64,000 bases of DNA from Thermoproteota archaeon (lineage in GTDB: Archaea; Korarchaeota; JAOZGF01; JAOZFZ01): positions 192,001 through 256,000 of the forward strand of contig JAOZFT010000004.1 of the NCBI GenBank assembly GCA_027492035.1. Reading direction: 5' to 3'. Positions 1 through 64,000 of the stretch are shown here, in pieces. The notes under the pieces are model-generated. The model did not search any database, was not told the DNA's origin, and saw nothing but the letters and a program-made list of their open reading frames with translations. The stretch's first letter is position 1; the number at the start of each line of letters is the position of its first letter. A program made the position numbers and the translations under genes.

Positions 1-191
1 AGGAAAAAAATACCCGCTACCATACTTGAAAATAAGATACATAACTTATAGTTCCTTTGCATAAACAGGGCGATGGCGATAGCTAGGGTGGCTAGGTCGC
101 TAAAGTTAGCTATTACAAGTATAAAGATGAGTAAAATGATTAAGAAGTTAATTAGCCGTTCAGAGGTTCCGTAACCAAGTACCTCTCTCAT
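1..191 (-). CDS. Partial membrane protein (runs off window start)
   Basis: Manual translation from ATG at 191 gives hydrophobic MREVLGYGTSERLINFLIILLIFILVIANFSDLATLAIAIALF..., open to position 1. Confidence 0.5.
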   Translation of the reverse strand, partial: MREVLGYGTSERLINFLIILLIFILVIANFSDLATLAIAIALFMQRNYKLCILFSSMVAGIFF

Positions 192-334
192 TTCATGAAA
201 ACCGTTAGAGGCTCTCTTTATGTTTTTAATGAAAGAAAAGTGCAGAAGCTTGGCTAGGTAAAATGTTTTGTAACATTAAAAAGTATTCTAAAAACTTTTT
301 TACAGAGCTATGAAAAAAGGGGAGGGAGAGAGGC

Positions 335-1180
335 TTAAATATATTCAACAATTCGCTGTGTAATTTCCCTATACTCTTCAACAGAAACTTGAAATGGTCT
401 TTTTTCCATCACTCCAAGTTGAGATAAAACATTTTCTAAAATTTCTTTTGAAATATTAAAGCTTCGAAGCTTTTCTTGTAAAGTGTTAACTGAATTCCTA
501 ATTTTTTTATTTCGATTACTGAAAAAGGCAGAAGTAATAGCTGTTAAGGTTTTTTCCTCAAGGTGGGTAAGAATTTTAGGTTTAGGCTCTAGTTTAAGAA
601 GCAAGGAATCCACCTTTGGAACCGGCCAGAAGCAGTTTTTCGGGACTTCCATAAGTTTTATGATACACGACTTCAAACGGGCATGAACCGTTAACCTACC
701 ATATTTTTTATTACCTATCTCCGCAACCAATCTCTCACCGAATTCTTTTTGAAAAGTTAAAATGGCTAATTTAAACTCTTGATTGAGCAAGTGAAAGAGA
801 AATTTGGAAGAAATAGAGTAAGGAACGTTAGAAATAACTTTGCAAGAAGACGGAAAATTGAAACGAAGCACATCCTTTTTAATTATTTTTACTTTGGAAT
901 TGCTGGAAAAAATTTTTTTTAAAAGGTAGACAAATCTCTCATCCTTTTCAATTAGAATTACTTCTTTTGCTAGAGGTAAAATCTTGCGAGATAAAACTCC
1001 TAATCCAGCTCCTACATCCACTACTATATCAGATTCTTTTATTTCAGCTTCCTGAATCATTTTATCCATTAAAGAAGAACAAACCATAAAATGTTGAGAT
1101 AATCTTTTTAAAGGCTTGATGTGGTACGTAGCCATCGTATCTTTTATAAAATCGATTATAAGCCTGTCAGGATCGTCCAT
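335..1180 (-). CDS. rsmA: 16S rRNA dimethyladenosine transferase (KsgA/Dim1)
   Basis: LSQHF, VGAGLG SAM motif, ISNVPYSISS, FQKEF, YGRL, FWPVPKVDS. Confidence 0.95.
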   Translation of the reverse strand: MDDPDRLIIDFIKDTMATYHIKPLKRLSQHFMVCSSLMDKMIQEAEIKESDIVVDVGAGLGVLSRKILPLAKEVILIEKDERFVYLLKKIFSSNSKVKIIKKDVLRFNFPSSCKVISNVPYSISSKFLFHLLNQEFKLAILTFQKEFGERLVAEIGNKKYGRLTVHARLKSCIIKLMEVPKNCFWPVPKVDSLLLKLEPKPKILTHLEEKTLTAITSAFFSNRNKKIRNSVNTLQEKLRSFNISKEILENVLSQLGVMEKRPFQVSVEEYREITQRIVEYI

Positions 1181-1775
1181 TAATCCCCCTTCTTAATCCA
1201 AACCCATGTGTGAACAAGTAATATTTGCAGTTTCCTTTGAGTTCATCCATTATCCTTTTAATTATTATCTTTTCAGGTTTCTTCAAACGTGTCCGTTGAG
1301 AAAGATCTAAAAAACTTACGAAGGGCTTCTTTTTCCTTTCCTCCAAAATACTCCACATAAGTTTCTTTCCTATCCCGGGGAGAAGTTCAAGTTCATTTAA
1401 TCTTTTGGTCAAGGGCTTTGCTGAGTTGAAAAAATCAACAAACCTACTTTCTTGCTCCTTAACTATCATCTCCAAGGCCTTCTCTAACTGATCCTTGGCT
1501 TGTGTCGTAAGTCTTTCGAAAGGAATAACACCTTTAACAAATTTTATCTTCGACCTCACCCCTTTCCCAATGAAGAGCCTTTCTCCAACAGAAATAGGTA
1601 ATCCCTCTATAGCAACCAGCTCTAAAAGCAGAAAATAATCAACACCTAATGCTTGGACAAGCGGCCTGAACCTTTTGGGTTTATTAAAATCTTCGGGATG
1701 GCCATCTGGTAAGTAATCTAGCGCATACGCTTCATTTTCATAAAGTTTCTTAGCAACACGCCTCATTCGGTTCAC
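1167..1775 (-). CDS. DUF655 family putative RNA-binding protein
   Basis: YALDYLPDG, LLELV, ELLPGIGKK HhH motif; usual position in the rpl21e-rpo4-DUF655-ksgA cluster. Confidence 0.9.
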   Translation of the reverse strand: MNRMRRVAKKLYENEAYALDYLPDGHPEDFNKPKRFRPLVQALGVDYFLLLELVAIEGLPISVGERLFIGKGVRSKIKFVKGVIPFERLTTQAKDQLEKALEMIVKEQESRFVDFFNSAKPLTKRLNELELLPGIGKKLMWSILEERKKKPFVSFLDLSQRTRLKKPEKIIIKRIMDELKGNCKYYLFTHGFGLRRGINGRS

Positions 1776-1776
1776 T

Positions 1777-2106
1777 TTATTCCTTCACATAACTAGTTAG
1801 TAAGTCAAGAATCTCTTTTAGTTTATTTTCATCGAAAACAAAATCCACTTTTTGCAGAATATTAATCAGTTCCGTTTTAGATGACGGTTTTGTATTTACT
1901 ATTTGAACTGAGATATTCCTGGGTAAGGAGTATTTTTCAGTTAAAGTGGCAATTATTTTCTTTGCGTCCTCAGCTTCGAACATAGAGAAGATGTTACAGT
2001 ATTCTAGAGTCAATTTTTGGAAATGTTTATATTCCTTTACACCCAGGTTCAGTAATAATTGTTTAACTTCAGGAATTGATATATCTTCCTCCTCTAAAAT
2101 TTCCAT
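1777..2106 (-). CDS. rpo4: RNA polymerase subunit Rpo4 (RpoF)
   Basis: EEEDISIPEVKQLL...QIVNTKPSSKTEL HRDC-like pattern; synteny; start moved to ATG at 2106 after a GGAGG SD. Confidence 0.85.
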   Translation of the reverse strand: MEILEEEDISIPEVKQLLLNLGVKEYKHFQKLTLEYCNIFSMFEAEDAKKIIATLTEKYSLPRNISVQIVNTKPSSKTELINILQKVDFVFDENKLKEILDLLTSYVKE

Positions 2107-2119
2107 TTCATCCCTCCTT

Positions 2120-2416
2120 CTAATCAGGAAAAGCACGAAGATGCTCAGGTCTAACTATGATTATCTTGTTTTTTCCGCCATCTTTCACTCTAACTAAGTA
2201 AGAGGACCCCCTTTCAGAAATTACTGAACCTAGTTTCCCATGGAAACGCGGATGAGGCATTCCTTTATGTACGGAAGGATTAATTTTTATAACCACTTTA
2301 TCCTCTGGTTTATACTCATGCAGAACCACGGAAGCTGGTATTAACCCCCTTTCCCTAACTTTTTTACTTAATTTTTTACGAGTTTTTCGCCTAGGGCCTT
2401 TACTTTTCTTAGTCAA
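2120..2416 (-). CDS. rpl21e: 50S ribosomal protein eL21
   Basis: SKGPRRKTR, INPSVHKGMPHPRFHGKLG, RPEHL. Confidence 0.97.
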   Translation of the reverse strand: MTKKSKGPRRKTRKKLSKKVRERGLIPASVVLHEYKPEDKVVIKINPSVHKGMPHPRFHGKLGSVISERGSSYLVRVKDGGKNKIIIVRPEHLRAFPD

Positions 2417-2419
2417 CTC

Positions 2420-3607
2420 TCAATAACCCCCCTTAAGCCTTTCAAGCCCAGAGCCTATATTCTCTGCAACATAAACAACGTCAAGCTCCAAAAATTTAAC
2501 CTTTTTCTTTAACACATCCAAAAGACTGGGCGTTGTTCTGCCCTCATCCCCGTTAACAAATTCCTTAATGTACAGTCCACCCTCACTTAAAATTATTAAC
2601 TCAAGTTCATTATTTGAAATTTTCTTAGCTCTTATGTCGTAAATCTTTTTAAATCTGACCTTATCTGTTCTATGGGAAAGAACTCTAGTCGGTGTTTTTT
2701 GTTTTATTACACAGTTTTTCAGTGTTCCCTCGATTTTTTCAAGGTCTTTACAGGAGACACCTTCCTCAACAGCCACAACGACACGATACACTTTTTTAAG
2801 TTTGGGGGATAAAGCTTTCAAGCGTCGCATTTCATCACGAGAGGAAAAAGTTAGATTCAGAACTTGAATTTTTCCTTTTCCATATTTATTAATTTCCTTT
2901 TCGATCTTGTCTAAATCAACCTTTCTTTTTTTTGGATCAAGCAACTCAACAACAAATGGACGGCCGTTACCTAACATTCTTGCATCAACGTCTTCCCTTC
3001 CTACACCATGAAATTTAGATTTCGAGGCGTTAAAGTGGTTTATCAAAGGGGTCGTTATCAATTCTTCAACTGAAGGAAGACTGGAACTGTTTCGAAAATT
3101 TTTAGTTTGTAAGAGTCCTCTAACTAGTTTAAGGTATCTTCCCTTAATGAAAAGCGGCGCTGCTTTAACTTCCACGTCCCTTTTAATAAAATTGACAGTT
3201 ATGTAAAGATCTGGTTTCCCATGAGTTGATTCTAAATTTGTTTTTTCTCTCAGTAAATTACTAATTTTTAGATTTAAAGCAGTTTTAATACTCATTTTTG
3301 GGTATAAGTTAAACCTTGAAATAAACTCTTCCTCGCGAAAAAGCATTATTTTCGGAATTATTGAGCTGATGTTGAAGCTATTACCTTCATAGTTCTCCAA
3401 TTTGGACATAATCATCTCAATAAACCCAGGAATTTCGGAAAAGTAGTTTAAACAAAAATAACATTCATTAGGTTTAGCATGGAAAGTTTTTAAACATGAA
3501 TAAGAAGGAACATGTTTCTCTAAATACAAAGAAAAACAATTTCGGCAAAGAAAATGCTTTTTCAAGAAATTTTCCATTGAAGGAGAAAGCCTGGCTAAGC
3601 AAGACAT
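2420..3607 (-). CDS. pus10: tRNA pseudouridine 54/55 synthase Pus10
   Basis: GREDVDARMLGNGRPF, QKTPTRV, GGLYIKEFVNGDEGRTTPS. Confidence 0.95.
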   Translation of the reverse strand: MSCLARLSPSMENFLKKHFLCRNCFSLYLEKHVPSYSCLKTFHAKPNECYFCLNYFSEIPGFIEMIMSKLENYEGNSFNISSIIPKIMLFREEEFISRFNLYPKMSIKTALNLKISNLLREKTNLESTHGKPDLYITVNFIKRDVEVKAAPLFIKGRYLKLVRGLLQTKNFRNSSSLPSVEELITTPLINHFNASKSKFHGVGREDVDARMLGNGRPFVVELLDPKKRKVDLDKIEKEINKYGKGKIQVLNLTFSSRDEMRRLKALSPKLKKVYRVVVAVEEGVSCKDLEKIEGTLKNCVIKQKTPTRVLSHRTDKVRFKKIYDIRAKKISNNELELIILSEGGLYIKEFVNGDEGRTTPSLLDVLKKKVKFLELDVVYVAENIGSGLERLKGGY

Positions 3608-3620
3608 AAAAAAACACTTT

Positions 3621-4967
3621 TTATAGACTCTGTAGGGGGAGGGAGGTGAAAGGAAGTTTACCCTTTTTCAAAGATTTCTGCTTCATAATTTTCCTGATCA
3701 TCTTTTTCGTCTCCTTGTAATATTTTAGGAGAGTTCTTACATCTTTAGGAGTAGTTCCAGAACCAAAAGCTATTCTTCTAATTCTGGATTTATCAATTAT
3801 GTCTGGATTAATAAGTTCTGCCTTAGTCATTGATTGCATTATAATCTTCCATTTCTCAATATTTGCCTGTATCTGTTTCTCGGTAGATCCTGGAAGAGAA
3901 TACTTAAAGCCTGGCAAATACTCGACTATTTTCTTAAAGGGACCTAACCTATACATAGCATTTATTTGCTCCATTAAATCATAAAGAGTAAACTTGCCCG
4001 AAATAATTCTCTCAATTTTTTCTTTACTAGGTTTCTCTTCCAGTTCCTCTATTTTCCTCAATAAGCCTTTAACGTCACCTAGCCCAAGCAGTCGAGAAAC
4101 AAAACTTTCAGCATTGAATTGTTCAATGTCCGAAACTTTTTCTCCAGTACCTATGAAAGCTATTGTAGCGTTTGTGGCGGCTACGGCTGATATAGCCCCT
4201 CCTCCTTTAGCTGTACCGTCTAATTTTGTTAAAAATATGTACCCGAGATCCGTGTGTTTTTTGAAGGCCTCTGCTTGCTTATAAGCCTGTTGACCAATAG
4301 TTGAATCTACCACGAGCATAGTCTTATCTGGTTTTATTTTTTCAACCATTTCCTGCATTTCAGAAAATAGCTTCTTTTCCTTTCTATGTCGTCCTGCAGT
4401 GTCAATTATAAAAACATTTGATCCTTGTTGTTTAAGCTCTTTAATTCCATTCTTTACTATTTTTAAAGCGTTTTTACTGGATAGATCCCCGTAAAAGTCC
4501 GCTCCCGCTTCTTCACTTAATTGTTTCAATTGTTCAAATGCACCAGGCCTATAAGTGTCAGCACAAATTACACCTGGTTTTCTCCCTCTAGATTTGAAGT
4601 AATACGCCAATTTAGCAGCAGAAGTAGTTTTACCAGAGCCTTGCAAACCTACAAGCAAAATAATTTTGCCATCAAAAGGTTTTCTTTCCTCCTTTTTACC
4701 AAGTAAATCAATAAGCTCTTGATATATTGTGGCGATTGTGTAAACTCTTCTATTCAAGGCTGGAGGTAACTTTCTATTTAAAACTTTATTTTTAACCCTT
4801 TCAGAGAGAGAAAAAACTAAATTGACATCTACATCTGCCTGTATAAGAGCCCTTTGAATATCTTTCAAAGCTTCATTGATTATTCTTTCATTTAGAGTAG
4901 GGTACTTCAAAAGTTTCCTAATGGCTAAGTTGAGTTGCTTACCTAGAGCATCCAGCATCCAAACCAA
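3621..4967 (-). CDS. srp54: Signal recognition particle protein SRP54
   Basis: GLQGSGKTT, DTYRPGA, DTAGRH, TKLDGTAKGGGA, C-terminal M domain. Confidence 0.97.
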   Translation of the reverse strand: MVWMLDALGKQLNLAIRKLLKYPTLNERIINEALKDIQRALIQADVDVNLVFSLSERVKNKVLNRKLPPALNRRVYTIATIYQELIDLLGKKEERKPFDGKIILLVGLQGSGKTTSAAKLAYYFKSRGRKPGVICADTYRPGAFEQLKQLSEEAGADFYGDLSSKNALKIVKNGIKELKQQGSNVFIIDTAGRHRKEKKLFSEMQEMVEKIKPDKTMLVVDSTIGQQAYKQAEAFKKHTDLGYIFLTKLDGTAKGGGAISAVAATNATIAFIGTGEKVSDIEQFNAESFVSRLLGLGDVKGLLRKIEELEEKPSKEKIERIISGKFTLYDLMEQINAMYRLGPFKKIVEYLPGFKYSLPGSTEKQIQANIEKWKIIMQSMTKAELINPDIIDKSRIRRIAFGSGTTPKDVRTLLKYYKETKKMIRKIMKQKSLKKGKLPFTSLPLQSL

Positions 4968-4975
4968 CTTATAAA

Positions 4976-5374
4976 CTACTTAACCTGCATTATTTTTTGA
5001 TAACCTAAAGAAGACCACACAGTCACTTCTTTGCCTATTTCTACTTGCGACTTTAACTCTTCATTATCTGGAAAAGGAACTTCAAAAACTTCATAAGTTT
5101 CTAAATCCATAACTTGAACAAATTCACCTGGAATCGCTATGACTTGACATGTCCTCTTTTTAATTATGGGAGTGTCTACAATGGCATCTACAGGGCTAAC
5201 TATACTTTTTCTTTTGTTTGTAAAAACACCTATAGCCGTTATGCGTGCTTTGGCGGCTCCATGTTTCCCTGGTTTAGATTTTTCAACCGAGACAACCCTA
5301 TAAGGTTCTGACTCAATTACTATATAGCTTCCCTTCTTTAATTTTCCTACTTCGGTAGGTCTTGTTTCACTCAA
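4976..5374 (-). CDS. eif5a: Translation factor aIF-5A
   Basis: KSKPGKHGAAKAR hypusine motif. Confidence 0.97.
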   Translation of the reverse strand: MSETRPTEVGKLKKGSYIVIESEPYRVVSVEKSKPGKHGAAKARITAIGVFTNKRKSIVSPVDAIVDTPIIKKRTCQVIAIPGEFVQVMDLETYEVFEVPFPDNEELKSQVEIGKEVTVWSSLGYQKIMQVK

Positions 5375-5485
5375 TTTTTTCCCAACCCCTAAAAAATTTA
5401 GTTTTAAAAGAGAGGAAATAGGTGAGGTTATTTAAAAGCCTGAATTTTTATAACCTCTTTTTATTTTTAAAATCTACGTGCTTAA

Positions 5486-6388
5486 ATGATAAAGTGGTTA
5501 AGGTTAAAGGAGATGGAAGACCTGTTTGAGAAAGTTTTCATAGTTTCAAGAGTGGATAAACAAGAAGCTAAACAAGTTTTAACTTTAGCAATTAATCTCC
5601 TAAAAAATAAAACTACAGAATTATATGTAGTAAGTGATGCTGCTGGTTTGGTGGAAAAGCCGGAATTAAGCCGCCCATTAAATGAAGTGAGGAGCATAAA
5701 GCCGAGTTTATTGGTTTCAATCGGAGGCGATGGAACTATCCTATGGCTTCACAACAGAATACAGGAAGAAACTCCCCCAATTCTACCGGTTAAAGTTGGA
5801 ACCTTTGGCTTCCTAAGTGAGATAACCCCTGACCAACTGGGAAGGGCAATAGCTAAAATAGAGAAAAATTCCTTCTACATAGAAAGGAGAGCCAAGCTTA
5901 AGTTAAAAGTAAATAAAATAGAAAAGGATTTCCTCAATGAAGCAACTATAATAACGAAAACTTGTAAATGTTCCAATTTACAAATAAGTATAGAAAAAGA
6001 AAAGCTAATCCAAGGGTTAATGGATGGATGTTTAGTCTCGACACCAACAGGGTCTTTAGCATATAACTTAAGCGCAGGCGGCCCAGTTGTTGATCCAGAA
6101 ACCGAAGTATCAATTGTTACATTATTAAACCCTTGGCCGTTCGCAAGCTTCACCCCGATAAAAAGGATAGTAGTGCCAATGAACAAAAGAATTTCAGTTA
6201 CAAACATAGATAAGAAGGAGGTAGCAGTATTTGCTGACGGTGAGAAAGTGACTGAAATCAAGAAACTTGAAAAAGTGGAAGTGGAGAAATCTCCCAAAAA
6301 AATAAGTTTCGTAAGATTTGACAAAAACTTTTTCTATAAGAGGTTTAGAAATTGGAGGAAGAAAATTCCGAAACGATTTATGTTCTAG
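5486..6388 (+). CDS. nadK: NAD kinase
   Basis: IGGDGT, GFL, LNE, STPTGSLAYNLSAGGP. Confidence 0.93.
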   Translation: MIKWLRLKEMEDLFEKVFIVSRVDKQEAKQVLTLAINLLKNKTTELYVVSDAAGLVEKPELSRPLNEVRSIKPSLLVSIGGDGTILWLHNRIQEETPPILPVKVGTFGFLSEITPDQLGRAIAKIEKNSFYIERRAKLKLKVNKIEKDFLNEATIITKTCKCSNLQISIEKEKLIQGLMDGCLVSTPTGSLAYNLSAGGPVVDPETEVSIVTLLNPWPFASFTPIKRIVVPMNKRISVTNIDKKEVAVFADGEKVTEIKKLEKVEVEKSPKKISFVRFDKNFFYKRFRNWRKKIPKRFMF

Positions 6389-6891
6389 ACACTTCAGCAT
6401 TAGCTTTCATCAACTCATTAAAAGGATTTAGGAGGGGATACATAGCAGAAGAAACAAAAAAGGAGCTGCGGCACTTCAAAACAAAATTAGTTTTTGAAGC
6501 ACTAATTCATTCTCAAAGGCTTCAAGTGAAGCCTGTGAATAAAAAATTTTTGAAAGAAACAGTTAAAAAAGCAAATGAAACAGGGGAATATTTGAGACTG
6601 TCCAAAACAGACTTGTACACGGTTGCTCTCGCTCACCAAATCAAAAAAGAGGAAGGAAAGAAAGTAATCGTTCTAACAGATGATTACACAATTCAAAACT
6701 TATGCGAACACATGGAAATAGATTGGAAACCTGTAAAGGAGCGAGGAATAAGGAAAGTTGCCAAATGGGAGCTGAAATGTACATCTTGCGGCAAAATATG
6801 GAGAAATACAGAAATAGAAATATGCCCCATCTGTGGAGGTAAATTAAAAAAGAGAATGATCTTCCAAGACAATGGAGAGACAAAAAAATGA
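6352..6891 (+). CDS. nob1: Endoribonuclease Nob1 (PIN domain + Zn ribbon)
   Basis: YVLDTSA, LSKTD, TDDYTIQN, CTSC...CPICG. Confidence 0.92.
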   Translation: MEEENSETIYVLDTSALAFINSLKGFRRGYIAEETKKELRHFKTKLVFEALIHSQRLQVKPVNKKFLKETVKKANETGEYLRLSKTDLYTVALAHQIKKEEGKKVIVLTDDYTIQNLCEHMEIDWKPVKERGIRKVAKWELKCTSCGKIWRNTEIEICPICGGKLKKRMIFQDNGETKK

Positions 6892-7625
6892 TTATAACAT
6901 ATGTAATAGGGAGCGCTGGCTCCGGAAAAACCTTGTTCACTTTGGCACTAAAAACTCAGTTAACATACAGTGAAGAAAACATTATTTCAGTAAATTTGGA
7001 CCCGGCAGTTAAAAAAACACCTTACTCACCAGAAGTAGACATAAGAGACTATGTCAACATAGATAACATTGTTTTCGAAGAAGAAGTAGGGCCTAATGCC
7101 GCATTAATGCTGTCCTATGAGAAAGCCACCACAGTCATTGACCAAATAATTAGGGACATAAATTATTACTCCCCTGAAGTAGTGATAATAGACACCCCAG
7201 GCCAGTTAGAATTGTTCATACTTAAAAAAGTAGGTTTAGACGTGATAAACAGTTTAAGAATAGATAAACAACTTGCTTTTTATTTGATAGATTCACATGC
7301 AGCCCTAGATGCAGAGGATCTCATTACTCAACTCTTACTAGCCACTATTTGCCATTTTCGGTTGAAAATGCCCATATATCTAGTGCTTTCAAAAACAGAT
7401 TTGGTTACAGACAAGGAAGTAGATATACTTTGTGAAAGAATAAAAAAACCCAGTGAACTCCTAAAGGAGTTGAACAAAAAACACGAAGTAGGAGACATAG
7501 ATCTACATACAATTAGATATCTTGAAACATACGAAGGCTTCGGGGAAGTCTTACCTACTTCAGCATTAGCAATGAAAGGGTTCGACAATGTGTATTTAGT
7601 TATTGATTCATACAAAAATTTATAA
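6888..7625 (+). CDS. GPN-loop GTPase
   Basis: GSAGSGKT, NLDPAV, GPN motif, DTPGQLE. Confidence 0.92.
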   Translation: MIITYVIGSAGSGKTLFTLALKTQLTYSEENIISVNLDPAVKKTPYSPEVDIRDYVNIDNIVFEEEVGPNAALMLSYEKATTVIDQIIRDINYYSPEVVIIDTPGQLELFILKKVGLDVINSLRIDKQLAFYLIDSHAALDAEDLITQLLLATICHFRLKMPIYLVLSKTDLVTDKEVDILCERIKKPSELLKELNKKHEVGDIDLHTIRYLETYEGFGEVLPTSALAMKGFDNVYLVIDSYKNL

Positions 7626-7693
7626 GGAAACTTAAAATGAATTAAGAAATAAGGAAAAGTAACGGTTGAGAAAGACAAAGGAGATGTAAAAGG

Positions 7694-8227
7694 ATGCCAT
7701 TAAGACCAGGTAGGAGTTACAGAAATTATAACGGCCCAGCATTTACCAGACTAGAATATATGAACGTGAAACCTAAATCCAAATTAATGAAGGTCACCAT
7801 GGGAAACCCGAACCGGGACTATGATTACAGAGTAAAATTAGTCGCCAAAGAACAATTACAAATAAGGCATAACGCACTTGAGGCTGCAAGGATGGCTGCA
7901 AACAGGTATTTAACAACAAAAGCAAGCAAGGAATCCTTTTATTTAGTTATGAAAACGATCCCCCACCAGATCCTAAGAGAAAACCCAATACTTAACACAA
8001 CCCATGCTGATAGGTGGCAGGAGGGAATGAGGAAAGCATTTGGGAAAAACATAGGGTTAGCTGCAAGGGTTAAACCCGGTTCAGTAGTGATGGAAGCCAT
8101 GATAAAGGAAGATGCACTGCCAATCGCTAAAGAAGCTCTAAGAAGAGCTGCAAGTAAACTACCTAAAAAATATAAAATAGTAATAGAGAAAATGAATGGA
8201 CAACAGAAAAATGAAAATAAATCTTAA
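7694..8227 (+). CDS. rpl10e: 50S ribosomal protein uL16 (L10e)
   Basis: QIRHNALEAAR, ADRWQEGMRKAFGK. Confidence 0.97.
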   Translation: MPLRPGRSYRNYNGPAFTRLEYMNVKPKSKLMKVTMGNPNRDYDYRVKLVAKEQLQIRHNALEAARMAANRYLTTKASKESFYLVMKTIPHQILRENPILNTTHADRWQEGMRKAFGKNIGLAARVKPGSVVMEAMIKEDALPIAKEALRRAASKLPKKYKIVIEKMNGQQKNENKS

Positions 8228-9185
8228 CATAGACAAAGTGATAGAAACAATAAAAGAAAAGAAATATAAGGTAATTGCTTTAGAGGGACCTGAAGGCTTA
8301 AAACCGAAAATAAAAGATGTTGCAGAAAAAATTGAGGAAGAAACGGGAGCAACAGTAATTACTGTAGGTGAACCTTGCAGAGGTGCCTGTGACTTAAAAA
8401 ATGAAATTCTACCAAAAAATGTAGAAGCTATTTTCCATTTCGGCCACAAAAAGATGTTAAATACCATTAAAAACGTTTACTACCTAGAAGCAACAATAGA
8501 TTGCCCTAATTGGACAAAGAAAATAGAAAGAGAAATCCAGAAACTTGATGAAACAAAAAGGATAGTTGTTGTAACAACTAGCCCTTACGAGGAGTTAGCT
8601 AAAAAGACAGCAAGATACATCTTAAAAAGAGGAATGAAAATACATACCACAGAAAAGGGGCATCCAACCGTGATAAATGTTTTAGGATGTCAAGTAAAGG
8701 AAATAGAAGGAGTTGATAAAGAAACTGACCTTTATTTATTCATTGGAGACGGAGTTTTCCATCCTTTAGGAGTTGCGCTTAACACAACAAAGAAAGTCTA
8801 CCAAATAGGCCCTGAGGCACCTATATTGAGAAACCTCAGCCAATACAGAAACAAAATACTGAAAAAAAGGCTTTTAGTTATAGAAAAGGCGAGAGAAAAA
8901 AAGAAATTTGGAGTGATACTGGGCCTAAAGCCTGGGCAAAGAAAACTAAAAGAAGCCATGCAAATAAAAGAAAAATTAAAGAAGGCAGGTTACAAAGCAG
9001 TAATTATAGCTTTAGATGAAATAAATCCAGAAAAAATAATTAATTTCCCGGACCTAGAAGCAATAGTTAACACAGCTTGTCCCAGAGTTTCAATTGACGA
9101 CCAACAAAACTTCCACGTACCTGTATTGACAACAAAAGAGGCTGAGTATATGTTAAAGCTCATAGGGAGGTATAAACCATTCTAA
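8211..9185 (+). CDS. dph2: Diphthamide biosynthesis protein Dph2
   Basis: PEGLK, PCRGACD, HFGH, VLGC, GDGVFH, KPGQ, TACPRVSIDD. Confidence 0.93.
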   Translation: MKINLNIDKVIETIKEKKYKVIALEGPEGLKPKIKDVAEKIEEETGATVITVGEPCRGACDLKNEILPKNVEAIFHFGHKKMLNTIKNVYYLEATIDCPNWTKKIEREIQKLDETKRIVVVTTSPYEELAKKTARYILKRGMKIHTTEKGHPTVINVLGCQVKEIEGVDKETDLYLFIGDGVFHPLGVALNTTKKVYQIGPEAPILRNLSQYRNKILKKRLLVIEKAREKKKFGVILGLKPGQRKLKEAMQIKEKLKKAGYKAVIIALDEINPEKIINFPDLEAIVNTACPRVSIDDQQNFHVPVLTTKEAEYMLKLIGRYKPF

Positions 9186-9811
9186 GAATTAAACCCCTCA
9201 CCCAAAAAAATTTAGAAATAATATTAGAGAAACTGAAAAAACCTGAGAAATTAAACTACAAATTAGAACAATATGTTACGCCTTCAAAATTAGCAGCGGA
9301 CTTGCTTCATTTTGCTTACATGCAGGGGGACATAGAAGGCAGAAAGGTAATCGATTTAGGTTGCGGAAATGGCATATTAAGTATAGGGGCTTGGTTACTT
9401 GGAGCTAAAACAGTTACAGGCGTAGAAATAGATAATAAATTACTTCAATTAGCTATACAAAACAGTAAAGTATTTAAAGCCCAAATAAAATGGCTGAACT
9501 TAGATATAAGGGAGTTAAAAGGAGAGTATGACACAGTTCTCCAGAATCCCCCATTCGGAACAAAGAAAAGATCAACCGACATTTTATTCCTTAAAAAGGC
9601 TTTACAGTTAGGAAAAGTAGTTTATAGCATTCACAAGTCAGGCAATAGGTTATTTATAAGCAAAAAAGCTAGGGAAAACAGAGGAATTGTAACCCATGTT
9701 CTGCAACGTGAAATACAAATACCATGGTGTTATATCTTCCATATAAAACCAAAATACACAGTGGAAGTGGAAGTCTATCGCATAGTCCGGCAAAATCAAG
9801 TCAAATTATAA
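9179..9811 (+). CDS. METTL5-like N6-adenine RNA methyltransferase; probable ATT start
   Basis: LEQYVTP, DLGCGNG, NPPFG, VVYSIHK; conserved N-terminus lies upstream of the first canonical start at 9302. Confidence 0.85.
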   Translation: MLRIKPLTQKNLEIILEKLKKPEKLNYKLEQYVTPSKLAADLLHFAYMQGDIEGRKVIDLGCGNGILSIGAWLLGAKTVTGVEIDNKLLQLAIQNSKVFKAQIKWLNLDIRELKGEYDTVLQNPPFGTKKRSTDILFLKKALQLGKVVYSIHKSGNRLFISKKARENRGIVTHVLQREIQIPWCYIFHIKPKYTVEVEVYRIVRQNQVKL

Positions 9812-9860
9812 GGCCTAATTAAAAGATTTATGAAGACGATGAAGAAGAGGTGGTAACGCT

Positions 9861-10463
9861 GTGTTAAAAAAGTACCCAAAAACAGGGGAGTTAGTTATAC
9901 CAGGCGAAAAATTAAGCCCATTGGAAGTTTTCATGCCTGGGGAAAACGTGTACGTGGAAGACGGTTTTATTTATGCAGCCAAAATTGGCAATGTATTACA
10001 GGACTTGAAAAAAAGGAAGGTGTGGGTTTACTCCAGAACAGATAAACCTGCTTTACTCAAACCAGGGGAAATAGTACTAGGTCAAGTGACTCAAATAAAA
10101 GATAAATCCCTTACTGTCAAAATATTTGCTAAGTTAAAACCGAAGAAGACGTTGTTCAAAACCCCTTTCACCGGCGAGATTTACATTGCAAATGCAAAAA
10201 GGGAATTTCTTGAAACAATGAGCCAAGCGTTCACGGTAGGAGATATTATCAAATGCAAAGTGTCTAAAGTTACAGGTTACCTAATAGCTCTAGACACTAA
10301 AGATCCTGATTTAGGAATAGTTTACTCTAGATGCACAAAATGTTACATACCGTTAAAAGCAGTAACAATAAAAAGGAAGCAAATACTTCAATGCCCAAAA
10401 TGTAAGATAATATACCCAAACAAGAAAGTAGCTAGAGATTACGGAAAAATAATCTTGCACTGA
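9861..10463 (+). CDS. csl4: Exosome RNA-binding subunit Csl4
   Basis: VIPGEKL, S1 domain, LGIVYSRCTKC...CPKC...KKVARDY; upstream of rpo11. Confidence 0.92.
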   Translation: MLKKYPKTGELVIPGEKLSPLEVFMPGENVYVEDGFIYAAKIGNVLQDLKKRKVWVYSRTDKPALLKPGEIVLGQVTQIKDKSLTVKIFAKLKPKKTLFKTPFTGEIYIANAKREFLETMSQAFTVGDIIKCKVSKVTGYLIALDTKDPDLGIVYSRCTKCYIPLKAVTIKRKQILQCPKCKIIYPNKKVARDYGKIILH

Positions 10464-10478
10464 AAGAAGGCGAAGGAA

Positions 10479-10787
10479 ATGGAAGTAAAAATATTAAACA
10501 AGGAAAAAAACAAATTGAGATTGTTAGTGAAAGGAGAAACTCACACTCTCCTCAATTTAATTGCTGACTATGGGAACAAAGACCCAAAAATAAAGTTCAT
10601 CGGCTACTCAATACCTCATCCATTAAAAACGGAAGCTGAACTAAACCTCCAAACTATAGACGAAGACCCTATCCAAGCGTTAAAAAGACAAGTCTCTAAA
10701 GCAACTATAGATCTAGAGCAACTCCAAAAAGTTTTTAATTCAGTTTTTACAAATAACAAAAGCAAAGAGAAGGGGCCTTCAAAGTGA
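10479..10787 (+). CDS. rpo11: RNA polymerase subunit Rpo11 (RpoL)
   Basis: GETHTLLNL, GYSIPHPL. Confidence 0.93.
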   Translation: MEVKILNKEKNKLRLLVKGETHTLLNLIADYGNKDPKIKFIGYSIPHPLKTEAELNLQTIDEDPIQALKRQVSKATIDLEQLQKVFNSVFTNNKSKEKGPSK

Positions 10788-11176
10788 GACACCCAAGAAT
10801 AGCAGTAGATGCAGTAATAATTAACAAGAAAGGAGAGATACTGTTAATAAAAAGGAAAAATGAACCTTATAAAGGCTACTGGGCACTGCCTGGAGGATTT
10901 GTGGAATACGGCGAAAAAGTAGAAGAAGCGTTGAAAAGAGAGATAAAGGAAGAGACAGGCCTAAAAGCAAAGAAAATAGAACTTGTAGGAGTGTATTCCG
11001 ACCCTAAAAGAGACCCAAGGGGACATGTAATAAGTATCGCATATTTAGTGGAAGAAACTGAAGGAAAACCGAAACCAGCTACAGACGCTCAAGACCTAAA
11101 TTTCTTTTCAAAACTGCCGGAAAAAATAGCTTTTGACCATAGAAAAATACTTAAAGACACAATTAGAAAAATTTAA
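10784..11176 (+). CDS. NUDIX hydrolase
   Basis: WALPGGFVEYGEKVEEALKREIKEETGL Nudix box; RDPRGH. Confidence 0.95.
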   Translation: MRHPRIAVDAVIINKKGEILLIKRKNEPYKGYWALPGGFVEYGEKVEEALKREIKEETGLKAKKIELVGVYSDPKRDPRGHVISIAYLVEETEGKPKPATDAQDLNFFSKLPEKIAFDHRKILKDTIRKI

Positions 11177-11235
11177 AAGCCACAAAATTCACCAATAGAG
11201 ACCTTAACAAACAAGTAGGAAAAGGGGGGAACTGA

Positions 11236-11556
11236 ATGTTTTGCCCTATTTGTGGAAACCTTTTAATAGCAAAAAGAAAGAACGGAAAAAAAGTTTATAT
11301 CTGTTCACAAGGCCACATAATAGAGAAACTTAACGCAAAAAATTCAGCAACAATTTACCAAGCTAAAGAAGCAGAAAAAAAGGGAACAGTTATAATTGAA
11401 GAAGAGCTTATTGCACAGCCAAAAATAGAAATAGAATGTCCAAGATGCGGAAATAAGGAAGCTTATTGGACATTAGAACAAACAAGGTCAGCTGATGAAG
11501 GAGAGACAAGAATATTTACCTGTACGCGATGCCACTATACTTGGAGGGAATATTAA
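11236..11556 (+). CDS. tfs: Transcription factor S (TFS)
   Basis: MFCPICG; CPRCG...QTRSADEGETRIFTCTRC. Confidence 0.95.
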   Translation: MFCPICGNLLIAKRKNGKKVYICSQGHIIEKLNAKNSATIYQAKEAEKKGTVIIEEELIAQPKIEIECPRCGNKEAYWTLEQTRSADEGETRIFTCTRCHYTWREY

Positions 11557-11623
11557 AAAATTGTTAATATAATTTAACTTTCCCTATTGTTTTAAAGAAT
11601 AAAGATAATTTGTAAAAAAGCCT

Positions 11624-12052
11624 TTAAGGTTTCGGCTGAAGTGAAAGCACCTTTTCGTTAAGTCTGTACCTGTACCCAAGCTTATTTTCTCCCCATCTTC
11701 TAATTAATTTACCACTGCTAAAGAAACGGTATAGGTAAGTTGAAGCCACATTTTTTGGGAGTTTCTCCCCAAAAAAATCTAAATAGGCCTCTCTAAGTTC
11801 TCTACTCGTAAACCAAACTTTGCTAAACCTAGAGCAGATGATATACCAAACTCTGTCAGAAGTAGAATTAAATGAAGAAAAGCTGAAGGAAGAAAATTCA
11901 TTAAGTGAAGAATTATCAACACTTGACAATGAAAACTTTGTTAAGAAATCAAGAAGTATGGAAGGATCAACTTTCCCTTCAAGAGACATTTTAATTTCTC
12001 CATTTTCAAACAAATCAAAGATCAATCTAGCTTTCCTTTTCCTTAAATTCAT
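11624..12052 (-). CDS. Small protein with C-terminal winged helix-turn-helix, origin-adjacent
   Basis: WFTSRELREAYLDFFGEKLPKNVASTYLYRFFSSGKLIRR...YRYRL wHTH pattern. Confidence 0.7.
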   Translation of the reverse strand: MNLRKRKARLIFDLFENGEIKMSLEGKVDPSILLDFLTKFSLSSVDNSSLNEFSSFSFSSFNSTSDRVWYIICSRFSKVWFTSRELREAYLDFFGEKLPKNVASTYLYRFFSSGKLIRRWGENKLGYRYRLNEKVLSLQPKP

Positions 12053-12076
12053 TGTTTAAAACCCTCGCCTGTATTA

Positions 12077-12491
12077 CATTTCCACTCTTTAATAAAATAT
12101 TAATAATCGGTTTACAAAGGTAAAAAATTTGTGAACTATAACAGAAAGGGAACCAATGTACAGAATAAAAATTTAGCTATTAAATCTTTCATTTCCACTG
12201 AAAAACGATAAGTCATCAACAAAAAGAACTAAAGGAATTAAATTCAAACAATACTGGCAAAACAGAAGAAAATAAAGGTATATGTAATACTTCCTGTATC
12301 CTCCCTCTAAACGCTTTTTAGGTGGAGTTTAGTGGAAATGAAGGGGGGACGTAATAGTAAACTTTCATTTAAATATGTGAATTTTAGTGAACTTTTAACA
12401 TACACACCCCTTTATTTCAGCTGAAATAAATCTTCAATAAATTTTCCGAAGTTCTATTTTCTGCTGGGGTAAAGTTGAGTGGAAATAGATG
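12077..12491. other. Probable replication origin: ORB elements flanking an AT-rich DUE
   Basis: GTTTAGTGGAAATGAAGGGGGG (12327-12348, +) and TTTCAGCTGAAATAAAGGGG (12407-12426, -) flank AT-rich 12351-12400; further boxes at 12077-12087 (-), 12186-12203 (-), 12474-12491 (+). Confidence 0.8.
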
Positions 12492-12612
12492 AAACATACG
12501 TGTGTGCAGGTTTTTCAAACATAAATTATTAAAACCTTTCTGTTTTAAGAGAAGGTAAAGTTTTTAAAAATAAGAGTGAATTTCTCTGTACCTTCTTAAT
12601 TAAGGTGGTTTA

Positions 12613-13710
12613 ATGCGAGAGAAATCGTTGGGAGATCTTCTTGTCGAGATTGAAAAAAGAAGTAAACTCGTTTATGAAACTTATATACTCAGTAGTAAAT
12701 ATAAATCCATTTTTAAGCCGAAAGATATAATGGAAGGTATTCTTCTTTACCCCTCCTATAAGGGAAAGGGATTAAGGCCCGCTGTGCTTCTTTTTGCTTG
12801 TGGCGCAGTGGGAGGGGATGAAAATAAAGCTTTACCTGCAGCTGCTGCTGTAGAACTTTTCCATACTTGGACATTAGTTCATGATGACATAATTGATAGG
12901 GATAAGAAGCGGAGAGGAGGACCTACTGTTCATATATATTTAAGTGACAAAGCAAAAAGAGTTTATGGGTGGGACCCCGAAACTTCCTTACATTATGGAC
13001 TATCACTAGCCATACTAGTTGGAGATACCCAAAAAGGCTGGTCAATAGGGGAGTTAATGTATCTACTTTATAAGGAGAAAGGAGTTAACCCTGTTTTAGT
13101 GCTTGAATTGATCCACAAATTAGATTTTATTACTCTTAACACTTTAGTAGAGGGTGAATCCCTAGATGTTCTTTATTCTAGGAAACCAGTTAATAAACTC
13201 ACCGAAAAAGAAATAATAGACATGTTATGGAGAAAGACAGGGGCCCTTTATAGTTTTTGTGGTGAAGCAGGTGCCATGATAGGATTAAACACTATCTATG
13301 AAAACGAGTTTGTTAAGGCTTTAAGAGATTTCACTGCAAGTTGTGGAATTGCTTTTCAACTTCAGGATGACATTCTAGGGATTGTGGGAGATGAAAATAA
13401 GCTTGGTAAACCTGTTGGTTCTGACATCCGGGAAGGTAAAAGAACGGTTATTTTGTGGTATGCTTACAAGTCTGTGGGTCCATCTGAAAGGAAATTACTG
13501 GAAAAGGTTGTAGGTAACGCCTCAGCAGAGCCGGAGGAAATTCAGGAAGTTGTTGATTTGTTAAAAGAATCAGGAGCTATTGATTACGCCAAAAATTTAG
13601 CTGTGGATTATGTAGAAAATTCTTTACCGAAACTAAATATTCTCCCTGAGACCAAGTACAAGGATCTTTTAATTTCATGGGCTAACTTCTTAATCGAAAG
13701 GAAATTTTAA
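12613..13710 (+). CDS. Polyprenyl (geranylgeranyl) diphosphate synthase
   Basis: GKGLRP, LVHDDIIDRDKKRRG, KTGAL, FQLQDD, GKPVGSDIREGK. Confidence 0.93.
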   Translation: MREKSLGDLLVEIEKRSKLVYETYILSSKYKSIFKPKDIMEGILLYPSYKGKGLRPAVLLFACGAVGGDENKALPAAAAVELFHTWTLVHDDIIDRDKKRRGGPTVHIYLSDKAKRVYGWDPETSLHYGLSLAILVGDTQKGWSIGELMYLLYKEKGVNPVLVLELIHKLDFITLNTLVEGESLDVLYSRKPVNKLTEKEIIDMLWRKTGALYSFCGEAGAMIGLNTIYENEFVKALRDFTASCGIAFQLQDDILGIVGDENKLGKPVGSDIREGKRTVILWYAYKSVGPSERKLLEKVVGNASAEPEEIQEVVDLLKESGAIDYAKNLAVDYVENSLPKLNILPETKYKDLLISWANFLIERKF

Positions 13711-15080
13711 CCTCTTCCTAATTTTTCAATTACTCCCTCTGCGGCTATCAACCCGGTTGCACCAGCAGTTACTATTCCTCTAGAAACTCCTGCACCATCC
13801 CCTGCAACAAAAAGGTTCTCAGCCGCCTCCAAATTTTTGTTTGTCACGATTCTATGGGCTGAAAATTTTACTTCGGGTGCATAAAGTAAAGTTGATGCAC
13901 TATTAATCCCGCTAATTACCTTATCTAACATGTTAAGTCCTTCCAGTATATCTGTTAATATTCTATGAGGAAGTACAAGCGCCAAGTCTCCCGGAGTTAC
14001 ATCTGTTAAGGTTGGTTTCACATGATTTGACTTTATTCTTTTCCATGTAGATCTTCTTCCCCTTTCCAAGTCACCAAGTTTCTGTATTATGGGTTTTCCA
14101 CCGCCTAAAATATTTGCTTGTTTAGCTATCTGTCTTCCAAAGGCTGTTGTGTTTTCTACAGGCTCTGTTAACTTAACTCTTACCAAAAAAGCGAAGTTTG
14201 TATTCTCTGATTTCTTCTCATACATTGCGTGTCCATTGACGAGTATAAGTTCATCATAGACTTCCTTAACTACAAAACCTCTTTCATTTACACAAAATGT
14301 CCTTGTAAAGTCGTCATAGGTTCTGGAGTAAATATGGAACTTCGGATCTAAACTTACTTCCGTCACAGGGTCCATTACTAAAGCTGGCACCTCTACACGA
14401 ACTCCTACATCTATAGGTTCAAATTTTTTTTCCAACCCCAGTTTCTCAGCTTGATGAGAAAGCCAATTAGCTCCATATCTCCCAGGGGCAATGACCAAAA
14501 ATTTTGTTTTTATTTTTCCATTAGTGGTTTCTAACAAGTACTGTTTATTTTGCTTTTTTATTTCTAAAACCTTCGTTTTCAGGAGAAACTTAACCCCCTT
14601 TTCTCTGAGATAATTATATATGTTAGAAATAACTTTCACTGAATTATCACTCCCTATGAACCTCTGCCTTATGGGTATAAACTTTATTCCTGCAGCTGCG
14701 GATTTCCTTTCTAAGAATTTTACTTCAGGTCGATCGCCATAAACTTTCCTTGAAGCTCCAAACTTCAAAAAGAAATTATCTACTTCTTTGATGAGGTTCC
14801 ATGCTTTCTTATTTGATCCTGTTAATGCTTCAAGATCCCCTCCTATATCAGGTCTAAGGTTCAATCTCCCAGCTGATATTAAACCCGCCCCACCCACCCC
14901 GGTGAGGATTTTACATGGGTTACATTTAGTGCAAACACTAGTAACTTCTAATGGACATTTACGTTTACTTGGTTCATTCCCATAATCTATCACTAACACT
15001 CCCTTAACTTTGTTTTTAACAAGTCTATAGGCAGCCATCAAACCTGCAGGCCCAGCTCCAATTATTGCCACCTGTTGCAT
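13707..15080 (-). CDS. NAD(P)/FAD-dependent oxidoreductase with Cys cluster
   Basis: IIGAGPAG, C-x5-C-x2-C-x2-C, GVRVE, RTFCVN, LYAPEVKF, AGDGAGVSRG. Confidence 0.85.
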   Translation of the reverse strand: MQQVAIIGAGPAGLMAAYRLVKNKVKGVLVIDYGNEPSKRKCPLEVTSVCTKCNPCKILTGVGGAGLISAGRLNLRPDIGGDLEALTGSNKKAWNLIKEVDNFFLKFGASRKVYGDRPEVKFLERKSAAAGIKFIPIRQRFIGSDNSVKVISNIYNYLREKGVKFLLKTKVLEIKKQNKQYLLETTNGKIKTKFLVIAPGRYGANWLSHQAEKLGLEKKFEPIDVGVRVEVPALVMDPVTEVSLDPKFHIYSRTYDDFTRTFCVNERGFVVKEVYDELILVNGHAMYEKKSENTNFAFLVRVKLTEPVENTTAFGRQIAKQANILGGGKPIIQKLGDLERGRRSTWKRIKSNHVKPTLTDVTPGDLALVLPHRILTDILEGLNMLDKVISGINSASTLLYAPEVKFSAHRIVTNKNLEAAENLFVAGDGAGVSRGIVTAGATGLIAAEGVIEKLGRG

Positions 15081-15291
15081 TTACTCTTCCCCATAGTAAA
15101 TAATAATAGAACCACATTATTTTTCAATCTTCAATTTCATGGCATTTCCAAAAACAAAAACCATGGTTCTTCTTTTTAAAAAAGAATATAAATTTGTTTT
15201 ATAGTTAATAAAGGTACAGAGTAACTTAAGAAACAAACCCTTTTAATATAAATTTCCTTTAAAATAATCTTTTTTAGCTTTAGTTTAGAAG

Positions 15292-15750
15292 TTGCAGTTT
15301 AGGAATTATTCCTTTTTACGTAACCAAGGGTGCTATTTTGTGCTGAGGTCAAAAAAACTTTACATCTATTTGCCAGAACTAAAAAAGAAACTTTATAAGG
15401 TTGGTAGATTGACTTCAAGTCTTAGGTCATCTTTCTTTCAAAGATACGGTTCACGTTTTCAGAAAGCTGTTGAAGCAGTAAGTGAAGGCAATGTTTACAA
15501 GTATATTTTTAAACCTAGTGGAAGAGTTGTTTGGGTGGTGGTGGGAAGAGAAAGGGACTACTTACTTACTTCAGAATCTTTTTGCGGCTGTCCAGACTTC
15601 TACCTTAACGTAATTGTAAGGAAGAGGGTTGATGCATGCTATCACATATTAGCCAAGGTCCTAGCTGAATTTTTAGGAGTTTATAATTTAGTCGAAGCGG
15701 ATGATGAAAGCTACTCCTCTCTAAGGGAAGAATGGAACCATGTAATCTGA
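15292..15750 (+). CDS. SWIM zinc-finger protein
   Basis: FCGCPDF...ACYH (CxC-xn-CxH). Confidence 0.8.
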   Translation: MQFRNYSFLRNQGCYFVLRSKKLYIYLPELKKKLYKVGRLTSSLRSSFFQRYGSRFQKAVEAVSEGNVYKYIFKPSGRVVWVVVGRERDYLLTSESFCGCPDFYLNVIVRKRVDACYHILAKVLAEFLGVYNLVEADDESYSSLREEWNHVI

Positions 15751-15780
15751 GGAATTTTAGAAAAAGTAGGAGTTTTTGAA

Positions 15781-18576
15781 TTGCTGACAATCGAAATACT
15801 TTCTTGTTTCGGAGATCAACTAGCTAATCTTGGTATAAAAGAGTTCACTAAGTTTCAAGTTTCAGTTTTTCGCTCTGTCTTTAAGGGCGAAAATTTACTA
15901 GTGGTTGCTCCACCAGGTGCCGGTAAGACCGAAGCTGCGATACTGCCCATATTTTATAAATTGTTCAAAGAACCAATTAATAACCAAAAAGGTATTAAAC
16001 TTCTCTACATCACTCCATTGCGGGCGTTAAATAGAGACATGGAAAGAAGACTAGTTTCTCTAGGCGAAAAAGTTAATTTGAAGGTACAAGTCAGACATGG
16101 TGATACAAGTAACGCTTTACGTCGATTGCAGGCCAGCCACCCACCTGACGTACTAATTACAACCCCTGAAACTTTGCAGGTGATCTTAGTCAGTCGAAAA
16201 ATGAGGAAACACCTATCCTGTGTTAAATTTGTCGTGGTTGATGAAATCCATGAACTTTTTTCAAGTAAGAGAGGAGTGCAGCTTTCTTTAGGGCTTGAAA
16301 GACTAAATAGATTAGTTAAAGGCTCATTTCAAAGGATAGGTTTATCAGCTACGGTTAAAAACCCATATAAATTAGGAGTCGCTCTTATGGGGACGAGTAG
16401 GCCGTTTAAGGTATTTATTGACAAAGGAAAGAAAAAGTTTTCATTCACAATAGATTTGTTCGAGGACTTTAACAAAGATTTACCAGCTCTTCTCAAGGAA
16501 CATATTGCTCACCATAACGCCGTGCTTGTTTTCGTTAATACTCGTGAACTGGCAGAAAGACTTTCTTCTTCTTTGCAGCGTAAATACCCCTCTCTAGGAG
16601 TAGAAGTTCACCATGGTTCTCTTTCTAAAGAACACAGAGAGTTAGTGGAAAAAAATTTTAAGGAGGGTAAGTTGAAAGCTTTAATTTGTACATCTTCACT
16701 TGAACTTGGGATAGATATAGGAAGTGTAGACTCTGTTGTTCAAGTTCTTTCCCCAAGATCAGTCTCTAGACTTGTTCAAAGAATTGGGAGGTCAGGCCAC
16801 AAATTTGGCAAGTTCCTTTATGGAGTATCTGAAGGTTTAATATTATCCAATAGCATGATTGATTTACTAGAGTCGCTGGCCATTGTTAAATTAATGTTTA
16901 AGAACGAATTAGAGACAGGGAATCATTATGCTGCACCCTTGGATGTTTTAGCCCATCAAATAGTGGGTCTTACACTTGAAAAACAAGAAATAAGTGTTAA
17001 AGAAATTTTTGAGGTTATCAGCAGATCTATTTTTTTCAAGAATTTCTCAACTGATAACCTGCTGAATGTGTTATTTTTTCTTAAAAAACTTGGGCTTTTG
17101 TTTTTTGATGGAGAGAAATTGAGAAGGGCGAAGAAAGGGCTGCTTTTCTACTTTCAACATGTTTCAACAATACCAGCCATTAGACACTTCCCAGTCATCG
17201 ATGTTTCTTCAAACAAAGTTCTGGGTTTTGTTGACGAGAAATTTATTGGCAGAATCGCTGATGGCACTACCTCATTCATAATTAAAGCTCAACCTTGGAA
17301 AGTTGTGAAAGTGGAAGAGGAGAAAGTTTTAGTAGAAAAGTGGAAGTGGGAAAATAATATAATACCATCTTGGATAGGGGAAATGCTTCCGGTATCATTT
17401 AAAGTGGCCCAAGAAGTAAGGTCTATCCTCAGCACTTTGATGAATGGGTCCTTGACCCAAAAGGAGGAAAAGAATTTGATAGACCTCTACTTAACTGATT
17501 ATTCGAAACAAAGAATCCAGCAATTAATTGCTGAAATTCGCAGAGAAAATTTACATGTTCCTACAAACGAAAACATTTCGGTTAAACTCTTTAAAAACCA
17601 TATTTTACTTTATACTTTCTTGGGAACTAAAGCTAACGAAACACTTAAAATTCTTCTTTCTTACTTCCTAGGGCAAAAGCTTGGTTTCTCCATTGTTGCT
17701 TTCTCCGACCAATATGGTGTATTACTTAAAGTCCCTGGACTAAACATAAACTACATCTATGAGTTTCTAGATGGTTTGAACCTTAAAAAATTACAAGCCA
17801 ACCTATTCAATGCCTCACTTTTACTGAATGACTTTATTTGGCATGTTTACCAAGTTTCAAAACGTTTCGGCGTGACTGAAGAAAATGTTACCTTCTTAGA
17901 GTTCAAAAAGTTTTATGAAAAGTTTCTGAAAATTTATAAAGAGACCCCTATCTTTCTCGAGGCCTATAATGAATTTTTAGTTGGAAATATGGACCTAAAA
18001 ATTGTCAAGGAATTCATTAAAAACTTCCAAGAAGGGAAAATACAGCTTCACCTCATAAAAGAAGATGAAAAAATGGCTTTTTATCCTCCTTTAATGAATT
18101 ATAAAAACTTCCTCAGCTGCACCTCCCACCAAATTCCCCTCTCGTTAATAATTGAAGAATTTAAGGAGAAAATAAAAAATAAACAGGTAAAACTCATTTG
18201 TGTTTTTTGCGGGAAATGGTTAGCAGTGCGTCGAATAAAATATATAGAAAAAGTTAAATGCCCACGTTGCAGATCAATTTTTATTGGAATAACTGATCCA
18301 AATGATGAATTAAGTTTTAAAGTCCTCAAAAAACATAAGCTGGGCCTCAGTTTACCTCAAAGGGAAAAGGAAGTCCTCAAAAAATTGATGGATTCTGCTG
18401 ATTTAGTCGCTAACTTCGGCTTAAAAGCAGTAATTGCCTTGTCAGTTTTTGGTGTTGGTGCAAGAACTGCTAAGAAAATACTTTCAACAAGGCCTCTCTC
18501 TGAGGAAGATTTTTTCAAAGAACTATTTACTGCAGAAAAAACATTTATAAGGACGAGAGAATTCTGGAAAAAATAA
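15781..18576 (+). CDS. lhr: Lhr-family SF2 helicase with C-terminal Zn ribbon
   Basis: PPGAGKT, TPLRALNRD, TTPETL, DEIH, LSAT, HHGSLS, SSLELGIDIG, QRIGRSGH; CVFC...CPRC. Confidence 0.9.
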   Translation: MLTIEILSCFGDQLANLGIKEFTKFQVSVFRSVFKGENLLVVAPPGAGKTEAAILPIFYKLFKEPINNQKGIKLLYITPLRALNRDMERRLVSLGEKVNLKVQVRHGDTSNALRRLQASHPPDVLITTPETLQVILVSRKMRKHLSCVKFVVVDEIHELFSSKRGVQLSLGLERLNRLVKGSFQRIGLSATVKNPYKLGVALMGTSRPFKVFIDKGKKKFSFTIDLFEDFNKDLPALLKEHIAHHNAVLVFVNTRELAERLSSSLQRKYPSLGVEVHHGSLSKEHRELVEKNFKEGKLKALICTSSLELGIDIGSVDSVVQVLSPRSVSRLVQRIGRSGHKFGKFLYGVSEGLILSNSMIDLLESLAIVKLMFKNELETGNHYAAPLDVLAHQIVGLTLEKQEISVKEIFEVISRSIFFKNFSTDNLLNVLFFLKKLGLLFFDGEKLRRAKKGLLFYFQHVSTIPAIRHFPVIDVSSNKVLGFVDEKFIGRIADGTTSFIIKAQPWKVVKVEEEKVLVEKWKWENNIIPSWIGEMLPVSFKVAQEVRSILSTLMNGSLTQKEEKNLIDLYLTDYSKQRIQQLIAEIRRENLHVPTNENISVKLFKNHILLYTFLGTKANETLKILLSYFLGQKLGFSIVAFSDQYGVLLKVPGLNINYIYEFLDGLNLKKLQANLFNASLLLNDFIWHVYQVSKRFGVTEENVTFLEFKKFYEKFLKIYKETPIFLEAYNEFLVGNMDLKIVKEFIKNFQEGKIQLHLIKEDEKMAFYPPLMNYKNFLSCTSHQIPLSLIIEEFKEKIKNKQVKLICVFCGKWLAVRRIKYIEKVKCPRCRSIFIGITDPNDELSFKVLKKHKLGLSLPQREKEVLKKLMDSADLVANFGLKAVIALSVFGVGARTAKKILSTRPLSEEDFFKELFTAEKTFIRTREFWKK

Positions 18577-18652
18577 TTATAAGCTATTAAAAGAGAGGAG
18601 GAGTTTATAAAGAATGTTTAGAAGCACTAACGGACGCCACGGTTGAAACTAA

Positions 18653-20233
18653 ATGAGTGAAGAAATCAATTATTTAATGAATTTAATAAAAAAGAAAACT
18701 GGGTTAACAGAAGAGTTAATTTGGGAGAAAATTAGAAATGATCCTGTCCTTTCTGGTTCCTTGATCTCAAAGAAAGGTGCACTTATTCTATTGGCCTCCG
18801 AACTAGGAGTGCCACTGCCCAAGAAAAAAACTTCCTCTACCCCCTTTCTTAAACTAAAGGATCTTATTCCAGGGATGAGAAGAGTTAGAGTTGCTGGCCG
18901 TGTAAAAAGAATATTTCCTCTTCTGTCTTTCAAAAGGAAAAACGGGGCAAAGGGTGAAGTTAAAAAAATAATTATTTTTGACAGCTCTCAGGAAGCTGTT
19001 TTGACTTTATGGAATGAAGCTGCACGTAGCTCTTCAAAAATCAGGCCAGGGGATATCGTAAAGGTTTCTAACGCCAAAATTATTCAAGGTTTAAATAATA
19101 AATTAGAAATACATGTTAATTCAGCTTCAGATTTGGAAATTAACCCGGAAAATCTTGACACTAAACTTTTTCCCTGCGTAACGTTGAAATTCCAAAAAAT
19201 TCTAGATATAGAAAATGAAGCTAATGAAATAAGTGTAAGGGGGTTTATCTCAAACAAATTTGATGTTAAGACATTTATAAGGAAAAATGGTTCTACAGGA
19301 TCCGTTTCGTTCCTAGAATTAGCTGATAAAACCGGGAAAATACCTGTTATTTTTTGGAATAAAAAAAAGTTCTTTGAAAAAGTCAGAGAAGGGGATATGT
19401 TAGAATTAAGGTTTGCTAAAGTGAAATTTAACAGGGGTTACCAGCTGGAAATCCACGTGACAAATTCTACAAACATAATTCTTAACCCTTCCCAACTAAT
19501 TGGGAACAAACCATTCCTTAATTTGAAAAACCTAAATCCTGGGTTTATTAGAGAAAAAGTATTCGTTAGAGTTTTCGGTGGAGCTGGTTTACTTCCTCCT
19601 GAACTTTTCTGTGCTTACGATTTACTAGGCTTTGCTCAATTACAGGGTGATAAAGAAGTTATGGAAAAGATCTCTAGTTTAAGCTTTGACACCTGCATAA
19701 GTATTTCAAATTTCCAAGTTGAATCAAATAATCATCCCCTACTTAAAATTTTTTTGGATAAAAGATCAATTATTCAGAAAGAACACTTCCTAGATAAACT
19801 TTTTCCAACCCTGTCTGTGCTTCATAACAGAAGATCGTTAAACGAATTAGCTGAGTCTTTTTATGAGGTGAAAGGAACATTGGTTGAGTTTAGAAAATTT
19901 AAATTTACTGGAAACAGTTTAATTCTGAACTGTTTAATAGATGATGGTTCAGGTGTACTGATTGTTAATTTAACAGGGGTTGTTGCTGAAAAACTGCTCG
20001 GTAAAACCTTGAAACAAATAAAATCAGAGATGAATTCGATGGGGGTTGATGAGTACTCTGTAAGTGAAATTAACAAAGGTCTGCTTGGTCAAGAATTTAT
20101 CTTTTCAGGGTTCGTTAAATATAACTCCCTTACGGGCTTTTTAGAAATGAACTGTGCTAAGGTAGAGAAGGCTAACCCGATTTCTGAAGCATTAATTGAG
20201 GCTTACAACTTTCTTAAAACTAGAAGATATTAA
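18653..20233 (+). CDS. rpa: Replication protein A-like multi-OB-fold ssDNA-binding protein
   Basis: GALILLASELGV N-terminus; repeated OB folds (LTLWN, LADKTGKIPVIFWN, IDDGSG). Confidence 0.8.
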   Translation: MSEEINYLMNLIKKKTGLTEELIWEKIRNDPVLSGSLISKKGALILLASELGVPLPKKKTSSTPFLKLKDLIPGMRRVRVAGRVKRIFPLLSFKRKNGAKGEVKKIIIFDSSQEAVLTLWNEAARSSSKIRPGDIVKVSNAKIIQGLNNKLEIHVNSASDLEINPENLDTKLFPCVTLKFQKILDIENEANEISVRGFISNKFDVKTFIRKNGSTGSVSFLELADKTGKIPVIFWNKKKFFEKVREGDMLELRFAKVKFNRGYQLEIHVTNSTNIILNPSQLIGNKPFLNLKNLNPGFIREKVFVRVFGGAGLLPPELFCAYDLLGFAQLQGDKEVMEKISSLSFDTCISISNFQVESNNHPLLKIFLDKRSIIQKEHFLDKLFPTLSVLHNRRSLNELAESFYEVKGTLVEFRKFKFTGNSLILNCLIDDGSGVLIVNLTGVVAEKLLGKTLKQIKSEMNSMGVDEYSVSEINKGLLGQEFIFSGFVKYNSLTGFLEMNCAKVEKANPISEALIEAYNFLKTRRY

Positions 20234-20251
20234 TTTATTATTTAGACTGTA

Positions 20252-21193
20252 TCACTTAAGTTTTAAGTCTTCATACGCTGACAAAGCAGCTACGGCTCCT
20301 TGTGCTGCTGCAACAATTATTTGGGCGGTTTTACCAGTAACATCTCCAGCTGCATAAATTCTAGGTAAGTTTGTTCTTTGGTTTTCATCTGTATAAATAT
20401 AGCCCTTGTCGTTAATTTTAACCCCTATTTGTTTTGCTAATTTACTCTGAGGTTTTAAACCGACATAGATGAAAACACCATCCACTTCTAAATTAAAGGA
20501 TTGATTGTTCTCCTTGTTTTTTATTTTTAGGCCCTTTACCGAATTTCCACCATAAATCTCTGTTACTTGATGATTTGTCAAATAATTTATTCCCAGTTCA
20601 TTTATTTTTTTCCAGTAGGCTGCTTCACACATTACTCTTGGCATAAACTCTACTACTGTTACCTCTTTACAAATATTGTTGAGATAAATAGCTGCTATCG
20701 CTCCTGAGTTTCCCCCACCTATTACGGCTACTTTCTTATTTTTGAAAAAGAAACCGTCGCAGGTTACACAGTAAGACACTCCCTTGCCTAAAAAATTCTT
20801 TTCCCCTTTTACATTTAATCTTTTATGGGTTGTACCAGTTGCAAAAATAACCGCCTGAGTTACATATTTCCCATTAATTGTTTTAACCACGTACTTTTTG
20901 TTTCCCTTAATCACTTGCTTAGCTTCCTCCATTTCCCTTATTTCTACGTAATTTAAAGCATGGGACTTAAACTTCTCTGCCAGTTTATTTCCTTCAATTT
21001 GTTCAATTCCCAAATAGTTCTCGATGAGTGGTGCTTCAAGGCTTAGGCCACCAGCTAGCCCCTTTTCCACAATTATTGTTTTTAATCCAGCTCTGGAGGC
21101 ATATATGCCTGCTGACAAACCTGCAGGTCCGCTACCAATTATAACAACGTCATAACCACTGTTTATAGAATCTGTAGATTTTATTCTGTTCAT
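20252..21193 (-). CDS. trxB: Thioredoxin reductase
   Basis: IIGSGPAG, GVSYCVTCDG, GGGNSG, AAGDVT; start at 21193 after GGAGG. Confidence 0.92.
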   Translation of the reverse strand: MNRIKSTDSINSGYDVVIIGSGPAGLSAGIYASRAGLKTIIVEKGLAGGLSLEAPLIENYLGIEQIEGNKLAEKFKSHALNYVEIREMEEAKQVIKGNKKYVVKTINGKYVTQAVIFATGTTHKRLNVKGEKNFLGKGVSYCVTCDGFFFKNKKVAVIGGGNSGAIAAIYLNNICKEVTVVEFMPRVMCEAAYWKKINELGINYLTNHQVTEIYGGNSVKGLKIKNKENNQSFNLEVDGVFIYVGLKPQSKLAKQIGVKINDKGYIYTDENQRTNLPRIYAAGDVTGKTAQIIVAAAQGAVAALSAYEDLKLK

Positions 21194-21290
21194 TTTATTT
21201 AACCTCCAAAAACATAAGTCATTTTTATACAAACTTAATTTTTAATTAAAACATATTCCCTCATCTTTCACTTTCGAAGAGGTTATTTCA

Positions 21291-21521
21291 ATGGGTAGGA
21301 AAAAGAAAAGAGTTGTTATTAAGAGGGTTAAGCCAAAGTTACCTGAATTTTTTCTTTGTCCGCGTTGCGGTTCTCAAACTATCCAGGTAGAACTAAACAG
21401 AAAGGAGTTATTTGCAGTAATAAAGTGCGGCTCCTGCGGCTTAAAGGAAGAAATCAAAATAAGTAGGGGAAGCCAACCAGTTGATGCTTATGCTAAGTTT
21501 ATAGATGAATACTCCTCTTAA
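21291..21521 (+). CDS. elf1: Transcription elongation factor Elf1
   Basis: MGRKKKR...FLCPRCG...CGSCG...PVDAYAKFID. Confidence 0.9.
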   Translation: MGRKKKRVVIKRVKPKLPEFFLCPRCGSQTIQVELNRKELFAVIKCGSCGLKEEIKISRGSQPVDAYAKFIDEYSS

Positions 21522-22236
21522 TTAGGGTAATGACCTTTATGATCTTGTGGAATGCTTCTTTAAATCCTTGGATTAGTAAAATGCAGTAAATAAATTTTAG
21601 GGTGTGTTTTACAGGTTTTATTTTTGATTTTTCTCTTCCATACTTGACTGGGATCCGAACTTCTCTTATTCTAAATCCCCTTCTTATAGCCTCTATTAAG
21701 GCTTCACTTTCGGCAATGTAGTCATTTGATTTAGTACTTACTTCCTCTATGACTTCCCTCCGATAAGCTCTGAAGCCTGACTGCGAATCCGTAGTGTTAA
21801 CTCCAAAAAAGAGTTTAAGTATATTTGTGGTGATTTTGTTAGATAAAATTCTTTGCAGCGGCATATCCCCTGTCAGTTTCAATTTTCTATTTAAAAAACG
21901 TGAACCTATCACTATAGAAGTACCTTTTTCTTTGAGCCGTTCTATTAATAGAGGAATTAAGTTCGGGTCATGTTGGCCGTCTCCATCCAAGGTGACTATT
22001 GCTTCTGCCCCTAGTTCTAAAGCTTTTCTAAACCCTGTTCTTAAAGCAGCCCCCTTTCCCATATTTTTAGGATGCTTTAGAACTATGGCCCCTGTTTCTT
22101 TCGCTTTATCGAATGTGTCATCATAGGATCCGTCATCAACTACTATAACTTCGTTGCAAAACCTCCTAGCCGACGTAACAACTATAGAAATGTTATTTCC
22201 TTCATTGTAAGCTGGAATTACGCAAATTACCTTCAT
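21499..22236 (-). CDS. GT2 glycosyltransferase (DPM1-like)
   Basis: IPAYNE, VDDGSYD, NMGKGAA, DGDGQH, DSQSGFRAY. Confidence 0.9.
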   Translation of the reverse strand: MKVICVIPAYNEGNNISIVVTSARRFCNEVIVVDDGSYDDTFDKAKETGAIVLKHPKNMGKGAALRTGFRKALELGAEAIVTLDGDGQHDPNLIPLLIERLKEKGTSIVIGSRFLNRKLKLTGDMPLQRILSNKITTNILKLFFGVNTTDSQSGFRAYRREVIEEVSTKSNDYIAESEALIEAIRRGFRIREVRIPVKYGREKSKIKPVKHTLKFIYCILLIQGFKEAFHKIIKVITLIKRSIHL

Positions 22237-22340
22237 TATATTTTGACCTTCTGCTTAAAAGAATAAATTATTAAGTTACTTCTTTCTTATAATAATTCCT
22301 CTTTTTTAAAAAAAGAATTTTTACGTTAGGTGTATCTCCT

Positions 22341-25300
22341 GTGGAACTTAGCAAATATCAAACCCTTCTTTCGGAAGAAGTAGATAAACTATATAAAATA
22401 GCTAGTGAAGCAAGAAAGAAAGGTTATGATCCTACAGAGACGGTTGAAGTAATAAAAGCGGAAGACACGCCCGAAAGAGTGGAGAAAATCCTAAACTTGA
22501 AAGGTTTAGAGCAGGAAATACGGAGTTTATTTGAGAAAGGTAAAGATAAGATAGAGTCAGGGTTTGTTGTAGCTAAAAAGATATTGTCAGGTGAATTCGG
22601 TAATTTTCCACTTGAAAAAGGTTTGGAACTCGCTTTAAGGGCCGGTTTAGCGGTAATGACCGACTGTGTCACCGCTTCACCTCTTGAAGGAATTTCAGGG
22701 GTGAAAGTGAAAAATAATTTTGATAATTCAAAGTATTTAGCAGTTTACTATTTAGGACCTATAAGAACAGCTGGAGGCACAGAGGCAGGTTTATCAGTTA
22801 TCTTAGCAGATTACTTAAGGAATTTAGCTCACTTGGATAGATATAAACCAACCGAGGATGAAGTTTTCCGTTATATGGAAGAAATGGTTCTTTACCAGAG
22901 AGGAAAGGGTAAATTACAGCAGTACGTAACTGGTGACGAATTAAAGAAGCTTCTAGATTACTTACCTGTTGAAGTAACAGGCCCTGCTTCTGAAGAAAAC
23001 GTGGAAGTAACTTTTTACCGTGACCTAAAAAGAGTTGAGACAAATGGTATAAGGGGGGGTGCTCTTATAGTTCTTGGTGAAGGTTTGCTTCTTAAAGCAA
23101 AAAAACTACTTCCGATAGTTAAAAAATTAAAAATGGAAGTTTCACTGAAAGGATGGGACTGGCTTAGTGAATTCATTAAAAAAGAAGAGCAGGGTAATTC
23201 TGTTTTCTCACTAAACAACGTCAAATATCTTGACAAATTAGCTGGTGGCCGGCCTATCTTCTCAATGCCTAATTCCAAATGGGGATTCCGCTTACGTTAT
23301 GGAAGGGCTAGAAACACCGGCTTCGCAGGGGTTGGCCTCAATCCCGCTACTATGTATCTATTAGATCAATACCTCGCAATTGGCACACAAATAAAAACTG
23401 AAAAACCGGGAAAAGCTGCTATAGTCACTCCTGTGTCCTCTATCGAAGGCCCCTTTGTACTGCTTAAAAACAACTCCCTTTTACAAGTTAATACACTTGA
23501 AGAAGCTAAACTTTTAGAACCTGAAGTTAAAGAAATAATCTCACTTGGTGATATACTTATTTCAATTGGTGACTTTTTAGAAAACAATTCTCCTCTACTT
23601 CCTTGTGGATTGAATGAGGAGTGGTGGGTTCAAGAATTAGAGGAAGCCTTGAAATCGAAGGTTAGTATTTCTCTTTCCATAACCAAAGAGAGGATTTTTT
23701 CATTTATAAATAACCCCTACACTGCCAAACCCTCCCCGGAGGAGGCTTGGGAGATATCGACAAGCTACAAAATACCGCTTCACCCGAAATACCTTTTTAA
23801 CTGGCAAAATTTAACTTTGGCAGAATTAAAGGAACTTAAGGAAATTATCAAAGTGGCTAGCACCGAAAAAGATAGCGTAGTCCTTAGTTATTCCAAAAAA
23901 CTTATTGATATCTTTCAAAAACTCTTGATTCCTTACTCATTTAAAAATGGCCAAATAAAAATTCAGCATTCACTCGCATATATTCTTTTCCGTATCTTAA
24001 ACTCTTTTACTGAAACAGACATTGACCAAGTATTGAAAGAAATAAAGATTAACCCCCCTGAAAAACTTTTTTCTGATACCTTAAACTTCCTTTCACAGAA
24101 AGTGAAGTTTCCATTTTATCCTAAAGGAGTTACCTTTATCGGTGCAAGAATGGGTAGGCCCGAAAAATCCAAAAGCAGGGTACTAAAACCACCCGTGCAT
24201 ATATTGTTTCCTGTAGGTGAATGTGGAGGCAGAGAAAGAAGCTTAAATAAAGCCTTCATTAAGGGTTACTGTAAAATAAAAATTAAGTCTAATTATTGTC
24301 CCTCATGCAAATTAGTGACACCCTACAATAAATGTGACTTTTGTGGTTCCCCTACATTACCTGCTAGATACTGCCTAAAATGTAAATCAATAGTTCCAAA
24401 TGAAACATGTCCTAATTGTGACTCTAAAACAATCCCTTACAGTTTTGCAGTTGTGAATTTACGGGAATTAATAGAGTTATCTTTAAAAAAGCTTGGTTTA
24501 TTAAGTTTAGAATCTGTAGGTGAAGTTAAGGGAGTAAAGGGCCTCATGAATAAAAGTTTAACTCCTGAATACTTAGCAAAGGGCATTTTAAGAGCTAAAT
24601 ATAAAATCTTTGTAAATAAAGATGGTACGTGCCGCTTCGATGCGGTAAATGCTCCATTAACTCATTTCAAACCCAAAGAGATAGGTTTACCTATTGAAAA
24701 AGCGCATAAACTTGGATACCTTACAGATTACAAGGGAAAACCTTTGGTTTCAGAAAACCAACTTTGCGAATTATTCGTTCAGGACGTGATTTTGCCCAGG
24801 GAAGCTGCAGCCTACTTTGTCAACGTAGCAAATTTCATAGATGAACTACTTGAAAAAATTTATGGGATGGAACCCTACTACAATATAAGTAAGGATGAAG
24901 ATCTGATAGGACATATAGTGTTCGGTATTTCACCTCACACCTTCGTTGCCATAACAGGTAGGGTTATAGGATTTACTGATTCCAAGGTTCAGTATGCTCA
25001 CCCTGTCTTCCATGCTGCTAAGAGAAGAAATTGTGACGGTGACGAGGATTCCTTCATACTTGGCCTAGACGCTTTCATAAATTTCTCTAGGGAATATATT
25101 CCTTCAAAGGTTGGGGGTAAGGAAGATGTACCCCTTCTTTTTCTCGTTAAAATAGACATGAAAAATGTCGACGATGAAGTATACAGTATGGAAATATCAA
25201 ACCGCCTCCCGTTAAAGTTTTATAGGTCAATTCATTCAAGGGAAGCGTTACAGGCTTCTTTAGATGGTTTAAGGAAAGTTGGTGACATATTGGATTCTGA

Positions 25301-25793
25301 GTTTATTCATTTCCCCTTTACACATGAAACTTCATCTATTCAGGGTGCACCACTTGTTTCTCGCTACAAAAACCTAGGTTTAGAGAGTTCAATGTTTAAC
25401 AAAATTATAGCTCAGCTTGAATTAGCTAAAAAATTGAAAGGCGTTTCAGTCGATACCGTTGCTTCTCTTCTTATTGAAAGCCATTTCCTTCCGGACATAA
25501 TTGGGAACCTAAGGAACTTTACTCAACAGAGCTTCAGATGCGTTGTATGCAATAGAAAATATAGAAGGCCTCCCCTATCAGGTAAATGTGTTTGCGGAGG
25601 CAAGTTAATTCTTAACACCCCAAAGGGTGGTGTGTTAAAATATGTTGAAGTTGTTCAATACTTAATTGACAATTACAAAGTTCCATCTTACTTAAAAGAA
25701 AGATTTAGGTTACTTAAAGAAGAAATAAATCAACTCTTCGCTGTTGAATTTAAAAATAAAGAGTCTAAGGGGCTACTAGAGGAATTCCTTTAA
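22341..25793 (+). CDS. polC: DNA polymerase D large subunit DP2
   Basis: GPIRTAGGT, GFRLRYGRARN, RMGRPEK, HAAKRRNCDGDED, C-terminal Zn finger; no intein seen. Confidence 0.97.
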   Translation: MELSKYQTLLSEEVDKLYKIASEARKKGYDPTETVEVIKAEDTPERVEKILNLKGLEQEIRSLFEKGKDKIESGFVVAKKILSGEFGNFPLEKGLELALRAGLAVMTDCVTASPLEGISGVKVKNNFDNSKYLAVYYLGPIRTAGGTEAGLSVILADYLRNLAHLDRYKPTEDEVFRYMEEMVLYQRGKGKLQQYVTGDELKKLLDYLPVEVTGPASEENVEVTFYRDLKRVETNGIRGGALIVLGEGLLLKAKKLLPIVKKLKMEVSLKGWDWLSEFIKKEEQGNSVFSLNNVKYLDKLAGGRPIFSMPNSKWGFRLRYGRARNTGFAGVGLNPATMYLLDQYLAIGTQIKTEKPGKAAIVTPVSSIEGPFVLLKNNSLLQVNTLEEAKLLEPEVKEIISLGDILISIGDFLENNSPLLPCGLNEEWWVQELEEALKSKVSISLSITKERIFSFINNPYTAKPSPEEAWEISTSYKIPLHPKYLFNWQNLTLAELKELKEIIKVASTEKDSVVLSYSKKLIDIFQKLLIPYSFKNGQIKIQHSLAYILFRILNSFTETDIDQVLKEIKINPPEKLFSDTLNFLSQKVKFPFYPKGVTFIGARMGRPEKSKSRVLKPPVHILFPVGECGGRERSLNKAFIKGYCKIKIKSNYCPSCKLVTPYNKCDFCGSPTLPARYCLKCKSIVPNETCPNCDSKTIPYSFAVVNLRELIELSLKKLGLLSLESVGEVKGVKGLMNKSLTPEYLAKGILRAKYKIFVNKDGTCRFDAVNAPLTHFKPKEIGLPIEKAHKLGYLTDYKGKPLVSENQLCELFVQDVILPREAAAYFVNVANFIDELLEKIYGMEPYYNISKDEDLIGHIVFGISPHTFVAITGRVIGFTDSKVQYAHPVFHAAKRRNCDGDEDSFILGLDAFINFSREYIPSKVGGKEDVPLLFLVKIDMKNVDDEVYSMEISNRLPLKFYRSIHSREALQASLDGLRKVGDILDSEFIHFPFTHETSSIQGAPLVSRYKNLGLESSMFNKIIAQLELAKKLKGVSVDTVASLLIESHFLPDIIGNLRNFTQQSFRCVVCNRKYRRPPLSGKCVCGGKLILNTPKGGVLKYVEVVQYLIDNYKVPSYLKERFRLLKEEINQLFAVEFKNKESKGLLEEFL

Positions 25794-25801
25794 AACCTTT
25801 T

Positions 25802-25969
25802 TTACAGAAAGATTCTCGCAACTATTTCAGTTATCACTACTCCTACACAGAAGAGAATAACAAATTCCGGCCTTATTTTCACTCCTTCCTTCTCTTCCTG
25901 ATAGAAACTCATCAAACCAGCCATGGATGTGGGCATGTAGGTCTTGTCCTTCTTCCTTTTCTTGGGCAT
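25802..25969 (-). CDS. secG: Preprotein translocase Sec61-beta (55 aa; absent from ORF track)
   Basis: Manual translation MPKKRKKDKTYMPTSMAGLMSFYQEEKEGVKIRPEFVILFCVGVVITEIVARIFL; AGL..FY.EE...K..P motif plus C-terminal TM helix. Confidence 0.9.
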   Translation of the reverse strand: MPKKRKKDKTYMPTSMAGLMSFYQEEKEGVKIRPEFVILFCVGVVITEIVARIFL

Positions 25970-26059
25970 TTTCTATCCCCTCAACAACATTCTCTGTTTT
26001 GAAATAAACAAATTTACTTTTATATTTTTTTTCTTTCTGATCATGTTAACTTATTGTTG

Positions 26060-26138
26060 GTATCACGTTTCGTGGATAAAAGAAGTTGAAGGCAATTTGA
26101 GCGAAGTGTAGTGAAGCCTTTTATCCACTGTTGTACGA
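26060..26138 (-). repeat. attC-like integron recombination site 1
   Basis: 11-bp inverted arms GTGGATAAAAG (26072-26082) / CTTTTATCCAC (26118-26128); core GTTGTAC at 26130-26136; degenerate opposite core GTATCAC at 26060-26066. Confidence 0.65.
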
Positions 26139-26277
26139 CCTGTAAGGGCAACTCCGCCCTCTAAGCAGCTTAAATTGTTCTCAATAATCTCAAATTTTTT
26201 TAATTCAGTTTTAATAACGAGTAATTCTGGTAGTATAGAGGGCGAGGGTTGAGTTGCGAGCCCGCTAAATTTTAACA

Positions 26278-27604
26278 TCATTTTTTACTTTGGGCAAGCT
26301 CTTTTATAGTATCATAAGTATCAAATTCGGGGGCAAGAGCGTCATACCAATTATATTTTTCGTAAGATAATTTGGTTATTTTTCCTTGAGGTCCCATACA
26401 ACCTCCATGAATTGGGTATATGAAAATTATCCCTTTGAGGAAAAGAAATTATCCGCTCTTTTCAAAAATTCATTTGTTTCCTTTATACTTAACTCCTGAC
26501 TAAAAACACCTAATGGGCTTCTCTCCTTTCCTCCATAATCAATGCGAGCAAAGATTGGGATATTGTATTTTTATTAATGATGGTTACAATTTCGTTCCAT
26601 TCTGCTTCATTAAACTGCCCTACCTCTCCTGTTTTTTGATTAAGAATTTCATCAGGAAGCGGACTAGTCATTGCTGCATCCACATTAGATTTTTCCGGGG
26701 CACTAATTCAATAATTTTGCCATCTCTATGTACAACAACCCATGTTATAACAAGAATATATCTCTTCTTATATATTTATGAATCCTCTCCACAAGATTCC
26801 ATATCGCTGTATAACTTTCTTGAACTGCTGGGTGATTTTCATCTTTTGTTATCTCCTTAAGCAAAAATGGTTGCACATATAACATTATCAATCCAGATTG
26901 CATCAACGCCAGCGTCAATTTGTTTGTATATTTTATTTAGAAGAATTTTTTGAAAATCAGGATTGGTAATATCAGGGAAATATGCTTTATAATATCCATG
27001 ATGCGCCATCATCCATTTCAATTCTTCTTCTGAGGGGCAAGGTTCTTTTTTTGATATTACACCCCATCTTTTTGCCCAATAGCATTGCATATCTCTTTTG
27101 CTTACATTTATTCCCCATTTTGGAGGGTCCAATGCCATTTTCCATGCTTTATTTATGCGTTCTGTTTCATTTTTTCCCGAAACATCTTCAATGAAAAGAA
27201 ATTCAGCTTGCACACCTCCGCTAAATATAATATCTGGCATCTCTTTCTTTATCTTAGAAATAGCATTCCTGAGATGTTCATAACTATAGCCATTTTCTTC
27301 GCATTGTCGTCAGTGTTTCTGAGGATAAATCTGAACAATTTTCAGGACAAGGCCACTGGGTTAGCCATCCCTGGAATATAAAATCCGTTTTTGTTTCCTT
27401 GAATATCTTTATGACTTCATCTAACCCTCTGCTTTGAGATATCCTGTCTGTCACCCATCTGTATTGAGAAGCTACCTTAATTTGAGAAAGTTCTGTTGGC
27501 TTGAGCATCTCTTTTGACTCTTTCTGGAATCTAAAACCAATTAACCCAGATGCCAAAATTAAGACCAGAATAACCGCTATTAAAGTTTTATTTTTCATCT
27601 CCAT
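26278..27604 (-). pseudogene. Frameshifted exported protein, possibly glycoside-hydrolase-like; cassette cargo
   Basis: Signal-anchor N-terminus (27284-27604), middle fragment ending QIDAGVDAIWID (26857-27240), C-terminal WYDALAPEFDTYDTIKELAQSKK stop at 26278; fragments lie in different frames. Confidence 0.7.
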
Positions 27605-27650
27605 AATTTATACCTCCTTTTTTAAAGTCTTTCCAAACGTGCTCGCAATT

Positions 27651-27808
27651 TCGGACAACGTCCCGAGCGTATCTGAGGTCCTGTGAAGGAGGATTTGGGC
27701 GAAGTGCCGGAGGCACGAAGCCAGATATTGAAGAAACAAACGGGAGGTAAACCTGTGCAACTAAAATTTAATCCAGAAGTTCGATACACAACTTCGCCTA
27801 ACAGAGCG
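27651..27808 (-). repeat. attC-like site 2, split by an 81-bp inversion
   Basis: GGACAAC core and arm GAGCGTATCTG (27665-27675); the complementary arm and GTTAGGC core are restored only by flipping 27728-27808; interior resembles site 1. Confidence 0.65.
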
Positions 27809-28235
27809 TTTTTGCAGCCTCATCCATAAATTGTACGAAGCCTGTGTAATAGTCTTCTTCGTTACGAACTTTTTGCCAAGCCTCTCTAAACGCTGGTTTG
27901 CTCATATAATATTTAATTCCTCTTTCCCATTCTCCCCATAATTCCTTTTCAATCCATTTTTTCTTTTCTTTCAAATAAAATTCCTCAGAACAAAGATCAA
28001 AGTATCGCCGCATAAGTTTCATCAAATCTTCACTTTCTAATCTGTTAACATCGAATTTATCAGATAGTATGTCGTTAGGGAACTGCCAACGAATTTCTGC
28101 ATATCTCCTATTAAATTCAAAATACAGGGTAATCCAGTGCTCTTTTCTGATAAAACGAAAATTTATTATAGCAGTAACCACTGTTCCCAAAAATAGCATA
28201 AAATTGATGACGTTTGAAATATCTAAAGTAACCAT
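27798..28235 (-). CDS. Hypothetical protein with N-terminal TM helix; cassette cargo
   Basis: 145-aa ORF with RYFDLCSEEFYL...W..W motif; 3' end appears altered by the inversion. Confidence 0.7.
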   Translation of the reverse strand: MVTLDISNVINFMLFLGTVVTAIINFRFIRKEHWITLYFEFNRRYAEIRWQFPNDILSDKFDVNRLESEDLMKLMRRYFDLCSEEFYLKEKKKWIEKELWGEWERGIKYYMSKPAFREAWQKVRNEEDYYTGFVQFMDEAAKTLC

Positions 28236-28366
28236 ACTATCACCTGTGTAACTAAATTTCGGTTTTCTTAAATAGATAAAAAATTATTACCCCACTAGTA
28301 AAACCTATTGCTGTGTTTGTTATTATAGAGAGTACAGCAGTTACGTGCATTATAAAATATTTTTTT

Positions 28367-28934
28367 GGCTCTGTTAAGTCTTAGTATGTTAAAAAAAGTT
28401 TGTTAAGATTTGTTTGTTAGGGCTTTCTTGATTAGCCCTAGCTACTTGTTTCTTCCCAGCTCAAATCCTATGTTTAATGCTTATGCTGGTGTCAGCCCTT
28501 TCAGGGAAGAAAGATTGGAAAGAAATAGAAAGAACAAGACACAAATATAGCGATTGGCACCGCAGAGCCTTACCTCGCTGGTGCTACATGACCAATGGAG
28601 ACTAGTTCGAGCAGAGAATAATAGATGGGGAAGTTAGAGTGGTTGCCTACATCGAGACCATAGGAGTTCTAAGGAAGACCGTGGAAAACGCTGACAAGGA
28701 CTACCAGCCTTGAGGGCTTAAACCACACCTCTGTCGTGAAATCGAAGAGAAGATGAACATCCCAGCCTACATAGTCTGGCATAACGAAGATTGCACAGAT
28801 TTCCTAGTTCTAAGGATAACAGAAACAAAACCTAAAAGAATGAATGAAAAACAGTATGTCGAGTTCCTCAAAAAACCTGAAAACCAAACCAAATTTAACA
28901 AACTTTTTTTAACATACTAAGACTTAACAGAGCC
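28367..28934. mobile_element. Non-autonomous IS-derived element (MITE-like) with perfect 40-bp terminal inverted repeats
   Basis: GGCTCTGTTAAGTCTTAGTATGTTAAAAAAAGTTTGTTAA at 28367-28406 and its exact reverse complement at 28895-28934; no transposase inside. Confidence 0.85.
28477..28920 (+). pseudogene. Passenger gene of the TIR element with two in-frame stops
   Basis: One frame reads ...KYSDWHRRALPRWCYMTNGD*FEQR...VVAYIET...YQP*...MNIPAYIVWHN...; TAG at 28603, TGA at 28711. Confidence 0.65.
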
Positions 28935-28945
28935 TTCTTTCTAAA

Positions 28946-29527
28946 CTAGGTTTCTCCATTAAAAATTTGACTTAATCCCTCGGGATCTTCCAAAATAACC
29001 GTAAATTTTTCATTTCCGTCAATAGCCTTAATTATTCTCTTTAGTATTTTCTCAGCTTTTTCCTTTTTTTCCTTGTCCTCATTTAAAACAAGGAAACTCT
29101 CAACGGCTTTTTTCATCCTTAACAAGACCCCCTCGATGTTGGTTAGAAACCATTTGGCTGAAGGGCCTGGAGAAACCTCTATTTCCAATTCAGGGATCTT
29201 AATAGCTGCAAAAGGAGACCTTAATACTTTCACATATAAATCTCTTTGAGAAGTAACTACAAATTTCTGTTTCCTTCTTTCTATCCCCCTACCTGAAGGA
29301 GTTATCAAGTTGGTTTTATAACCGCAATCGCTACACCTAAACGAAACAATTAGGATTCTATCTACGAAAGGGACCATATAGAAAACTTCAAAGAGAATAG
29401 TGTTTTTAGAGCCACAAACTGGACATCTTAGACCCTTTACTTCTTCTTTCCTTTCAACATACTTATTTTCTTCACTAAAACCCAAATTTTTACACCCTTT
29501 CCCCTTGTCAATTTTAGTAAGGAACAA
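28946..29527 (-). CDS. ZPR1 zinc-finger protein
   Basis: CPVCG...CSDCGYK, IKIPELEIEVSPG, TNIEGVL, ILEDPEGLS. Confidence 0.92.
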   Translation of the reverse strand: MFLTKIDKGKGCKNLGFSEENKYVERKEEVKGLRCPVCGSKNTILFEVFYMVPFVDRILIVSFRCSDCGYKTNLITPSGRGIERRKQKFVVTSQRDLYVKVLRSPFAAIKIPELEIEVSPGPSAKWFLTNIEGVLLRMKKAVESFLVLNEDKEKKEKAEKILKRIIKAIDGNEKFTVILEDPEGLSQIFNGET

Positions 29528-29689
29528 CCTTTAAAAAGGGAATCTCATATAACTCTAAAGGGAAACCTATCCCTCTCCTCTGTTGAATGGAAATTTTTCG
29601 ATTTATGAAGATTGAAAAAGATTTACTTTTTAAAGAATGGTTTAAGTAATCTTGAATTTATCGATTATTAGAAAGAAGGGGGTTCAACT

Positions 29690-29875
29690 TTGGGCAGAAT
29701 AAAGCCTCGGCACATAAAAACATTAGGGAAGAAATTAAGTGAGAAATATGGTGAATTGTTCGTCGCTGATTTTGAAACAAATAAGGAAATACTTGAGAAA
29801 ATAGCTGAATTTCCCGGAAAAAAATTTAAGAACAAATTAGCAGGGTACTTGACAAGAATAAAAAAGAAGAGGTAA
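29690..29875 (+). CDS. rps17e: 30S ribosomal protein eS17
   Basis: MGRIKP...DFETNK...KNKLAGYLTR. Confidence 0.95.
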   Translation: MGRIKPRHIKTLGKKLSEKYGELFVADFETNKEILEKIAEFPGKKFKNKLAGYLTRIKKKR

Positions 29876-29878
29876 GAA

Positions 29879-30001
29879 TGGGCCGGGCGGGAGATCCAGA
29901 AAGGGTATGTACCCTCCTCACTTGAACCCGCGACCTAGGGCTTTCTACTCATTAAACAAAACCGAAGGCCCCCGCTCTATTCCTAACTGAGCCACCGGCC
30001 C
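29879..30001 (-). tRNA. tRNA-Arg(TCG) with two introns (37/38: 29943-29961; 59/60: 29893-29920)
   Basis: Cloverleaf forms after removing both introns; acceptor GGGCCGG/CCGGCCC; T-loop intron folds as BHB. Confidence 0.9.
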
Positions 30002-30115
30002 ATTAGATGCAGCATCTCACGGAAGAAATTCTCAATTTTTTATTTTCTAGGAAAAAAATTTAAATTTTTACATTTTGTAGGGAACCTATACTTTAGCAGA
30101 GTAAGGTAAAGGGAT

Positions 30116-30754
30116 ATGAATGAGCTTCCTTCTCAAAAAGGCATTTTTGTAACTGTAGATGGGATAGACGGTGCAGGTAGCACTACCATAGCAAAATATA
30201 TAGTTAAATCCCTTAAAAAAAAGGGTTTCAAAGCTATTTACACAAAGGAACCCACAAACACACATATAGGCAAAATTTTAAGGAAAGACCTAGAACTTAA
30301 CTTTTTCTCTCCACAGGTTGAAGCATTACTTTTTGCAGCTGATAGACTGGTTCACCTGAACAAGGAAATAATCCCAGCACTTAAAGACAATTTTATTGTG
30401 GTTTCAGACAGATATGTTGAGTCAAGCATTTGTTACCAATCAGCTCAAGGGATAGACATAAATTGGGTAAAGGAAGTCAACAAATTCGCTTTCAAGCCAC
30501 ATCTAACCCTAATCCTAGATATCTCTCCATCTACTGCAAAAAAAAGAAAGAAAGGGTTTGGGAAAGCGAAATTTGAAAAATTAAAATTTTTAGAGAAGGT
30601 ACGTAAAAACTTCAAAACCAGGGCTTTAAAAGAGGGCTACCTTCTAATAGACGCTGAACAGCCTTTAGAAGAAGTTAAGAAACAAGTAAAAATTCATGTA
30701 CTTACAAAGATTTGGGAGCTAAAAGGACGAAAACCCTCCGCTGGATCATTGTGA
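30116..30754 (+). CDS. tmk: Thymidylate kinase
   Basis: DGIDGAGSTT, TKEPT, LLFAADR, SDRYVESSICYQ. Confidence 0.93.
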   Translation: MNELPSQKGIFVTVDGIDGAGSTTIAKYIVKSLKKKGFKAIYTKEPTNTHIGKILRKDLELNFFSPQVEALLFAADRLVHLNKEIIPALKDNFIVVSDRYVESSICYQSAQGIDINWVKEVNKFAFKPHLTLILDISPSTAKKRKKGFGKAKFEKLKFLEKVRKNFKTRALKEGYLLIDAEQPLEEVKKQVKIHVLTKIWELKGRKPSAGSL

Positions 30755-30771
30755 AACAGTTCAGGGAGGGA

Positions 30772-30899
30772 TGGGGTCGGAGGGATTTGAACCCTCGATC
30801 TACGGGTGCCTTCGAAACAACAGAAACTAATCATCCCTTTTTAGGTCATCGCACCAGTTCTCTGGAGCCCGGCGCCCTACCTGGCTAGGCCACGACCCC
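30772..30899 (-). tRNA. tRNA-Trp(CCA) with 54-nt intron at 37/38 (30808-30861)
   Basis: Acceptor GGGGTCG/CGACCCC, loop CT-CCA-G, T arm GAGGG TTCAAAT CCCTC. Confidence 0.9.
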
Positions 30900-30958
30900 T
30901 ATACTCTCCCAACCCTGCAAAACTTTAAAGTGAATATTCATTTTTAAAAATTACTCTT

Positions 30959-32266
30959 TCATGTTTTCTGTTTAATTGTCCCAGCAGCTTCATCTAAAGT
31001 CATATATCTCTCCTCTCTTGTCTGTAAATCCTTTAACCTTATTACTCCCTCTCTAATTTCTTTTTCACCCAGGAAAACAGCGAATTTGACCCCCATCTTT
31101 AAACATCTTTCTAACTGGGTTGAAAATGATCTCTCCTGCAAATCAAAATCTGCACTTATCCCCTTTCTCCTCAATTTATAGGTCACCTTCCTTGCAAACT
31201 TTCTGAATTCTTTAGCTACAGGTATTACCAAAACCGAAACGCCAGTTTTAGGTAAAGAAATTATCCGCTTCTGTATTAAAAGGGAAGCTAATCTGGAGAC
31301 ACCGATGGAAATTCCTGTTGCAGGTGTAGGTCTCCCTCCAATAGCTTCAACTAAATTATCATACCTTCCTCCGCCGGCAAAACTACTCCCTCCCTTCTCC
31401 AACCTAAACTCAAAAATCAAGCTTGTGTAGTAATCAAGTCCCCGTGCAAGCGTCAAGTCAAACTTGATTTTCCCATTCATTCCCTCATCCAGCAATATTT
31501 TCAGAAACTCCTTTGTTTCTGAAAATCCTGAATCAATACTTCTCTCCTTTTCCTCAAAATGCCTTTCTAAAATATCTATTTTTTCCTCCTCCTCTTCAAC
31601 TTTCCTAAGGTTGTCTGTCAATCTAAAGAAATCTTTCACGGTTTTATGTGATAATCCTGCTTCCAACATTTCTTTTTCAACTTCAACTAAAGGCTTCTTT
31701 TCAATTTTATCCACAGCCCTGCAAGCTGCCAAAAACCTTTCTTCAGATTCGGTTTCTTCACCGAAAAAGGCCTTCAAAATTTTCCTGTTGTTCACCTTCA
31801 CAACGAAGCTTTTCAAACCTAACTCTTCCAAAACAGTTGAAACAGCTAAAACACATTCGGCGTCAGCCTCAACCGATTTAATACCCAAAATATCAACATC
31901 AGCTTGCCAAAACTCCCTCCACCTTTCTCTCGACTTGACTTCCTCATATCTCCAAACAGGGCCAAACGTAAATCTTTTAAAGGGAAGCTTCAAATTCTTC
32001 TTTGACGCTGCAAAACGGGCTAAACCCAAAGTATGGTCGAAACGTAAACCTAACCATCTTCCAGACTTGTCCTGGAAATAATAAATCTCCTCCCTAACTC
32101 CACCTCCTCCCTTACTCTCAAGCAACTCTAAAGCTTCAAAAGAGGGGCTAAACATAGGTTCAAAACCAAATCTCGCAAAAACCTTCCATGCAATACTTAA
32201 AACTTTACTAAAAACAAAACTGTCAGGAGGAACTATATCCCTAGTACCTCGAGGAGGCCTAAACAT
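30959..32266 (-). CDS. hisS: Histidine--tRNA ligase
   Basis: PRGTRD, LRFDHT, VWRYE, REFWQADVD, ARGLDYYT, GGGRYD. Confidence 0.96.
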   Translation of the reverse strand: MFRPPRGTRDIVPPDSFVFSKVLSIAWKVFARFGFEPMFSPSFEALELLESKGGGGVREEIYYFQDKSGRWLGLRFDHTLGLARFAASKKNLKLPFKRFTFGPVWRYEEVKSRERWREFWQADVDILGIKSVEADAECVLAVSTVLEELGLKSFVVKVNNRKILKAFFGEETESEERFLAACRAVDKIEKKPLVEVEKEMLEAGLSHKTVKDFFRLTDNLRKVEEEEEKIDILERHFEEKERSIDSGFSETKEFLKILLDEGMNGKIKFDLTLARGLDYYTSLIFEFRLEKGGSSFAGGGRYDNLVEAIGGRPTPATGISIGVSRLASLLIQKRIISLPKTGVSVLVIPVAKEFRKFARKVTYKLRRKGISADFDLQERSFSTQLERCLKMGVKFAVFLGEKEIREGVIRLKDLQTREERYMTLDEAAGTIKQKT

Positions 32267-32409
32267 AACTAGCACACCTTCAAAAACAAATATGTACAAC
32301 CTAACATTGAAAACTAAATAAATTTAAAAATTAACCACATAAAAAATATCCTTTGACCCTTAAAAATACTCTAAGAAAAAAGATAAAGGTGCATGAGTCT
32401 CTCAAAAAA

Positions 32410-32495
32410 GGGCCCGTAGCGTAGAAAGGAAAACGCACCGGCCTCCTAAAAACAGAGAAAGCCGGAGAACGCGGGTTCAAATCCCGCCGGGCCCG
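32410..32495 (+). tRNA. tRNA-Arg(CCT) with 11-nt intron at 37/38 (32449-32459)
   Basis: Acceptor GGGCCCG/CGGGCCC; anticodon arm CCGGC CT CCT A..A GCCGG. Confidence 0.9.
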
Positions 32496-32511
32496 TTTTT
32501 GAAAGGAAAAA

Positions 32512-32619
32512 GCGGGGGTTGCCGAGCCAGGTCAAAGGCGCCAGTGAAGGGTGAGACTTAAGATCTTTTAAAGAAATCTGGTGAGAAGCTCTTCGTGGGT
32601 TCGAATCCCACCCCCCGCA
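32512..32619 (+). tRNA. tRNA-Leu(TAA) with two introns (30/31: 32545-32555; 37/38: 32563-32575)
   Basis: Acceptor GCGGGGG/CCCCCGC; long variable arm; mature arm CCAGA CT TAA GA TCTGG after removing both inserts. Confidence 0.85.
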
Positions 32620-32641
32620 CTTTTATTTTTTAGCTAGTAAA

Positions 32642-32762
32642 GCCCCGGTAGCTCAAGATTAGGAGATAGAAAACCTCCAATCGGCAAGGCCTGGTGGAGC
32701 GCTGGCTTGGTATTGCAAAATCAAAAAGCCAGTGGTCGCGGGTTCAAATCCCGCCCGGGGCT
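32642..32762 (+). tRNA. tRNA-Thr(GGT) with two introns (14/15: 32656-32688; 37/38: 32713-32726)
   Basis: Acceptor GCCCCGG/CCGGGGC; arm CTGGC TT GGT A..A GCCAG; D-loop insert folds as a BHB-like hairpin. Confidence 0.87.
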
Positions 32763-33607
32763 TTAAACTTTTTACTCCAATAGCGAAAAACCTTTTAGAA
32801 ATTACAGCTTTGTGTCCTTTTTTATACAAGTAATGACATCTATTTTCAAGGATCATTCAGATCATGTAATTCAGGGAATTAAGCATTAAATATTGTGAAG
32901 AGGAGTAAGGAATTAACCTCAAATTTTTTTACTATACCTTCACCGGTGTTTGTCCAGATTCAGGACTGGGAAATATATTATAAGCTTATTAAAATTGTAA
33001 AGATTCTAGGGAACGGTTTCAGTAAAGAAGAAGGATATACAACGTTATTGCCGAGATAGGGGGAAAAATGATTATTCTTCATATGAGGCATTGCGGAAGG
33101 TTTGTAAGCATACACAAACTAAGAAGATTAGAAGTAGGGATAGGTAAGTTGTTGTATTCACTCAATATATTGTTTGAGATATTTGTTAGGGTCATGCGGC
33201 AATTCTATAAAAGAATTTTCTAACGCAACGATAGCTTAAGTGAATCTAGAAAGAAGAGGGAAATAAAAAAATTTATGCTGCCAAAAAATGCTGGAAAATT
33301 TCGCTTGAAAGCTAAGGAAATTTTTCACCGAGTGTAAGTCTAGAAAGAAGTTAGATGCACTAAATGAGTGACAATGCCTCCATTCACGAACCTTCTATAG
33401 TTTGGAGTGTCACTTGACGAAGTTTTGTAAAACTATTTTTGCATTCCACCTAAGGTTTTTCATTTACTGAATTCTCTGTTAAATAGATGTGTACAACTAT
33501 CTAAGCTTAGTCTAGGTGTTGACCACATAACTTTACTGGGATTTTTTTGGGAACAATAACGGTAGAAAATTGCGTTGCAGCTCAAAACTGGGCTATGGAA
33601 AAAACAA

Positions 33608-33680
33608 TGGACCGGGCGGGATTTGAACCCGCGACCACCTGGGTGCAAGCCAGGCATTCTCCCATCTGAACTACCGGCCC
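33608..33680 (-). tRNA. tRNA-Ala(TGC), intronless
   Basis: Full cloverleaf, G3:U70 pair, arm CCTGG CT TGC AC CCAGG. Confidence 0.96.
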
Positions 33681-33854
33681 AAAGTTCTTACGCCACCTTA
33701 AAACTTAGCTTTGGCAAAAACAATTGAAAAATCAGTTGTTACAATCCTCCCAAGTTAAATTCAGTTTTTCCTTTTCAACTTCCTAGTTGCCCCTTTAGTG
33801 TGGTGAGTATTTAAACTTTATCTCTATCCTGGATGCTGAAAATTGATCAGAATT

Positions 33855-33914
33855 GATCAGCACTCAAGATCTTAATCATTGATTGTTTTCTCATCTGGGT
33901 TCGATTCATCATGT
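33855..33914 (-). ncRNA. Box C/D guide sRNA predicted to target tRNA-Leu
   Basis: C box ATGATGA (33912-33906), guide ATCGAACCCAG, D' ATGA, C' ATGATTA, guide AGATCTTGAGTG, D box CTGA (33860-33857). Confidence 0.8.
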
Positions 33915-34032
33915 TAAAAAAAGTCTAGACATACTCTCAATTTTACTGATTTTCATTCCTTTCAACTGTTAAATTTAAATTTTTATCTTTTTTAAAAGAG
34001 AAATGTTGAAGTTTTTAATCGGGGTCTCAATC

Positions 34033-34221
34033 ATGGAAGAGAAGTGTGACGTTGTTGGTTGCAGTGAACCAGCCTTTAAATCTGTTCCGTCATCCTATTT
34101 ACCCCTGTTTGAACAATTAAAAATCAGGGTTGAGGCGAAAAAGAAAAGAATTAAGCTATGCAGGAACCATTATAAAGAAATTAAAAAAATAAGGAGAAAA
34201 GTCCGTAAAACCTTTTTTTAA
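34033..34221 (+). CDS. Small Zn-binding hypothetical protein
   Basis: CDVVGC...LCRNHYK (C-x4-C...C-x2-H). Confidence 0.75.
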   Translation: MEEKCDVVGCSEPAFKSVPSSYLPLFEQLKIRVEAKKKRIKLCRNHYKEIKKIRRKVRKTFF

Positions 34222-34245
34222 TGCACCCAATTAAGAAGGGTTGAG

Positions 34246-35319
34246 TTGGTTGTGGAAATAACTACAAATTTACACAAGATGCAAATTCCTCGGGAAGTTT
34301 GGGTAGGAGATAACATTTTAACAAAAATCAGTGAACTTTGTCTAAGTGTAGGTTTCAAGAAAGGGGCAGTTACGGTTCTTGTTGAAGGAGAGAAAACTAA
34401 GCATGTAGCCGGAAATACAGTAGCTGAATCCTTAAAAAGTTATGGTTTCGAAGTGCACAGGGTTTCAATTAACAAAGCAGATTCGGAAAACATGGAAAAA
34501 ACCTCTAACTTGATACAGGAAGTAAAAGCCACTTTCGCTATAGGAGTAGGGGGAGGTAAAAACATAGATGTAGCAAAAGTTGCTTCTGTCAAAAACAAAA
34601 TTCCGTTCATAAGTGTACCAACAATAGCCTCCCATGACGGAATAACCTCACCAAGAGCCTCAATCAAAAACAACGGCAAACCATACTCCATCCAAGCCCA
34701 AGCTCCAATGGCTATATTAGCAGACATAGAAACAATAAGTAAATCACCTTTTCGCTTCACTGCCGCAGGTTGCGGCGACCTTTTATCAAATTTCACAGCA
34801 ATAAAAGACTGGATCCTCTCCCATAAACTAAGAGGAGAATATTACGGCGCTTACGCTGCATCTCTCTCACTAACGTCAGCTTCGCATATAGTAGAAAATG
34901 CAGAGTTAATCGGGAGCAAAAACAAAGAAGGGGTCAGAATAGTAGTGGAAGGACTCATTGGAAGCGGGGTAGCTATGGCCATAGCTGGTAACAGCAGGCC
35001 AGCAAGTGGATCTGAACATTTATTCAGCCATGCACTAGACACTATAGCCAAAAAACCAGCACTACACGGGGAACAATGCGGCATCGGAACAATAATGATG
35101 ATGTACCTCCACGGAGGAGACTGGAAAAAGATCAGGCAAACACTAACAAAAATAGGGGCACCTACCACGGCAAAACAACTTGGGATAGACGAAGACACAA
35201 TAATAGAGGCGTTATGTCAAGCCCACAAAATAAGACCTGAGAGATACACAATCCTAGGAGAAAAAGGACTAACTAAAACTGCCGCTAAAGAACTCGCAGA
35301 AAAAACGCTCATAATATAA
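34246..35319 (+). CDS. egsA: sn-glycerol-1-phosphate dehydrogenase
   Basis: GVGGGKNIDVAK, PTIASHDGITSP, SRPASGSEHLFSHALD, HGEQCG. Confidence 0.96.
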   Translation: MVVEITTNLHKMQIPREVWVGDNILTKISELCLSVGFKKGAVTVLVEGEKTKHVAGNTVAESLKSYGFEVHRVSINKADSENMEKTSNLIQEVKATFAIGVGGGKNIDVAKVASVKNKIPFISVPTIASHDGITSPRASIKNNGKPYSIQAQAPMAILADIETISKSPFRFTAAGCGDLLSNFTAIKDWILSHKLRGEYYGAYAASLSLTSASHIVENAELIGSKNKEGVRIVVEGLIGSGVAMAIAGNSRPASGSEHLFSHALDTIAKKPALHGEQCGIGTIMMMYLHGGDWKKIRQTLTKIGAPTTAKQLGIDEDTIIEALCQAHKIRPERYTILGEKGLTKTAAKELAEKTLII

Positions 35320-35334
35320 AGAAGGGAGGGGGAA

Positions 35335-36120
35335 GTGAAAGGGAAAATCGAAAGATACCTAGTGGAAGAAATAAAAGAAAAAGGGATTATTCACTTCACA
35401 CTCATAGATCCTGTAAAAACAACCTTGAAAGAATCAGTTAAAATAGCAAAAAATGCAGATAAAGCAGGATCAACAGCTATAATGATAGGGGGAAGCCTAG
35501 GTGTAGAACAAACAATACTGGACCAAACAATAAAAAAAATAAAGGAGAACTGTAAAAAACCAATAATTCTCTTCCCAGGAGGAGTATCAGGGCTCTCCAA
35601 ACATGCAGACGCAATATGGTTCATGTCTTTACTCAACTCAACCAATCCCTACTTTATCATTCATGCCCAAATGAGCGCAGCCCCCATTATCAAATCATTC
35701 AAAATAGAACCAATCCCACTGGCCTACATAATTTTTGAGCCAGGAGAGGCAGCGGGCTACATGGGAATGGCGCACCCTATCCCAAGAAAAAAACCTGAAA
35801 TAGCAGCAGCGTATGCCTTAGCAGCACAATATCTAGGAATAAGATTCTTATATCTAGAAGCAGGCTCAGGGGCATCCCAAACAGTCCCCGAAAAAGCTGT
35901 TAAATTAATAAGAAAAACAGTTAACATACCAATAATAGTAGGAGGAGGAATAAAAACTGAGCAAGACTTTAGGAAATTAGCAAAGGCTGGGGCAGATGCA
36001 ATAGTAACAGGAACCCTAGGAGAAGAAAAAATAAACGAAAATAAACTTGCAAAATACATAAAAATAGCCCAGCTAACAGCTAAAACAACAAAAAACAAAA
36101 CAAACCATAGTAAACTTTAA
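35335..36120 (+). CDS. Geranylgeranylglyceryl phosphate synthase
   Basis: HFTLIDP, IMIGGS, FMSLLNS, YLEAGSGA, IVGGGI, IVTGT. Confidence 0.95.
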   Translation: MKGKIERYLVEEIKEKGIIHFTLIDPVKTTLKESVKIAKNADKAGSTAIMIGGSLGVEQTILDQTIKKIKENCKKPIILFPGGVSGLSKHADAIWFMSLLNSTNPYFIIHAQMSAAPIIKSFKIEPIPLAYIIFEPGEAAGYMGMAHPIPRKKPEIAAAYALAAQYLGIRFLYLEAGSGASQTVPEKAVKLIRKTVNIPIIVGGGIKTEQDFRKLAKAGADAIVTGTLGEEKINENKLAKYIKIAQLTAKTTKNKTNHSKL

Positions 36121-36150
36121 ATACTTTATGTTTACAAAGAAAAAAATGAA

Positions 36151-36235
36151 AGCCCCGTGGTGTAGTGGTCAAGCATGACGGACTCTGGACCAGGGGAGAA
36201 ATCCGTTGACCTCGGTTCGAATCCGAGCGGGGCTA
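36151..36235 (+). tRNA. tRNA-Gln(CTG) with 12-nt intron at 37/38 (36189-36200)
   Basis: Acceptor AGCCCCG/CGGGGCT (A1-U72); arm ACGGA CT CTG G..A TCCGT; BHB helix CTCT/GGAG. Confidence 0.92.
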
Positions 36236-36257
36236 TACATCCTTCTTTTGCTTAATA

Positions 36258-36331
36258 GCCAGGGTAGCTCAGACTGGGAGAGCGCACGGCTGAAGACCGT
36301 GATGTCGCAGGTTCAAATCCTGCCCCTGGCA
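36258..36331 (+). tRNA. tRNA-Phe(GAA), intronless
   Basis: Acceptor GCCAGGG/CCCTGGC; arm CACGG CT GAA GA CCGTG. Confidence 0.96.
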
Positions 36332-36855
36332 TTTCCTTTTTTAAAATAGTTGTTCTTTGTTATAATTGTTACATTGCTTAAAAGACTGCTTTCAGAAGAT
36401 GCGTCAATAGGAAGCTGAAAAACTACAGAAATGGTTAAGAACTGGTTAATATATAACTCAAAGAGTTGTTACTTCTCTGAAAAGGTTCATGAAAAAAGGT
36501 GTTACGTTTGAAAAATTGAGGTCTGTTTTAAGAGTATTGTTTCTGGATACTATTACTCATTGTTTTGGTGATTAAGGGGTTAGAGAGAAGGGCAACTTAA
36601 GGGTTTTTCAAAAAAGTTTAGGTTTTTAAGTGTTAATAATGTCTTTTTGTTTGTTAAGCCATCTTAAAACTACCCTTATGGGTAAAGAAAATCAGAAACA
36701 AAGTTGGGGAAATGTCGCTGTATTTTTCACCCTGTAACCATGTTTAGGCTCTAAGAGGGGTTGGTGTTAATGAAAATGTCAACTATTTTAAATACACTGA
36801 TAATCCTGTAGTGGTTACTTATTGTAAATTGTTTCGCTGCTCAAGGTGTTCAGCA

Positions 36856-37797
36856 TTGGGAAAAGTTCTTGTTGCTTCTCTTGGGGATTGCTGCATAGAT
36901 TTAGTTTTTAAGGTTGCTAAATACCCCCATGAAGGAGAAGAAAGCCAAGTTTTGAGTTTTCAGGAGTCTCTTGGCGGCTCTGCTGCTAATGTCGCTGTAG
37001 CTTTAGCTAGGTTAGGTATTAAATCAGGTTTTCTGGGCAAAATAGGGAAAGATTATTTCGGTGATTTGTTGTTTAAAGCCTTTTTAAGAGAGGGTGTGGA
37101 TACTTCTCAGGTGTATTTTTCGAACAGTAAAAGAACCAACGTAATGGTTATTGTAGTGGGTTCGACGGGTGAAAGGACAATTTTTGCCTATCGGGGAGCT
37201 GCTGTTGAACATAAACCTGAAGAAATAAGCAAGGGTTATATTAGGAAATTAAAACTCCTGCACATTTCTGGTTACTCTTTCCTTGAAAAACCCCAAAGTG
37301 AAGCGGCTAAGAAAGCTGTTTATGTAGCTAAGGAAGAAAGTATCCCCGTTTCACTTGATCTAGGTTACTTTTTAGCTGAAAAAGGCCCTTGTGAAACTAA
37401 GAAAATCCTTAAACTTGTTGACATACTTTTCCCTAACAAAGAAGAGTTGGAACTTATTTCCGGGGAAAGTAGAGTTAGAAAAGCTGCAGAGAAAGTTTTA
37501 GATTGGGGAGTTAAAGTGGTTGTGGTGAAGTTAGGTGGAGAAGGAGCTTTCCTTTCAACTAAAAAAGAACATTTTTATTTACCAAGTTTAAAGGTTAAGG
37601 TTAAGGATACAACTGGGGCTGGTGACGCATTCGATGCCGGTTTCATTTTCGGTTACCTAGAAGGCTACACTTTAAAGGAAAGTCTGAAAATAGCTAATTG
37701 GTGCGCTGCACAGAATGTTCAGAGCATTGGTGCAAGAACAGGGTTACCTTTCAGGGATCAACTAAATGACTTTATTAGGGAGAATTTTAAGCAATAA
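36856..37797 (+). CDS. PfkB-family carbohydrate/nucleoside kinase
   Basis: GGSAANVAVALARLG, DTTGAGDAF; TTG start after AGGTG. Confidence 0.93.
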   Translation: MGKVLVASLGDCCIDLVFKVAKYPHEGEESQVLSFQESLGGSAANVAVALARLGIKSGFLGKIGKDYFGDLLFKAFLREGVDTSQVYFSNSKRTNVMVIVVGSTGERTIFAYRGAAVEHKPEEISKGYIRKLKLLHISGYSFLEKPQSEAAKKAVYVAKEESIPVSLDLGYFLAEKGPCETKKILKLVDILFPNKEELELISGESRVRKAAEKVLDWGVKVVVVKLGGEGAFLSTKKEHFYLPSLKVKVKDTTGAGDAFDAGFIFGYLEGYTLKESLKIANWCAAQNVQSIGARTGLPFRDQLNDFIRENFKQ

Positions 37798-37811
37798 AAA
37801 GGGTTTGGTTT

Positions 37812-38897
37812 CTAAATGGTTTTTATGGGTATAGGTGAACTGTAACTAAATATTGCGCTTACATTCATATGAGGACGTAACTTTTTCTCAAAAATTTTTA
37901 TTGCAGGAACTAATGAAACAACGTTCCCTATTTCAGTTTCCACTATGACTTCAAAAAGTGGGTCTACGTACGATATACTTACTATCTTTCCTTCAAGAAT
38001 ATTCTGACCAGTTATTGTTGGGGCGATTTCTGCGATATCTACATCCTCTGAAGGTAAACCTATCAATATCTCTTCTCCTTCCCTTAAAGGAAAATTTTCT
38101 GCAACTGTTTCACCTAAGTTAACCTTTATTCTACATCCCCCACATTTCAGCATTAAAGAATTGGTTTTAACTTGATTAATTTCACACTTAAACAAGTTCT
38201 TTATTCCCAATATTTCAGCTATTTCTTCATTTTTAGGTTTCCTTTTAACTAGAAACGGAGGACCCTCTAAAATTATTTCTCCTTTATAAAGAATCGCTAT
38301 ATTACTAGCTAAGTAAGCAACTTCCTCGAAATCAGTTGTGGCGTAAACTACTGGTTTTTTAAGCCATGAAAACAATTTCTTCATTTTTAACAAGTAGGTC
38401 CTCTTTAAATAGGCAGGAAACCCCTTCAATGGTTCATCTAGTAAAATGGCGGATGGGTTTGCTGCTACTGCACGTGCAAGTGCTACTTTTAATTTGTTAA
38501 CTCTATTAATGTCTCTGATCTTCTTTCCTTCTAGTCCTTTCAAATTGAATGACCCTATTAACTTCTTCAGAAGTTCTTCCTTAACATTTTTCTTTTCTTT
38601 AATAAGGCTGCTATTTAAAGCGAAGGTTATGTTCTCTCTAACTGTTAAATCTTCAAATAAGCCGTAATTATGTGGTATAAAAACTATTCTTTGCCTTTGG
38701 TGGTTGGGACCTGAGGATCCCTCACTTTCAAATATTACTTCCCCCTTAGATGGCTTAATTAAGCCAGCGATAATCTTCAATAAGGTAGTTTTGCCTGATT
38801 TTTCTTTGCCAAGTAAGCCATAAATCAAATTTGGAATCGACACATTAATCTTCTTTAGCACGTGCTTATGAGAAACTTCAACTAATTTTATTACCAT
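37812..38897 (-). CDS. ABC transporter ATP-binding protein with TOBE domains (ModC/WtpC-like), degenerate motifs
   Basis: GKEKSGKTT, VALARA, LLDEP; TOBE-like C-terminus. Confidence 0.8.
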   Translation of the reverse strand: MVIKLVEVSHKHVLKKINVSIPNLIYGLLGKEKSGKTTLLKIIAGLIKPSKGEVIFESEGSSGPNHQRQRIVFIPHNYGLFEDLTVRENITFALNSSLIKEKKNVKEELLKKLIGSFNLKGLEGKKIRDINRVNKLKVALARAVAANPSAILLDEPLKGFPAYLKRTYLLKMKKLFSWLKKPVVYATTDFEEVAYLASNIAILYKGEIILEGPPFLVKRKPKNEEIAEILGIKNLFKCEINQVKTNSLMLKCGGCRIKVNLGETVAENFPLREGEEILIGLPSEDVDIAEIAPTITGQNILEGKIVSISYVDPLFEVIVETEIGNVVSLVPAIKIFEKKLRPHMNVSAIFSYSSPIPIKTI

Positions 38898-39609
38898 GGA
38901 AGAAACCTCCTCTTCCCTCTTTCAAAGGAAGGAGCTTCATTCTTTTAAATGAGTAAAATGAAATGACAACTATAAGCAGAAAATAAGATACTTCCAGGTA
39001 TAAAATGTAAATAAACACGGTGTTGGATGGTTCAACACAGAAAGGTTGAGAAGAAAACCCACTAACGATGTCCATAACTACCCTTATTAAGGGGAGAAGT
39101 GACAAGAGCACTATCTCCTTTATAAAGGGCTTAAGTACCCCCTCTAAAAGAACTAATTTTCCAGAAGAGGAAACAGTTAATCCCGACTCCATGCTTTCCC
39201 TAGAAATAGAGCAATATCTTTTGTATAAAAAGAAAACAAAGTATGGGTGAGAGATATAGAATGAAGAAAAGAAAGAAAGGATTAAAAGGTTTACAGTAAG
39301 CCCCCCTCTAAGCAATGAAGAGTAAAAAAGGAAGGAAGGGACAAAAAAAGAATGGAACAGAATTGTTAAAAAAATAATTTTTCCTCTCTCAATCTTTAAC
39401 AAGAACATACCTGAAAGAAAACTTAACATTAGGGAAAAAAGGAAACCTAACAAAGCTGCAGTTATCTCTAAGCTTTTGCTTGGTAACAATTCAAGTAGGG
39501 GTAAGGATAAACCCCCCTTCCCGCACAACATAACAACTAAATATATAATGCAGGAATACAGCAATAAGGAGAATGGCAAGATATACATGTCACCCTTTAA
39601 GCTAGACAA
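38878..39609 (-). CDS. Divergent ABC permease-like membrane protein
   Basis: Multiple TM helices; ISRESMESGLTVSSS in EAA-loop position; overlaps the ATPase gene. Confidence 0.55.
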   Translation of the reverse strand: MSSLKGDMYILPFSLLLYSCIIYLVVMLCGKGGLSLPLLELLPSKSLEITAALLGFLFSLMLSFLSGMFLLKIERGKIIFLTILFHSFFVPSFLFYSSLLRGGLTVNLLILSFFSSFYISHPYFVFFLYKRYCSISRESMESGLTVSSSGKLVLLEGVLKPFIKEIVLLSLLPLIRVVMDIVSGFSSQPFCVEPSNTVFIYILYLEVSYFLLIVVISFYSFKRMKLLPLKEGRGGFFHGNKIS

Positions 39610-39763
39610 AATAAAACCTCCCTCTAAATGTATCCCAGCTTAACCTTTAGCAGGTAATAATTTAAAGAAAGAGTTATTCTTTTAAAAATTATTTAAAGAA
39701 AGGGATGCCAGTTCTAAAGATGAATTTTTCCCTCTTTAAAAAAATAAGAAAAAGAGGGAGGGT

Positions 39764-40093
39764 CTAAGACGTCCTTTTTAAAGTTATTTCAATTAATGAA
39801 ACGTTCCTTTCTCCTCCCTCCCCACCTGTTAAAGTTTCTGTTCCTATTGTCACATTTGACACTTCTACGGCGTCCTGCAGAAACCTATTTTTTGTTATTT
39901 CTGCTACATCCACTGCTTTGCTTATTGATTTGCCTCTAGCCTTTATAATTACTGAATTTTTCCCTTGGTTAAATTGCAGAACAGTTGCTAATACATAATT
40001 CATAGTTGGTGTGCGCCCGTGTCTTTTAAAAACTATAGATCACGGATTACGCCCAATATAGATTTCTCCAGCTTCTTCACTAGTCACGTGCAT
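39764..40093 (-). CDS. albA: DNA/RNA-binding protein Alba, two exons (40093 or 40087 to 40047; 40010 to 39764)
   Basis: Spliced product MHVTSEEAGEIYIGRKPTMNYVLATVLQFNQG...IKARGKSISKAVDVAE...VSLIEITL; SD GGAGGTG at 40101-40095. Confidence 0.93.
40011..40046 (-). other. 36-nt BHB intron in alba mRNA
   Basis: TTGG-GCGT-AA^T-CCGTG...CACGG-GCGC-AC^A-CCAA canonical helix-bulge-helix-bulge-helix; contains in-frame TGA. Confidence 0.88.
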
Positions 40094-40314
40094 ACACCTC
40101 CATCTTTTTTCCTGTTCCTTTGAATGCTCTGACAATGTTTTGAAATACCTATTTATTCCTTTATAAAGGTTTCCTTTATGTTAAAAAGGTTTTATTTTCT
40201 TTTAAAAGATGAAAGATGTTATTGCCTTACTTTCAAAATGAGCCTTTCTTCAGCAAGAAAGTAGGATATCCCTTTATGGCTTCATTAATAAAAACGTTTT
40301 GGAAGGATCTTTTC

Positions 40315-40605
40315 TTAGGCAGTGACTTGTTCCTTCTTTCTATCTTTTTCTGCCCTTATCTTTATTATACCTCTATGGACAGCACACCTTATACAAACAT
40401 ACTTAGTAACCTTATATCTAGGTACCCTCGACCCTTGCTTTATCAACTCTTTCTTTAACTGGTAATCAATTGGAGAGTACCAGAAAGTAACTTTCTTGAT
40501 CTTGTCAGCAGGCATCCTTCTTCCGCAAAAATCGCAAGTAAGATAGCCTGATCTACCTGTTCCGTGACCTTTAGATCTTCCGCCGCTTTTTCTTTTCTTA
40601 GGCAT
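40315..40605 (-). CDS. rps26e: 30S ribosomal protein eS26
   Basis: MPKKRKSGGRSKG...CDFCGRRMPADK...YVCIRCAVHRGI. Confidence 0.95.
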   Translation of the reverse strand: MPKKRKSGGRSKGHGTGRSGYLTCDFCGRRMPADKIKKVTFWYSPIDYQLKKELIKQGSRVPRYKVTKYVCIRCAVHRGIIKIRAEKDRKKEQVTA

Positions 40606-40620
40606 TTTTTTCCCTCGAAG

Positions 40621-42060
40621 TTAGTAAGATTTACCCAGGAAAATATTAAACTTTGCTTTTTTCCCGCACAGAATACATTTTTTAGATGAGGTTTCTTTTT
40701 GTTTTTCTTCCCAGGGAAAGGGGAACCCAAACACTTTAGCGTTAGTTTTATCTTCTATATCTCTTCCACATTTCTCTTCTCCACACCACCAGGTCTTAAC
40801 TACGAATCCCCTACCAATCTTTTCAACAGCATCTCTCAAATCATGAACTTCAACGATCTTCTCTTGCATCCACTTATCAGCTTTTTCTTTTAATCCCTTT
40901 TGAATCTTATCAAGCAACTCCCTTATTTTTGTAACCAATATGTTTTCCTCAACTCTTACTTTCTGTCTATTATCTCTCCTCACCACCGTTACGCTTTGGT
41001 TGTTCACCTCCTCCATTCCGACTTCAATCCTTAAAGGTATCCCCTTCATTTCCCAAAAGTAAAACTTTGAACCTGGTGTTTCTTCTTCCCTAAAATCTTC
41101 TTTCACCCTGAAGCCTGACTTTAAAAGCTTGTTTTTAATTTTTAGTGAATAACCAAGAACCTTCTCTTTCCCTTCTTTGTAATAAATGGGTATTATCACG
41201 GCATGGTAAGGAGAGATGGAAGGAGGAAGTATTAAGCCGCGTTCATCGGAATGTATAGCAATTACAGCTGCTAAAGGCCGACTAGATATTCCATAACATG
41301 TTTGATAAACATACTCATGTGAACCGTCAGGCTTTAAATACTTAATTTCAAAAACTTTAGAAAAGTTTTGCCCTAAAAAATGTACAGTTCCTATTTGTAG
41401 CCTTTTTCCATTCGGCATAATTGTATCAAAGGCTACTGAGTATTCTGAACCAGCAAATTTATCCCATGCAGGCCTTTTCAAAACAAGGTAAGGTAAAGCT
41501 AACTCATCAAAAATCTTACTATAAACCTGGACAGCTTCCTTTATTTGCTCCTCTGTCTCTTGCCTTGTGGCATGAACAGTGTGAGCTTCTTTAAATGTCG
41601 TAACTTCTCTTACTCGGATAAGAGGACGTGTTGTTTTTGTTTCATACCTAAAAATGTTTACTACCTGGTAATATTTTATTGGTAAATCTTTGTAAGATCT
41701 AATCCATAAAGCATACATTGGGTAAATAGCTGTTTCGCTTGTAGGCCTTAATGCATACTTTATTTTCAATTTATCTTTCCCTCCATGGGTTACCCAGTAC
41801 ACTTCCTCCTCAAAAGCTGTAATATGTTCTGATTCCTTTCTTAGGTTCGTTTCAGGTATTAAAAGTGGGAAAAGAACTTCTTGATGCCCTGTTTCATTTA
41901 AGTATTTACGAATTATTTTTAACATGTTTTCTCGCATAAGGAAACCATAGGGTCTCCAAACCCCCATCCCTTTAATAGGATACCGGTAATCATATATCTC
42001 AGCTGTTTGCAGTATTTCATTAAACCACTCCATAAATTTGCTTTCCTTCTCAATAGCCAA
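40621..42060 (-). CDS. proS: Proline--tRNA ligase (archaeal/eukaryotic type)
   Basis: [38 protein letters not shown]-terminal Zn domain. Confidence 0.96.
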
Positions 42061-42076
42061 GGCTACCTACCCTCTC

Positions 42077-42229
42077 CTATTCCCTCCCTAAAAGAATTTT
42101 TTCGGAACAAACAGGACAGAAAACTTTTTTTCTTCTCTTCCTGGGGTTAATGTAAAAAACTGAGTTACATTTTGGGCATTTCATTTCTTTTAATTCACCT
42201 TTCGACCTAACTTTTACAGTTATTAACAT
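42077..42229 (-). CDS. Small Zn-ribbon protein
   Basis: CPKC...CPVC; fills the gap between neighbouring co-oriented genes. Confidence 0.6.
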   Translation of the reverse strand: MLITVKVRSKGELKEMKCPKCNSVFYINPRKRRKKVFCPVCSEKILLGRE

Positions 42230-42240
42230 GTTACTTCGCC

Positions 42241-43251
42241 TCAAGAAAGACCTCTTTTTCCAACAATTTTCCACAGTTCATCTTGAACAGGGGAAATCTC
42301 CATCCATCCATTGTTTCGCAGAATTTTTCTTCCTCTTTCTTTTTCTAACACTTCACCTATCACGGAACAAGGTATATTCATCGATAAAAATTCTTCTGTG
42401 ACTGTTTCAATTTTATTTTTAGGAATGGAAGCTATTACTACCCCTGAACTTATTAATTTTAATGGGTCAAGTTTTAGAGCTCGACATATTTCGCGTGTTT
42501 CTTCCAAAACCCTTATTTTATCCTCGTAAACCCTCAAACCAACGTTTGAAGCTTCAGCCATTTCCCACAAACCATTCAGTACTCCGCCTTCAGTGGGGTC
42601 ATGCAATGCATGACTATAATGAACTAGAACCCCTGCTTCCTTTAATACTGAAGTGTACCTTATTAAGTTTTTTGCTTTCTCAACAGTTTGAGGTGAAACC
42701 TTATTCATTAATAATTTGCTGTAGTCTCTTGCTAAAATAGCGGTTCCTTCTATTCCTGCATATTTCGTCATTAGAATGTAATCTCCAGTTTTGCAGTTTG
42801 AGGAAGGGGTTAGTTTGCTTGTTGTGGTAACCCCAACTACAGTAGCTACAATTGTCGGCTGGGTAACTGCAGAGGTTACCTCAGTGTGTCCTCCAATAAC
42901 TTTAACATTTATTTTTTCAGCATTTTCATGTATTTGCCTCATTACTTCACCTATTTCTTCAAGTTTTGAGTTTGGTGGAAACAAAAGAGTTACTAGAAGC
43001 CACTTCGGCACAGCCCCCATTACTGCTACGTCGTTAGCGTTTACATGTACCGCAAGACGACCTAGATCTTGTTTACTACCTGTTATAGGGTCCGTACTTA
43101 ATACTAGTACCTGGTTTTTCTCCTTTATTGCTGAAGCATCTAACCCTATACCTGGTGGTACCATTATCTCTTCTCCTTTTTTTGCAGCGTATTTCAGCAC
43201 TGCTTTCTTTAACTCTTGTGGTGACAGTTTCCCTCTTCTACCTTGTATCAT
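42241..43251 (-). CDS. AIR synthase-related (HypE/ThiL-like) protein
   Basis: STDPITG, NANDVAVMGA, GGHTEVT, HDPTEGG, DPLKLISSG. Confidence 0.88.
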   Translation of the reverse strand: MIQGRRGKLSPQELKKAVLKYAAKKGEEIMVPPGIGLDASAIKEKNQVLVLSTDPITGSKQDLGRLAVHVNANDVAVMGAVPKWLLVTLLFPPNSKLEEIGEVMRQIHENAEKINVKVIGGHTEVTSAVTQPTIVATVVGVTTTSKLTPSSNCKTGDYILMTKYAGIEGTAILARDYSKLLMNKVSPQTVEKAKNLIRYTSVLKEAGVLVHYSHALHDPTEGGVLNGLWEMAEASNVGLRVYEDKIRVLEETREICRALKLDPLKLISSGVVIASIPKNKIETVTEEFLSMNIPCSVIGEVLEKERGRKILRNNGWMEISPVQDELWKIVGKRGLS

Positions 43252-43266
43252 TTTTAATCCTTCACT

Positions 43267-45249
43267 TCATCTTGAAAACTTCTCAACCAAAAAAAGCAAC
43301 AAAATTGTTGCTGTGGCATCATAAAGAAGTATTGAAAGATAGAAAAGTGTAGTATTTACTCTCTCTCTTTTTAACTGTTTCGAGATGTTTTCTGCTAATG
43401 GCGTCTTTGTCGCATTTATTTGAGGTAAATAGATTCTTTTCCCCAAGAATTTTTTTGTTTCAAGCAATACATTACTTAAAATAAGGGATCTTGTTAAGAA
43501 AATAAATGAATTCGTTGCATCCTCACATTTGTTCATAGACAAATAATTCTTGTAATAATTATTGCCGAATTCAAAATAAAGGATGGGTAATAAGGAATTT
43601 ACTCTGTTTTTAAGAGTTAACATGAACCATGCCACTGACTCATCCCTCAAATTCCCTAAGATATTCCGGGCATAGCTTTTATTCAGGCAAAGCGGATAAA
43701 AAATTTCTATTATCAACATGTTTGCATAAACAACTGCGTTCGCAGCTTCAATTAATGCAGTTGAGTACAACTTTTTATTTAGGGCAGTTTCAATTTCTTT
43801 GTTTCTGATGGCAATTTCCTCTCGGACAGAAACAGGCGGTTTTTGCCGTTTATATTCCTGAAGATATTCGTTCAATGTATTCAACGCGTAATCTAGCATC
43901 GTCCTGGCATATTTAACTTTTTGATTTATATATTCCTCCACTCTTTGTGGTTTATTTAATACAGGCAACACATACTTGCCACCTGTTTCGTTTACAAGTT
44001 GGGCAGCGAAATCAGCCCACCAAATAGCTGTCCTAGCCCTTTCTTTCACAAAAACTAATTGCCCAATAGCCTTTCCTATAGATTGGTTCATCAAGTCTAA
44101 TATTGTCGAGTTGTAAATTTCTGCTGCTTCAATTGCCCTCTCAAACGCTGTTGCGGAAGCTTGACCTGGTGTTGTTAGAAACATTTCTAACCCCTTTATC
44201 TTACTTGTTTTTTCCTCGATGTAACTCCACATATAACCAAGGAACTCCTTGTCTTCTTTAACTAGTTCAGAAAGGAATTTATCTTTATTTCCTGCATAGT
44301 AGTAGTTTATTAACATAGATAAGTTTTCAGCATCCAAAATAACTTGAAAGGAGTAACTTAGGGAAGTGTAGTACATACCTTCACATATGAACTGTGAGAT
44401 CTCTTGTATTTTCTTTGAAAGCGCATTTCTTTCCTTTTCAAGTTCCGTTAAATTTATTGGGAATCCATGTAGTTTCCTTTGCAGGTGTTCCAGTTTAAAA
44501 GATAAATTGTTAAATGCTTTTCGAGCCCTTGCTTCCATTTTTTCAGCTTCCTGTTTTAATAGGCATATAGGAATTTGATTCCCTGTTTTCCGGTATAAAA
44601 CAGTAGGTCTATGGATAATGTATCCTGTTAAGTGATAAAAAGCACTCAAAACATTTTTAACTGGGACAATGTCTAAACCTATTTCTTTTGATATTTTCTC
44701 TCCTTCTGCAGAATTAAGGAATGGAATGATAAGTTCTTTGAAACCATGCTCCTCCACTCCCTCAGCTTTATATTTTAGGAAACCGACAGGCCCTATGCTA
44801 CCGTCAGGATTTATACTTCCAGTTATAGCTGCATCATTCCTTATGGGAACTTTAAGTATTGCTGAAATTATTCCCACAGCTAATCCAGCCCCGCCACTTC
44901 CACCTTTTATAGATTCAGCCTTAGCTAAAATATTTATTTCAATGTCATACATGGACATATCTGCTTCCAAAACAAAACCTACAGCTTCTATTGCGGTGTA
45001 AATACTTGCATTCACGCTGGAAAAAATTTTTGATTCACTGTTTACCTTAACTTTACCGATGCCCGGTTTACGGACCTGAATAATAAATTTTGCAATATCT
45101 CCCCTCTTATGTTCCACGTCCACAGAAGGAACTGAAACTTCAACCCAGTAATTCTCACTATAACCTTGCAAATTTGAGAAGTAAAAAAGAGATAACATAA
45201 GGATAAAAAGCAGCAACAAAACTTGTGCTTTCTTTCCTTTGTAAAACAT
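43267..45249 (-). CDS. Exported S16 (Lon-like) serine protease with C-terminal membrane anchor
   Basis: Signal peptide; GGSGGAG and ITGSINPDGSIGPVGFLKYK Ser-Lys dyad region; long helical tail; start at 45249 after AGGTGA. Confidence 0.85.
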   Translation of the reverse strand: MFYKGKKAQVLLLLFILMLSLFYFSNLQGYSENYWVEVSVPSVDVEHKRGDIAKFIIQVRKPGIGKVKVNSESKIFSSVNASIYTAIEAVGFVLEADMSMYDIEINILAKAESIKGGSGGAGLAVGIISAILKVPIRNDAAITGSINPDGSIGPVGFLKYKAEGVEEHGFKELIIPFLNSAEGEKISKEIGLDIVPVKNVLSAFYHLTGYIIHRPTVLYRKTGNQIPICLLKQEAEKMEARARKAFNNLSFKLEHLQRKLHGFPINLTELEKERNALSKKIQEISQFICEGMYYTSLSYSFQVILDAENLSMLINYYYAGNKDKFLSELVKEDKEFLGYMWSYIEEKTSKIKGLEMFLTTPGQASATAFERAIEAAEIYNSTILDLMNQSIGKAIGQLVFVKERARTAIWWADFAAQLVNETGGKYVLPVLNKPQRVEEYINQKVKYARTMLDYALNTLNEYLQEYKRQKPPVSVREEIAIRNKEIETALNKKLYSTALIEAANAVVYANMLIIEIFYPLCLNKSYARNILGNLRDESVAWFMLTLKNRVNSLLPILYFEFGNNYYKNYLSMNKCEDATNSFIFLTRSLILSNVLLETKKFLGKRIYLPQINATKTPLAENISKQLKRERVNTTLFYLSILLYDATATILLLFLVEKFSR

Positions 45250-45428
45250 GGTTTCACCTTTCCTTGCGGTTACGCGTTTTTTCTCTAGATACAAAGAGAA
45301 AATGTACTCTAATTTATTTAAAATAAGTCTAAACAATACCATTATAATTGTTTTTTAAACAGTTTAGGAACGCTACCGGCCTTCCCCTTCAGCTTTTCCA
45401 GACCTGAAAGAGAGGAAAGGTTTTTTAC

Positions 45429-46013
45429 ATGTTAATAGATGAAAAATTCTCTTCAAGAAAGAAAAACATACTTAAACAGCTTAAACATGTAATAAATAAT
45501 CAGGAAACAGATTCTGACATAACCCCTTTATTAACTGAACTGAATAAAAAGGAAGGATACGTAACAACTTCCTCTTGCTCTGGAAGAACGATTCTGATCG
45601 AAATACCTCCTAAAAGCAAGAAAAAAGAGGCAAGAATTATTTGGAAGAAACATACATTAATCACCTTCTCAGAATTAAAGGAAGCAATTACGGGAATCAA
45701 AAGCGAGAAACCAATCTGGTTCATGACACAGCCCGTTATTCTTCATGTCCTTGTTAAAGATTTGGAACATGCCAAAAAAATAATTTTAGCTGCAAGAAAA
45801 GCAGGATTCAAGAAAGTAGGTGTGTTGAGTTTATCAGGGAAAATAGTGGTTCAAATAGAGGGGCATCACTTTATAAGTTTAAAAATAATGGATAAGGGCA
45901 ACTTGCTTGTAACTGACTACTACTTGAAGGATTTAGTGAAAGAAGCTAATAATAAACTCCATGAGATAAAAAGGTTTCTCGAAAGATTAATTGAGGAAAT
46001 TAAAAAGTTATAG
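45429..46013 (+). CDS. taw3: tRNA wyosine methyltransferase Taw3
   Basis: YVTTSSCSGR, ILHV, AGFK. Confidence 0.9.
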   Translation: MLIDEKFSSRKKNILKQLKHVINNQETDSDITPLLTELNKKEGYVTTSSCSGRTILIEIPPKSKKKEARIIWKKHTLITFSELKEAITGIKSEKPIWFMTQPVILHVLVKDLEHAKKIILAARKAGFKKVGVLSLSGKIVVQIEGHHFISLKIMDKGNLLVTDYYLKDLVKEANNKLHEIKRFLERLIEEIKKL

Positions 46014-46032
46014 TGTAAGGTGACTCAGGGTA

Positions 46033-47757
46033 TTGAAAGAAATATTTGACTTAGTCATAGAGAACGCTTCTTTGGTTAACGTCCTTACAAGCGAAATCCA
46101 GGAAAACGTTTCATTAGCTATTAAAAAAGGCATTATACAACACCTATATTTTGGAAATGAATATGGAAAACTAAAAACTAAAAAGACGATTTCAGCTAAG
46201 AGCTCTTTTATAGCACCTGGTTTCATGGACGGCCATATACATATAGAAAGTTCAATGCTCTCACTGGTACGTTTCGCCCAAGTAGCTGTACCCCATGGAA
46301 CAACAGCAGTCTTTATCGACCCTCATGAAATAGCTAATGTTTTAGGTATGGGGGGGATTATGCTTTTCATAAGAGAAAGCCATGCTTTGCCACTAAAAGT
46401 TTTTGTTGAGGCTCCTTCCTGTGTGCCTGCAACTAAAGGATTAGAAACCTCAGGGGCAACTATTTCAGAGAAAGAAATTGAGGATTTACTTGATAGAAAA
46501 GAAATTATCGGGTTAGGAGAGGTTATGGACTTCCTTTCAGTAATTTCAAGGAACCCTGAAATAATGACGAAAATTTCTTCAGCTTTGGAAAGGAATAAAC
46601 CAGTGGAAGGCCATGCTCCAGGATTAATAGGTGAAGAACTTGACAAATACCTCTCCGCAGGGATTCAAAGTGACCATGAATCTACCTCAGGAAAAGAAGC
46701 ATTAGAGAAAATAAGGAAGGGGATGTGGTTAGAAATAAGGGAAGGAACAGTAATGAAGAACCTCCAAGAAATACTTCCGTATTTACTTAAAAAAGGGATT
46801 AGTTTGGAGAGGTGTTTACTGGTTTCAGATGACCGAGATGTAAATGACTTACTGGATAATGGACATTTGGATTACACCTTAAGAAAGGCAGTAAATGAAG
46901 GGTTAGATCCTGTGAAAGCAATAAAAATGGTTACAATAAACACAGCTTCAAGATTTCATCTTGAAAACAAGTTTGGCAGCGTCTCTCCAGGTAAAGTAGC
47001 CGATCTAGTTCTACTTAATGATTTGGAAAATTTCAGGGTTCTTAAAGTCATTGTGAACGGGGAAGTAGTAGCTGAGAATTATCAGTTAAGGAAGGAAGTG
47101 AAGGAAATCTATTACCCAGAATTCGCTTTAAAAACCATAAAAGCACCTGAAATAAAGGAGCAAGACCTGTACCTGAGGAAATCCAGTCTAGGAAAAAGAA
47201 CTAAAATTGTAGCTATACAAGTTAAAGAAGGAGAGGCTTATACTCGTAAATCTGTACAAGAAATAACGCTGGAAAACGGTGTAGCTCAGCCTTCAATTAA
47301 AAATGACGTTTTACCTATAGCTGTAGTTGAAAGGCATCATTACACTGGGAATATAGGCAAAGGGTTTATTAAAGGGTTACATTTGAAAGAAGGAGCATTA
47401 GCCACAAGCATAGGCCATGACGCCCACAACATCACTGTTACAGGTTGTTCATACAAAGAAATGGCTGAAGCAGTTGATGTTCTTAAGAAAATTTCGGGAG
47501 GTCTGGTGGCAGTTGGAAATGGGAAAGTTAAAAGTGTACCTTTACCACTAGCAGGTTTAATGAGTATAAAGGATCCTGTTGAAACAGGTAAAAAAATAGG
47601 TGAGATACTAAACTTTGTCAGGGGTCTAGGTTCTCCGTTGAAGAACCCCTTTACAGTTTTAAGCTTCATACCCCTCTCCGTTATACCCGAAATAAGATTG
47701 ACGGACAAGGGTTTAGTAGATGTGGCTGCCCGTAAAATTGTCAGTCCTTTCCTGTAA
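46033..47757 (+). CDS. ade: Adenine deaminase
   Basis: DGHIHIESS, DPHEIANV, EGHAPG, SDHE, IGHDAHN. Confidence 0.93.
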   Translation: MKEIFDLVIENASLVNVLTSEIQENVSLAIKKGIIQHLYFGNEYGKLKTKKTISAKSSFIAPGFMDGHIHIESSMLSLVRFAQVAVPHGTTAVFIDPHEIANVLGMGGIMLFIRESHALPLKVFVEAPSCVPATKGLETSGATISEKEIEDLLDRKEIIGLGEVMDFLSVISRNPEIMTKISSALERNKPVEGHAPGLIGEELDKYLSAGIQSDHESTSGKEALEKIRKGMWLEIREGTVMKNLQEILPYLLKKGISLERCLLVSDDRDVNDLLDNGHLDYTLRKAVNEGLDPVKAIKMVTINTASRFHLENKFGSVSPGKVADLVLLNDLENFRVLKVIVNGEVVAENYQLRKEVKEIYYPEFALKTIKAPEIKEQDLYLRKSSLGKRTKIVAIQVKEGEAYTRKSVQEITLENGVAQPSIKNDVLPIAVVERHHYTGNIGKGFIKGLHLKEGALATSIGHDAHNITVTGCSYKEMAEAVDVLKKISGGLVAVGNGKVKSVPLPLAGLMSIKDPVETGKKIGEILNFVRGLGSPLKNPFTVLSFIPLSVIPEIRLTDKGLVDVAARKIVSPFL

Positions 47758-47775
47758 AAGCAGCATCTTTACAAG

Positions 47776-49143
47776 TTAGAAACAATTAATTATTGATTTT
47801 GGCAAAGCTTCCTTTAAACCTGGCTGCATCTCTAAAGCCTTAGAAATGAGGTTTCTCGCTTCCTTGTCAGCTTTCTCAATAATTTTTGTTTCATTCATTT
47901 TTGTGAGTTTCCCTTCCTCAACTACGATTTCCCCGTCGACAAATACAGTGTCTACGTCGTTTCCGTTTGCGGAATAAACAATAGATGCCTCTTCATTGAA
48001 ATGAGGCGTTAAATGTGATTTTTTAATGTCTATAATTGTAATATCTGCTTTTTTCCCTTTCTCTATAGACCCTATCGAATTACTTAACCCTAGCCTTTCA
48101 GCAGCTAAAGAAGTAACCATTTCTAAGGCTTGAGAAGCAGGAAATACGGTTTCAGAAGAATAAATTGTCCTTTGAGTCATAATTAATGTTCTTAACTCCT
48201 CAATTAAGTCTATATTGTCGTTAGTACATGGGGCATCTGTCCCTATTATTACAGGAACCCCTCTCCTCACTAACTCCGAAGAATTATATTTTAAACCGTT
48301 AAGGGCATATGTAGAGGGACAATGCACCACTGTAGCATTGCCTTTAACTAATAACTCAATGTCTTCCTTGTCTATAAAAGTGCAATGTACAGCTAACAAT
48401 CTTGAATTTAGAACACCTAACTTGTTAAGCAGGTCTATTGGGCTCCTAGCTCCTCCACCCCAGGGTCCTTTAACTTTATCTTCCTCTCTTTTTGTTTGAT
48501 GAACATGCATGTGAATCAATGTATCCTTTTCTTCAGCTAAATCCCTTATTTCTCGGAGCCATTCAGGGTACACTGTGTCAGGAGCATGAGGGGCAAAACA
48601 TGGAATCACTAAGTTGCTTTTTCCTTTCCATTTCTCGACGAAGGATACTCCTCTCCTGAATTCCTTCTCCCCAATCCAGGGACCATCTACACTCATGATC
48701 GTATGTCCTAAAACCCCTCTCAAACCTATTTTTGTTAAAGCTTCAGCTATTTTTTCCATAAAGAAGTAATGATCAACAACTGTGGTTACGCCAAATTTTA
48801 ATGCTTCGCTTCCACCAAGTAAGGCTGCGGCGTGAATGCCCTCAGGCGTCCAAGCTTTTTCAATGGGCCAATAAACATTATAAAGCACGTTGCTTAGGTC
48901 TGATGTGATCCCCCTTAAAAAGCACATAGCTATATGTGTATGCGAATCAATTAAACCAGGAATTGCTAGTTTCCCCTTTCCCTCTATCACCGAATCTACT
49001 GAACCTGGATTTTTAAATCTCGCCATTCTGTCGACATCAGTTATCTCATTGCCTTCCACCAAAATATAACCCTTCTCAATTTTTTTCTTTCCTTTATCCA
49101 TAGTTAAGATTCTTATGTTTCTAATGAGCTTTGTTTCACCCAA
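47776..49143 (-). CDS. Amidohydrolase (MTA/SAH deaminase-like)
   Basis: PGLIDSHTH, APHAP, HMHVHQ, VHC, GTD, GSIEKGKKAD. Confidence 0.85.
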   Translation of the reverse strand: MGETKLIRNIRILTMDKGKKKIEKGYILVEGNEITDVDRMARFKNPGSVDSVIEGKGKLAIPGLIDSHTHIAMCFLRGITSDLSNVLYNVYWPIEKAWTPEGIHAAALLGGSEALKFGVTTVVDHYFFMEKIAEALTKIGLRGVLGHTIMSVDGPWIGEKEFRRGVSFVEKWKGKSNLVIPCFAPHAPDTVYPEWLREIRDLAEEKDTLIHMHVHQTKREEDKVKGPWGGGARSPIDLLNKLGVLNSRLLAVHCTFIDKEDIELLVKGNATVVHCPSTYALNGLKYNSSELVRRGVPVIIGTDAPCTNDNIDLIEELRTLIMTQRTIYSSETVFPASQALEMVTSLAAERLGLSNSIGSIEKGKKADITIIDIKKSHLTPHFNEEASIVYSANGNDVDTVFVDGEIVVEEGKLTKMNETKIIEKADKEARNLISKALEMQPGLKEALPKSIINCF

Positions 49144-49267
49144 TTTTTTCCACTTCCTTCTTTCTCAAAAAAAGAATTTTTAAAAAGTAATTAAAGGAGA
49201 ATAGGTTGCTATTAAAGTTAATGTTTCTCGGTTTTAGGGAGAAGTAGAAAAAAAATTATAAGAAAGG

Positions 49268-50140
49268 TTGAGGGGAGTGAATCCTGTTTTGTTTTTGTTA
49301 GCTTTATTACAAGGGTTTTTAGAGTGGTTGCCTGTAAGTAGTGAAGGTCAAAGTATGCTTTTCCTTATCCAGCTTTTCCACATCCCTCCTGAAACAGCGT
49401 TTTCTCTTTCTATTTATTTCCATGCTGGAACTTTGCTGTCTGTCATCATTTATTTCAGGAGAATGATACTTAACCTCTTACATGCTTTCCTCCACTTAGT
49501 TCGTTCCTTGATTAAAGGAAAAATTTCCTTAAAGGAAGCTGGAACAGAAATTAATAGATTAGAAAGCAGAATGTTGCTTTTTCTGGCCGTAGGATCCTTT
49601 TCTACAGGTGCAACAGGTGTACCTTTGTTTTTTTTAATTAATGAGGGGATGTTGAATCTGAAAAGTGACATCATCTCCATCCTAATAGGGGGTCTCTTGA
49701 TTTTCAGTGGTTTATTGTTGCTTTTAACAAATAAGAAATATGGTTTAAGAAATTGTGAGGATGTAAGTGCTTTTCACGGCTTTATAGTTGGTTTACTTCA
49801 AGGAATAGCTATTTTACCTGGTATAAGCCGTTCAGGAATAACTATAAGCTCTTTGCTGTTTCTAAACTTTAATGAAGAAGCGTCACTTAAATTATCTTTT
49901 ATGCTCTCCATACCTGCAGTTATTGGGGCTATAGTTTCTGAATTTCTTTTCGGGGCTAAGGGTTTATTTGTTGAATTTCCTTTCCGAGAAATTTTGTTAA
50001 GCATCATATTAACTTGTTTAATAGGGCTGCTCTCTATATTTTTATTGCTTAAGATTTCCAGGAAAATAGGGTTCGTTTATTTTACTCTATTTATAGGTTT
50101 CTTAGCGGTTTTACTTAACCTACCTGCCATTTTCAAATGA
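49268..50140 (+). CDS. uppP: Undecaprenyl-diphosphate phosphatase (BacA/UppP family)
   Basis: QGFLEWLPVSSEG, HAGT, PGISRSG, SFMLSIPA. Confidence 0.92.
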   Translation: MRGVNPVLFLLALLQGFLEWLPVSSEGQSMLFLIQLFHIPPETAFSLSIYFHAGTLLSVIIYFRRMILNLLHAFLHLVRSLIKGKISLKEAGTEINRLESRMLLFLAVGSFSTGATGVPLFFLINEGMLNLKSDIISILIGGLLIFSGLLLLLTNKKYGLRNCEDVSAFHGFIVGLLQGIAILPGISRSGITISSLLFLNFNEEASLKLSFMLSIPAVIGAIVSEFLFGAKGLFVEFPFREILLSIILTCLIGLLSIFLLLKISRKIGFVYFTLFIGFLAVLLNLPAIFK

Positions 50141-50168
50141 GTACTAGTTGCAATAAATATATTACTCA

Positions 50169-51407
50169 TTAAATTGATTCAATCGCCTTTTTTATTTGGA
50201 AGTAGGGTAAATCATATTTTTCTCTTTTCCTTTCAAAGTAGATGATCGGTAAGTTGAATTTTTCAAAGAAGGACTTGAGTTTCTTGTCGATAAGGAAGAG
50301 CATCTTCAAATTTTGTTTTTTAGAGATTTCCTTAAGAACTTCGATTTTCTTTTCAATATATTCTTTCCTCCAATACCCAATTACTTCGAGATAGACCTCC
50401 TTGCCTTTATATTTTATTTTGAAGTCTGGAAGAAACACTTTATCGCCCACAGGTATGAGCCCTGGTTCTCTAATCAAAATTAGATCTTGAAGCGTTGAAA
50501 GGTTCCAGAAAAGCTGTTTCTCGACTTTGCTGTTGAAATCAAGAAACGTAAGTTGAGGCTGCCATAGAAGTGGTGGTGACGCACTATCAATTTTTAAAAC
50601 ATAATCCTTTCTGTTCAAATGAATGTGTGCTTTCAAAAGCCAAGGCTTGAAACTCTTCATTAAAGGGAATATCCCAACTAGTACCGAACCTATTTTCTCC
50701 CCATATTTCGTTGGTTTACTAAACAATTCATATGGCCCAGAAATTCTTAAAGTAACTGAGTTATGTTTGAGGAAGGTGTTGAACAGCAACCCCTTCCTTT
50801 TCACTCGGTAAATAACCTCTTTTAAAAGATGTCCTGAGCCCAAGTAACTTTTAGATTCTGTTGAAAAATTTAGTGTTATGGAAGAGCTGTGCCTGAGTAA
50901 CGAATTAAGAAGCATGAAATTGTAATACCCTATTACCTCTTCTGGTTTCGGCTCCTTTTTTTTCACTAGTTTTTCTTCATCTTTTTCAGTTGACCAAAGG
51001 AAATCCTCAAGTTCTTTTACGTTTAGGTCTAGATTCATTTCTTCAATGAATTGTTTTAGAAAGGAAAATCTCTCCTCTCTTCTAATAAAGCCTTTCTTTT
51101 CCAACGAGACTTTTCTGAAAAGCTTTTCTCTTAACAAAGAAGGGGACAGAAGATTTTGTTTATCCCTTGAAGCAGTGAATTCGAAAAAGTACATGGTTAA
51201 AGTTTTGAATAATCCAAGAGCTAATTTTTCGTCGCCTACTAAGCAACTGATCGCTGAAAAGTCAATGTTCTTTCTTTTTTTCCCTTCTTGAGAATTAAGA
51301 AAATCAATTAATAACTTCACAAGTTGTGAATGTGTTTTTAGAGATAGCCAAAGCGGGTAAATACCTCCTTTTCTTAATCTATATCTGACTAAGCCGCTTC
51401 CCAACAT
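50169..51407 (-). CDS. DUF790 family endonuclease (Bax1-like)
   Basis: YNFML, ISGP...TKYG, FNSKVE, REP...FLPDF...YLEVIGYWRKEYIEKK. Confidence 0.85.
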   Translation of the reverse strand: MLGSGLVRYRLRKGGIYPLWLSLKTHSQLVKLLIDFLNSQEGKKRKNIDFSAISCLVGDEKLALGLFKTLTMYFFEFTASRDKQNLLSPSLLREKLFRKVSLEKKGFIRREERFSFLKQFIEEMNLDLNVKELEDFLWSTEKDEEKLVKKKEPKPEEVIGYYNFMLLNSLLRHSSSITLNFSTESKSYLGSGHLLKEVIYRVKRKGLLFNTFLKHNSVTLRISGPYELFSKPTKYGEKIGSVLVGIFPLMKSFKPWLLKAHIHLNRKDYVLKIDSASPPLLWQPQLTFLDFNSKVEKQLFWNLSTLQDLILIREPGLIPVGDKVFLPDFKIKYKGKEVYLEVIGYWRKEYIEKKIEVLKEISKKQNLKMLFLIDKKLKSFFEKFNLPIIYFERKREKYDLPYFQIKKAIESI

Positions 51408-51464
51408 CGCAGGTACTTCTTTTTTGCCTTTTTAACTTTTAAAGGGGGTGAAAGCGTTTTTCCT

Positions 51465-52097
51465 TTATAAAAGGGTTAATGCTGCCGAAAGGGCGCCATA
51501 TTTGACAGATACTAACTTTTCACCACCAGCTATTATTATCACATCTAAGTCTTTAGGCTTAAAGATGGAAATTATTTTCTTTGCAATATTGGGGTACTCC
51601 TCTGAAAGATTTGAAAGCGTAGGCATAATTAAGTTTCCGTCCTCAAAAATTAAGGTAATGGCTCCTGAAGCTCCAGCCTTAATTGCAGCATCACGTTGCT
51701 CAACTCCTCTTGAAACTTTCCTTGTATCTACATGGTGAAGAAGAACCCCTACTTGATATTTTCCCATTCCAAGCTCCTTTATTTCTATAGGTATAATTTC
51801 TTTAATTTTAGACTCTATACTATTAAAAAGGACTAAACCTTTCTCTGTAAGTGTGCAACCAGATTTGCTTGTTGTTATTATGTTTTCGGCTTTAAGTTTT
51901 TTTATTAGTGTCCTAACTGCTCCCTCCCCTAAACTTAATTCTTCAGCTAATTTTTTTCTTCCAATGTTTCTTTTTTTGCCTATCAACCTAATGGCTTGAA
52001 CTAAATGAGAAACATTAAAACTTAAAGAGGGCCCTATATTCTCCTTTTTCAAGATTTTGTAGAGGGAATCAAAGGTCTTTTTTGGATATAAAGTCAT
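51465..52097 (-). CDS. wHTH + DUF4443-like domain protein
   Basis: IGRKKLAEELSLGEGAVRTL, GVEQRDAAIKAGASGA. Confidence 0.8.
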   Translation of the reverse strand: MTLYPKKTFDSLYKILKKENIGPSLSFNVSHLVQAIRLIGKKRNIGRKKLAEELSLGEGAVRTLIKKLKAENIITTSKSGCTLTEKGLVLFNSIESKIKEIIPIEIKELGMGKYQVGVLLHHVDTRKVSRGVEQRDAAIKAGASGAITLIFEDGNLIMPTLSNLSEEYPNIAKKIISIFKPKDLDVIIIAGGEKLVSVKYGALSAALTLL

Positions 52098-52234
52098 TAT
52101 TGCCCTCCAATAAATTAAAAGTAAGTCTTCTAGAGTAGAGATAATGAAAATTTTGTTTTTAAATTTAAGTTAATTATGGAATAAACTTTTTAATTTTTTT
52201 ACAATATAATTTTTTTATTGAAATGTTTTGATTT

Positions 52235-52585
52235 TCAGTTTATTATTAACCTGTAAATCACATATTTTCCCTTTACTTCTAATTCTTTAAGCTCTAAGAA
52301 GTAGGGGTCTCCTCTTGATCGAATAGCATATCCTTTCTTTACTGCCTCCAGGAAAAAGTGTTTGTCTATTGCTATACTTGGCCCTATGGATGGGTCTCTT
52401 AAGAAGATTTTTTTGTCACCGGAGGAGAAGTAATCAAGAAGTTTCTTTTTACTGAAAAAGTATGCTTTAGCTGATAGAAGGCCGGAATATGCTAGAGATT
52501 CGCAAGTTAAGTTTTTCATTTTCACTATTTTAGGGGAATTCTTCTCTTCACTTTTTAATATGGCACTTTTAATTAACTGTTTCAA
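52235..52585 (-). CDS. Hypothetical protein
   Basis: 116-aa ORF, TTG start after GGAGGT. Confidence 0.55.
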   Translation of the reverse strand: MKQLIKSAILKSEEKNSPKIVKMKNLTCESLAYSGLLSAKAYFFSKKKLLDYFSSGDKKIFLRDPSIGPSIAIDKHFFLEAVKKGYAIRSRGDPYFLELKELEVKGKYVIYRLIIN

Positions 52586-52727
52586 ATACAGATACCTCCA
52601 CTACTTGAAAGAGATGAAACTGCAAAAACAAACTGGATATATATGCGTCAATTGTTTATTTAAGGCTTTCGAATTTCTAGACGAAGTATAAAACAGCAAA
52701 AAACGAAAAAATAGTATATAAAAGATG

Positions 52728-54248
52728 TCACTGCTTCTTCCCACAACGTCCTTCCTTGAGGAGCTTTATAAGTTCCTCTAAAGTAACCAATTTAATTTCT
52801 TGCCCCTTTTTTATGACCACCCCCTCTAAGAGACCTGCTTCAATTTCACCGAGTTTTAAATACTGTATTTTCTCTAGAATCGAGGAGTTTACTTTCAATT
52901 GTCTATGTGTTTCTTTAAAGGAATATTCGTGAATTATTCCATCCTCAGCAAGTTTCACATCAGTAAACTTCTTTATTTTTTCCTTTAATGCTTCCTTAGC
53001 GGGTCTGTTTCCATGAACTAGACACGTTATTTTCGGTTTCATTTTCTTCAAAGTAGTTATTAATCCTCTTTGGTCAGCGTGAGCCGATAAATTTATCTGC
53101 TTAATACCGCACTTAACCTTTACTTTTTTCCTCCTTTTTTCCAGGAAGTCATAAAGTTCTACTTCTTTTGAGCCGTTCAGGATTTCATATGCTGGTGTGT
53201 TGTCTGCGCAGTACCCTGGAAATATTAAGAGATTCCTTTTATCCGGAATTAACTCAATTGCAAGAAATGAACTGAACCCGCCAGTCAACATGCCACTTGC
53301 TGCTAAATAAACGGCTGGTTCAGATAAATCTATTTGATTAGGTGACTCTATCAACTTTATATTTTTGAAGTCAAAGGGGTTCTTTCTAGTTGTTGTAACT
53401 ATGTTTTGTATGCTTTTATTCATCCATGCGGTGTAGTTTTTGTAAATTTGTAAAGCTTTCCGTGATAAACCGGCGCAAAAGTAAATTGGGCAGTTGCCTT
53501 GGAATTTAGTGTAGTTTCTCTCAAAAATAAGCATTAGTTCCTGTATCCTACCTACTGCAAAGCTTGGGATGAGTACAGACCCACCTTCTTTTATAATTTG
53601 AAGTGATGAATCAATTATTTCCTTTTCTCTTTCTTTACGGCTTTTGAAGTTTTTATCTCCATAAGTAGATTCGCTTACAACTATTTCAGGCTTCTTCACC
53701 CCCGAAATGTCCACTTTGTTGAGGTGGTTATCTTTAACATCTGAAAAATCACTCATGTAAATCATTTCGAAACTGTCTAGCTTAAGTTGCACTATAGCGC
53801 TTCCTAGTATATGTCCGGCATCCAAAAACCTAAAAGTTAGAGGCCCAACTTCTTTAGCTTCTTTATAGAATAAAGGCGTCATAAGGTTGAGGGATGAGTT
53901 TATTTCTTTCAATCCAAACATGCTTTTTTTACCTGCACCTAGTTTGTAAGCATCCAAAAGCAAAATCCTTGTGAGATCTCTTGTGGGGTGAGTTGAATAA
54001 ATGGGCCCCTCAAAACCTAGTTTAGCCAGAAGGGGGATGTTGCCAGTGTGGTCCAGGTGTGCATGAGTCAAAATAACCGCATCTAATTCCCTAATTATTT
54101 TTTCGTTAAGTGGTAGAATTTGGCTGTTTGGGGAGGAGTAACTTGATCCACAATCTAACAGTATTTTAGCGCCTTTGTACTCTATTAAATGGCAACTGTT
54201 CCCTATTCTGCTTGCTCCTCCCAAATGGGTTATTTTCAGTTTCGTCAT
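52728..54248 (-). CDS. Beta-CASP metallo-beta-lactamase ribonuclease (aCPSF2-like, no KH domains)
   Basis: THAHLDHTG, AGHILGS, ESTYG, FAVGRIQE, SGMLTGG, SAHAD, VHG. Confidence 0.9.
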   Translation of the reverse strand: MTKLKITHLGGASRIGNSCHLIEYKGAKILLDCGSSYSSPNSQILPLNEKIIRELDAVILTHAHLDHTGNIPLLAKLGFEGPIYSTHPTRDLTRILLLDAYKLGAGKKSMFGLKEINSSLNLMTPLFYKEAKEVGPLTFRFLDAGHILGSAIVQLKLDSFEMIYMSDFSDVKDNHLNKVDISGVKKPEIVVSESTYGDKNFKSRKEREKEIIDSSLQIIKEGGSVLIPSFAVGRIQELMLIFERNYTKFQGNCPIYFCAGLSRKALQIYKNYTAWMNKSIQNIVTTTRKNPFDFKNIKLIESPNQIDLSEPAVYLAASGMLTGGFSSFLAIELIPDKRNLLIFPGYCADNTPAYEILNGSKEVELYDFLEKRRKKVKVKCGIKQINLSAHADQRGLITTLKKMKPKITCLVHGNRPAKEALKEKIKKFTDVKLAEDGIIHEYSFKETHRQLKVNSSILEKIQYLKLGEIEAGLLEGVVIKKGQEIKLVTLEELIKLLKEGRCGKKQ

Positions 54249-54464
54249 TTATATTTTCCCTCTCTAAAAGCTCTTTTGTAATAAAAGACTTTTTATTTAT
54301 GAAATAGTACACCTGTTTGAACTGTGTTTATTCTTTTTAAAAGGGAAAACTACATCTTCAGTCCCGTGTAAATTTAAAATTTCAGAAAAGGTTTTTAAGT
54401 AATGGTTCACAATGAGTGTGTAACCAAGGAAGTCACACTTTAAAAGAGTCCCTCTCGTGTTTAA

Positions 54465-55055
54465 GTGGTGTGTAGTTTGGGGTTAGAGGAAGAAGAAGCT
54501 GCTTTTTTAATAAAGATGAAAAAGAACTACATGAAACAATTGGAAGAGAAGGAGGAAGAAATAAAGGGGTTAAAGTTTCTAATTAAAATTATTGACTATT
54601 ACCTCAGCAGTAAATCATTTGTAACGGCTAAAGAGAAACTAAAAACCGGTGAAGGATTGCGAGGAGGTGAAAAGTTAGTCAAGAAGGGAATCGGTAAGAA
54701 AAGAGAAGTTATTGATTTGGTTTCCAGTGATGGATCACATTTGGGCGTTGTGACAGTTGATGAAGGATCTATAGAAATAGTGCCTGATAAAGATTATGAA
54801 TTTGGCGTTAACACCTCTCCCTTCTCTGTTTTCTTTGTAAGGAAAGTTTTGCTGGGAATGAAACTTATGGACGAGAATGCAAGGGTAAGAGGTGAATTAA
54901 ATAAAAAGGATGTCCTTGACTTCAAAATAGAGGAAATAGATAATAAACTGAAAAGAGTATTGATAACGAATTATAGAGATCCTAAAAGAATTAATCAAAT
55001 AGTTAGGGCAGCAAAATGGACATTAGAAACCATGTTGAAGAAGAGGGAACGATAG
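54465..55055 (+). CDS. Conserved hypothetical protein with N-terminal coiled coil
   Basis: SFVTAKE, SPFSVFFVRKVL, ITNYRDPKRINQIVRAAKWTLETM. Confidence 0.7.
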   Translation: MVCSLGLEEEEAAFLIKMKKNYMKQLEEKEEEIKGLKFLIKIIDYYLSSKSFVTAKEKLKTGEGLRGGEKLVKKGIGKKREVIDLVSSDGSHLGVVTVDEGSIEIVPDKDYEFGVNTSPFSVFFVRKVLLGMKLMDENARVRGELNKKDVLDFKIEEIDNKLKRVLITNYRDPKRINQIVRAAKWTLETMLKKRER

Positions 55056-55708
55056 CTGGAAAGGTGCAGCATTACTATTTAACATTTCTGGATTTAATTA
55101 AAAATAGCCCCAATTTATCTGTTAGAATGAAAACAATAATTATGGAAAGAAGGATGCAAATTTTTGATTTACTTCTCTTGTTTATGGAGAAAAATAAAGG
55201 GTTTAAAGTCAGAGATAAAACTTCTTTTCTTTGCGGATTAATTTATGTTGTTTTAAAAATGTTAGAAAATTACCCTAAAACTAAGGAAGTAACTAAAACT
55301 TTAATATCAAAAAATTTTGATGTGAATTTTACCACCTTGAAAAAAAGCATTGAAATGATAGAGTCCAAACTTAATTTGATCAAAATCTACTCCAAAGATA
55401 ATGTGCCAGCTTACCTTAACCCTCAAACTTCGCTTTTCCAACTCGTACAACACCTAATTAAGAAATCGGTAAGGAGAAAGTTTCTTATTTACCTTTTTGA
55501 TGAATCTATGATAGGATACAATGACTTAGACAATCTTTCAGGCGAGAAAGATAAAATAAAAAAGTTTGTATCCAGCGTGGTTAACTCAGAAATTTCTTCT
55601 ACCGTAAGTTCATTTGTTCATGAGGACTTCAAAGAGAACATAAAACTAATACTTCCTGAACTTGTGGAGAGGGAAGTTACTGTAACCATACGTAAATTAA
55701 TCAGTTAA
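55016..55708 (+). CDS. Hypothetical protein with a possible TFB/cyclin-fold repeat
   Basis: SFLCGLIYVVLKM...VTKTLISKNFDVNFTTLKKSIEMIESKLNL resembles the second TFIIB repeat. Confidence 0.5.
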   Translation: MDIRNHVEEEGTIAGKVQHYYLTFLDLIKNSPNLSVRMKTIIMERRMQIFDLLLLFMEKNKGFKVRDKTSFLCGLIYVVLKMLENYPKTKEVTKTLISKNFDVNFTTLKKSIEMIESKLNLIKIYSKDNVPAYLNPQTSLFQLVQHLIKKSVRRKFLIYLFDESMIGYNDLDNLSGEKDKIKKFVSSVVNSEISSTVSSFVHEDFKENIKLILPELVEREVTVTIRKLIS

Positions 55709-56942
55709 AAATCCTTACCGGGAAGACCCGTACTTCTCGATCTAATATCCCTGTAATTAATTTTGTTGCTTCCTTTACTGCATCATACCTCTTGACTTCA
55801 CTTGCTACATATTTAGCCCTCTTTTTGTATTCATCGCTTGATACTAAAGTAATCAATGCATTTATGAGGGTTCTATCATCTTCATTTTGCTGCACAACTC
55901 TTGCAATGCCTAATTTTTCCGCGTTTGAAGCTATCTCTTGGTGTTCAGGATGGTTTGGGGTTGGAATTATCAACATAGGCTTACCGTAGTATATAGCTTC
56001 AGAAACTGTGTTGTGGCCTCCTCTAGTTACTAATACGTCGCATGCCTTTAAATAAGGGAATCGATCAGCAACCCAACTATGAATGGATAACCTTTCTGAT
56101 CTCCAAGAATAGTTAGAGGAAGGATCTCCCTTGGTTACAATAAAATGAAACCTTTTGTTGAAAGATTTAAAATATTTAATTAGAGGTTTTACTCTTTCAA
56201 ACAAGGACTTTCTTTCTCTAGGGGTGCCGGAAATGCTAATATAAATCAAGTTTTTACCTGGCAGTTTTAGTTTCTTTTTTATTTCCTCTTGAGGAGGGTA
56301 CTCCTCTGGTTTTCGTAGAAGTATGGGGCCTATGAAGCTAAGTCTTTTCTTGTATTTCTCTAAAACGTTTAAGTGAGACTTGGCAAGAGTGTATGGTGGT
56401 TTAAAATCTGGGACGAGAATTTTTTCTCCTTTAGACCAAAAAATATTCAATATATGACTTACAGCTTTCTCTATTCTGGTATGTAAGAATTTGTCGTTTT
56501 TATTTTTTACCGTAAATAAGGGTGGGAGTAAAAGCTTTATTTGGTGCACTATGGTTACAATTGGTTTCTGTAATAAAGTGGCAGCTAAAATTGTTGAAAT
56601 CCTTGAGTCAGATACTATAACATCTGGGGTCTCTTTCCTTATTAACAAGGCCTCGTTTTGAAGATGGTTAAATAGCGTTTTGAAATATAATGGTCCCTGT
56701 TTAAGTGTAGTTTTTGCGTCAACCTCACCTTTTTCGTTTTCGGACCAAACCATAGGGAGTGTTTCATAAACTTTGAAACCTTTGTTCTTTATAATCTTTA
56801 CAGCATCTCCGTAACTTGAAAAAACAAGCTTAACATTCCTCTGTTGTATTAAACATTGTGCAACGGCTAAGCATCTACTTGCGTGTCCTAGTCCCATTCC
56901 ATTTACGCCAAAATATATCTTTGCTTCTCTTTTCATTTTCAA
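55701..56942 (-). CDS. GT-B glycosyltransferase (MurG/GT28-like)
   Basis: GMGLGHASR, VTRGGHNTVSEA, HPEHQ. Confidence 0.88.
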   Translation of the reverse strand: MKMKREAKIYFGVNGMGLGHASRCLAVAQCLIQQRNVKLVFSSYGDAVKIIKNKGFKVYETLPMVWSENEKGEVDAKTTLKQGPLYFKTLFNHLQNEALLIRKETPDVIVSDSRISTILAATLLQKPIVTIVHQIKLLLPPLFTVKNKNDKFLHTRIEKAVSHILNIFWSKGEKILVPDFKPPYTLAKSHLNVLEKYKKRLSFIGPILLRKPEEYPPQEEIKKKLKLPGKNLIYISISGTPRERKSLFERVKPLIKYFKSFNKRFHFIVTKGDPSSNYSWRSERLSIHSWVADRFPYLKACDVLVTRGGHNTVSEAIYYGKPMLIIPTPNHPEHQEIASNAEKLGIARVVQQNEDDRTLINALITLVSSDEYKKRAKYVASEVKRYDAVKEATKLITGILDREVRVFPVRIFN

Positions 56943-57541
56943 TGTTCCCCTAAAACCTTTTCTACTACCTCCCCTCCAGGTTGAGTTTCACTGAATATTT
57001 GTGCTTGGAATTTATAGATCTCAGTTTCAGGATCCAACCAGGCTTCACTGTTTAAGCCTGCCTTTAAACAAGTGTAAGAAAGGAATTCCTTGGTACTCCA
57101 ATTCTCTTCAACAGGAACTTGGGGCAAGAGTAAACCGGAAAAAGGGCCCTTTTTGATGATAAGGCCGTCTCTCCCTATTTTTATTTGTCTAAAAACTTGT
57201 TTTTTATCTATTGGCTGAGGTGGAGTCAATACACTTACTTCAATGATTATTTCTTTCATTTCTTTCCATGTAACAGCGTGAAATCTAGGGTCTTCCGTTG
57301 CTGCAGCTATGGCTGCGTTTGTCAAGGCTTGGATTAAAGGATAAATTGGCAAAGGAAAACCTATACATCCACGCAGTTCATTGTTTCTGGATCTTTTAAG
57401 AGTTACGAATACCCCTCTCTTCTGTAAAAGTTCCTTGGTGGGCACCCTTTCCGGAACCTTTTTTATTCCCCTTTGTAAATACACCTCAATAACTTCTCTA
57501 GCTGTTTTGACTAAGTACTTCCCTATTTCTAGGTTGAACAT
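56939..57541 (-). CDS. AMMECR1-domain protein
   Basis: GVFVTL, LRGCIG, EDPRF, EVSVLT, GLLLPQV, CLKAGL. Confidence 0.93.
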   Translation of the reverse strand: MFNLEIGKYLVKTAREVIEVYLQRGIKKVPERVPTKELLQKRGVFVTLKRSRNNELRGCIGFPLPIYPLIQALTNAAIAAATEDPRFHAVTWKEMKEIIIEVSVLTPPQPIDKKQVFRQIKIGRDGLIIKKGPFSGLLLPQVPVEENWSTKEFLSYTCLKAGLNSEAWLDPETEIYKFQAQIFSETQPGGEVVEKVLGEH

Positions 57542-57570
57542 TTTCTTATAGCCTCTAGTATGTCATTAAT

Positions 57571-58143
57571 TTATGAGGTTTGGGAAGGGCTTAGGTAACA
57601 TTCTTCGCAAACAAATAAGCCATTTTTCAATTTGAGAGAATCACTCCATTTTCCGCATACTTCACATATCCCCACCAGTTGGCTTTCATAACTTGCTATT
57701 AATTCCTCCCCTCTTTCGGCATGCAGCCTCTCTGTTAATATTTCTATAAGATAAGGTGCATACTGCAGAATATCTCTTGAGGAAATTACGCCGACCATTT
57801 TTCCCTTATCCATGACAATTAATCTTCTAATGTTGTTTTTAGCCATTAATTTTGAAGCATCTAACAAACTTTTGTTTGGAGAAATAGTTATTACTGGAGA
57901 TTTATAGATTTGTTTTGCTTTGACTTTTTTTGGATCTAGCTCCTTAGACAAAACTTCTCTTATTAAATCTCCCTCACTCATTACCCCAACTGGTTTACCG
58001 TTACTTACTACCACTATGAACCCTATTTTATGTTCAGCCATTTTTTTCGCTACAGAAACTATGCTGTCGTTTAAGTCACAAGTTATAATGTTCGCCGTCA
58101 TTATCTCTCCTACATTTAAGTTTTTACGCATCCTAGCCATCAA
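57571..58143 (-). CDS. CBS-pair protein with C-terminal Zn ribbon
   Basis: Two CBS repeats; GICEVCG...VCEEC. Confidence 0.9.
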   Translation of the reverse strand: MMARMRKNLNVGEIMTANIITCDLNDSIVSVAKKMAEHKIGFIVVVSNGKPVGVMSEGDLIREVLSKELDPKKVKAKQIYKSPVITISPNKSLLDASKLMAKNNIRRLIVMDKGKMVGVISSRDILQYAPYLIEILTERLHAERGEELIASYESQLVGICEVCGKWSDSLKLKNGLFVCEECYLSPSQTS

Positions 58144-58180
58144 CTCCTATCAAACACGGCTTTTATATTAAACAAAAGCT

Positions 58181-60121
58181 TTAGGGGTATATTTTTGTGA
58201 CAAAGGAGCTTCCTGAGGGAACAAATTTCTCTAAACATGAACGAATTTCCTTTAACAATTTTTTTCCTACAGCTCCCTTATAAAAACTTGTAATTTCCTT
58301 AATTATAAAGTTTATAGTAGCCTGTTTTGTTAAATGGTTTGGTGTCAATTTAAAAACTAAGTCGTTTCTTTCACTCTTATACAGGAAAGTTGAGGGGAGG
58401 ATTTGTAGGTAATCATTTACCCTTTTTATTTTTAAAAAAAGTAGTAGAGGAACCTTCCTCATGTATTTCCTTTCACCTTTGACGAAGAAACTTCCGTGGG
58501 GAAGATATTGTCCTGAAGGAGCTGACACCTTAATTTGCTCCCCTCTAGTGAAGTAAACATCAACGGAATTATAGCCCCTTCTCCATGCGGAAGAATAACT
58601 CGCAGTGAAAATTGCAGCTTCTTCCACCTCTTTCTCAGTTATTTTTCTTCGGTCGGTTTTAATTACAGTTGCAGGTGAGCCATGGATATCTGCGTGCAGA
58701 AAAAAGTCCTCTTTAGACATGTGTTTTCTCACAATTGCATTGTTTTGTTTAATGTTTCTCCCTGCTACCACAAGATGATTAAGGGAAGTATACATCCAAC
58801 GATATTGTGAATACCACTTATTAATGAGTAAAATCCCTTCTAGCGGTTCAGTTGGGAGTTGAGGTTTTGATTTAACAGCCTTGATTTTTTGAATTGTGGC
58901 TTTAATTTGTCTTTCAGCCTTCTCAATTTTAGACTTTAATTTTTTAGATTTTTCGTAAAGTTCATTTATTACGTCTGTGACCTTTTTATCAAAGGGAAAA
59001 AGGATTTCGCCTACGTTAGAGCATAAAACAGCTTTCTTTTTGATTCTGTCCACTTTCCATTTAGTGAGGCGCGGAGTTTCATTTCTCTTTAATAACTCTA
59101 AATCCTCTTTTATTTCATCTAGATGAAGAGATGCAAATTCAGCTTTCCTTTTATATGCTTCAGCCTCTGCCAAATATCTCCTCACTGTTTCCCTTTGGCT
59201 TTCCAGTACCCTTTTCAATTTTTCAACTTCTGGTTTCTTCATTTTGACTTGTTTTATAGAATAAAAAAATGAATCAACTGCCTCGTTAAAGGAGTTGAAC
59301 TCTATTCTTCGGAGTTTCTGGTAAAGGGCAAGCTGAAGAGGGGAAAAATCGTAATACTTCGAATCTTTAAGATAAATGTACCCCCTAATTCTTCCTGGTA
59401 GTGCATTAAACAGTTGCTCTCGAAGCTGTTCAATAGATGAAATCAATCTATCGATTTCTTCATCCTTTAAAGAATTTACATGCTCTTTTTCATCCACACT
59501 CGCTCTTTTATGGATTTCTTTTATTTCCTTAGTTCCTAAATTAAGATTTTTGTAGAAAAAGCCGAAAACATCCATTTCCGAGCTTTCTTTAAGCCTGCTT
59601 AAAAGGTCTTTGATCCAGTAATCACTTATAATGCTGATCTTTTCGTTGGGTGGGGGAATATACCTCTCTCCCTTAACTATCTCTCTATGTCTCGTTTTTA
59701 GGGGTCTTAAAGCACGAATTATCTGCCCAGCCGAGTCGGTTAAAATTAAATTTCCATTCCTAAACATTTCAACTATAAGCTTGAATGATTCCTTTCCTTT
59801 AGTTACCGTTAACTGGATTACTCTGTCGAAGTTAATTTGTTTTATTTCAGTAAGAAACCCTCCATTCAAGTATTTCCTCAAAGTCATGGAAAAGGGGGGT
59901 GCAATTTTTTTCTTTTCAATTTTGTGGCTTGTTAAGTGTAACCTTTTACCTAACTCAATAATTAATTCCCTGTTTCCTTGTGACGGTGTATAAAAAATGA
60001 TTGTGAAAAGGTTATTGCTTAACTGATAAATCCTCCTGACTCTACTTTTTAACAAAACATTTTTTAATTCTTCAACTATAAACCTTAAATCTACATTTGA
60101 CATAGCCTTTTCTTCGGGCAT
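58181..60121 (-). CDS. rqcH: Ribosome quality-control factor Rqc2/NEMF homolog
   Basis: MSNVDL, FSMTLRKYL, FDRVI, GNLILTD, AGRN, HADIHGSP, SAPSGQYLPHGSF. Confidence 0.92.
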   Translation of the reverse strand: MPEEKAMSNVDLRFIVEELKNVLLKSRVRRIYQLSNNLFTIIFYTPSQGNRELIIELGKRLHLTSHKIEKKKIAPPFSMTLRKYLNGGFLTEIKQINFDRVIQLTVTKGKESFKLIVEMFRNGNLILTDSAGQIIRALRPLKTRHREIVKGERYIPPPNEKISIISDYWIKDLLSRLKESSEMDVFGFFYKNLNLGTKEIKEIHKRASVDEKEHVNSLKDEEIDRLISSIEQLREQLFNALPGRIRGYIYLKDSKYYDFSPLQLALYQKLRRIEFNSFNEAVDSFFYSIKQVKMKKPEVEKLKRVLESQRETVRRYLAEAEAYKRKAEFASLHLDEIKEDLELLKRNETPRLTKWKVDRIKKKAVLCSNVGEILFPFDKKVTDVINELYEKSKKLKSKIEKAERQIKATIQKIKAVKSKPQLPTEPLEGILLINKWYSQYRWMYTSLNHLVVAGRNIKQNNAIVRKHMSKEDFFLHADIHGSPATVIKTDRRKITEKEVEEAAIFTASYSSAWRRGYNSVDVYFTRGEQIKVSAPSGQYLPHGSFFVKGERKYMRKVPLLLFLKIKRVNDYLQILPSTFLYKSERNDLVFKLTPNHLTKQATINFIIKEITSFYKGAVGKKLLKEIRSCLEKFVPSGSSFVTKIYP

Positions 60122-60152
60122 AAAATCATCTGAATCAAAAATTTTTAGGAGG

Positions 60153-61109
60153 ATGGATATGGAACAAACAGAAATAATTTTCTACATACATGTTTCGTCC
60201 GCCGTTTTTTCAGGGCTGATTGCCAGTTTCCTCAACTTGGATGCAATTACTGGTTTCTCTCTTTTCATAATTCTGTATATAAGTGTTTCCCAAGCACTTG
60301 GGCTCCTAAAAATAATTGATATAAAATTATTGGAAAAACCTGGAAAGCTTTATACCACTGGGTTGGTTACTTCTTTAGTAATTTTTATTGTGGTATGGAT
60401 AATTTCCACCAACCTTATCTTAGGAATAGCACCTAAAGTTGTTTTGATTCAATTAACTAATAAACCTGGTGTGGAAAAAATCACTTCCGAAAATTCAGCA
60501 GTAAAATACGTAACCGTTGACGGCTTCAAGTGTAATTCCTACTTCATAATTAAGCCTTACCAAAAAGACTTGAAAAGCGAAGAAGTTTACTTCGGGAAAC
60601 TGGTAAAGGATATTAAAAAGGAAAGGTACATCTTACTTAATGAACAGTTAAAAGAAGGGATCTTTTTTAATGTTAGTGATGAATCTATTCGCCCGTTTAA
60701 AAACTTTGTTGTAAAGGAAAATACAGATATTCAAATTCCTTGGATTTCAGGTAATTACGTTTTTAAAGTTTTTTCCACCCATTTGGTAATGGGTAACAAC
60801 TTGGTTTATTTCAATAACCTTGGTTACTCAGAATTACCTATCAACTTTAGTGGTAAAACATTCTTTTTCACCTTGAAAAAGGAAGGACAAAATGCAAGCG
60901 GAATCAACCTTACAATTTACGGCCCGGTTTTGCCGGAGGGAAACCTTTCCAAGAACAATACCCTAAATCTTTCCTCATTAACACCTTTAATACTACGTGA
61001 AAAAGAGGGTTTATTTGTGGCAAAGCCTCCCAAATATGTTTTAAAGGTTAATAAACCTATTCTGTTGGGGGAAGTTTACATAGTACTTTCTGGTATCCCC
61101 AGCGATTAA
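60153..61109 (+). CDS. Membrane protein: 3-TM EMC6/Rab5ip-like N-terminus plus soluble C-terminal domain
   Basis: Three hydrophobic helices ending KLYTTGLVTSLVIFIVVWIISTNL, then about 225 hydrophilic residues. Confidence 0.55.
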   Translation: MDMEQTEIIFYIHVSSAVFSGLIASFLNLDAITGFSLFIILYISVSQALGLLKIIDIKLLEKPGKLYTTGLVTSLVIFIVVWIISTNLILGIAPKVVLIQLTNKPGVEKITSENSAVKYVTVDGFKCNSYFIIKPYQKDLKSEEVYFGKLVKDIKKERYILLNEQLKEGIFFNVSDESIRPFKNFVVKENTDIQIPWISGNYVFKVFSTHLVMGNNLVYFNNLGYSELPINFSGKTFFFTLKKEGQNASGINLTIYGPVLPEGNLSKNNTLNLSSLTPLILREKEGLFVAKPPKYVLKVNKPILLGEVYIVLSGIPSD

Positions 61110-61110
61110 A

Positions 61111-61974
61111 GTGATCATAGACATGAGAAAAAAACCTTTAGAAAAAGTTTTATGCGGTGTAGTAGGAGATGAAATGTTGAAGCATGTCCCTTCTTCCTTT
61201 GATTTAGTTGGTAACATCGCAATAATTAAAGTGCCTCCTGAACTGGAAAATTACAAATTTAAAATCGGAGAAGCAATATCTAGACTTTATAAGAGCGTTA
61301 AAACAGTTTTAAACGTTTCAAAACCTACTGAAGGAAGTTATAGATTGAGAAAGTATGAGGTAATCTGGGGAGAAGAAACAACCCAAACAATACATAAAGA
61401 ATATGGTTGCAGGTTTAAAGTGGATTTACAAAAGGTTTTCTTTAACCCAAGGCTCTCCTTTGAAAGGAAAAGGATAGTTGATTCCGTCAAACCCTTCGAA
61501 ACAATCATAAACATGTTTGCAGGAAGCGGTATAGTCTCTGTATTAATAGCTAAATGGAAACCAGAAATTGACAAGGTTTACTCGATAGACATAAACCCAG
61601 AAGCTTATCTTTCAATGAAAGAGAACATGTTCTTAAACAAAGTAGAAAACAAGATCATTCCCATACTAGGAAACGCAGAAAAGGTTATTAAAGAATTTCT
61701 CTTGGGTGTAGCAGACAGGGTTATAATGCTCCTACCTTCATTTGCATTAAATTATTTAGAAGCTGCAATAGAGGGTTTAAAGAAAGAAGGAGGTGTAATA
61801 CATTTTTACCATGAATGCCGAGCAGCCAATAAAGATGAAGCCATTAAAAAAACCTTGAATGCTTTAAAAGAAAAATTTAAAAACGACATCTCCTTCAAAT
61901 ACGGAGAGAAAAGAGTTGTTAGGTCTGTATCTCCTCACATATACCACGTCGCGGTTGACTTAGTTTTTAGGTAA
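61111..61974 (+). CDS. Trm5/Taw2-family tRNA methyltransferase
   Basis: FDLVGNIAI, HKEYGCRFKVD, FNPRLSFER, NMFAGSG, DINP, DRVIM. Confidence 0.9.
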   Translation: MIIDMRKKPLEKVLCGVVGDEMLKHVPSSFDLVGNIAIIKVPPELENYKFKIGEAISRLYKSVKTVLNVSKPTEGSYRLRKYEVIWGEETTQTIHKEYGCRFKVDLQKVFFNPRLSFERKRIVDSVKPFETIINMFAGSGIVSVLIAKWKPEIDKVYSIDINPEAYLSMKENMFLNKVENKIIPILGNAEKVIKEFLLGVADRVIMLLPSFALNYLEAAIEGLKKEGGVIHFYHECRAANKDEAIKKTLNALKEKFKNDISFKYGEKRVVRSVSPHIYHVAVDLVFR

Positions 61975-62046
61975 TGAACCGAGTTTGTCTAAAAGTAACT
62001 TGTAAATGTATGGTCTACATAAGTGCATATCTGATCTGGAAGGAGA

Positions 62047-64000
62047 ATGAGTGAGTTGGAACTAAATAACCCAACAAAGATGTGGAAAAGGAATTTATCA
62101 GTTTTTATGATTAGCTTCTTTTTCGGGATTTTCTGGGCAGTTCTTCAGGTTGTTTTTGAAGTGATAGGTTATTTTTGGCTTGGAGAAATAGCGATAACCG
62201 CAATGATGTTTACTTATCTCCTCTTCTTCGCCATGAACAAGTTAATGAAACAAAAAACAGGGCAATACAGTGACTATGGGTTCGTTTTCGGAACCATTGA
62301 AATGGTTTTCGGCATAGGATACGGTTATCTTTCTCTCCTAATAAGTCTGATTTTCATGGCTGCTTTACCGGAGAAATTCAGCCCAGTAGCGCAGTATCTC
62401 CCAAACTTTTTACTGCCACCCAAATCTAATCTGGAAAATTTTGTGAACGGGGGAGGGTTCAGTTTTTCATCTTGGCTACCACAAATAATTATCTACTTCT
62501 TTCTTGGTCTAACAATGGTTTTCCTTTCGTTTTTCATTGTTTTATGGGTTAGAAAATTCGTAGTAAGGGATAGTAGAGCCGTTTTTCCAATTGCAGAAGC
62601 AGCTTCAATTCTAATTTCTTCTTTTGAAAGAGGAAACAAAAAAGTTTTAAGGTATGTTTTGCTGGGTGTACTTGTAGGTTACTTTTTGCAAGCCTTTAGA
62701 ACCGGACATATTTTGTGGTTTATGGCTCCAGGTTTCCCAACTTTACCTGAGTATCTTGACTTAAGTTCATATTTACAAAAGTATTTACCAGGCGCGTCCT
62801 TAATGCTTGATTTGAGGGTACCAGTATTCGCTTTCTCTTACTTCATTCCTCTAAATGTACAAATAAGCACTTTCATTTTCTCCGTTATAGCCTATCTCAT
62901 GCTATCCCCCCTGGGAGTGAAGCAGGGGATGATTCCTTGGGAACAAGGTAGAACAGGGTTATTTTATCAACTTTCTGCTGGAAGAACAGGGTTCTACTTT
63001 CTTTACCAAGTTATAGGAGGGTTAATAGCTGTTTCTTGCATCCCATTAGTAATAAAGTGGAGTGAAATGAAGAAAACATCTAAAACTGAGAATAAGAGAT
63101 TAAGGGGAGGAAAAGATAAGATACTACCCCAAAATTATCTTTTTATAGGTTTGCTTACCCTCTTTTTGGTTTCAGTAGTTCTGCTGACCTTGTTGAACGT
63201 TTCCTTTTATATAAGCCTATTTATAGTGTTAGCTAATGTCTTATTCGCAATAGCGAATATCTGGGTTTTTTCTTCGTCAAACTTGTTTATTCCTACCAGA
63301 TGGATGGTGACTAGGTCGCTATTTAATTTCTTCTTCCCTACACATGAAATAAATAAAGAAACAGTAGGGAGCGTAGTAGCTTCTCATGTAGTTGGAGAAA
63401 CAGTGCAACCTGTTTCAGTTACTGGAATGGAAACATTTAAATTAGCTTTTAAAGGGAAAATGGAAGGGAGAAAAATGCTTATAGCCCAAATACTTGGAGT
63501 AACTATTGCATTAGCTGTAACCCTCACCTTCACTATATGGCTATCCTCAACTATCGGAACGTTTACCAGAATTTTCCCTTTACAATCTACAGCGCAGCAC
63601 ATACCCCTAGGGATTATAGGGCTTTTCAAGGACAAGTTAAAAGTAGAAAACTGGTCATCAGTTGGTGTAGGATTTATAGTCTCAACCCTCCTATTCTACC
63701 TTGACAAACTCTATCCCTTTTTAGAGCTTTCTCCCTACGGTTTCATATTAGGCCTTTTCTTTGGTACAAGTTACGGCTTCCTTTTCTTTCTAACTGGCTT
63801 ATTTAAAGTAGCAACCAAGAAATATAAAGAAAAGGTTCTACCGTTTATGATTGGGCTAGGTATAGGCAGCATATTAGAAATTATTGTTTTCCTTTTCTCG
63901 TGGGTGATTTTCAACTTAGGTTATAGCTCCTCTACGGTACCTGGTGTAGCATCTATTGTTATTGCAGCTGCTCTTATTTATGTTATAGTGTTTAGTTTAA
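62047..64000 (+). CDS. Partial multi-pass membrane protein, OPT-superfamily-like transporter (runs off window end)
   Basis: Frame open from ATG at 62047 to window end; many TM helices; AVFPIAEAA and LPGASL motifs. Confidence 0.65.
   Translation, partial: MSELELNNPTKMWKRNLSVFMISFFFGIFWAVLQVVFEVIGYFWLGEIAITAMMFTYLLFFAMNKLMKQKTGQYSDYGFVFGTIEMVFGIGYGYLSLLISLIFMAALPEKFSPVAQYLPNFLLPPKSNLENFVNGGGFSFSSWLPQIIIYFFLGLTMVFLSFFIVLWVRKFVVRDSRAVFPIAEAASILISSFERGNKKVLRYVLLGVLVGYFLQAFRTGHILWFMAPGFPTLPEYLDLSSYLQKYLPGASLMLDLRVPVFAFSYFIPLNVQISTFIFSVIAYLMLSPLGVKQGMIPWEQGRTGLFYQLSAGRTGFYFLYQVIGGLIAVSCIPLVIKWSEMKKTSKTENKRLRGGKDKILPQNYLFIGLLTLFLVSVVLLTLLNVSFYISLFIVLANVLFAIANIWVFSSSNLFIPTRWMVTRSLFNFFFPTHEINKETVGSVVASHVVGETVQPVSVTGMETFKLAFKGKMEGRKMLIAQILGVTIALAVTLTFTIWLSSTIGTFTRIFPLQSTAQHIPLGIIGLFKDKLKVENWSSVGVGFIVSTLLFYLDKLYPFLELSPYGFILGLFFGTSYGFLFFLTGLFKVATKKYKEKVLPFMIGLGIGSILEIIVFLFSWVIFNLGYSSSTVPGVASIVIAAALIYVIVFSL

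Follow-up and report, generated by a model that had tools for sequence, protein, structure and literature searches.

Canonical archaeal tRNA introns lie at position 37/38 and carry the hBHBh' motif, and a bulge-helix-bulge (BHB) intron was reportedly described by Watanabe in 2002 in the pre-mRNA of a protein-coding gene, cbf5. According to a later survey, the cbf5 pre-mRNA intron is present in Desulfurococcales and Sulfolobales (Yokobori 2009, PMC2738675), and the same survey places BHB cleavage between the second and third residues of each bulge (PMC2738675). A further case comes from Haloferax volcanii, in which the HVO_1309 mRNA carries a BHB intron in its 5' UTR, as demonstrated both in vivo and in vitro (PMC7714728). 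Apart from this 5' UTR intron, that report, dated 2020, names cbf5 as the sole further case of a BHB intron reported from archaea (PMC7714728), and the later papers, in their reference lists and text, cite for mRNA introns the cbf5 work only. The original prediction for the locus studied here, which proposed a BHB intron inside the alba gene, was made in the belief that no alba case was known; our literature search, with most subscription journals outside its coverage, likewise returned no published BHB intron in alba.

[quoted passage not shown] The interpretation of this insert as a BHB intron is well supported by the sequence, and we consider it very likely that the alba pre-mRNA is spliced at the BHB by the tRNA-splicing endonuclease EndA, with the RtcB ligase joining the exons, to give a full-length Alba. 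Among the papers searched, cbf5 alone is reported to harbour a BHB intron within a coding sequence in archaea; if it is spliced, alba would be a second such host gene.

The alba intron would work like the cbf5 intron. Both are short inserts in a coding sequence, flanked by a BHB with cut sites, predicted in the case of alba, between the second and third bulge residues, and both have a scattered distribution, with some relatives having the insert and others being without it. Yet the two introns are not homologous, the alba insert does not lie at the cbf5 insertion site, and they show further differences: (i) the host gene is a different one, coding for a small chromatin and RNA-binding protein, and the insert is located near the N-terminus, after about 16 codons. 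(ii) The alba motif of the genome to which the window belongs (hereafter G000) is strict, whereas most of the cbf5 motifs are described as relaxed. (iii) Unlike the cbf5 intron, the alba intron shifts its position by 7 nt between sister genomes. (iv) Splicing of cbf5 has cDNA support in the published accounts, while splicing of alba is predicted here from sequence.

As with the HVO_1309 intron, the alba intron represents a substrate of the tRNA-splicing endonuclease in an mRNA, outside tRNA and rRNA, a role that in the case of alba is predicted; however, the HVO_1309 intron sits in an untranslated leader and leaves the reading frame uninterrupted, whereas the alba intron interrupts the frame. 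With the tRNA introns, alba shares the geometry of the motif and the cut rule: in the window, the same rule removes a 12-nt intron from the tRNA gene at 36151-36235 and turns it into a standard tRNA-Gln(CUG). In contrast to the tRNA introns, which concern the anticodon loop, the alba intron is flanked by coding exons, and its splicing would set both the reading frame and the protein.

Structure of the interrupted alba gene

Upstream of exon 1, a TATA-box-like block, AACCTTTATAAA (40171-40160, minus strand), is invariant in the alignment between G000 and its sister genome G001, and is likely to be the promoter of the whole alba gene. It is followed by a Shine-Dalgarno, GGAGGTG (40101-40095), and the Shine-Dalgarno block, GGAGGTGTA, is identical in G001. 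The reading frame that opens at ATG 40093 encodes MHVTSEEAGEIYIGRNP and then reaches the TGA, located inside the candidate intron at 40042-40040. Exon 1 (40093-40047) would start either at this ATG (40093-40091) or at GTG 40087, and would end two bases into the junction Lys codon. The GTG, which is placed 7 nt past the Shine-Dalgarno and is aligned with the ATG used in G001, is more likely to be the start than ATG 40093.

Exon 2 (40010-39764) begins with the third base of the junction Lys codon, ends with the TAG stop and includes a 79-aa ORF (40003-39764), whose frame is continuous with that of exon 1. The match of this ORF to the Pfam Alba profile (PF01918) covers positions 12-66 of 66; positions 1-11 are left uncovered and the ORF therefore lacks the first strand of Alba, the missing strand being encoded by exon 1. 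Joining of the exons at 40047/40010 generates an AAA codon for Lys (AA+A). The original prediction had placed the Shine-Dalgarno, the start, the TGA and the 79-aa ORF at these same positions and had described the ORF as an Alba without its first strand, and on all these points our analysis agrees with it. Split genes of this type are mis-annotated by gene finders, in the present case as the 79-aa Alba that lacks the first strand.

The G000 genome contains no second copy of the 36-nt intron, there is no homing-endonuclease gene among the seven ORFs that neighbour alba (about 3-5 kb), and the alba region produced no match to a known RNA family beyond one at E = 0.33.

Fold of the motif and fit of the junction

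Both the minimum free energy (MFE) and the centroid fold of 40066-39996 (minus strand) are an exact helix-bulge-helix-bulge-helix, and the helices and bulges that had been drawn by hand in the original prediction are those of the MFE fold. The motif itself (hBHBh', 40056-40006) is composed of an outer helix of 4 bp, UUGG (40056-40053) with CCAA (40009-40006), to which four further pairs are added past a 1-nt bulge; a central helix of 4 bp, GCGU (40052-40049) with GCGC (40016-40013); two 3-nt bulges, AAU (40048-40046) and ACA (40012-40010); and an inner helix of 5 bp, CCGUG (40045-40041) with CACGG (40021-40017). Helices h and h' are both present, and the motif passes the strict-form test. The fold of 40066-39996 has an energy of -15.7 kcal/mol (z = -1.94), with 6 of 200 shuffles being as stable or better.

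As stand-alone evidence, the BHB motif was rejected. We scanned both strands of the 1.87 Mb genome for the BHB geometry, requiring a minimum of 4 pairs in the outer, 4 in the central and 5 in the inner helix with no more than one G-U, and using as a control the mirror-image geometry, which is not an endonuclease substrate. The scan returned 346 real strict motifs versus 327 mirror-image ones (about 4.5e-7 per position and length), which is the frequency expected by chance, and the case must therefore rest on the placement of the motif relative to the coding sequence. At the alba locus, the strict structural filter was passed by 1 of the 11,159 local position/length combinations, and this one is the alba motif. 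Genome-wide, a screen for BHB removals that fuse open frames found no excess, with 188 cases versus 178-184 in controls whose 5' cut had been displaced by 1-2 nt, and the start-codon region of Hel308, which was examined as a possible split gene, showed no sign of an intron.

The fit of the junction to the Alba family was scored with an HMM made of 128 distinct uninterrupted proteins. These came from 187 uninterrupted loci, 179 of which were extractable; the other eight were left out because they had no upstream ATG or were shorter than 80 or longer than 130 aa. With this HMM we scored all in-frame deletions that eliminate the TGA and leave no stop codon in the frame (n = 1049), and the deletion defined by the endonuclease cut rule, 40046-40011, was the sole top scorer, with 139.3 bits. 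The second-best deletion reached 136.1 bits, the read-through product with X 126.1 bits, and the 79-aa ORF alone 120.1 bits. None of the other scored junctions makes the conserved Lys. The coincidence of a strict motif with the single best of 1049 junctions exceeds chance.

Interrupted and uninterrupted relatives

The class to which G000 belongs is represented in the collection by three genomes, G000, G001 and G002. In G001, which is from the same family as G000, exon 2 is 86% identical over 58 aligned residues and the alba gene is interrupted too: exon 1, MASEAEIGEIYIGKKPT, runs into a stop, and after a 62-nt insert the sequence continues as MNYVLATV. With its length of 62 nt, which is not divisible by three, the insert leaves the two G001 exons in different frames, so that read-through of the stop codon is impossible in this genome. 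Three equivalent 62-nt deletions are the best of 1180 stop-free ones, and they give the same N-terminus as in G000. Two of these three correspond to registers in which a central helix of 4 bp separates two bulges of 3 nt. In the better register, the central helix is CCAC/GUGG and the bulges are AAA and UAU; its inner side has 2 bp, followed past a mismatch by a 9-bp stem, and its outer helix is of 1 bp, which makes it a relaxed form. In contexts of 111 nt and of 140 nt, the MFE structure differs from this motif (constrained -28.7 vs -32.4 kcal/mol).

The predicted splice site of G001 falls within the Met codon, 7 nt downstream of that of G000, and the two inserts are unalignable save for a short 3' stretch. 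When the spliced forms are compared, the ten codons GEIYIG(R/K)KPT, the last two of which (Pro-Thr) sit in exon 2 in G000, differ between the two genomes at five places, four of them synonymous and one a conservative Arg/Lys replacement, a pattern that fits a translated sequence under selection. Upstream of alba, no synteny is common to G000 and G001. In G002, which is 71% complete, neither the protein search nor the Pfam Alba search found an alba.

An uninterrupted counterpart is provided by P0003, an Alba of 94 aa that was recovered in the protein search with 82% identity to G000 exon 2. The predicted spliced product of G000 aligns with P0003 without gaps, with 75 of the 94 residues identical. 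In fact, an unbroken run of 26 identities, GEIYIGRKPTMNYVLATVLQFNQGKN in P0003, spans the junction and takes in the Arg-Lys pair, in which the Lys codon would be made by splicing. The cut sites, the 36-nt length, the Lys codon and the restored N-terminus of the original prediction were reproduced by the top-scoring of the 1049 deletions, and they gain further support from the match to P0003 and from the different insert of G001, whose removal restores the same N-terminus. As the G001 insert is located 7 nt further downstream and P0003 is without an insert, the intron would have been gained, moved or lost recently within the class. Such a shift in intron position among close relatives bears on the origin of these introns.

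A survey of the alba genes of relatives had been suggested together with the original prediction, and it revealed, besides the different 62-nt insert of G001, a total of 187 other alba loci, all of them uninterrupted. In the first survey, the open frames of the 36 other matches measure 95-128 aa; translation confirmed 26 of the 28 loci that were fetched, and the remaining two (L006 and L007) have open frames of 123 and 125 aa. The metagenome scan yielded 80 uninterrupted alba loci out of 80, at 56-69% identity; 29 of them vary in residues (e.g. GNKNV), with all the frames continuous. In the scan of the genome collection, 79 of 80 loci are uninterrupted, G001 being the sole exception, and two of the loci have no Met within 40 codons, yet they are not interrupted.

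Alternative explanations for the insert

The most serious rival to splicing is that the insert is retained and that a truncated Alba of 79 residues is made from the internal ATG 40003, possibly as a leaderless product from a promoter inside the insert, exon 1 being then a relic or a small upstream ORF. We consider this improbable. Gene callers report the 79-aa ORF, which is intact, but its protein would be deprived of Pfam Alba positions 1-11, the first strand, and not one of the 187 other alba loci surveyed shows a truncation of this kind. An internal promoter of this sort would be consistent with a TATA-like TTTTTAAAA run in the intron loop, centred about 26 nt upstream of ATG 40003; its spacing, however, is not kept in G001. 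The 17-mer that contains this run (40023-40039) is found again, identical, at G000:C9:358845-358861, where it precedes the ATG of a small ORF by 16 nt, and this lends the proposal some weight. The recurrence could reflect either a promoter element common to both loci or a coincidence between AT-rich sequences. Against the idea of exon 1 as a relic, exon 1 is exactly the missing segment, in frame and with mostly synonymous change in G001, and it is preceded by the conserved Shine-Dalgarno, whereas inspection of the alba sequence revealed none upstream of the internal ATG. Moreover, retention of the insert would require the presence of a strict BHB on the best junction to be a matter of chance, at about 4.5e-7 per position.

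It is still less probable, and in our opinion very unlikely, that the insert is an assembly artefact or that alba is decaying into a pseudogene. Both G000 and G001 are metagenome-assembled, which leaves room for such an error, but the 79-aa product has been recorded from six contigs and the G001-type product, of 78 aa, from two, so that the interruption recurs across assemblies. Different inserts are present within the same few codons in two independent assemblies, exon 2 has kept its 86% identity between both genomes over the aligned residues, and the gene concerned is the sole alba copy of G000, as judged by protein and Pfam Alba searches.

The remotest of the three alternatives is that the TGA is read through or recoded (Sec, Trp or suppression), giving without splicing an Alba with a 12-residue insertion: although 36 is a multiple of three, the insert is in frame with both exons and the product still matches Pfam Alba, TGA ends 233 of the 846 ORFs of at least 250 codons and three of the seven listed alba neighbours, the 62-nt insert puts the G001 exons out of frame, the read-through form scores 13 bits below the spliced one, and no relative surveyed has an insertion at this point.

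Proposed mechanism and splicing machinery

Splicing of the pre-mRNA, the explanation that we favour, would proceed as follows. The alba gene would be transcribed from the promoter upstream of exon 1, and bases 40056-40006 of the pre-mRNA would fold into the canonical bulge-helix-bulge; EndA would then cut past the second nucleotide of each 3-nt bulge, and the RtcB ligase would join the exons, with the 36-nt intron probably being circularised. The joined mRNA would encode a full-length Alba of 95-97 residues with its AA+A Lys codon, while the unspliced mRNA would yield just a 17-residue peptide. The complete Alba is very probably made solely after mRNA splicing. The structure, the fit of the junction to the family, the presence of the enzymes in the genome and the same mechanism at cbf5 in that genome are shown here; from these we infer that cleavage and ligation occur on the alba RNA. 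A second, truncated isoform of Alba might also arise by way of the TATA-like loop, and it is a matter of speculation that Alba could bind its own pre-mRNA and thereby exert regulation or feedback.

The enzymes involved are encoded in G000. EndA corresponds to a single 378-aa ORF (L031:649-1785; contig C9 of G000, about 442.9-444.0 kb) containing PF01974 twice together with PF02778. Its N-terminal repeat resembles beta subunits, the closest counterparts of its catalytic C-terminal repeat are alpha subunits of crenarchaea, and the fused form is found in G001 and G002 as well. RtcB is encoded in G000 with a match of 578 bits.

The three genomes of the class also carry inserts in cbf5, of 23 nt in G000 (L198:1494-1516, equivalent to G000:C9:310022-310044, outside the window) and of 15 nt in both G001 and G002 (L200 and L201, around 1537-1570, TAA-containing), the junction in each case interrupting the catalytic Asp codon. 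The G000 insert is located at the known crenarchaeal site, between the first and second base of this codon, and those of G001 and G002 share its place. All three inserts fold as a BHB or as a bulge-helix-loop, and the CCCU/AGGG central helix is replaced by CCUU/GAGG or CCUU/AAGG, one compensatory pair included. As the cbf5 intron is present in all three genomes, this lineage already uses the one experimentally documented kind of archaeal mRNA splicing.

If the splicing of alba is true, the production of the only Alba of the cell would depend on the tRNA-splicing machinery, and the tRNA-splicing enzymes could be essential for producing ordinary proteins. With its strict motif, the 71-nt RNA would constitute a compact test substrate. 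It is a plausible but tentative idea, which we stop short of favouring, that the gain, movement or loss of BHB introns in protein genes is still going on in this class, which is small and branches deeply. Should these introns still be in flux, with unrelated inserts of 36 and 62 nt situated 7 nt apart, a third relative without one and a cbf5 intron in all three genomes of the class, the lineage would offer a natural setting in which to follow how introns of the tRNA type spread into messenger RNAs.

tRNA genes

Some observations on the tRNA genes were made in parallel. With its default settings, ARAGORN detected 18 tRNA genes, 17 of them on contig C9 and a single one among the other 41 contigs (1.2 Mb in total), a skewed distribution that could mean either that many genes are too interrupted to be recognised or that the bin is uneven. 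In its intron mode, the program produced noisy calls, mostly without matching BHB hits. Among the seven Rfam tRNA genes in the window, four are over-long (85-128 nt; 30772-30899, 32410-32495, 32512-32619 and 36151-36235) and are missed by ARAGORN in its default mode. These over-long genes probably carry one or more introns, and the last of them becomes the tRNA-Gln(CUG) mentioned above upon removal of its 12-nt BHB-type intron.
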